A stretch of 64,000 nucleotides of DNA from Gammaproteobacteria bacterium (GCA_018061105.1 JAGOUU010000002.1:343-64342), one strand, 5' to 3'. Positions 1 to 64,000 are shown, counted from the first letter of the stretch. The notes: generated from the letters alone by a model not told the origin. A program made the numbers and translations.

Positions 1-4
1 GCTT

Positions 5-847
5 GTGCCGAGAATACTAAAACTTACGGCAGACAAGATGGTGGAAGATATTCAAAAAGGAATTTGTTCAAACTACCATATAGTTTTTGAGTGTATTGTT
101 CCAGTGTTGTGTAAAGATTCGTTAACTTTGCAAAATGAACTTATCAGCGAAATGAGGCGTTCTGGTATAGGTGGCTCTGCTGCAGTCATTCGCTATCCAG
201 GGGTGATATCTTATGAGCTTATCCCAGGTGACTCTAATAAACCTAAACGTCGCGGTGATCTTCCAGTCTACACAACTAAAATTGAGCCTGCTAAAAAGGA
301 GAGCGTTAAAATAAGTTTGCTATTGAATTTTGAGCACAGATTTAATCATACTGAACTTGGGAATTTGTTTCAAACAAGGTTTGATCAATATAAGGTGGCA
401 TCCAGAAAAAAATATATTCCAAAATATTTAACAATAATAGCAACAATAATTGGTAATACTCAAGCAAGAAATCCCGCACAAAATTCGTTTGAGATATCGT
501 ATACTGTAATATCTAGGCATATAGTACCATCTGATCTCACATTTCTTAGACATCCGATATGGCTAGAAATTTTAAGATTAGCATCAGATACTATAGTAGA
601 TTTTCGTTTAGGTATCGGTAGTACAGTAAGCGATGAGGCAGGTGTGCTCGTGTTAACTAACGTACCAAGAGACTTCTCTGAAAGTATGCGTGGTTCTATG
701 GCTGGAACTATATCATTAGGAGCTGCAACAAGCACTGTAGGATCAATGTACTCAGGCTCGCATCCACCTCCAGTTGCTCCAGCAGCCGCGCCCTTATCTG
801 AGAAAGCTAAAAAATCTTCAATGTTTGAGCGTCTAGGATTAAAATGA
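5..847 (+). CDS. hypothetical protein, possibly 5'-partial (frame open to window edge; internal ATG at 38)
   Basis: 280-aa ORF with coding-like composition. No motif recognised. Sits where pdhR usually lies upstream of aceE. Ser/Ala/Pro-rich C-terminal tail. Confidence 0.4.
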   Translation: MPRILKLTADKMVEDIQKGICSNYHIVFECIVPVLCKDSLTLQNELISEMRRSGIGGSAAVIRYPGVISYELIPGDSNKPKRRGDLPVYTTKIEPAKKESVKISLLLNFEHRFNHTELGNLFQTRFDQYKVASRKKYIPKYLTIIATIIGNTQARNPAQNSFEISYTVISRHIVPSDLTFLRHPIWLEILRLASDTIVDFRLGIGSTVSDEAGVLVLTNVPRDFSESMRGSMAGTISLGAATSTVGSMYSGSHPPPVAPAAAPLSEKAKKSSMFERLGLK

Positions 848-942
848 CCAGCTTTACAATGCTATGAACGTCTATGAAATTTTGATACAATTTGAATTTG
901 TAGAAATTGTTAGTTATGTAAGCTTGGGAAAAATTATTTTTT

Positions 943-3660
943 ATGACTGCTGATATTGATACTAATGAAACTAAAGAGTGGATTGATGCTTTATTGGCAG
1001 TTATTGAGCAAGATGGCTCAGAACGTGCGCATTTTTTATTAGAACAGCTTATTGATGTAGCCCGTAGAAATGGTGGTTGTTTTATACCCTATAAAGCTAC
1101 AACAGCTTATTTAAATACTATTTCTAAAGCGGCAGAGCCGGTTATGCCTGGCGATCATTCTATTGAGAGCCGTATCCATGCTTATATACGCTGGAACGCC
1201 ATGGCGATAGTTTTAAGAGCTGGTAAAAAGACTTCAGAGCTAGGCGGCCATATCGCCAGCTTTGCATCTTCTGCTACTTTATACGATGTCGGTTTTAACC
1301 ATTTTTTTAAAGCACCATCGGCTAATCATGGCGGTGATTTATTATATATTCAAGGCCATGTATCGCCGGGTATCTATGCTCGCTCTTATTTAGAGGGTCG
1401 AATCTCAGAAGAGCAACTAGATAATTTTCGCCAAGAAGTTGAACAAGACGGTTTGTCGTCTTATCCTCATCCATGGTTGATGTCTAATTATTGGCAATTT
1501 GCGACTGTTTCAATGGGACTTGGGCCTATCCAGGCTATCTATCAAGCCAGATTCTTAAAATATTTACATAATCGTGGCCTTGCTGATACTAGCAATCGCA
1601 AAGTTTGGTGTTTTTGTGGTGATGGTGAAATGGATGAACCTGAGTCTTTAGGAGCTATATCGTTAGCAGGGCGAGAAAAATTAGATAACTTAATTTTTGT
1701 TGTAAACTGTAATCTTCAAAGGCTAGATGGGCCTGTTCGTGGTAACGGCAAAATTATTCAAGAGCTCGAGGGTGTATTCAGGGGAGCCGGGTGGAATGTT
1801 ATCAAAGTCATTTGGGGCAGATATTGGGACCAATTATTAGCCCAAGACGATAAACAGTTATTAATGAAAAGAATGGAAGAGGCTTTGGATGGCGATTATC
1901 AAAATTACAAAGCTCACGGCGGAGCTTATACAAGAGAACATTTTTTTGGCAAATATCCAGAGCTAAAAGCGATGGTAGCTAATATGTCCGATGATGACAT
2001 TTGGCGGCTTAATCGTGGTGGTCACGATCCTAGCAAAGTCTATGCGGCCTATCATGAAGCTGTTAATCACCAAGATCAGCCAACAGTTATTTTAGCAAAA
2101 ACAGTGAAAGGCTTTGGTATGGGGATTGGCTCAGGTGAAGCTGAAAATACAACGCATCAGAAAAAGAAAATGGATTTAGCTAGTATTAAATTGTTTCGTG
2201 ATCGATTTAATATTCCTATTCCAGATTCTGAGTTATCAGATATACCGTTTTATAAGCCTGATGAAGACAGCCCAGAAATTAAATATCTTAAAGGCTGTCG
2301 TGAACGTCTAGGTGGTTATTTACCAGCTCGTCGACAAGAAAGTGACGTTGATCTAGTTATTCCCGACTTAACATCTTTTGATTTCATGCTACAAGGCAGT
2401 GATGATCGTGAGATTTCAACTACGATGGCTTTTGTTCGTATATTAGCGCATTTATTAAAAGATAAAAATCTTAAACAATATATAGTCCCTATTATTCCCG
2501 ATGAAGCTAGAACCTTTGGTATGGAAGGTTTTTTTCGTCAGCTAGGGATCTATTCTTCAGTAGGGCAGTTGTATCAACCTGTAGACTCTAATCAGGTGAT
2601 GTTCTACAAAGAAGATAAAAAAGGCCAATTACTCGAAGAGGGAATTACAGAAGCTGGAGCATTCTCTTCTTGGCTAGCTGCAGCAACTTCTTATAGTAAT
2701 AGCAATATCCCAGTTATACCGTTTTATATTTTTTATTCTATGTTTGGCTTTCAGCGTATTGCTGATTTAGCTTGGGCTGCCGGTGATATGCGAGCACGTG
2801 GATTTTTATTAGGCGCAACAGCTGGTAGAACAACTTTAGCAGGGGAAGGCTTACAGCATTGCGATGGTCATTCCTTGATGATGTCATCAATGGTTCCAAA
2901 TTGTCGTTCGTATGATCCTACGTTTGGTTACGAACTGGCAGTTATTATGCATCATGGCTTACAAGAAATGTATGTTAATAAAAAAAGTATTTATTATTAT
3001 ATCACTTTAATGAATGAAAATTATCTTCATCCACCAGCTAGCGCTGCTAATCAAAATATATCAAAATTAGCCGATGAGATTATCAAGGGGATGTATTTAC
3101 TAAGATCTTCTAATATTAATAATAAAACTAAAACACACAATAAATTAAGACTATTATCATCTGGGACTATTCTAAGAGAAGCTTTAGCTGCTGCTGAAAT
3201 TTTTGAGCAAGAATATAATATATCTACTGAAGTCTATAGCGTAACTAGCTTCACTGAATTAGCACGAGATGGCATGCGTGTAGAGCGCCAAAATAAATTA
3301 AATTTAGCCCAAAATAGTGAATTAGATTACAGCTATATAGAAAAAGTTCTAGTCTCAAGTGCTTCAGGCTCAGGGGACGATTCTCCAGTGATAGCTGTAA
3401 CAGATTATATACGAGCTTATGCTGATCAAATTAGACCGTATTTAAAAAATACTAAGTATATAGTTCTTGGTACTGATGGCTTTGGCCGTAGTGATACCAG
3501 AGTTAAATTACGCCGCTTTTTTGAAGTAGACTCTCACAATATAGTAGTCACAGGTTTAAAAGCTTTATTCGATCAGGGTAAATTATCTCGCGATATAGTT
3601 GCTAATGCGATGAAAAAATATAACATTACTGCTGATAAAATTGAGCCATTTAGTAATTAA
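943..3660 (+). CDS. aceE: pyruvate dehydrogenase E1 component
   Basis: 905 aa, collinear with E. coli AceE (the N-terminus EWIDALLAVIEQDG...ERAHFL resembles the AceE N-terminus), followed by aceF-lpdA. Confidence 0.93.
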   Translation: MTADIDTNETKEWIDALLAVIEQDGSERAHFLLEQLIDVARRNGGCFIPYKATTAYLNTISKAAEPVMPGDHSIESRIHAYIRWNAMAIVLRAGKKTSELGGHIASFASSATLYDVGFNHFFKAPSANHGGDLLYIQGHVSPGIYARSYLEGRISEEQLDNFRQEVEQDGLSSYPHPWLMSNYWQFATVSMGLGPIQAIYQARFLKYLHNRGLADTSNRKVWCFCGDGEMDEPESLGAISLAGREKLDNLIFVVNCNLQRLDGPVRGNGKIIQELEGVFRGAGWNVIKVIWGRYWDQLLAQDDKQLLMKRMEEALDGDYQNYKAHGGAYTREHFFGKYPELKAMVANMSDDDIWRLNRGGHDPSKVYAAYHEAVNHQDQPTVILAKTVKGFGMGIGSGEAENTTHQKKKMDLASIKLFRDRFNIPIPDSELSDIPFYKPDEDSPEIKYLKGCRERLGGYLPARRQESDVDLVIPDLTSFDFMLQGSDDREISTTMAFVRILAHLLKDKNLKQYIVPIIPDEARTFGMEGFFRQLGIYSSVGQLYQPVDSNQVMFYKEDKKGQLLEEGITEAGAFSSWLAAATSYSNSNIPVIPFYIFYSMFGFQRIADLAWAAGDMRARGFLLGATAGRTTLAGEGLQHCDGHSLMMSSMVPNCRSYDPTFGYELAVIMHHGLQEMYVNKKSIYYYITLMNENYLHPPASAANQNISKLADEIIKGMYLLRSSNINNKTKTHNKLRLLSSGTILREALAAAEIFEQEYNISTEVYSVTSFTELARDGMRVERQNKLNLAQNSELDYSYIEKVLVSSASGSGDDSPVIAVTDYIRAYADQIRPYLKNTKYIVLGTDGFGRSDTRVKLRRFFEVDSHNIVVTGLKALFDQGKLSRDIVANAMKKYNITADKIEPFSN

Positions 3661-3705
3661 TAATAATTTCTAGTTTAAATAATTTATTTAATTGAGGATC
3701 CTGGT

Positions 3706-5316
3706 TTGTCTGATTTATCAAATTTACCAAATCAACAGGTAGCGGTTCCTGATATTGGGACTGATGGCCCTGTCAAAGTTATTGAAGTAAACGTTAAGAT
3801 CGGTGATACAATTACGCTGGAAGATCCGCTTATAACTTTAGAATCTGAAAAAGCTTCTATGGAAATACCTGCGCCAGCAGCGGGGGTGGTGCAAAGTCTT
3901 TCAGTAAAAGTTGGAGATTCTGTAAGCACAGGCAGTATAATCTTGACACTTAAGCCTTTAGCTTCTGAGTCAAATTCTGGGGCAAGTCTTGAACCAGAGC
4001 CGGTATCAATGCCAGCTGCGGAGTTAGAAAATTTGCCGCCTAAATCAAAACTCCAGACCCCTGAGCTTGAAACTATAGTTGTTCCAGATATTGGAACTGC
4101 TGCTGCTGTTAAAGTTATAGAAATCAATGTAGCCATAGGCGATACAATAAACCCAGAAGATACATTGATAACTTTAGAGTCTGAAAAAGCCTCCATGGAA
4201 ATACCTGCACCTGTTGCAGGTATTGTTAAGAATATATTAATTAAAGTAGGTGATCAGGTTTCTACCGGCAGTGCTATTTTAACTGTTTTGACTGTTTTAA
4301 CGTCAGTTTCAGGCGAACCTGAAATTAAAAAAACCATAGAATTAATTGAACCTAAAAAAACAAACGCTCCTGCGCCGGCGTCTGTGTTTTCTACTACTCA
4401 AAATACAAAAAATATTTATGCCTCACCAGCTATACGACGCTTTGCTAATGAATTAGGCGTAGATCTTACCAGGATCATGGGATCAGGGCGCAAACACCGA
4501 ATAGTTAAGCAAGACATAGAACAATATGTAAAAACTGAATTAGCCAAAACTCAAAATTCAAATTCTAAAACAGAAACTAAAGTGTTTCCTGATTTACCTG
4601 TTATAGATTTTTCAAAATTTGGTGAAATCAGCACGAACCCACTAACAAGAATTCAAAAGTTATCTGCGACTAATTTGCATCGTAATTGGTCGATGATCCC
4701 ACATGTGACCCAATTTGATGAAGCTGATATAACTGATCTTGAAGATTTTCGCTTAAAATATAAAAAACAGGCTGAAGCAAAAGGCTATAAATTAACGCCG
4801 TTAGTTTTTCTCATGAAAGCTGCTGCCCAGGCTCTGAAATCTTTGCCTAAATTTAACGTTTCTCTTTCAGCGGATGGTAATAATTTTATTCAAAAACATT
4901 ATTTCCATATAGGTGTAGCTGTCGATACGCCTAATGGCTTAGTTGTACCTGTTATCAAAAATGTTGATCAAAAAGGGTTGTTTCAATTAGCTCAAGAGCT
5001 TGCTGAATTAAGTCAAAAAGCACGTGATGGTAAATTAACGCCAAAAGAAATGCAAGGTAGTTGTTTTACCATTTCTAGTTTAGGTGGTATTGGTGGTACA
5101 GCTTTTACACCTATTATTAATTACCCTGATGTGGCTATTTTAGGTGTATCACGATCGCAGTATAAGCCTGTGTATATTAATAACAATTTTGTGCCCAGAT
5201 TAATGCTGCCGTTATCGCTATCTTATGATCATCGTGCTATTGATGGCGCTGATGGTGCACGGTTTATTACTTTATTTAGTCAATTATTAGGCGATATATC
5301 GCAATTATTATTATAG
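3706..5316 (+). CDS. aceF: dihydrolipoamide acetyltransferase E2 of pyruvate dehydrogenase
   Basis: Two lipoyl domains (LESEKASMEIPAP twice), an E3-binding domain, and the catalytic DHRAIDGA motif. TTG start. Confidence 0.9.
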   Translation: MSDLSNLPNQQVAVPDIGTDGPVKVIEVNVKIGDTITLEDPLITLESEKASMEIPAPAAGVVQSLSVKVGDSVSTGSIILTLKPLASESNSGASLEPEPVSMPAAELENLPPKSKLQTPELETIVVPDIGTAAAVKVIEINVAIGDTINPEDTLITLESEKASMEIPAPVAGIVKNILIKVGDQVSTGSAILTVLTVLTSVSGEPEIKKTIELIEPKKTNAPAPASVFSTTQNTKNIYASPAIRRFANELGVDLTRIMGSGRKHRIVKQDIEQYVKTELAKTQNSNSKTETKVFPDLPVIDFSKFGEISTNPLTRIQKLSATNLHRNWSMIPHVTQFDEADITDLEDFRLKYKKQAEAKGYKLTPLVFLMKAAAQALKSLPKFNVSLSADGNNFIQKHYFHIGVAVDTPNGLVVPVIKNVDQKGLFQLAQELAELSQKARDGKLTPKEMQGSCFTISSLGGIGGTAFTPIINYPDVAILGVSRSQYKPVYINNNFVPRLMLPLSLSYDHRAIDGADGARFITLFSQLLGDISQLLL

Positions 5317-5332
5317 TGGGAGTGGATAAAAT

Positions 5333-6769
5333 ATGGCAAATAATATTAATACTATAGATACTGATTTGGTAGTTTTAGGTAGTGGCCCCGGTGGCTACAG
5401 TGCTGCATTTAGAGCAGCTGATCTAGGTATTAACACTGTACTAGTAGAAAGATATCCTACTCTTGGAGGTGTTTGCCTAAATGTAGGTTGTATACCATCG
5501 AAAGCTTTATTACATACTGCAAAAGTCTTAGATGAAACAGCGCATTTATCAAATCAAGGTGTTGATTTTGGTAAGCCAAAAGTAGACATTAGAAAATTAC
5601 ATAATTGGGTCAGTAAAGACGTTGTAGGTAAATTAACCACTGGTCTTAAAATGATGGCGTCTAAACGTAAAGTACAAGTAGTAGAGGGCGTGGGTAGTTT
5701 TGCAAGTCCCAATAGCTTAGTAGTAGGTGATACGACTATTAATTTTAAGAATGCTATTATTGCAGCAGGATCGTCGCCTGTAAAATTACCTTTTTTACCG
5801 CAAGATCCGAGAATTATAGACTCTACAGGTGCTTTAAAACTTGAAGATATTCCTGAAAAAATGCTGGTTATAGGTGGGGGAATCATTGGTCTTGAAATGG
5901 CAACAGTTTATTCTACACTAGGTTCTAAAGTTACAATAGTAGAAATGCTGGAAGGTTTAATGGGAGGATTAGATAAAGATCTTGTTAGGCCTCTGCAGAA
6001 AACTCTCGAGAAAAAGTTGGAAAAAATATATTTAAATACCAAAGTCACCAAAGTAGAAGCTAAACCTGATGGTTTATGGGTTACTATGGAAGCTATGGAA
6101 TCTATGGAAGGTAAAGACGCTGGTGCGCCTACGGAGTCAGTTAAATACGACCGTATTTTAGTAAGCACAGGTAGAGTACCTAATGGTAAAACACTAGGTG
6201 CAGAGAAAGCTGGCGTCAAAGTAGATGAAAGAGGCTTTATAGCTGTTGACAATCAGCAGCGCACCAATGTTGCTCATATTTATGCTATTGGTGACATAGT
6301 AGGTAATCCTATGTTAGCACACAAGGCTATTCCAGAAGGCCGTTTAGCAGCGGAAGTTATAGCGGGTAAAAAACACTTTTTTGAAGCGAAAGTTATACCG
6401 TCAGTTGCCTACACTGATCCGGAAGTTGCTTGGGTGGGTATAATGGAGTCAGAGGCTAAAGAACAAGGGTTAGAATACGGTGTTGGTAAATTTCCTTGGG
6501 CAGCGAGCGGCCGATCATTAGCACAAGGTCGTAATGAAGGTTTGACTAAACTAATTTTTGATAAAAACACGCATAGATTACTCGGTGCAGGGATCGTTGG
6601 TCCAGGTGCGGGTGAATTAATCGCTGAGGCGACTTTAGCTATTGAAATGGGCTGTGACGCTGAAGACATTGCATTGACTATTCATCCTCATCCGACTGTA
6701 TCGGAGACTATTGCTTTAGCTACAGAAGTTTTTGAAGGGACTGTTACGGATTTGTATCTAGGTAGATAA
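5333..6769 (+). CDS. lpdA: dihydrolipoyl dehydrogenase E3
   Basis: FAD-binding GSGPGGY motif, redox-active GGVCLNVGCIPSK disulfide, 478 aa. Confidence 0.93.
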   Translation: MANNINTIDTDLVVLGSGPGGYSAAFRAADLGINTVLVERYPTLGGVCLNVGCIPSKALLHTAKVLDETAHLSNQGVDFGKPKVDIRKLHNWVSKDVVGKLTTGLKMMASKRKVQVVEGVGSFASPNSLVVGDTTINFKNAIIAAGSSPVKLPFLPQDPRIIDSTGALKLEDIPEKMLVIGGGIIGLEMATVYSTLGSKVTIVEMLEGLMGGLDKDLVRPLQKTLEKKLEKIYLNTKVTKVEAKPDGLWVTMEAMESMEGKDAGAPTESVKYDRILVSTGRVPNGKTLGAEKAGVKVDERGFIAVDNQQRTNVAHIYAIGDIVGNPMLAHKAIPEGRLAAEVIAGKKHFFEAKVIPSVAYTDPEVAWVGIMESEAKEQGLEYGVGKFPWAASGRSLAQGRNEGLTKLIFDKNTHRLLGAGIVGPGAGELIAEATLAIEMGCDAEDIALTIHPHPTVSETIALATEVFEGTVTDLYLGR

Positions 6770-8101
6770 GTTTGGTGAATCTGGTTTTGATGCTGCTTCA
6801 ATATCTGCAAGATCTGTAGTCGAAGTAGCTTTTGAAAACTGAACAGGGTTTTCAACACAGCTTTTTTGAAAAAGCTGTGCAGTGGTCGTAAAAATTTTAT
6901 AAAGCAGTTTTGAGATAATAGTTTTTATCAGCAATAAATACTTAATACCAATATTTAGCATATAAACAGGCACAGAAACTACCTGCATGAATAATGTAAA
7001 TAGTAATCTGCTTATACGTCTAGTTTCTTTTCTAACGTCCGTAATATTTTCAATTTTAAGATCATGAGTTGTTGCATGATGGCCAGCGATACAATTTTTA
7101 TGACAGTCTAAAATATTATAAGTATCGGCAATTTTAGAACTTAATCTATACAAGCTACTTCGAGGTGGTACCCAAGTACCATATAGGCTCACTTTGTCTC
7201 TTTTTTGAATAACTATATTTACAGGTTGGATTGTGCTTTTATCTTTTGTATGTTCTTCGTAGGTTTTTTTTGCCTTAGATAACAAAAATGCTGGGTTCAC
7301 TGCCCTGACAGCTACGAGATCAGGTTGATTAATATGTGCATGCATAGATAAGGAGCCACCTAAGCTCATGCCTGTGGCAATCACGGATCTAGTAACAGTT
7401 GCATTTGCTGTGATCCAATCTTGAATTTGTTTTTTACCTAGGTTGTATAATGTCTCTCCAGTACTTCTCATTGGTACCAAGTCAGTTCTAAATGTATGCC
7501 AACCCCCAGAGCAGGTTGGAATAGGGTTTGTGCCTCCAAATAATAGTAGGGCGTGGGCTTTTGGTTGATCAATAGGTTTGCATCCATAGGCATAATACGG
7601 CGAACCTACCAAATCAGAGGTCATAGGTATTTTTTCGGTTTTGTATTTAACTTGAATCCAGTTTCCATCTATAAGTTGAGGAACAATAATTTCAGTACCA
7701 TCCTTAGGCTCTGTGAATGGTATTATCGACAAAGCAAAATCAATAATAAATTTTAGTTGTAGAGGTTCTTTATTATCATCAGAATATTTAAAAGCTGTTT
7801 TATGCAACTCATGAGTTAAATGATAATGAGCATTATCTAAAATTTCTGATAGCCCATCGCGAAAGCCATCAAAAAATTCTTCGCTTTTTTTAAAGAGAAG
7901 GTTTTTTACTAGGGTCCAGGTTGGGATTTCCCCTAAAACAGGTTCATGACTAAATAATAGCTTACAAATCTTGCGCCCTATTAATTGATCAGAAGTAAAA
8001 CTGGGGGAGCCAGGTGCTGCATGATCATGGAATAACGGAGCCCCGTGTCCTTCTATAAATTTGCGTAAGCTAGTTGGGTTAGTAACTGCCGGCTTGGTCA
8101 T
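6758..8101 (-). CDS. serine hydrolase / lipase-esterase-like protein with C-terminal hydrophobic segment (effector candidate)
   Basis: GXSXG nucleophile elbow (ATGMSLGGSL), LLLFGGT oxyanion-hole-like region, His-rich catalytic region, and a hydrophobic stretch near the C-terminus. Overlaps the lpdA stop by 12 bp, convergently. Confidence 0.55.
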   Translation of the reverse strand: MTKPAVTNPTSLRKFIEGHGAPLFHDHAAPGSPSFTSDQLIGRKICKLLFSHEPVLGEIPTWTLVKNLLFKKSEEFFDGFRDGLSEILDNAHYHLTHELHKTAFKYSDDNKEPLQLKFIIDFALSIIPFTEPKDGTEIIVPQLIDGNWIQVKYKTEKIPMTSDLVGSPYYAYGCKPIDQPKAHALLLFGGTNPIPTCSGGWHTFRTDLVPMRSTGETLYNLGKKQIQDWITANATVTRSVIATGMSLGGSLSMHAHINQPDLVAVRAVNPAFLLSKAKKTYEEHTKDKSTIQPVNIVIQKRDKVSLYGTWVPPRSSLYRLSSKIADTYNILDCHKNCIAGHHATTHDLKIENITDVRKETRRISRLLFTLFMQVVSVPVYMLNIGIKYLLLIKTIISKLLYKIFTTTAQLFQKSCVENPVQFSKATSTTDLADIEAASKPDSPNLST

Positions 8102-8263
8102 GTACTTGGTTTCTTATCGCATGTCTATTTACAGCATAGATTACCAGAATTATATGAATACAAGATTAATGTAAAACATATTATAAATCAAATTATTAAA
8201 ATGTTAATTCAATCTTAATAAATGGTTGCTATATTGTAATTATAAAATAAAAAAGAGGTTTAT

Positions 8264-8749
8264 ATGACTGAAGATTTAATTCCAGGTTCAGAAATGGGGG
8301 CGGGCGGAATAGGTGGGGCAAGCGATAAAAACGACTCTGGCTCTACTAAAGTAGCTAAAGAGGGGGGATCAATGGCTTTGCAAGCTGAAGGAGTGCCTAA
8401 ACCTATTGCAGACAAAGTCAGTAGCTTTGCTGTAGATGAAGCTCAGAAACAAAGCCTCGGTAACCGCTTAAAAGCAGGGACAGCTGCAGTGGGTAAACTT
8501 GTAGATGCATGGGGGGGGGCAAGCTCTGAAGCTGAAGAAGAGATCGCGAAGCAAACCACAAAAGATATGCAGGAAGCTATAAAAGAACTAGCTGAAACTG
8601 CATCTAAGTTAGCTAGCGGAAAAGTTGGCCGTGATTTAGCAATGGGAGCTAGTCCAGATGAGCCAGAATCAGATGAGCCAGAATCAGATGCTGATATGAG
8701 TTCTAAAAAAACCAAACAAGCTAAACCACGCTCACCGTTAGGTGATTAA
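8264..8749 (+). CDS. hypothetical acidic Gly/Ala-rich protein
   Basis: 161-aa ORF with a good Shine-Dalgarno sequence (aaaagagg). Relatively GC-rich, PESDEPESD repeat, and an in-frame G9 homopolymer. Confidence 0.5.
   Translation: MTEDLIPGSEMGAGGIGGASDKNDSGSTKVAKEGGSMALQAEGVPKPIADKVSSFAVDEAQKQSLGNRLKAGTAAVGKLVDAWGGASSEAEEEIAKQTTKDMQEAIKELAETASKLASGKVGRDLAMGASPDEPESDEPESDADMSSKKTKQAKPRSPLGD
8511..8519 (+). repeat. G9 homopolymeric tract inside a CDS
   Basis: Nine consecutive G, read directly from the sequence. Encodes W-G-G within the 8264..8749 ORF. Confidence 0.9.
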
Positions 8750-9351
8750 TGGAGATCTTGGGAGTATGTATAAGCCCCGTGGGTCTCTATGAGTTTAATC
8801 TTAGCCGATTCATCAGCTTGTAGTTCTTGCAAAAAGGCGTGAATTGCAAGTTGACAAGTTATATTAGGATCGAATATTTGATTGAGTTGTTCTTGTGTTA
8901 AACTTGTTAGTTTAGGGATAACATGCCATTCAATAGTAAGATTCTCTGTATGAGTCAGTGCTACTAGCTCTCGGGCGGTCTCTTTAATTAATTCAGCATT
9001 TTGATCTAGGTGCTGTAACGTATATAATTGAATAGTGCAACCAGTTGGATCTAAACCATCTTGTAATAAGTGATTAATAAGCATGGGGACTTGCCGCAAG
9101 AGTTCCTTAGCATTAGTTTGGGTGTGCAAAGGAGCTTTAAGATTATGGATTGGAGTAAATAAAATTTGTAAAGTATCTTTTGGAGTTAAAAATTCTAAAG
9201 GCTTTAAATTAGAGCCATATTGGACGACCATAGTTGTATTTTCAGTGCCTTTGATACTTGCGCATCTGAACTTGGCAAAAGCATGAGCAAGTTGTTGGCT
9301 TAGCACATTTTCTTGCCCTGTATGTGGTATGTATATTACATGCGTATTCAT
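8746..9351 (-). CDS. hypothetical protein
   Basis: 201-aa ORF. No motif recognised. Confidence 0.4.
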   Translation of the reverse strand: MNTHVIYIPHTGQENVLSQQLAHAFAKFRCASIKGTENTTMVVQYGSNLKPLEFLTPKDTLQILFTPIHNLKAPLHTQTNAKELLRQVPMLINHLLQDGLDPTGCTIQLYTLQHLDQNAELIKETARELVALTHTENLTIEWHVIPKLTSLTQEQLNQIFDPNITCQLAIHAFLQELQADESAKIKLIETHGAYTYSQDLH

Positions 9352-9449
9352 AAAAATTTTTTATATCTGCCATAAGTAAAACTTTTGACAATAGAATATT
9401 TTAAAAGTTCCCTAAAATTAACTTGAATATTTAACTATAATATTTTGAT

Positions 9450-10238
9450 ATGATTCACTTTTCTCATGCTAATGGCTTTCCAGCTGAAACCTATCACCAA
9501 ATAATTAAAAGATTAAAAAACTTCACCGAGGTAGGTTACATAAACCGTCTAGGTCATGACCCTAATTATCCTGTTGTAGATAATTGGTGGACCTTAGTAA
9601 ATGAATCTTTGGACTATATTAGTACTAATTATGATCAGCCAGTTATTGCAGTAGGGCATTCTTTAGGTGGGGTATTATCTTATTTTGGCTGTTTAAAACA
9701 ACCAGAATTATTTAAAGCAGTAGTGTTATTAGACGCGCCTATTTATGGTTACCGGAAGATCATTTTTTTAAATATGTTAAAAAAATTAAAATTAATGGAT
9801 TATGTTACTCCAGCCAAAGTAACTAAATCTAGACGTATGACGTGGCCTTCGCATCAAGCAGCTTTTGAGCATTTTAGAACCAAAAAAGTGTTTAAATATT
9901 TTGATGATAGTTGTTTGAAAGATTATATTTCTTATGGTACAGAGCTAGTTGATAAAGATAGTAGTGAAATAAGATTAATTTTTGACCCATCTATAGAATT
10001 AGAGATTTATCGTACTTTGCCTACTGTACATATTGCAAAATTACCGAATAATATCGCATGTAGTTTAATTTATGGGGAATATAGTAATGTCATTAGGCCT
10101 AACGATGTTAAAGTCATGGCTCAAGATTATGATATATCATGTTATAAAATGTTAAAGTGTGGTCATCTTTTTCCGTTTGAGAAGCCTGAAGAAACTGTTA
10201 GAAAAATCATTCAATCTATGGAGTTACTGAGAAATTAG
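9450..10238 (+). CDS. alpha/beta-fold hydrolase
   Basis: GHSLGG nucleophile motif, 262 aa. Confidence 0.6.
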   Translation: MIHFSHANGFPAETYHQIIKRLKNFTEVGYINRLGHDPNYPVVDNWWTLVNESLDYISTNYDQPVIAVGHSLGGVLSYFGCLKQPELFKAVVLLDAPIYGYRKIIFLNMLKKLKLMDYVTPAKVTKSRRMTWPSHQAAFEHFRTKKVFKYFDDSCLKDYISYGTELVDKDSSEIRLIFDPSIELEIYRTLPTVHIAKLPNNIACSLIYGEYSNVIRPNDVKVMAQDYDISCYKMLKCGHLFPFEKPEETVRKIIQSMELLRN

Positions 10239-10342
10239 CTATAGCTAATTTGAAATAATTTTGCTAATTTAAAATTGCAAGAGAAATAATTGTTGTAAAA
10301 ATTGTTTAAAGTTGTTTTTGGAACGTCAAGGAGGACTATCCA

Positions 10343-10681
10343 ATGACTAAACATCTGTATTTGTGCTATTTCGACAATCGCTCAGCTTATGTATTAGTGG
10401 GCTGGGATAATAATCGTAAGGGATTTTATATGATTTTTGATTATCAAAATGGCAGTGAAGAGACTGCAATATTTTCTAATTTGTTCAGTAAAGAGCAGTA
10501 TCCTAAAACTTTAGACAAATATATTGCTTATTTATCTCAGCAGTCTATTACATTACCTAAGCAAATGTTAGATTCAATTTTGCGTGATGCTTTTGGTCGC
10601 GTCGAAGATAACGAAGTAACACATATTATGAGCGAGGGTGAATACATTAGGTTTGAGAGTATTGATTATGCTATATTGTAA
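10343..10681 (+). CDS. hypothetical protein
   Basis: 112-aa ORF preceded by a strong Shine-Dalgarno sequence (aaggagg). Confidence 0.45.
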   Translation: MTKHLYLCYFDNRSAYVLVGWDNNRKGFYMIFDYQNGSEETAIFSNLFSKEQYPKTLDKYIAYLSQQSITLPKQMLDSILRDAFGRVEDNEVTHIMSEGEYIRFESIDYAIL

Positions 10682-10701
10682 ATTAAATTAAATCATAAAT
10701 C

Positions 10702-11970
10702 TTATCTGGCTGATACAAGATCTGTAACACAGCAATCTGACCAAACGTTCAGTGTGGTTTCAATCATATCAAATAAAGTATAAATCGGTAAAATTAATAC
10801 CATAAGATCTAATGACACACCCATGCCTAATAAAATAGCCGATGATAAAAAATAACAACCCATTGGAATAGATGCATTACCAATAGCGACAATAGTAGCT
10901 ATAAAAATCCAAATAATATAATCAAACGCACTAAAATGTAGGCCGTTTTGTAACGCAACAAATAATACCGTGGTATAAATAAAAGCTGCGCAGCCGTTCA
11001 TATTGATTATGGTACAGATAGGTAAAGCAAATCGGGCAATTTCTTCTTTTATGCCATGTTTTTCAATCATACAGTCCATAGTAAGTGGCAGAGTTGCACT
11101 TGAAGACTTTGAAAAAAATGCGGTTGTTAAAGCTGGAGTTACTGATTTAAATAATCTCAGAGGAGATAATTTTTTATATTTTAAAATCAAAGGTAATACA
11201 ATAAATCCTTGGATAACATTGGCAGCTATGACGATAAAAATATACTTGCCTAGGCCGTTTGTATAGAGAGAATTGCTGGTGAGCATTGCTTGTAAAAACA
11301 GGACAGTGAATGCCCAAATTGCTAGTGGGAGAATTTTTATAATAAATCTTGCTAGGTTAATAAAAGTCTGGAATAAAGCTGAAAATAATGTATTTAAAGA
11401 TTCTTGTTGTTTTGTTGGTAGTTGCATCATAGCTAAACCCATAATAGACGCTATAAGTGCAAGGCCTAAGATATTATTTTCTGCGAAGGCTTTGAAGATA
11501 TTGTTGGGAATAATTTTAATGAGTTCATTGTAATAATTATGATGACTAGAATTACCAGAATTAAAACTAGCATGAGACTTACTTAAACTAATATCTATGT
11601 TAGAGCCAATTAGGCTGTTGTAGTTACCAGATTGCGCTAAAGCATCTGCTGCGGGCTGTATTATTTGAAATAAAATATAAGCTATACTAGAGGCTGTAAT
11701 AGTCGTTAAAATAGTATAAAAAATAACTTTTTTACCATATTCTTTGAGGTGGCCTTGAGTAGAGATATTTAGAAAATTAGTGATAATCGCTAGAAATACT
11801 ATAGGGGCACTCATTAGTTGCAGAAATTTTAAGAATAATTCCGTGATTGCAAAGGCTGTATTATTCAGATAGCTATTGTTAATGTAGTAAGTAATAACTG
11901 CTAATAGTAGAGCAAAGATAATGAAATAGATGTCTTTAAGATGGGAAGAAGTTAAATTAGATTGATTCAC
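10702..11970 (-). CDS. dicarboxylate/amino acid:cation symporter (DAACS) family transporter
   Basis: SSSATLPLT and CTIINMNG motifs of the Na+/H+-dicarboxylate symporter family. Multi-TM, 422 aa. Confidence 0.7.
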   Translation of the reverse strand: MNQSNLTSSHLKDIYFIIFALLLAVITYYINNSYLNNTAFAITELFLKFLQLMSAPIVFLAIITNFLNISTQGHLKEYGKKVIFYTILTTITASSIAYILFQIIQPAADALAQSGNYNSLIGSNIDISLSKSHASFNSGNSSHHNYYNELIKIIPNNIFKAFAENNILGLALIASIMGLAMMQLPTKQQESLNTLFSALFQTFINLARFIIKILPLAIWAFTVLFLQAMLTSNSLYTNGLGKYIFIVIAANVIQGFIVLPLILKYKKLSPLRLFKSVTPALTTAFFSKSSSATLPLTMDCMIEKHGIKEEIARFALPICTIINMNGCAAFIYTTVLFVALQNGLHFSAFDYIIWIFIATIVAIGNASIPMGCYFLSSAILLGMGVSLDLMVLILPIYTLFDMIETTLNVWSDCCVTDLVSAR

Positions 11971-12400
11971 GGTAAATTACTATTGTTAAGTATATTGGAT
12001 TGTTAGGGTTTCAACTTACTAGATGGATACAATATAACAATATTAGTAAATTGTCGCAATAGTTTGAACAGACTTCGTCATTATTTCGCCATTATTTATA
12101 CAAATTTTAAAAGAATATGTTAAAATCGTGGATTGTTTGGTTTTAATAGTAGATAGAGATTATTGTGCTTGCAAACAATCAGTTATTAGATTTATTAGGT
12201 GTTATATAAGGTCATAAGAATAATTAATTAAATATAACTTGCAATCTCAGTGATATATATTATTACTAATAATAGTAGTATAATTATTTTGAGCATATTT
12301 TAGAGTTTTGTGAGGTTATTTAAAATTAGTTAAGTATAATTAAAGTTTAAGTTTTAAAAATTAAAATAAGATTTATAAAATTAAGGTTAGAAGGTTAGAT

Positions 12401-13039
12401 ATGAATTTATACCCACGTGATGTCATGCCGTCATCTACTTTGGTTCCAATGGTCATAGAGCAAACTCCACGTGGTGAGCGCTCTTATGATATATATTCAA
12501 GATTACTAAAAGAGCGGGTTATTTTTCTTACTGGTCAGGTCGAAGACCATATGGCTAATTTAATTATTGCACAGTTTTTATTTTTAGAGTCTGAAAATCC
12601 GGATAAAGATATTCAATTATATATCAATTCCCCTGGTGGATCAGTAACTGCTGGAATGGGTATTTATGACACTATGCAGTTTATTAAACCAGATGTCTGC
12701 ACTTTTTGTGTTGGCCAAGCTGCAAGTATGGGTGCCTTATTATTAGCAGCTGGTGCTAAAGGCAAGCGTTATTGTCTGTCTAATTCCAGAGTCATGATCC
12801 ATCAGCCTTTAGGTGGCTTTCAAGGACAAGCTTCTGATATAGAAATTCATGCAAAAGAAATCATTCAAATTAAAACTAAGTTAAATAAAATTTTATCTCA
12901 TCATACTGGTCAACCGTTAGATACTATAGAAATAGACACAGATCGAGATAATTTTATGGGCGCTGAAACTGCTAAATCCTATGGTTTAGTAGATGATATC
13001 TTTGTATCTCGTAGTGAATTAGAGACAAAAACTAGTTAA
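12401..13039 (+). CDS. clpP: ATP-dependent Clp protease proteolytic subunit
   Basis: [16 protein letters not shown] and catalytic Ser/His context. clpP-clpX-lon synteny. Confidence 0.95.
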
Positions 13040-13056
13040 GTTAATAAAGGTGAGCC

Positions 13057-14346
13057 ATGAGTGATAAAAAGAAGGGTGATGAAGGTAGTACGAAACTTTT
13101 ATATTGTTCATTTTGTGGTAAAAGTCAGCACGAAGTTAAAAAACTTATTGCTGGTCCTTCCGTATTTATTTGTGATGAATGTGTCGATCTATGTAATGAC
13201 ATCATTAGTGAAGAAGTAGTTGATTCAGAAGCTGGCCCAGGTGATATCGGTAATTTACCCACGCCTCATGAAATTAAAAATATTTTAGACGAGTATGTCA
13301 TAGGTCAGGCAGAAGCTAAAAAAGTTCTAGCCGTTGCTGTTTATAATCATTATAAGCGACTTAACAATAGCTCTAATTCTAGTGGCAAAGATGGCGTTGA
13401 AATTGGGAAGAGTAACATTTTATTAATAGGCCCAACAGGGAGTGGTAAAACTCTTTTAGCTGAGACTTTGGCACGTTTGTTAAACGTTCCTTTTACTATT
13501 GCAGATGCGACGACGTTGACTGAAGCAGGTTACGTTGGTGAAGACGTCGAAAATATTATTCAAAAATTACTGCAAAAATGTGAATATGATGTCGAGAAAG
13601 CTCAAACAGGTATTGTTTATATAGACGAAATTGATAAAATTTCTCGTAAATCTGAAAATCCTTCTATTACACGCGACGTATCTGGCGAAGGCGTTCAACA
13701 GGCTTTATTAAAGCTTATAGAGGGGACAGTTGCTTCGGTTCCTCCTCAAGGTGGTCGTAAACATCCGCAGCAAGAGTTTTTACAAGTTAATACGTCGAAA
13801 ATATTATTTATTTGCGGTGGAGCTTTTTCAGGGTTGGATAAAATTATTCGTGATCGTTCGGCTCAGTCTGGAATTGGCTTTAATGCAAAAGTGCATAGCA
13901 AGGATGAAAAGTCTACCCTTAATGTTGTCTTACCAAAACTAGAGCCAGAAGATTTGATTAAATACGGTCTAATTCCAGAATTTGTCGGAAGACTTCCAGT
14001 GATTGCAACTTTGGAGCAATTAGACGAGGAAGCTCTTATTAGAATTCTCCGTGAACCTAAAAATGCTTTAACTAAGCAATACGAAAAGTTATTCGAAATG
14101 GATAAGTCAGAAGTAGAATTTCGTGAAGATGCTTTACGAGCCATTGCCAAAAAGGCCCTAGAGCGTAAAACTGGCGCTAGAGGATTGCGCTCTATTATGG
14201 AAAATGTTCTTTTAGACACTATGTATGATTTGCCTTCTTTATCTGGAGTGAGTCGGGTAGTAATTGACGAAGCTGTCGTAAAAGGAGAATCAGATCCGCT
14301 CTTAATCTATGATAATAAAGAACGTCCATTATTAGCTAAAGAATAA
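13057..14346 (+). CDS. clpX: ATP-dependent Clp protease ATP-binding subunit ClpX
   Basis: N-terminal C4 zinc finger (CSFCGK...CDEC), Walker A GPTGSGKT. Confidence 0.95.
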
Positions 14347-14453
14347 GCAGTAGTGGAAGTATCTGGTTTTTATAATAATTTGTTGTTATTGCCTTGAATT
14401 ATTCAATTTAGACCACATGTTTAATATTAGTAACTCAATAGAAAGGAGCGGCA

Positions 14454-16904
14454 ATGTCTGTGTCTGATCCAGTTAATAATAATCACAAAGATAACGGCAT
14501 ACTAATGCCTGTGTTGCCTTTGCGAGATGTGGTCGTATATCCTCATATGGTTATTCCACTTTTTGTAGGTCGCAAGAATTCTATTCGTGCGCTAGAAAGT
14601 GCCATGGCAGAGCATAAAGAAATATTTTTAGTTGCTCAAAAAGATGCGACTATTGAAAATCCGTCTATAGATGACTTATTTTTTACGGGTACTATAGCAA
14701 CTATCTTACAATTATTAAAATTGCCTGATGGTACAGTAAAAGTTCTAGTAGAAGGTAATCAGCGGGGCCAGGTAATCCAATATTCTAAAAGTAGTGATGA
14801 ATTATTTTTATTAGCAGAAATTGTTGATATCTTTCCTACAGAGCTTGGTCAGCGCGAATCAGAAATAATGTGCCGTTCACTGTTAGCTCAATTTGATCAG
14901 TACGTAAAATTAAATAAAAAAATTCCACAAGAAATCCTCACATCACTAAATGGTCTAGAAGATGCTGAGCGGTTAGTAGACTCTATTTCTGCGCATATAT
15001 CTTTAAAATTAGCTGACAAGCAAAAACTCATTGAAATTGTTGATATAAAAGAGCGCATAGAACATCTTATGGCTCTTTTAGAATCTGAAATTGATTTAAT
15101 TAACGTTGAAAAGAAAATCCGTCGGCGAGTAAAAACTCAGATGGAAAAAAGTCAGCGTGAGTATTATCTCAATGAGCAGATCAAAGCAATTCAGCACGAA
15201 CTTGGTGATGATGAAACTGGAGGAGAGCTAAAAGAAATAGCTGAAAAAATTGCAAAATCTGGAATGCCAAAAGAGGCTCGTCAAAAAGTTGATAATGAGC
15301 TTAAAAAATTGAAAATGATGCCAGCGATGTCAGCAGAATCTACTGTCAGTCGTAATTACATTGATTGGATGTTGGATGTACCTTGGAAAAAAGCTTCAAA
15401 AGTAAGTGAAGATTTATTAGCTGCAGAAAATATTCTAGAGCATGATCATTATGGCCTAGAAAAAGTTAAAGAGCGTATCTTAGAATATTTAGCAGTTCAA
15501 AGCAGAGTTAAGAAACAAAAGGGGCCTATCTTATGTTTAGTAGGTCCTCCTGGAGTTGGAAAGACGTCTTTAGGACAATCAATCGCTCGAGCTACTAACC
15601 GAGAGTTTGTTAGGATCTCTTTAGGTGGAGTAAGAGATGAAGCTGAAATTAGAGGTCATCGTCGAACCTATATAGGCTCTATGCCAGGCAAAATTATTCA
15701 AAAATTAGCTAAAGTTAAAGTTAAAAACCCGTTATTTTTATTAGATGAAATCGATAAAATGGCTATGGATTTTCGTGGCGATCCAGCTGCGGCTTTATTA
15801 GAAGTTTTAGATCCTGAACAAAACGATACTTTTAATGATCACTATTTAGAAGTAGATTATAACTTATCTGATGTGATGTTTATTGCTACTTCCAATTCTA
15901 TGAATATTCCTCCAGCTTTATTAGACCGTATGGAGGTCATTAGGATTGCTGGATACACAGAAGATGAAAAATTACATATTGCACAAAAATATTTAATTAA
16001 AGATCAAAAAGAAAAAACGGGCTTAAAAGAAGATGAGCTCGCTATTTCTGAAGATGCTATTTTAAGTATTATTAGATATTATTCGCGAGAAGCAGGTGTC
16101 CGGAATCTTGACCGTATGATTTCAAAATTATGCCGCAAAGCAGTAAAGAAAATATTATCTGATAAAAATATTCAAAAAATTGAAGTGAACTCTGATAATA
16201 TTGAAGATTATTTAGGTGTAAAACAGTATCGCTATGGTATCGCTGAAGAGAAAAATAGTGTAGGTCAAGTAAATGGTTTAGCCTGGACTGAAGTAGGTGG
16301 AGAGTTATTGACTATTGAGGCTGCTGTTATGAGCGGTAGTGGTAAGACTACTTATACAGGGCAATTGGGTAATATTATGAAAGAGTCTATCCAAGCTGCT
16401 ACTTCAGTTATTCGTTCTCGATCTGATAGTTTAAAATTACCAGAAAATTTTCAAGAAAAAATTGATGTGCATATTCATGTACCTGAGGGGGCAACTCCAA
16501 AGGATGGACCAAGCGCTGGTATAGGCATGTGTGTTGCTTTAGTGTCAGCTTTAACTGGCATACCAGTTAAAGCTGACGTGGCTATGACAGGTGAAATTAC
16601 TCTAAGAGGGGATGTGTTACCTATAGGTGGCTTAAAAGAAAAACTTTTAGCAGCTAAGCGAGGCGGAATCAAGACAGTAATTATACCTAGCGAAAATGTA
16701 AAAGATTTAAAAGAGATTCCTGAGAATGTTACATCAAGCTTAATAATAAAATCAGTGCATAATATAGACGAAGTATTAAAAGTTGCGTTATCTAAAAAAG
16801 TATTAATATCTGCTAGTAAAGTTAGAACTGTACATGACATTCTGAGAGATGCAAAAAAATCTGTAAAAACCTCGGGCAATGAGAAGCATTTTGATAGACA
16901 TTAA
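14454..16904 (+). CDS. lon: Lon protease
   Basis: Walker [10 protein letters not shown], protease motif PKDGPSAGI, 816 aa. Confidence 0.95.
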
Positions 16905-16965
16905 TTTTATAATATATATAATGTCTATCTAGTATTAAACTGCTAAATAAATTTAAGGGGTTTGA

Positions 16966-17259
16966 ATGAATAAAACAGAATTGATCGAAGCAGTTGTTGA
17001 AAAAGTTGCATTGCCAAAAAAACAAGTAGCCCAGGTTTTGGAAGCTATTATGGAAACTATCACTAATCAATTATCAGAAGATAACTCAGTAGTTTTAGTT
17101 GGGTTTGGTACTTTTCTAGTTAAGAAAAGAGCGGCTCGTAAAGGGGTTAACCCAAAAACTGGTGACGTTATCGACATTAAAGCTGCAAACGTACCAGGAT
17201 TTAAATCAGGAAAATCTTTAAAAGAAGCTTGTAATTTGGTTTTAGAAACTGTAGACTAA
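16966..17259 (+). CDS. hupB: DNA-binding protein HU
   Basis: MNKTELIEAV... HU family fold. Position after lon as in enterobacteria. Confidence 0.9.
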   Translation: MNKTELIEAVVEKVALPKKQVAQVLEAIMETITNQLSEDNSVVLVGFGTFLVKKRAARKGVNPKTGDVIDIKAANVPGFKSGKSLKEACNLVLETVD

Positions 17260-17267
17260 CGTGCATT

Positions 17268-17343
17268 GGGTGCTTAGCTCAGTTGGTAGAGCATCGCCCT
17301 TACAAGGCGAGGGTCGGGGGTTCGAGCCCCTCAGCACCCACCA
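17268..17343 (+). tRNA. tRNA-Val (anticodon TAC)
   Basis: Cloverleaf readable. Anticodon loop cTTACaa. 3' CCA encoded. Confidence 0.85.
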
Positions 17344-17355
17344 TTTAAAAGTTTA

Positions 17356-17432
17356 GGAGTGGTAGTTCAGCTGGTTAGAATATCGGCCTGTCACGCCGGG
17401 GGTCGCGGGTTCGAGTCCCGTCCACTCCGCCA
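17356..17432 (+). tRNA. tRNA-Asp (anticodon GTC)
   Basis: Cloverleaf readable. Anticodon loop ctGTCac. 3' CCA encoded. Confidence 0.85.
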
Positions 17433-17436
17433 TCAT

Positions 17437-17499
17437 AATCTTTATTAAAATATAATTTTTATATCTAAATTATATTTTAATAAAGATTTTTTTATTTTA
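17437..17499 (+). terminator. rho-independent terminator after the tRNA pair
   Basis: Perfect 22-bp inverted repeat (aatctttattaaaatataattt / aaattatattttaataaagatt) followed by a T-run. Confidence 0.7.
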
Positions 17500-17583
17500 A
17501 CCTCCCTTTGATTTTGATAGTAACAATGTTATTCTTTTGTTTTAATTAGAATAGCTTCCCCCCGTATCTATTGAGGACAAACT

Positions 17584-19479
17584 ATGTTAGAGCAAATTAG
17601 AAAACATACCCATGGTTGGGTGGCTTGGTTATTTTTATTTTGCATAGCTGTCGTATTTATTTTTTGGGGTGCTATAGGGCTGAGACTAGATGTCGGTAAA
17701 TACGTCGAAGTCAACGGGAAAAAACTTTATCCAGGACAAATAGAAGCTTTTAGACAAATTTACCCTCGTGCAGATTTAGTCCAAATAACTCTAGGGATTC
17801 AGCAACTACAAAAAGTTGGCTTTTATATTTCAGATCTTCAGCTTGAGAATTTAATAAAAAGCATGCCAGATTTTCAGATAAATGGCCAATTTTCACCAGA
17901 GTTATATAATAGACTATATAAAACTAGTCCTTTGCAATTAGAAATGATTCGCTTGGGAGCGCATTACAACAGTCTTATCGAGCAAATGTCTTTTGCTATG
18001 CAGCAGGCACATGCTGACTTTCCTAGTAGTGTTGCTCTTTACTTTAAGCTTATGGATCAAAAACGTACGATTAGTGCCCTACGAGTAGAAAATAATAAAT
18101 TTTCTGATGATATATCAATCACGAATGAAGACATAAAAAAATATTACAACATTCATAAAAATAATTTTGTTGAACCTGCAAAAGCAAAACTAGAATATAT
18201 AAAAATTAGTTATCCTGAGTTAGTCAAAAGTGTTCAACCTTCTCAACAAGACATAGAAGATTTTTATAAAAATAATATTGATCAATTTACTTTGGCAGGC
18301 AGAAAAAAAATTGCTCAAATAGTTATAAATAAATCCTCTAGTCAAGAAGCTAAAGAAAAATTAGCTATTATCTCTAATGCTTTGCAGTCAGATCCTAACA
18401 GCTTTGGCGATTTAGCTGAAAAATATTCTGACGATATTTTAACTGCTAAACAACAGGGTGAAGCAGGGTGGTTTCAATCAGGAGATATGAATGATAAAAA
18501 TCTTGATCAAGCTTTAGCTAAACTATCTACTAAGAACCAAATTACGCCTCCAGTTAATAAGGGTGAGCAAATCTATATTTTTAAATTAATTGATCATGAA
18601 TCGACAAAACAACTGCCTTTATCAAAAGTTACAACAGAAGTTGCTGCCAAAGTAGCTGAAGAAAAAGCTAATAGCCTGTATTCTGAATTAAAAGAACAAT
18701 TAGAGCGTAAAAGTTTTGAAAATGCTGATTCTTTAGACGTCGTGGCTGAAGAACTGAATCTAAAAATAAATAAAACTGATTGGGTAACAGATCCTAAAAA
18801 TAAAAATGATATTTCTAGCTTAAGTAATCCTTCAGGGAAAGAGTTTGAAAAAAACTCTCGTATATTAAGCACAGCGTTTTCTGAAGATGTTTTAGAGAAT
18901 CGTAACAATAGCGGCTTAATTGAGGTTGGTCCTGATACTGCTGCTGTAATTAGAATTGCAGAGTTTCAACCTGACCGTATTAAGACTTTAGAAGAAGTAA
19001 AACCTCAGTTAAACACTTTAGTAAAAAATATTAAAGCAAAAGAAAAAGCTCGTGATATAGCTGCAAAGTTTTGGCGTGAGTTTGCTAACGATGGTAATAA
19101 TTTTGATAAACTAGAGACATTAAGCAAGAATAATACGTATACAAAATATCACAAGCCTATTGAGATATCTTATATAGACACTTTTTGGGATAATAAAACG
19201 GCCAATTCCAGTGAGTATACAAAAGAAGAGCTTAAAGAAGCATTTTATTTACCTAAGCCCAATAATGAACATCCTGTGCAAGCAATCTTGTTGCAGCTAG
19301 ATAATGGTGATCAGTCTATATTAGCAATTAACAAAGTTACTTTAGGAGATTATAAATCAGCTAGTAGTGAGCAAAAAGCTCAGGCTGCAAATCAATTAAA
19401 ATACTTTATGATTATGAGTGATAATGTAAATTTCTTTAGTCGGATTCAAAAAGAGTCGGAAATTAAGAGTTATATGTAG
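17584..19479 (+). CDS. ppiD: periplasmic chaperone / peptidyl-prolyl isomerase PpiD
   Basis: N-terminal TM anchor, SurA-like and parvulin-like regions, 631 aa. Position after hupB. Confidence 0.85.
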   Translation: MLEQIRKHTHGWVAWLFLFCIAVVFIFWGAIGLRLDVGKYVEVNGKKLYPGQIEAFRQIYPRADLVQITLGIQQLQKVGFYISDLQLENLIKSMPDFQINGQFSPELYNRLYKTSPLQLEMIRLGAHYNSLIEQMSFAMQQAHADFPSSVALYFKLMDQKRTISALRVENNKFSDDISITNEDIKKYYNIHKNNFVEPAKAKLEYIKISYPELVKSVQPSQQDIEDFYKNNIDQFTLAGRKKIAQIVINKSSSQEAKEKLAIISNALQSDPNSFGDLAEKYSDDILTAKQQGEAGWFQSGDMNDKNLDQALAKLSTKNQITPPVNKGEQIYIFKLIDHESTKQLPLSKVTTEVAAKVAEEKANSLYSELKEQLERKSFENADSLDVVAEELNLKINKTDWVTDPKNKNDISSLSNPSGKEFEKNSRILSTAFSEDVLENRNNSGLIEVGPDTAAVIRIAEFQPDRIKTLEEVKPQLNTLVKNIKAKEKARDIAAKFWREFANDGNNFDKLETLSKNNTYTKYHKPIEISYIDTFWDNKTANSSEYTKEELKEAFYLPKPNNEHPVQAILLQLDNGDQSILAINKVTLGDYKSASSEQKAQAANQLKYFMIMSDNVNFFSRIQKESEIKSYM

Positions 19480-19499
19480 TTTTTTAGCACCTTTGTTAT

Positions 19500-19700
19500 C
19501 CCAACAAAGGTGCGTCAGCGCCTTGCTCGAGCGTATCAGGCAAGCGTTCTCAATATGTAATCAGGGGCTGCTATCAGTCAATTAGAAAGTAAACAATCGA
19601 AACTCCATTCCAGTCAAGCGCTACCAAATCACCATGCTCTCGCGCGCAGAACCGGGATGGCAACACTGTGGATTTTCGAAAGAGGTCTAATAAATTATTG
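19500..19700. ncRNA. GC-rich non-coding segment; candidate small RNA or gene remnant
   Basis: About 200 bp of markedly higher GC than its surroundings, between convergent genes. No ORF. Local hairpins (cgccttgc...gcaagcg). Confidence 0.2.
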
Positions 19701-19811
19701 CAAAGAGGAAGTGAGGCAAGAGAAGATAAAAAGGTTTAAATTAGCTGGTTATTATTTGGCGCAGTTGTAAGTATATAATTACAGCTGCGCCAAGTTAGTA
19801 ACTAAGAAAAA

Positions 19812-20222
19812 TTAACTTTTTTCTTTAGTTTCAGTTGTAACATCAACAGTTGATTTGTTGTCAGCTTCTTTACGGCAGTTAGCACGAGCTGTTTGGCAAT
19901 CATCTTTCATTTTTTTTCTGTCTGCTTTAGCAGCTTTCATAGCGTCTTTACGGCAGCTTGCGAAAGTTTTTTCACATTCTTTTTTAGCTTTAGCTTTTTC
20001 TTTTGCCATAGCTTTTTTATCAACTACAACTTCAGTCTTAGTTGTTGTAGTTTCATTTACAGCAACTTCTGCAGTAGCTGGTTCAGCTGCGTCAACAGTA
20101 GTAGTCATAGTCATGTTAGTATCTTCATCAGATCCTAATGCAGCATCTTGTCCAAAAGCAGGCATAACAGCTAATCCTAAAGATAAAACAGCTGCTGGAA
20201 GTAGTAATTTTGAAAGTTTCAT
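19812..20222 (-). CDS. small secreted Lys-rich protein with internal Cys-containing repeat
   Basis: Signal peptide MKLSKLLLPAAVLSLGLAVMPAFG. Shine-Dalgarno aaggtg. Repeated C..SCRKDA / C..NCRKEA. Confidence 0.5.
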   Translation of the reverse strand: MKLSKLLLPAAVLSLGLAVMPAFGQDAALGSDEDTNMTMTTTVDAAEPATAEVAVNETTTTKTEVVVDKKAMAKEKAKAKKECEKTFASCRKDAMKAAKADRKKMKDDCQTARANCRKEADNKSTVDVTTETKEKS

Positions 20223-20309
20223 ATTTTCACCTTAAAAAGTCTATTATGTTTATATTTACACACGCTTAAACGTGGCAATGATATAATAATAAAGGCTATA
20301 ATTTTTATG

Positions 20310-21044
20310 TCAAGAGTTATATTGGCACTCCGCTAAAAATAACCTTATAGCTTGCCACGCACGTTCTGTAGAAAGATGGTTGTATACCGTTCCGAGATCG
20401 TAATCATTTGCTTGTGGATCAGTAAATGCATGAAGAGCATTACCATAAGTCATCAATTGCCAATCAGCTTGAGCTGCATGCATTTCTTTCATAAAATGCT
20501 CAGTATCTTTCAGTGAGACCATGGGATCAAGATATCCATGCAAAGCTAGTACTTTAGGCTTAATTATAGTGTTTTTTAAATTTTCAGGCTGATTAAATAA
20601 GCCATGAATACTGATAACACCTGTTAGGTTTACATTCATTCTTGCAAGATCTAAAACACATAAACCACCAAAGCAAAAACCCATAGCTGCAATTTTATTG
20701 GGTAAAATATTTTCTATTTTTTGTGCTGCAGAAATACCTGCAGCTAATCGTTTCTGGAGTTCAGCTCGATTATTTAATAAGGGCTGCATTAAAGCCATAT
20801 TTTCGTCTTTATTAGTGCCTATAAGGCCTTTGCCGTATACATCTATGGCTACACCTACATAACCAAAAGATGCGATTCGTCGAGCAGCCTCTTCAGCAGC
20901 TTTGTTTCTGCCACTCCAAGCATGACAAATTACTACTACGGGTCGTTTTATATCATCGTTAGGTCTTGCTATATAAGCCTGAAAAATTTTGTCTTCAAGA
21001 CTATAATCAAGTTCATAAGTTATATATTCTAAATTATTGCTCAT
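20310..21044 (-). CDS. dienelactone hydrolase family protein
   Basis: HAWSG and GFCFGG motifs, 244 aa. Confidence 0.7.
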   Translation of the reverse strand: MSNNLEYITYELDYSLEDKIFQAYIARPNDDIKRPVVVICHAWSGRNKAAEEAARRIASFGYVGVAIDVYGKGLIGTNKDENMALMQPLLNNRAELQKRLAAGISAAQKIENILPNKIAAMGFCFGGLCVLDLARMNVNLTGVISIHGLFNQPENLKNTIIKPKVLALHGYLDPMVSLKDTEHFMKEMHAAQADWQLMTYGNALHAFTDPQANDYDLGTVYNHLSTERAWQAIRLFLAECQYNS

Positions 21045-21047
21045 GTT

Positions 21048-21080
21048 TAAGTCTCTGCTAAGTCTCTGCTAAGTCTCTGC
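21048..21080. repeat. 11-bp tandem repeat x3 (taagtctctgc)
   Basis: Three perfect copies spanning the sbcB stop codon and the 5' leader of the hydrolase gene. Confidence 0.9.
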
Positions 21081-50935: not shown

Positions 50936-52111
50936 TTATGTCTCCCCAAACTCTGCAATAACTTTTGGTAACGTATTTATTAAAATTTCAACTTCTTCTG
51001 GTTTTATATTCAAAGCCGGGGCCAACCTAATAGTATTAATAGCGGTTATGCTGAATAATAAATGATGTTTTAAACCAATATTTAATATTTCACGAGCAGG
51101 GCGATTTAATTCTATGCCGATCCATAATCCTTGGCCACGGACAGCTTTTACTTGAGGTAAGTTTTTTAAAGCTTGTTGTAAACCCTCTAGTAATTTTTTT
51201 CCAAGCTTGGCTGAGTTTTCACAAAGATGTTCTTTTTCTATAGTTTCAAGAACAGTAGTAGCTGCATGGCAACATAAAGGGTTGCCACCGAAAGTTGTAC
51301 CGTGATTACCAAACTGCAATAAATCTTTAGCTGGCCCTGCTGCTAAGCAAGCACCTATAGGAATACCACCACCTAGGCCTTTTGCTAAACTTATTACATC
51401 AGGTATGAAATCATAATGCTGAAAGCCAAACCACTTGCCAGTTCGACCAATACCGCTTTGGATTTCATCAAGCATAAATAGCCAATTATTTTGTGAGCAT
51501 ATTTTTCTTACTTGAGTAAAATAACCTTTTGAGGGCATATTAACCCCGCCTTCACCCTGAATAGGCTCTAATAAGATAGCTACGACGTTTTTGTTATGTT
51601 TAGCAATTTCTTCTATAGCGGGAATGTCATCAAAAGGTACTCGTAAAAAACCTTGGACTAGGGGTTCAAAGCCTGCCTGAACTTTTCGATTACCGCTAGC
51701 TGAAAGAGTAGCTAACGTTCGACCATGAAAGGCCTTGTCAGCTACAATAATCTGCGGGTTCTCAATATTATTATTATGACCAAACATGCGAGCTATTTTC
51801 AGTGCACATTCATTAGCTTCAGCACCACTATTGCAGAAAAATGCTTGATCCATATTAGCTAATTTACATAATTTCTCTGCTAGAATATATTGCTCAGGTA
51901 TAGTGACAACATTGGATAAATGTAGGACTTTTTCAGCTTGGCTCTTTATGGCATTGACTAAATTAGGGTGGGCATGTCCTAGGCTGGTAACTGCTATTCC
52001 ACCTAAGGCATCTAAATAGCGATTATTGTCTTTATCAATTAACCAAGAGCCTTCGCCCCTGATAAAAGCAATAGGCAGTGGGTTGTAGGTGGGCATTAAA
52101 TAAGAAGACAT
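50936..52111 (-). CDS. argD: acetylornithine/succinylornithine aminotransferase (class III PLP aminotransferase)
   Basis: DEIQSGIGRTGKWF and the PLP-lysine region, 391 aa. Confidence 0.75.
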   Translation of the reverse strand: MSSYLMPTYNPLPIAFIRGEGSWLIDKDNNRYLDALGGIAVTSLGHAHPNLVNAIKSQAEKVLHLSNVVTIPEQYILAEKLCKLANMDQAFFCNSGAEANECALKIARMFGHNNNIENPQIIVADKAFHGRTLATLSASGNRKVQAGFEPLVQGFLRVPFDDIPAIEEIAKHNKNVVAILLEPIQGEGGVNMPSKGYFTQVRKICSQNNWLFMLDEIQSGIGRTGKWFGFQHYDFIPDVISLAKGLGGGIPIGACLAAGPAKDLLQFGNHGTTFGGNPLCCHAATTVLETIEKEHLCENSAKLGKKLLEGLQQALKNLPQVKAVRGQGLWIGIELNRPAREILNIGLKHHLLFSITAINTIRLAPALNIKPEEVEILINTLPKVIAEFGET

Positions 52112-52320
52112 ATTTTAATCTCCAGAAATAATAATAGCTAACTAGTTGTTATTTAAGCAAGCATTCTAGTTAATTTGTTTGGGTAAAACACTTTTAGGTA
52201 CTATTCTTAATATATGTAATATAAATATTAATATATATTAAATTAGTTACAGATTAACATAAATTATCAGCTAGATAAAAAATATATATATAAAATAAAA
52301 TAAAATAAAAAATAATATAT

Positions 52321-53778
52321 ATGCTTATTCCAGTGATTCTAAGTGGTGGCGTTGGATCAAGATTATGGCCATTATCGCGCAAGGCTAAGCCTAAGCATTT
52401 TATGCCATTGATAGACGATTGTATCGGAGATGCCAGCAAAAGCTTGCTGCAGCAAACGGTTGTGCGTTGTAATAGAAATGCTAAATTAGAAAATAATCCT
52501 TTTACTCATAATCCTGTAATGGTCTGTGACAGTGAACATAGATTTTTAGTAGCTGATCAATGTCGAGAAGTTAATGTTACTCCTGAGGCTATTATATTAG
52601 AGCCAGAACGTAAAGATACTGCTGCTGCTATAGTATTAGCAGCTTTGTATATTAATAACAGTAATCCTGAGGCTAATGTTTTAGTTTTACCCTCAGATCA
52701 TTATATGTCTGATAATATTTATTTTATGCAAAGGATCTCTGAAGCATTAAAATTTTCCCAAGATCATATTATAACTTTTGGCATCATGCCAAAATACCCT
52801 GAAACTGCCTATGGTTATATAAACGCTGATTTATCTCATGATTTAGGAAATGGTTGTTTCAACGTTAAACGTTTTATTGAAAAGCCAAAGCTACATGTGG
52901 CTGAAAAATTATTAGAAGCGCAAGATTGCTTTTGGAACAGTGGCATGTTTCTGTTTAGGGTTGGAAAATTTTTAGATTTATGTCAAGAGTATCAACCAGA
53001 ATTATTAGAAAACTGTAAAAAGACTATTGAGACAGGATATCAAGATCATGAGTTTGTTGCTTTTGATGCAAAATATTTTAATAAAATAGAACCTATTTCT
53101 GTTGATTATGCTCTTATGCAAGACGCTCAAGACATGATAGTTGCTAGATACGATGGTGAGTGGTCTGATGTTGGTTGCTGGCATGGAGTTTGGCAAAAAT
53201 CTAATAAAGATACTAATAATAATGTTGTGATGGGCAATGTGATTTATAATAATAATGTTGATAATTGTTATTTGCGGTCAGATAACCGTCTCATTGTTGT
53301 TGCTGATGTAGAAAACCTCAGTGTTATAGAAACACCTGATGCAGTATTAGTTACAACATTAGATAACTCTCAAAATTTAAGAGACATTGTCGAAGAGTCT
53401 TTAGCCCAAAATAAAAAAGAATTTCTTGAGCATAGCCATGTCCACCGGCCATGGGGTGAATATATAGTCTTAAGTGATGGCGCCCAGTTTAAAGTAAAAA
53501 AACTTATTGTGCGACCGGGCGCTGCTTTATCATTACAAGAACATTGTCATCGTTCTGAGCACTGGGTCGTTGTCGAGGGTGTAGCTAATATAGTACGCAA
53601 TGAAGAAACATTAACTTTAAAAATTAATGAAAGTATTTCTGTCGAAAAAAATACAAAACACCGCATTACTAATCCAAGCTCAAGCGAAAATTTAGTTATT
53701 ATTGAGGTTCAAGTAGGTGATTATTTAGGTGAAGATGATATCATACGCTATCAAGATAATTACGGGCGCGTTAAATAA
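52321..53778 (+). CDS. manC: mannose-1-phosphate guanylyltransferase / mannose-6-phosphate isomerase
   Basis: GGVGSRLWPLSR nucleotidyltransferase motif, C-terminal cupin domain, 485 aa. Confidence 0.85.
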   Translation: MLIPVILSGGVGSRLWPLSRKAKPKHFMPLIDDCIGDASKSLLQQTVVRCNRNAKLENNPFTHNPVMVCDSEHRFLVADQCREVNVTPEAIILEPERKDTAAAIVLAALYINNSNPEANVLVLPSDHYMSDNIYFMQRISEALKFSQDHIITFGIMPKYPETAYGYINADLSHDLGNGCFNVKRFIEKPKLHVAEKLLEAQDCFWNSGMFLFRVGKFLDLCQEYQPELLENCKKTIETGYQDHEFVAFDAKYFNKIEPISVDYALMQDAQDMIVARYDGEWSDVGCWHGVWQKSNKDTNNNVVMGNVIYNNNVDNCYLRSDNRLIVVADVENLSVIETPDAVLVTTLDNSQNLRDIVEESLAQNKKEFLEHSHVHRPWGEYIVLSDGAQFKVKKLIVRPGAALSLQEHCHRSEHWVVVEGVANIVRNEETLTLKINESISVEKNTKHRITNPSSSENLVIIEVQVGDYLGEDDIIRYQDNYGRVK

Positions 53779-53793
53779 GCTAGTTATATTCAT

Positions 53794-55521
53794 ATGAAAA
53801 GCATCTTTAAACTTAATTTTGATCCTAAGACTGGAGAAAAGTTCTTAGAAACCAGGTTGACTGGGAAGAGCTTACTCAATAGCGGTGTTTTAAACAAAGG
53901 TACGGCGTTCACTCAAAAAGAACGAGAAGAGTTTAAAATTTTAGGCAAGCTACCTTCGCATGTTGAAACTTTAGAAGAGCAAGTTAAACGATCCTATGAT
54001 CAGTTACAACGTTATGCTAATAATCTGAATAAAAGTATTTATCTCAATAGCGTCTTAAATCAAAATGAAACTTTATTTTATAAACTATGTTCTCTACATA
54101 TAGAAGAATTATTACCAGTTATTTATACACCTATAGTGGGTACCGCAGTCCAGAAATATAGTAGTGAGTTTCGGGCCCCAAGAGGTCTATACATATCTTA
54201 TCCAGATCGCCATAGAATTCCTGAGCTATTAGCTAATCGTACTCATCCTGAGATTGATATTATTGTAGCTAGTGATGGTGAGCGGGTATTAGGCATAGGC
54301 GATCAAGGTGTCGGTGGTATGGATATTACTATTGCCAAACTCATGGTTTACACAATTTGTGGAGGTGTTTTTCCTGGGTATACTTTGCCTATTTTATTAG
54401 ACGTAGGTACTGATAACGAAAATTTATTAAACGACCCAATGTATTTAGGCTGGAGAAGCAAAAGAATCCGAGGGCAAGAATATGATGAATTTATTGATTC
54501 ATTTGTCACTGCAGTAAAGAAAAATATACCTAATGTTTTTCTACATTGGGAAGATTTTGGTCGGGATAATGCACGAAAAATATTAGATAATTACACTGAC
54601 AAGATTTGTAGTTTTAACGATGATATTCAGGGTACTGGTGCAGTTGCTTGTGCAACAGTATTAGCCGGCGTTAAGACTAATAAACAAAAAATTACTGAAC
54701 AAAAAATAGTCATTTTTGGTGCAGGCAGTGCTGGAGTAGGTATCGCTGATCAGCTTTATCGGGTTATGCTCAGTGAAGGTTTATCTAGCGAAGAAGCGTT
54801 AGCAAAATTTTGGCTTATTGATCGCAATGGATTACTGTTAGATACTAGCCCAGATTTAATTTTTTTCCAAAAACCTTACTGTCGTCACAGTTCAGAAGTG
54901 GCAAATTGGAAATGTCGAGAAAAACGTCATATAGGCTTGTTAGAAGTAATCGAAAATATTAAGCCAACAGTATTAATCGGTTGCTCTGCCGTCAGCGGTG
55001 CTTTTTCAGAAAAAGTTGTCACTACGATGCAAGATAATCTTCAAGCTGAGAATATTAGACCAATTATTTTGCCTTTATCGAATCCGCCTGAGAGGTGTGA
55101 GGCAAGCCCCAAAGACTTAGTAACCTGGACAGATGGCAAGGCTTTAATAGCAACCGGTAGTCCATTTCAGCCAATTATTTACAATAATAAAACTTATGAA
55201 ATTGCACAAAGCAATAATGCCTTAATTTTCCCCGGAATAGGGCTTGGAGTTTGTGCTATCAAAGCTACAAAAGTTACAGATAATATGATTTGGGCTGCGT
55301 GCGAAATACTGAGCGATCATGCGCCAATCTTAAATGACCAAACTGCGCCTTTATTACCGAGATTAAAAGATGCCCATTGGATTTCAGAGAAAATTGGAAT
55401 AGCAGTTGCCCAGCAGGCAGTCAAGGACAGAGTGGCTGAGCAGCTTTCAGATCAAGAGATCGTGGCAAGCATAAAACGTAAGATTTGGACACCTGAGTAT
55501 CTGCCAATAAAGCTAGTATAG
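53794..55521 (+). CDS. maeA: NAD-dependent malic enzyme
   Basis: FNDDIQGTGAV and GAGSAGVGIA dinucleotide motif, 575 aa. Confidence 0.85.
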   Translation: MKSIFKLNFDPKTGEKFLETRLTGKSLLNSGVLNKGTAFTQKEREEFKILGKLPSHVETLEEQVKRSYDQLQRYANNLNKSIYLNSVLNQNETLFYKLCSLHIEELLPVIYTPIVGTAVQKYSSEFRAPRGLYISYPDRHRIPELLANRTHPEIDIIVASDGERVLGIGDQGVGGMDITIAKLMVYTICGGVFPGYTLPILLDVGTDNENLLNDPMYLGWRSKRIRGQEYDEFIDSFVTAVKKNIPNVFLHWEDFGRDNARKILDNYTDKICSFNDDIQGTGAVACATVLAGVKTNKQKITEQKIVIFGAGSAGVGIADQLYRVMLSEGLSSEEALAKFWLIDRNGLLLDTSPDLIFFQKPYCRHSSEVANWKCREKRHIGLLEVIENIKPTVLIGCSAVSGAFSEKVVTTMQDNLQAENIRPIILPLSNPPERCEASPKDLVTWTDGKALIATGSPFQPIIYNNKTYEIAQSNNALIFPGIGLGVCAIKATKVTDNMIWAACEILSDHAPILNDQTAPLLPRLKDAHWISEKIGIAVAQQAVKDRVAEQLSDQEIVASIKRKIWTPEYLPIKLV

Positions 55522-55647
55522 TTATATTATATTTATATTATATTTAGTGTAGTTACTAGAATAAATTCTGAAATCTAGGTATATTAATATAATAAATATT
55601 ATTGTATAACCAATTATAACTCATTAAAATTAGACCAAATAATAGTC

Positions 55648-56574
55648 ATGCTGCTAAATAAATTTAATTTAAAATTGTTGACCTTACTGGCTATTATACA
55701 TATAGCTGCAATTTTTTTAGTGCCTTTAGTATTATTTTTTACTCAATCAGCTTGGGCAGTTATTATATTCTTACCTAGTTTATTATTAACTCATACTACG
55801 TGGGCGTTAATCCATGAGGGGATTCATAATAATTTCTCTAGTAACTCTCAGAAAAATTTATTTTACAGCCGTATGTTAGCTATGGTTTTTCATTTGAATT
55901 TTGAAACTTTAAAATTTGGCCATTTGCAGCATCATAGATATAACCGACAAGATTGTGATCTAACAGACGGCTATGATTCTCTTATAAAAAATAAATTTAT
56001 AATATTTTATAAAAATTTATTTTATTATTTACATATTTCTATCGGACTATATATATTCGAATTACTAGGTCCGTTAGTATTATTGTTACCACAAAAACTT
56101 GTCTTACTTATTTTAGATAAAATTTTGGGTGCAGATCATCCTTATATAAAAAACGGTAAAATTTTATTGTTAAAGCCTAAACGGCTTAAAAATATTAAAA
56201 TAGATAATATTATTAATATCAGTTTGTTAATAATAATTACTGCGTTGTATAGCTATAGTAATTTTCTATGGTTATATTTAGTTTTTTTACTAATTCGTGG
56301 TTTATTGATTTCTAGCACAGATAATTTGCCGCATTATGGTGCTTGTTTAGATAATATAAAAGGTGCTTATAATCTTAAAGCGCCCTTATGGTGGCAAAAG
56401 ATGATTTTAAATTTTAATTATCATCGCATTCACCATAAGTACCCTAATTTACCATGGCATCTGTTGCCGATAAAATATAATGAAGATCAAGATTACTTTG
56501 ATCACCATTATTTTAGAATATATTTACAGCAATGGTGGGGTATAATTAGTAAAGATCAACTGAATAAAAATTAA
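55648..56574 (+). CDS. membrane fatty-acid desaturase family protein
   Basis: Three histidine boxes (HEGIHNN, HLQHHRY, HRIHHKYP) and multiple TM segments. Confidence 0.75.
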   Translation: MLLNKFNLKLLTLLAIIHIAAIFLVPLVLFFTQSAWAVIIFLPSLLLTHTTWALIHEGIHNNFSSNSQKNLFYSRMLAMVFHLNFETLKFGHLQHHRYNRQDCDLTDGYDSLIKNKFIIFYKNLFYYLHISIGLYIFELLGPLVLLLPQKLVLLILDKILGADHPYIKNGKILLLKPKRLKNIKIDNIINISLLIIITALYSYSNFLWLYLVFLLIRGLLISSTDNLPHYGACLDNIKGAYNLKAPLWWQKMILNFNYHRIHHKYPNLPWHLLPIKYNEDQDYFDHHYFRIYLQQWWGIISKDQLNKN

Positions 56575-56597
56575 GTAAATTAATCAGGAGTAGTCGT

Positions 56598-56939
56598 ATG
56601 ATTAAGAAAAAATTATTAGGTTTTTTTGTATTAAATTTGTTTGCTTTTGGGCATATTTGTTATGCAGAATTTAATCCGTATCACAATAAAAATAATATCG
56701 AAGTAGCCCAAGGTAAAATTACCAAGATTATCGTAAGCAATGAGAACAATTATGAACCTGGATTTAGTCTCTGTGTAGAAGACGTTAAAAATGGTGAAGT
56801 CTGTATGTGGCGCCGGTCAAATTCTTTTAATTATCAACAATTATTAGATTTGGCTAATACAGCAGCTATTGCTAATAAACAAGTAATAATTAAATCCAAT
56901 ATGGTTGGCGCACTCGATACTATTATATTATTGTATTAA
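56598..56939 (+). CDS. small secreted hypothetical protein
   Basis: Signal peptide, two Cys, 113 aa. Shine-Dalgarno aggag. Confidence 0.45.
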   Translation: MIKKKLLGFFVLNLFAFGHICYAEFNPYHNKNNIEVAQGKITKIIVSNENNYEPGFSLCVEDVKNGEVCMWRRSNSFNYQQLLDLANTAAIANKQVIIKSNMVGALDTIILLY

Positions 56940-56945
56940 TATTAA

Positions 56946-56981
56946 TATTAGTATTAGTATTAGTATTAGTATTAGTATTAG
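56946..56981. repeat. 6-bp tandem repeat (tattag) x6
   Basis: Six perfect copies in the intergenic region upstream of the MFS gene. Confidence 0.9.
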
Positions 56982-57032
56982 GGCTGCTCTCGCCAAGCTC
57001 TAATCCCTAGGTTTAGAAAATGCAAAGCAAGG

Positions 57033-58289
57033 ATGCTCATGACAGAAAATCAGTTTCAGACTAGATATATTTTAATTTTAGTCATGCTAGCCTCAACTTT
57101 AGGGCAAGTGGCCACGGATATTTATCTTTCTTCATTGCCTGATTTGACCCTAATTTTTAATACCAGTAGTGAATTATTAAAGTTAACTATTACGGTTGTC
57201 TATTTTGGTTATGCTTTGATGCAATTTATTACTGGCCCATTGTCCGATCTCTATGGCCGAAAATTCTTTATGTTATTAGGACTCGGTATATTTATTCTAG
57301 GAGCTATATTAGCCCAAAACAGTCAGACTATTGAAAGTTTAATTCTTGCTAGATTAATACAAGGGATGGGTATAGGCAGCTTTGGAGTAGCTAATCGAGC
57401 TATTTTATTTGATACCTTTACGGGCAATCAGTATATAAGGGCTATTGCCATAGTCGGCATAGCAATGACGGTTTCGTCTTTGGTAGCACCTATGCTTGGG
57501 GCAACTATTCATCAGTCTTTTGGTTGGCGTGCTAATTTTAGTTTAAGTTTGTTATATGCTGGTTTATTATTTTTTGCCGTATTAGTTTTTTTACCGGAGA
57601 CTATAAATTTTAAAATTTCAAAAAACTTGGAATCTAAAAATATATTGAGTTTTATATTATCTAATTACCAAGTAATTATTATCTCTAAACAATACTGGAA
57701 ATATGGATTAATTAATATGCTCGGGTTTTCAGTATTTATATTTTATTTAAGTTCAGCGCCGTTTATTTTTCAAGAAGAGCTTAATTATAATAATATTCAA
57801 TATGCAAGGGCTATTTGTTGGTTAGCTGTAGGCTATATAGCAGGCAGTGCTATTGGGGGACGTGTAGTAAAATCTTATGGTCCTAAAGTTACTATATCTA
57901 TAGGTAATTACTGCCAGTTACTAGCTGGATTAATAATGTTTATATTTTATATAAATAATACTACCTCTATTGTGACTATATTAGGTCCTATGGTATTTTT
58001 TGTATTTGGTAATGGTTTTATTACTCCTAGTGCTACTTCTTTGCTGATTAATAATTTTCCTAATCGCGCAGCTAGCGCAGCTGCAGCCATGGGTACATTG
58101 ATGACAATGGGGACAGCAGTATTGAATGCTATTTTATTCCATTTTGGTAGTCACACTCTAATATTTATAGTTATTATAATTAGCAGCAGTGCTTTGGCTG
58201 TTAGAATTATTTTTTATGGTGATCCTAACCCAACAGATGGCGTATACATTGAAGGAACTGGTAATACAGGTGGCACAAGCTCCATTTGA
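57033..58289 (+). CDS. MFS transporter (DHA1 / Bcr-CflA-like)
   Basis: 12-TM profile, LSDLYGRK-type loop motif, 418 aa. Confidence 0.7.
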   Translation: MLMTENQFQTRYILILVMLASTLGQVATDIYLSSLPDLTLIFNTSSELLKLTITVVYFGYALMQFITGPLSDLYGRKFFMLLGLGIFILGAILAQNSQTIESLILARLIQGMGIGSFGVANRAILFDTFTGNQYIRAIAIVGIAMTVSSLVAPMLGATIHQSFGWRANFSLSLLYAGLLFFAVLVFLPETINFKISKNLESKNILSFILSNYQVIIISKQYWKYGLINMLGFSVFIFYLSSAPFIFQEELNYNNIQYARAICWLAVGYIAGSAIGGRVVKSYGPKVTISIGNYCQLLAGLIMFIFYINNTTSIVTILGPMVFFVFGNGFITPSATSLLINNFPNRAASAAAAMGTLMTMGTAVLNAILFHFGSHTLIFIVIIISSSALAVRIIFYGDPNPTDGVYIEGTGNTGGTSSI

Positions 58290-60277
58290 GGGAACCAATA
58301 AGAAGATCGAGATGGAGATTGAGGTGGAAGTGGAGGAGGAGGTGGTGGTGGTAAACTTGGTGTGCTTTCCCGCCAAGATGCAAAATCTCCAGCTGCGCGA
58401 GTCTTAGATCTAAACAGATTAAAAAAACCAGTGATACGAGATCTCCAACTGTTATTTTCAGGCCCTGCTGGCTCTCCTATGTGTATAGTGCCAGATGGAG
58501 GAATTAATTCCCGTGCAACAGGAATTCGGGTTGCAGGATCGTATTGTATTAAAACAGCTGGAGGAGTAGTACCAGGAGCAGGTGGATAAAACTCATAGGC
58601 AGGAGAAGCCTGTGTAGGAGGTATATAACGTGCTCCTAATCTAGCTGCTATTTCTGCTTTGTGTCTTTCTTCGATTTCTTGCTCATGAATTCTAATAAGC
58701 TTTTTCTCTTGAGGTATATAATAAAATATAACTCGAAATAAAGCCATGACGCAAACTATTTGATAAAGTATATTATAAATCCAATAAGTTAAAATAGTAA
58801 AAAGATCGCTTTGTAACTCTGGGTGTTTATGTAGTTTTATATAATTTAAAGCTAACAGTAATACCGTTTTCATTGCAAGTGAAATTCCTGTTACAGCCCA
58901 GTATTGCCAATAAGTGAGAGATAAGAGAAATACTGGGAGTCGTAAAATATCAGCAGCAACTTGAAACAAATAATACAACTGCCATAATTTAAGGCCAAGG
59001 CATTCCCCTAGAGAACAAGGCCAGTTAGTGATTAGATCGTAAAGAATTCTACCAGAATTGTATATTCTAGCCATTTCCCAAGAGTTTTTACGTTGAATTA
59101 TATAAGATGGTAAAGTTTGTGGAACTATGGTTTCTACTGGGTAATGCGTTGCAAAAATTGCTCGCATGCCCATTTGTCTAACTTTTCTGCCGTACTCAAA
59201 GTCCTCGCCACTAAAAACCCCATTATGGTTTTGGGAAGCGTTTATAAATCTATCTGTGCGCCAAAGTGAGCAAGCTCCATGAGGAGCTGCTGGACCAAGG
59301 CCTAGTCTGTCTAAAGCATTTTGAGTAACATCAGATGCTATATATTCTAATCCTTGCGCTTTACCAATTTGAGTGCATTTCTTATCAGGATTGGGTCCGA
59401 TTGCTAAAACTGGACAATTAACATAGGCAATTTTATGATCTGATTCATCAATTTCTTCCTGACTACTTCTTCTTAAAGCATGAGGATAGAATGGTGGTGT
59501 AATATCTAAAATATTTTGACATGGGAATACATCTTTATCGGCAATTATTAACCTAGTAAAATTTAATTTTTGTGCTTCCAAGGCGCCTTTATAAAGTGCA
59601 AAATTTTTATTTCCTACGCCATCAAAGCTATAAAAAAAATACCGAATTCTTGATGATGAAATTTGAGCTATGATTTCTTGAGTAAAATCTATTCGCTCGC
59701 CTTTAGCATTATAAGGATCTCTCGCCGGGCCGTTATTGCAGATAAAAATACACTCAGGGGTTGCTATTGTTAACCAAGTCTGAACAGCTCTTATAAAACA
59801 AGTTGTTTCTAATACATCACATAGTTCTAATAATTGCTCAAGAGTTAAGCTTCTAAGAGCTCTGTTGTCTTCTAAACTGTCAATATTATGGAGATCTTTA
59901 AATATTTTAACAGGCTTTTTAGCAGGAGCTGATCGATAGCAGGCTAGTAAGATTGCAACATCTGATCTAAGATGAGATCTAACAGGTGCAGCCGGTTTAG
60001 GGTATCTGGCGCCGATGAGAACAATAGAAAACATTACAGGCTCTAAACCCAGTAATACAGCCGTAATGGGTATAATATTTGCAGTAACGATAGGTCGTAT
60101 ATATTTTACTAAACCAACAGTAGCCTCGGTCGCAATTAGGCCACCAATTATAGTGCCTTCAATACTTAAAATAATAACTTTTTTTGCTGTTACAGGCACA
60201 AAGATTTCTTTGGGTGATAAAATATTTATAATTAAATCACGCCATTCTTTAAGAGCAATAACTGTAGTACTAGGCAT
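58214..60277 (-). CDS. family 2 glycosyltransferase, processive polysaccharide-synthase-like, with proline-rich C-terminal tail
   Basis: N-terminal TMs. GT-A domain with DKD (DxD), GED and a Q-RKNS-W (QxxRW-like) region. C-terminal TM bundle. Tail ...PPAPG...LPPPPPPPLPPQSP... Confidence 0.6.
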   Translation of the reverse strand: MPSTTVIALKEWRDLIINILSPKEIFVPVTAKKVIILSIEGTIIGGLIATEATVGLVKYIRPIVTANIIPITAVLLGLEPVMFSIVLIGARYPKPAAPVRSHLRSDVAILLACYRSAPAKKPVKIFKDLHNIDSLEDNRALRSLTLEQLLELCDVLETTCFIRAVQTWLTIATPECIFICNNGPARDPYNAKGERIDFTQEIIAQISSSRIRYFFYSFDGVGNKNFALYKGALEAQKLNFTRLIIADKDVFPCQNILDITPPFYPHALRRSSQEEIDESDHKIAYVNCPVLAIGPNPDKKCTQIGKAQGLEYIASDVTQNALDRLGLGPAAPHGACSLWRTDRFINASQNHNGVFSGEDFEYGRKVRQMGMRAIFATHYPVETIVPQTLPSYIIQRKNSWEMARIYNSGRILYDLITNWPCSLGECLGLKLWQLYYLFQVAADILRLPVFLLSLTYWQYWAVTGISLAMKTVLLLALNYIKLHKHPELQSDLFTILTYWIYNILYQIVCVMALFRVIFYYIPQEKKLIRIHEQEIEERHKAEIAARLGARYIPPTQASPAYEFYPPAPGTTPPAVLIQYDPATRIPVARELIPPSGTIHIGEPAGPENNSWRSRITGFFNLFRSKTRAAGDFASWRESTPSLPPPPPPPLPPQSPSRSSYWFPQMELVPPVLPVPSMYTPSVGLGSP

Positions 60278-60397
60278 ATTAATGTTTATTATATTAATAA
60301 AGTAAACACTAATACTATGGAATCAATTAGTTGTCAACGCAAATTTATTTAATATGATTAATATTTAATAAATTAATAAATAAATTTATATATAAAT

Positions 60398-61654
60398 TTA
60401 TAAAGTAGAAACTTTTACTAACGTAATAGTATTTTTCTTAATTTGCATAACTTCTATTTTATAGTTATGAATATACAAGCCTACAGGATTTTCTGGAATG
60501 TGTTCTAAATACTCAATAATCAAACCGCTTAAGGTGCGTGGGCCATCCTCTGGTAAATGCCAATGCAGTTCTCTGTTTATATCACGTATACTTGTTGAGC
60601 CATTAATTAACACACTGCCATCTTTTTGCATAACGATTTCTTGTTCAGAAGCTGTCAATTGATCAAATTCACCAACGACTTCTTCAAGAATATCTTGTAG
60701 GCTTATAAAACCAATGATATCACCGTATTCGTCGACAACTAAACCGGATTTACGATGGTTATTTTGAAAATTTAACAATTGAGCAGCTAAAGTAGTTGAC
60801 TCTGGAATAAAATAACATTCTTCAAGCTTGCTAATTAAATGATCTTTGGTTAATTTTTGATTTATTACTAATTTAAAAATGTCTTTAATTTGAATAACGC
60901 CCTGGATATGATCTATTTCGTTTTTGTAAAATAATATTTCACTATCTGAAGAAGATAAAACTTGTTTTTGAATTGTTGCCCACTCTTCTTCTAGATCTAT
61001 GGCGATGATTTCGTTTCTAGGGATCATAGCATCTTCGACAGTTGTATAGTTTAAATCTAATAGACGAATCAGCATATTAGTGTTAGTAGCAGGAAATTTT
61101 TCGCTGCTTTCATGGACTATGGTACGCAGCTCTTCATGGGACAGGGGTTCATGATGTTTATGATGAGTAGGAACATGAATCCCGAAAGCTTTTAGCATCG
61201 AATTACCTATAAATGTTATGAACCATACAATAGGATACAAAGTAAATAACATTATTTTAATGGGCAGTGATGCCGGAAAGGCGAATGCTTGCGGGTACAA
61301 TGCTGCAAAAGTTTTAGGTGTTGATTCTGAAAAAATAAGCAAGACTAATGATGATACCATTGTTAACGCTATGCTCTCTAAAAGTCCTAATTCACCAAAA
61401 TTATTAATTGCCCATTGGGTGAAAATTGATGAAAATAATAAATTAGCAAAGGTGTTACCAATTAATAGAACACCAATGAGTTTATCAGGGGTAGATAATA
61501 GGGTATAGACTCGTTTAGCTGTTTTATTACCTTTTTTTACTAGATGTTTTAAACGATAGCGATTTAATGCAATCATGCTAGTCTCAGCCCCTGAAAAGAA
61601 AGCTGAGACCATGGTTAAGATAGCTAAAATTATTAAAGCGGTAGTATTATTCAC
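60398..61654 (-). CDS. CNNM/CorC-HlyC family membrane protein (DUF21 + CBS pair + CorC_HlyC)
   Basis: N-terminal 4-TM DUF21, CBS pair, C-terminal transporter-associated domain, 418 aa. Confidence 0.75.
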   Translation of the reverse strand: MNNTTALIILAILTMVSAFFSGAETSMIALNRYRLKHLVKKGNKTAKRVYTLLSTPDKLIGVLLIGNTFANLLFSSIFTQWAINNFGELGLLESIALTMVSSLVLLIFSESTPKTFAALYPQAFAFPASLPIKIMLFTLYPIVWFITFIGNSMLKAFGIHVPTHHKHHEPLSHEELRTIVHESSEKFPATNTNMLIRLLDLNYTTVEDAMIPRNEIIAIDLEEEWATIQKQVLSSSDSEILFYKNEIDHIQGVIQIKDIFKLVINQKLTKDHLISKLEECYFIPESTTLAAQLLNFQNNHRKSGLVVDEYGDIIGFISLQDILEEVVGEFDQLTASEQEIVMQKDGSVLINGSTSIRDINRELHWHLPEDGPRTLSGLIIEYLEHIPENPVGLYIHNYKIEVMQIKKNTITLVKVSTL

Positions 61655-61828
61655 GTATAGATAGTTCTTTTTGGCTTCTAATTATTAATTTAAATATTAC
61701 GTAAAATTAGGATGTTACACAAGCTTAACAAAGCATAACAGCTTTATTTTTGCTCGTTTTGAAATTTGCTATAAAATTTATTGTAAATTAGGTATAATTG
61801 TTGATTAATTTTTATTGGGTTTATTTAT

Positions 61829-63208
61829 ATGTTTACAAGTCTAACTGATAGATTGTCTGAAACTGTTAGAGATTTAAGCGGGCGAGGTCGTCTGACTGAA
61901 AAGAATATGAAATCAGCTCTAGATGAAGTTAACCGGGCATTATTAGACGCTGACGTGGCTTTACCTGTAGCCAAAAAGTTTATCATGAACGTCAAACAAA
62001 AGGCCATAGGTCAAAAAGTCCTCAAAAGTCTTTCGCCTGGTCAAGAGTTGGTAAAATTAGTAAAAAAAGAATTAACTTTATTAATGGGGCAGGCTAATGA
62101 GACTCTCGATCTCAAATCAGTGCCGCCTGTAGTAGTCTTGATGGCTGGCTTACAGGGCTCAGGAAAGACCACGACTACGGCAAAACTAGGTAAGTTTCTT
62201 AAAGTTCGTGAAAATAAAAAAGTCATGGTAGTCAGTGCCGATGTCTATAGGCCAGCGGCTATTGAACAATTAGAAGCTTTAGCGGAAGCTAACGAATTAA
62301 ATTTTTATCCAAGCACTACTAATGATAAGCCATCAGAGATAGCCAAATCAGCTTACAATGCAGCTAAACAGCAGGGTATGGATGTTCTGATAGTTGATAC
62401 AGCTGGACGGTTACATATAGATAACAATATGATGACTGAGATAAAAGAATTAGCTGCTTTATTAAAGCCAACGGAAATTTTATTTATTGTCGACAGCATG
62501 ACTGGGCAAGATGCTGCTAATACGGCAAAAGCTTTCAATGATGCTTTAGCTTTAACTGGTGTTATTTTAACTAAAGCTGATGGGGACGCTCGCGGTGGAG
62601 CAGCTCTGTCTATACGAGAAATCACAGGCAAACCTATTAAATTTTTGGGTGTTGGTGAAAAAACAGAAGCACTGCAGCCATTTCATCCGGATCGCGTGGC
62701 CTCTAGAATACTAGGCATGGGAGATGTTCTGAGCTTAATTGAAGAAGCAGAACAAAAAATGGATAGAGCTAAAGCAGAAAAATTTGCTAAAAAGCTTGAT
62801 AAAGGCAGTTTTGATCTTGAAGATTTTAGAGAGCAAATCAAACAAATGGGCAATATGGGTGGAATGAGTAATATTCTTGATAAAATGCCTGGGATGGGTC
62901 AATTGCCAGCTTCAGCAAAAGCCGCTATTAATGACGACATGTTCAAGGGCATTGATGCAATTATTAGTTCAATGACCAAGCAAGAACGTAGACAACCTGA
63001 GATTATTAAAGCATCACGAAAAAAACGTATAGCGTCAGGTAGCGGTACATCTATTCAAGAAGTCAATAAATTGCTTAAGCAGTTTGACCAAATGCAGACC
63101 ATGATGAAAAAGTTTTCGAAAAAGGGTGGGTTAGCTAGTCTCATGAAAATGATGAAGGGTAAAATGCCTGGTATTCCGGGTAGTGGTGGTTTTGGAATGC
63201 CGGCCTAA
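61829..63208 (+). CDS. ffh: signal recognition particle protein
   Basis: GLQGSGKTTT, DTAGR, Met-rich C-terminal M domain. Confidence 0.95.
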   Translation: MFTSLTDRLSETVRDLSGRGRLTEKNMKSALDEVNRALLDADVALPVAKKFIMNVKQKAIGQKVLKSLSPGQELVKLVKKELTLLMGQANETLDLKSVPPVVVLMAGLQGSGKTTTTAKLGKFLKVRENKKVMVVSADVYRPAAIEQLEALAEANELNFYPSTTNDKPSEIAKSAYNAAKQQGMDVLIVDTAGRLHIDNNMMTEIKELAALLKPTEILFIVDSMTGQDAANTAKAFNDALALTGVILTKADGDARGGAALSIREITGKPIKFLGVGEKTEALQPFHPDRVASRILGMGDVLSLIEEAEQKMDRAKAEKFAKKLDKGSFDLEDFREQIKQMGNMGGMSNILDKMPGMGQLPASAKAAINDDMFKGIDAIISSMTKQERRQPEIIKASRKKRIASGSGTSIQEVNKLLKQFDQMQTMMKKFSKKGGLASLMKMMKGKMPGIPGSGGFGMPA

Positions 63209-63433
63209 TTTTTAATTTTATTGTTAACTTTCGGTCTCAAGCCTCGGTCAGGCTGTATAGTTAATATTGGCAAGTCTAATAGCTCATAACTCCTTCTCAG
63301 CTCAGCTCTCAGCGGTCAGTTTTTATTTTTTGGTAGTATTGCAGGTTTCATTTTGGAATAAAATCAGGTATAGTACGTGGTTATTATTAGCTTATAAAAT
63401 ATAAAATATAAAATTGCTGAGGATCTTAAATCT

Positions 63434-63790
63434 ATGTTGACTATTCGTTTATCTCGTGGTGGTGCTAAAAAGCGACCTTTCTATAGTGTAGTGGTTGCTG
63501 ATAGCAGAGATGCAAGAGATGGTCGTTTTATTGAAAAAGTTGGGTTTTTTAACCCAATAGCTGCTGGTGGTGAAGTAAGATTAAGTCTTATCGATGAAAG
63601 ATTATCTTATTGGATTAATACCGGTGCAACCGTCAGCTCAAGAGTAGCGACTCTTATGCAAGAACATGCTTTAGGTGCTGAAGGTGTTGCTGCTAAAAAA
63701 CAAGCTAAAAAAACGAAGTTGCAAGCTAAAAAGCTGGCTGCTGCTAAGAAAGCTGCGGCTTCCTCTGCTGAAACAAGTGAAGATGCGTAA
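63434..63790 (+). CDS. rpsP: 30S ribosomal protein S16 with Lys/Ala-rich C-terminal extension
   Basis: [17 protein letters not shown]... About 35-aa KA-rich tail beyond the canonical roughly 82 aa. Confidence 0.9.
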
Positions 63791-64000
63791 TTCCGAGTTT
63801 AACTTTGCGTCTAGCTCTGAGTCTGAAACCCAAGCACGCCCACATTTAGTTACTATCGGTGAAATAATAGGCGTGCATGGGGTAAAAGGACAGTTAAGGA
63901 TTCGTTCTTTTACTGAACCTCATGAGACAATTTTGGATTATTTTAAAAACTCTGAGTTATATTGGAACTACGGTAACAAAGATAAAAGTTGGTCTTTAAT
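63783..64000 (+). CDS. rimM: ribosome maturation factor RimM (3'-partial at window edge)
   Basis: ATG overlaps the rpsP stop. Translation ...[23 protein letters not shown]... matches the RimM N-terminal motif. Canonical rpsP-rimM order. Confidence 0.55.

What the first reader, a model, noticed from the sequence alone, without database searches (positions are those of the whole stretch)
58214..60277. Processive GT2 glycan-synthase-like membrane protein carrying a eukaryote-like poly-proline tail
The protein has the architecture of single-protein processive synthases (N-terminal TMs, cytoplasmic GT-A domain with DxD/GED/QxxRW-like motifs, C-terminal TM bundle). Examples are cellulose, chitin, hyaluronan and NodC synthases, and ceramide glucosyltransferase. 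It ends in about 130 residues rich in PP/PPxP, including LPPPPPPPLPPQSP. Poly-proline stretches of this kind are ligands for profilin, SH3, WW and EVH1 domains and are rare in bacterial biosynthetic enzymes. The QxxRW region is atypical (QRKNSW), so the substrate or product is unclear. Its 3' end overlaps the convergent MFS gene by 76 bp.
Basis: partly seen in the sequence, partly recalled or inferred. Interest (0 to 1): 0.55.

Follow-up and report, generated by a model that had tools for sequence, protein, structure and literature searches.

The report
Membrane sugar-polymerase-like enzyme with proline-rich tail
This is a real gene for a divergent membrane-embedded glycosyltransferase of the hyaluronan/chitin/PNAG-synthase type, from an uncharacterised family found in protists and bacteria; it is always paired with a transporter gene in its closest relatives, and its disordered proline-rich tail is genuine and shared with those relatives but of unknown function.

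Summary
In detail: a 687-aa ORF at 58214-60277 (-), with two N-terminal TM helices, a GT-A domain, C-terminal membrane helices, a 133-aa tail (22.6 % Pro, LPPPPPPPLPPQSP) and a 76-nt convergent overlap with an MFS gene.

The tail is not an artefact. Its third-codon-position GC matches the core (0.20 vs 0.21). A syntenic orthologue in a related MAG (L003) has the same kind of tail, shared sequence islands and a 70-nt overlap.

The fold model matches hyaluronan, cellulose and chitin synthases. The family profile aligns to E. coli PgaC (hhalign 97.8 %). 'QRKNSW' is a variant of a family-wide QRVRSW motif, which is QxxRW with one inserted residue.

The family has about 211 cluster representatives. 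It has no characterised member and includes protists, Legionella birminghamensis and ordinary bacteria, so it is not specifically eukaryotic. Eukaryotic members lack the Pro-rich tail.

In all five loci of the closest clade the gene sits next to an orthologous Bcr/CflA-type MFS gene.

Best reading: a resident inner-membrane synthase working with that transporter, with a disordered regulatory or scaffolding tail. A host-directed role for the polyproline is not excluded but unsupported. Moderate interest; a new variant of a known kind.

The parts
58214..60277 (-). 687-aa ORF: divergent membrane-integrated GT2 synthase-like protein
60011..60187 (-). N-terminal pair of transmembrane helices (aa 31-89)
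   Evidence: hydropathy; AF2 helices 31-54 and 56-89 with pLDDT above 90
59114..59992 (-). Cytoplasmic GT-A catalytic domain (aa 96-388). It has two low-confidence insertions, about 118-160 (shared with the orthologue) and 259-283 (unique).
59726..59740 (-). C-N-N-G-P in place of the family's (V)DNGN. D181 is replaced by N at the first nucleotide-binding Asp position.
59528..59542 (-). A-D-K-D-V, the DxD metal/diphosphate motif. D247 and D249 are invariant in the family; the middle D248 is K here.
59342..59356 (-). Q-G-L-E-Y (family QxLEY). It aligns to PgaC QVGEY and resembles the chitin-synthase QxFEY motif (the chitin-synthase comparison is from my own knowledge).
59273..59284 (-). P-H-G-A, invariant in the family
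59189..59212 (-). S-G-E-D-F-E-Y-G, the (G/T)ED motif. D359 aligns to the TED catalytic base of PgaC.
59078..59095 (-). Q-R-K-N-S-W, a variant of the family's QRVRSW (QxxRW plus one inserted residue) in the interface helix
58709..59113 (-). Interface helices and three C-terminal membrane helices (aa 389-523), including the conserved basic loop KLHKHPELQ (family NYxKLxxRPDLQ)
58616..58708 (-). Conserved charged juxtamembrane helix (aa 524-554, KKLIRIxxQE...LGAR), 58 % identical to the L003 orthologue
58217..58615 (-). Disordered Pro-rich tail (aa 555-687, pLDDT below 50)
58406..58477 (-). Conserved island in the tail, GEPAGP...WRSRITGFFNLFRS. A short amphipathic helix is predicted at 612-622. 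The island is shared with L003/P0151 (GEPAEP...FMGFIRNVFNS).
58322..58354 (-). LPPPPPPPLPP, a heptaproline inside a conserved S[LF]xPxPPP patch. The codons are CCA/CCT only.
57033..58289 (+). Partner gene: a 418-aa Bcr/CflA/EmrD-like (DHA1) MFS transporter, convergent with the GT gene
58214..58289 (.). 76-nt convergent overlap that encodes the last 25 aa of both proteins. An equivalent 70-nt overlap exists in L003.
60309..60337 (-). Candidate own promoter (pattern match only): TTGACA, 17 nt, TATTAG, ending 31 nt upstream of the ATG
   Evidence: read from the sequence; coordinates checked; not reported by the scan because the -10 hexamer lacks the final T

Best explanation
The gene encodes a resident inner-membrane, inverting GT2 glycosyltransferase of the membrane-integrated synthase class. 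Its closest relatives are PgaC/IcaA and NodC by sequence profile, and hyaluronan, cellulose and chitin synthases by fold.

Proposed mechanism: the cytoplasmic GT-A domain takes a nucleotide-sugar. D247/D249 hold the metal and diphosphate, D359 is the catalytic base, and W400 on the interface helix positions the acceptor at the membrane surface. The enzyme builds a beta-linked oligo- or polysaccharide or a glycolipid at the membrane. The adjacent, co-inherited DHA1-type MFS transporter exports or flips that product or a precursor.

The protein belongs to an uncharacterised GT2 subfamily with a one-residue insertion in QxxRW (QRVRSW). Here the diphosphate-binding Arg has become Asn while a Lys appears one position earlier. 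D181 is replaced by N and D248 by K, which suggests an altered or weakened donor site.

The C-terminal 133 residues are a genuine intrinsically disordered extension, most likely cytoplasmic. It carries a few short conserved islands and probably acts as a regulatory or partner-binding tether. The heptaproline is a lineage-specific expansion of a conserved proline patch.

Shown: the ORF, the fold class, the motif state, the family, that the tail is real and conserved, and the MFS linkage. Inferred: the donor, the product, the role of the MFS, which side of the membrane the tail is on, and what the tail does.
For: Fold. The AF2 model has pTM 0.75 and residues 7-554 are confident. The best PDB matches are CvHAS, XlHAS1, BcsA, Chs1, PsChs1 and CaChs2, and they cover the TM region too.

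Sequence. Of 22 aligned relatives, 20 match Pfam GT2 PF13641 (best 1.6e-17) and 12 match PgaC_IcaA below threshold. hhalign of the family profile against E. coli PgaC gives 97.8 % probability and E 1.2e-12 over the whole GT domain. DxD, QxxEY, TED and QRLR-W align to DDD, QxLEY, GED and QRVRSW. D247, D249, Q308, E311, Y312, H333-A335, D359, Q395, R396 and W400 are invariant in the alignment.

Resident enzyme with an MFS partner. All five loci of the closest clade have an orthologous MFS next to the GT gene: window, L003, L004/5, L007 and L009. The MFS proteins are 42-72 % identical to each other. The arrangement is convergent in two loci and divergent in three, so the linkage survived rearrangement. 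In L004 the pair sits beside GtrA, GT1, GT2, an ABC-2 transporter and RmlD. In L007 it sits beside a sugar epimerase. Other family members lie in ordinary bacterial contexts, for example L017 at 65 % GC, which also has an MFS next door, and L016. A cytoplasmic-face glycosyltransferase paired with an MFS flippase has a precedent in YpfP-LtaA (PMC8866510).

The tail is real and constrained. GC3 equals that of the core and only 0.3 % of shuffles are stop-free. The orthologue L003 (Ffh 87 % identical) keeps a 193-aa tail with shared islands and a PPPP patch. Tail identity is 34 % against 38 % for the GT domain itself.

Cytoplasmic side favoured. The family averages 4.1 K+R in the 25 residues after the last helix, against 0.6 in the TM3-TM4 loop. 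HAS has a cytosolic interface helix in the equivalent position (PMC11750622).
Against: The window protein itself misses the Pfam gathering scores (21.5 and 20.8 bits against 27) and matches no NCBIfam model and no PDB sequence.

It deviates at 6 of 38 columns that are at least 80 % conserved in the family. Most of these are in the donor site: H114Y, D181N, D248K and V397K, plus R398N. R398 corresponds to the Arg that salt-bridges the UDP diphosphate in HAS. Activity is therefore not guaranteed.

No gating-loop motif (WGT.., FxVTxK) is present. There are only three helices after the GT domain, against four TM helices plus an interface helix in HAS, so processive translocation through its own channel is uncertain.

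The side of the membrane on which the tail lies is not settled. The last helix (498-523) is the most hydrophobic of all in this protein. NodC is reported to have a periplasmic C-terminus (my own recollection of the literature, not checked here).

The Legionella birminghamensis and P0011 relatives have no adjacent orthologous MFS. No member of the family has a known product.
Confidence: 0.6

Rival explanations
1. Host-directed protein. The enzyme is delivered into, or exposed on, a host (protist) membrane. It uses host nucleotide-sugars there, and its LPPPPPPPLPP / PQSPSR tail recruits host profilin, Ena/VASP-EVH1, SH3 or WW proteins.
For: The tail contains formal matches to [FWYL]PPPP, PPLP and PxxPxR. 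The family is shared with diverse protists: Aduncisulcus, Telonema, Eukaryota sp. TZLM3-RCL and a contig carrying Spt5. The best viral fold matches are giant viruses of amoebae, and there is a Legionella homologue. The gene evolves far faster than its neighbours: 41 % identity against 87 % for Ffh. The window and its relatives encode several proteins with Inc-like bilobed hydrophobic domains, which hints at an intracellular lifestyle. The TM segments are only moderately hydrophobic.
Against: The tight, rearrangement-resistant linkage to a 12-TM MFS transporter, and in L004 to an O-antigen-type cluster, argues for a resident envelope function. The exact ligand motifs are not conserved: L003 has SPAPPPPAP and others have PPP or less. 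Eukaryotic homologues lack the Pro-rich tail. Family members occur in apparently ordinary bacteria. No secretion system or signal could be examined. Any long proline run matches these patterns trivially.
Confidence: 0.08
2. Same resident synthase, but the C-terminus is periplasmic. The proline-rich segment would then be an extended, TonB-like spacer that reaches peptidoglycan or the outer membrane and couples synthesis to export.
For: There are three hydrophobic helices after a cytoplasmic GT domain, which would put the C-terminus outside. Helix 498-523 has the lowest insertion free energy in the protein (1.8 kcal/mol on the Hessa-type scale). Pro-rich periplasm-spanning spacers are established in TonB (my own knowledge). 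No outer-membrane export component is encoded nearby.
Against: The segment right after the last helix is rich in K and R: 7 in 27 residues here, and a family mean of 4.1 in 25. In the family consensus that helix carries conserved K and R residues, averaging 2.1 per helix, like the cytosolic IFH3 of HAS. Many relatives have short tails that could not span a periplasm.
Confidence: 0.17
3. Decaying or repurposed pseudoenzyme. The donor-site substitutions have abolished transfer, and the protein persists as a scaffold or is on the way to being lost.
For: The protein deviates at 6 of 38 highly conserved columns, against 1-4 in close relatives. The deviations are concentrated in nucleotide-binding motifs and include loss of the QxxRW arginine. 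The GT domain is the least conserved ordered part of the protein (38 %). A sister genome, L011, lacks the gene pair at this site.
Against: The ORF is intact over 687 codons with normal codon-position composition. The catalytic D359, D247/D249, Q395, R396, W400, QxLEY and PHGA are all retained. The V-R to K-N change recurs in two eukaryotic lineages, which suggests a tolerated and compensated state. The membrane helices and the juxtamembrane helix are well conserved at 52-58 %.
Confidence: 0.12
4. The tail is an artefact of a frameshift, a mis-called stop or a mis-assembly.
For: Low-complexity sequence at a gene end that overlaps the neighbouring gene is a typical signature of such errors.
Against: GC3 is 0.20 in the tail against 0.21 in the core, and the alternative frames are full of stops. 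An independent assembler gives the identical protein. The orthologue in a different MAG has the same tail organisation, shared islands up to the last residues (..P.PS[MF]..P) and the same overlap. P0005, P0152 and P0009 also have Pro-containing tails.
Confidence: 0.02

Closest known systems
PgaC/IcaA poly-beta-1,6-GlcNAc synthase (TIGR03937) and NodC chitooligosaccharide synthase (TIGR04242)
   Same: They are small membrane GT2 enzymes with N-terminal TM helices, a cytoplasmic GT-A domain and about three C-terminal helices. The whole GT domain aligns at profile level (97.8 %), including DxD, QxxEY, (T/G)ED and QRxRW. NodC-type enzymes need a separate exporter, as proposed here for the MFS (the NodC export point is my own knowledge).
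   Different: The window protein matches neither model, and relatives match only below threshold. QxxRW carries an inserted residue and lacks its Arg. There are no pgaABD, icaBD or nod neighbours; the partner is a DHA1 MFS. A 133-aa Pro-rich tail is added.
Class I hyaluronan synthases (Chlorella virus HAS, Xenopus HAS1)
   Same: They are the best solved-structure matches (E 3e-10, TM-score 0.55-0.58 on the target). Both have two N-terminal TM helices, a GT-A domain and an interface helix carrying the Q..RW-type motif.
   Different: Sequence identity is 12 %. HAS has four C-terminal TM helices plus three interface helices and a WGTSGRK/R gating loop (PMC11750622). This protein has three helices after the GT domain and no such loop. 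Nothing indicates the GDDR or DxDT motif variants or two-substrate use.
Chitin synthases and BcsA cellulose synthase
   Same: Same fold class. The family's QxLEY(K)xSD and PHGA motifs resemble the chitin-synthase QxFEY(K)xS and PGC motifs (my own recollection of those motifs).
   Different: hhalign to E. coli BcsA gives only 10 % probability, and only over the N-terminal half of the GT domain. There is no PilZ domain, no BcsB and no chitin-synthase-specific domains.
YpfP-LtaA glycolipid synthase plus MFS flippase pair of Staphylococcus aureus
   Same: A glycosyltransferase acts at the cytoplasmic face and a dedicated MFS moves its product across the membrane (PMC8866510). The neighbouring-gene logic is the same; that ypfP and ltaA are adjacent is my own knowledge.
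   Different: YpfP is a soluble or peripheral GT-B enzyme (my own knowledge), not a membrane GT2. Homology of LtaA to this MFS was not tested. This is an analogy only.
Proline-rich tracts of actin-manipulating bacterial proteins (ActA FPPPP repeats, BimA, RickA, Sca2, TARP)
   Same: A polyproline run with flanking L/P residues that formally fits EVH1, profilin and SH3 ligand patterns.
   Different: Those proteins are surface or secreted factors with WH2 or other actin-binding modules (my own knowledge). Here the tract is attached to a polytopic enzyme, no WH2-like LKKV motif is present, and the motif is not conserved in orthologues.

Membership tests
GT2 glycosyltransferases (GT-A fold; Pfam PF13641, PF13632, PF00535) | Significant match to GT2 sequence models | tested here: met
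   The window protein alone is below the gathering score (21.5 and 20.8 bits against 27). However, 20 of 22 aligned relatives match PF13641 (best 1.6e-17), and the family profile aligns to PgaC at 97.8 %.
GT2 glycosyltransferases (GT-A fold) | GT-A Rossmann-like fold | tested here: met
   AF2 model with pTM 0.75. All significant Foldseek matches are GT-A/GT2 enzymes.
Membrane-integrated processive GT2 synthases (BcsA, HAS, CHS, PgaC, NodC) | DxD metal/diphosphate motif | tested here: met
   D247-K-D249. Both Asp are invariant in the family and align to the PgaC D-G-D.
Membrane-integrated processive GT2 synthases | First nucleotide-binding Asp (DDG / DGS / DNG) | tested here: not met
   The window has N181-N-G where 88 % of the family has D-N-G.
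Membrane-integrated processive GT2 synthases | Catalytic base in the (G/T)ED motif | tested here: met
   G357-E358-D359. D359 is invariant and aligns to the PgaC TED.
Membrane-integrated processive GT2 synthases | Q(Q/R)xRW on an interface helix | tested here: inconclusive
   Q395, R396 and W400 are invariant and lie on helix 389-406. But the family has one extra residue before W (QRVRSW against PgaC QRLR-W), and here the Arg is Asn with a Lys one position earlier. That Arg contacts the UDP diphosphate in HAS.
Membrane-integrated processive GT2 synthases | TM helices flanking the GT domain and packing into a channel-like bundle similar to solved synthases | tested here: met
   Foldseek alignments of 525-600 columns to HAS, BcsA and Chs include the TM region, with target TM-scores up to 0.58. 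Helices are listed.
Membrane-integrated processive GT2 synthases | Gating loop motif (FxVTxK in BcsA; WGTSGRK/R or WGTRG in HAS) | tested here: not met
   Neither pattern is present. The only conserved cytoplasmic loop is KLxxRPDLQ.
Membrane-integrated processive GT2 synthases | Processive polymerisation coupled to translocation | not testable with these tools
   This needs an enzyme assay and product analysis.
PgaC/IcaA PNAG synthase system | Match to TIGR03937 above its cut-off, and pgaABD or icaBD partner genes | tested here: not met
   The window protein has no NCBIfam hit. Twelve of 22 relatives hit only weakly. The neighbours are an MFS, CNNM and a desaturase.
Ceramide glucosyltransferase (GT21, PF13506) | Match to the GT21 model | tested here: not met
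   The window protein has no match. Five of 22 relatives match at 9.8e-5 at best.
Uncharacterised 'QRVRSW' GT2 subfamily (defined here) | Full-length similarity plus the invariant set N182, K224, D247, D249, Q308-E311-Y312, H333-G-A335, D359, Q395-R396, W400, R446 | tested here: met
   There are 211 representatives at E of 1e-3 or better. In the NJ tree the window protein is sister to P0151/L003.
Translocated effectors of intracellular bacteria (Dot/Icm, T3SS) | A secretion system in the genome and a translocation signal or demonstrated translocation | not testable with these tools
   Only one 64-kb window is available and it holds no secretion-system gene.
Eukaryotic proline-ligand motifs (EVH1, profilin, SH3, WW) | Motif present and conserved in orthologues | tested here: inconclusive
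   LPPPP, PPLP and PQSPSR are present. Orthologues keep only a proline patch (SPAPPPPAP, SMPPPA, ILPPPV), not the exact motifs. Binding cannot be tested here.

The most novel reading that the evidence does not exclude
A bacterium that lives inside protists places a polytopic glycan or glycolipid synthase in the membrane facing the host. The family may have been exchanged among protists, giant viruses and Legionella-like bacteria. The enzyme's LPPPPPPPLPP/PxxPxR tail would then dock host profilin, Ena/VASP or SH3 proteins, coupling glycan synthesis on the vacuole to the host cytoskeleton or to signalling.
Probability: 0.06. Interest if true: 0.85.

Novelty: new variant of a known kind. Interest (0 to 1): 0.36.

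Why it matters
The window protein is one representative of an uncharacterised branch of the membrane GT2 synthases. That branch has about 211 cluster representatives and no studied member. It has three distinctive features: a modified QxxRW motif (one-residue insertion, and in three lineages a Lys-Asn swap for the diphosphate-binding Arg), fewer membrane helices after the GT domain than HAS, and, in one bacterial clade, an obligatory MFS partner and a disordered proline-containing tail.

Identifying the product would add a new glycan or glycolipid pathway shared by protists and bacteria. It would also test whether an MFS can serve as the export partner of a GT2 synthase, and whether the canonical Arg of QxxRW is dispensable. 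The proline tail on its own is not evidence of host mimicry.

Tried and rejected
- A phmmer search of the protein against PDB sequences gave nothing. The profile search found only N-terminal GT-A similarity to heparosan and chondroitin synthases and to ArnC, at E about 0.02-0.2.
- The word-indexed homologue search found only 3 proteins. Repeating it with the alignment added nothing useful. The exhaustive search was needed to find the family.
- Alignment-driven locus scans failed with the broad alignments. With the narrow alignment, one GTDB locus (L003) was found. Two metagenome scans and one viral scan found no relative.
- Literature searches for the motif strings, the run and assembly accessions and the Legionella protein accessions returned nothing. 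The Legionella comparative-genomics paper mentions only chitin deacetylase and chitinases.
- The promoter and terminator scan was at background level and found no terminator between the convergent genes. Rfam found only two tRNAs far away.
- I tried to decide the side of the tail from hydrophobicity. All helices are marginal and the last one ranks differently in this protein and in the family, so the result is inconclusive.
- Taxonomic placement through Ffh failed. The nearest named relatives are only 63-68 % identical and scattered across Gammaproteobacteria.
- I considered GDP-mannose as the donor because manC lies 4.4 kb away and sits next to the homologue in L010. I rejected this as evidence because the manC-malic enzyme block is syntenic in L012 without the GT gene.
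- I considered a functional link to the neighbouring desaturase. It is seen only in the window and L003, which are syntenic by descent, so I left it open.

Full report
**1. The observation**

The ORF at 58214..60277 on the minus strand is 687 codons long and starts with ATG. The same protein is annotated in an NCBI MAG ('Gammaproteobacteria bacterium', KBD64_00615). It is also recovered from a separate Logan assembly of run SRR11088367.

Hydropathy analysis and the structure model give this layout:
- two N-terminal helices, 31-54 and 56-89;
- a globular domain at about 96-388;
- helices at 389-417, 423-452, 457-481 and 498-523;
- a charged helix at 530-546;
- a tail, 555-687, with no confident structure.

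The tail is 22.6 % proline, against 4.3 % for the 44 ORFs of at least 150 aa in the window. It contains the only run of four or more prolines among those ORFs, P643-P649 inside LPPPPPPPLPPQSP. The convergent MFS ORF (57033..58289) overlaps the 3' end by 76 nt.

**2. Is the tail real?**

Yes, on three lines of evidence.
- Third-position GC is 0.20 in the tail and 0.21 in the core, while first- and second-position GC rise to 0.57 and 0.62. This is what selection for Pro, Ala and Gly codons in an AT-rich genome produces, and not what an out-of-frame read-through produces. Only 0.3 % of shuffles of the tail DNA remain open, and the other two forward frames contain 4 and 6 stops.
- A scan of GTDB species representatives found one relative, contig CAZSRF010000003.1 of another uncultured gammaproteobacterial MAG (L003). 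Its gene order is the same: rpsP-ffh-CNNM-GT-MFS-desaturase. Its GT protein is 721 aa, and its MFS gene is again convergent and overlaps by 70 nt.
- The two GT proteins share tail landmarks through to the last residues. These are the juxtamembrane helix KKLIRIxxQE...LGAR, an island GEPA(G/E)P...GF..N(L/V)F.S, a patch S(L/F)xPxPPP and a C-terminal ..P(V/R)PS(M/F)...P. Over aligned columns the tail is 34 % identical. That is close to the 38 % of the catalytic domain itself.

More distant members of the clade (P0005, P0152/P0006, P0009) also have long tails with 8-14 % Pro and PPP patches. Only the window protein has seven prolines in a row. The heptaproline is encoded by CCA and CCT codons only. 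I read it as a lineage-specific expansion of a conserved proline patch.

**3. What the protein is**

On its own the protein barely registers. Pfam GT2 models score 21.5 and 20.8 bits, below the gathering score of 27. There is no NCBIfam hit and no PDB sequence hit.

An exhaustive phmmer search of 1.84 billion cluster representatives found 211 relatives at E of 1e-3 or better, and 15 at 1e-30 or better. Of 22 aligned relatives, 20 match PF13641 (best 1.6e-17), and 12 match the PNAG-synthase model PgaC_IcaA below threshold. A profile of the family aligns to E. coli PgaC with 97.8 % probability (E 1.2e-12) across the whole GT domain. In that alignment DDD pairs with D-G-D, QxLEY with QVGEY, PHGA with VSGV, GED with TED, and QRVRSW with QRLR-W. 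E. coli BcsA aligns only weakly, at 10 % probability.

An AlphaFold2 model built on the 22-sequence alignment has pTM 0.75, and residues 7-554 are mostly above pLDDT 80. Its best matches among solved structures are all membrane-integrated GT2 synthases:
- Chlorella-virus hyaluronan synthase (E 3e-10, target TM-score 0.55-0.58);
- Xenopus HAS1;
- BcsA;
- yeast Chs1;
- Phytophthora Chs1;
- Candida Chs2.

The alignments span 525-600 columns and so include the membrane part.

**4. The atypical QxxRW**

'QRKNSW' is a variant of a family signature. Among the 150 listed representatives, 58 have QRVRSW and most of the rest have QR[VI][RK]SW. The PgaC alignment shows that the family carries one extra residue between the Arg and the Trp of canonical QxxRW.

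Six representatives have exactly QRKNSW. In a neighbour-joining tree they fall in three separate places: the window protein, the P0002/P0050 group and the P0003/P0072/P0146 group. The change from V-R to K-N therefore happened repeatedly. It moves the positive charge by one position rather than removing it. In hyaluronan synthase the corresponding Arg salt-bridges the UDP diphosphate and the Trp positions the acceptor (PMC11750622).

The window protein also departs from the family at H114Y, D181N (the first nucleotide-binding Asp), D248K (the middle residue of DDD) and P253C. In all it departs at 6 of 38 columns that are at least 80 % conserved, against 1-4 in its close relatives. All residues expected to do chemistry or hold the acceptor are retained: D247, D249, D359, Q395, R396, W400, QxLEY and PHGA.

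I read this as an altered or weakened donor site rather than a dead enzyme. The pseudoenzyme reading stays open at about 12 %.

**5. Who has the family**

It is not a eukaryotic family that strayed into one bacterium.

Eukaryotic members exist:
- Aduncisulcus paluster (P0003);
- Telonema subtile (P0102);
- 'Eukaryota sp. TZLM3-RCL' (P0082);
- P0002, on a 483-kb contig with Spt5, Memo and an aspartic protease.

Bacterial members exist too:
- Legionella birminghamensis WP_058523935 (P0010);
- P0089, next to two-component regulators;
- P0016, in a 65 %-GC contig with PfkB, mannitol dehydrogenase and ClpB.

The best matches among predicted viral structures are Terrestrivirus and Yasminevirus proteins (E 1e-18 and 3e-17). 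I could not retrieve their sequences to test whether they belong to the family.

The window protein sits in a bacterial sub-clade: (window, P0151/L003), then (P0005, P0152, P0008), then (P0010, P0011). Eukaryotic members have tails with 3-5 % Pro. The tail was therefore not inherited from a eukaryote. No member of the family appears in the literature I could search.

**6. Genomic context**

The most informative new result is the partner gene. In all five loci of the closest clade an orthologous Bcr/CflA/EmrD-like MFS gene is the immediate neighbour. It is convergent in the window and L003, and divergent in L004/L005 (P0152), L007 (P0008) and L009 (P0005). The MFS proteins are 42-72 % identical to each other. 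Linkage that survives an inversion of relative orientation and relocation in the genome indicates a functional pair.

Other context points:
- In L004 the pair lies beside GtrA, GT1 and GT2 genes, an ABC-2 transporter pair, RmlD and a methyltransferase. In L007 it lies beside a sugar epimerase.
- L004 comes from the same two samples as L012, whose Ffh is 78 % identical to the window's. L004 and L012 probably come from one organism of the same uncultured lineage. If so, that organism has the pair elsewhere in its genome, while the slot between malic enzyme and CNNM holds two unrelated membrane proteins.
- A closer relative, L011 (Ffh 84 % identical), lacks the pair at this slot.
- Between the window and L003 the GT is the fastest-evolving gene of the block. 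Identities are Ffh 87 %, CNNM 79 %, RpsP 75 %, desaturase 62 %, MFS 54 % and GT 41 %.
- The Legionella and P0011 homologues stand alone without this MFS.

The overlap itself covers just the last 25 residues of each protein. All four MFS orthologues have a short cytoplasmic tail after their last helix. No terminator-like hairpin lies between the two genes. A TTGACA-17 nt-TATTAG pattern lies 31 nt upstream of the ATG, but this is a pattern match only.

**7. How it most likely works**

My best account, at about 0.6, is a resident inner-membrane synthase. Its cytoplasmic GT-A domain transfers sugar from a nucleotide-sugar to an acceptor held at the membrane surface by the interface helix. Its product is exported or flipped by the partner MFS.

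The product could be a short beta-linked oligosaccharide, a polymer or a glycolipid. Two precedents make the pairing plausible. NodC makes oligosaccharides that a separate transporter exports (my own knowledge). YpfP makes a glycolipid on the cytoplasmic leaflet that the MFS LtaA flips (PMC8866510).

Several features make me doubt that the enzyme translocates a long polymer by itself. Compared with HAS, which has two plus four TM helices, three interface helices and a WGT gating loop, this protein has only three helices after the GT domain and no gating-loop motif.

The donor sugar is unknown. The PgaC and NodC affinity hints at UDP-GlcNAc, but weakly.

**8. The tail**

The model gives the tail no structure apart from a short amphipathic helix at 612-622, within the conserved island, and that helix has low confidence.

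Which side of the membrane it lies on is not settled.
- For a cytoplasmic location: the segment after the last helix is rich in Lys and Arg (7 in 27 residues here; a family mean of 4.1 in 25, against 0.6 in the presumed periplasmic TM3-TM4 loop). The last helix carries conserved K and R residues in the family, like the cytosolic IFH3 of HAS.
- Against: in this particular protein that helix is the most hydrophobic of all, and an odd number of spans would put the tail in the periplasm. There it could act as a TonB-like spacer.

I give the cytoplasmic location roughly two to one.

In either case the conserved islands argue for a regulatory or partner-binding tether. The formal matches to LPPPP, PPLP and PxxPxR are what any long proline run gives, and they are not conserved in the orthologues.

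**9. The host-mimicry reading**

It cannot be excluded. The lineage shows signs of an intracellular lifestyle:
- three tandem Inc-like proteins with bilobed hydrophobic domains at 31456-35420;
- an HPD-motif protein with the same kind of C-terminus in L012;
- low GC content;
- a fast-evolving GT gene.

The family also circulates among protists and Legionella, and perhaps giant viruses. Against this stand the conserved coupling to a 12-TM transporter, the placement in a surface-polysaccharide cluster in L004, and family members in ordinary bacteria. These make a translocated polytopic enzyme unlikely. I put it at 6-8 %.

**10. Verdict**

The protein is a new variant of a known kind: a membrane GT2 synthase from an uncharacterised subfamily with a modified QxxRW, a conserved MFS partner and a genuine, conserved but rapidly diverging proline-containing disordered tail. 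Interest is moderate (0.36). The value lies in the uncharacterised family and the GT-MFS module rather than in the polyproline itself.

Noticed in passing
window 31456-35420 (-): Three tandem paralogous ORFs of 417, 375 and 460 aa with no Pfam domain. Each has a charged, coiled-coil-like N-terminal half and a C-terminal block of about 120 aa made of long hydrophobic hairpins (..KPYIIAG.VV..FAPG..). They resemble Inc-type vacuole-membrane proteins of intracellular bacteria.
   Followed up: partly
window 6758-8101 (-): A 447-aa ORF without a Pfam hit. It carries a GMSLGG serine-hydrolase-like motif and a hydrophobic C-terminal segment.
   Followed up: no
window 8264-8749 (+): A 161-aa ORF with a sub-threshold WXG100 match (E 1.2e-5; 26 bits against a cut-off of 27.3).
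   Followed up: no
window 56598-56939 (+): A small 113-aa ORF with a signal-peptide-like N-terminus. It is 67 % identical to a 102-aa ORF next to CNNM in the related contig L011, so it is a real conserved gene of unknown function.
   Followed up: partly
window 40684-42219 (+) and L012 6586-8568: A 511-aa ORF with no Pfam hit. It shares 26 % identity over 208 aa with a 660-aa membrane protein that occupies the GT slot in the related contig L012.
   Followed up: no
L012 4747-6270 (-): A 507-aa protein that starts with an HPD (J-domain-like) motif, followed by internal repeats and a C-terminal bilobed hydrophobic region. The interval between malic enzyme and CNNM looks like a variable island in this lineage.
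   Followed up: partly
L003 14211-15065 (+): A 284-aa Pro/Ser/Ala-rich ORF (APPPARPPSGSPP, LPAPPPTVRP) with no Pfam hit in the syntenic MAG. A 196-aa ORF overlaps it on the opposite strand, so it may or may not be a gene.
   Followed up: no
BFVD entries A0A3G4ZPD3 (Terrestrivirus) and A0A5K0UB88 (Yasminevirus): Predicted structures from giant viruses of amoebae match the model better (E 1e-18 and 3e-17) than any solved structure does. They may belong to the same GT2 subfamily.
   Followed up: no
L016 6483-7607 and 10746-12404: Two paralogous secreted proteins of unknown function flank the GT2 homologue P0089 in a bacterial contig. They could be glycan-processing partners.
   Followed up: no
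L010 2-1228 and window 52321-53778: A ManC (GDP-mannose pyrophosphorylase/isomerase) gene lies two genes upstream of the homologue P0019, and 4.4 kb from the window GT gene. In the window this is probably synteny rather than a functional link.
   Followed up: partly
window 61829-63208 (ffh): The nearest named Ffh relatives are only 63-68 % identical and scattered across Gammaproteobacteria. About ten unnamed metagenomic sequences are 73-87 % identical. The window therefore comes from a deep, uncultured gammaproteobacterial lineage with about 35 % GC.
   Followed up: partly
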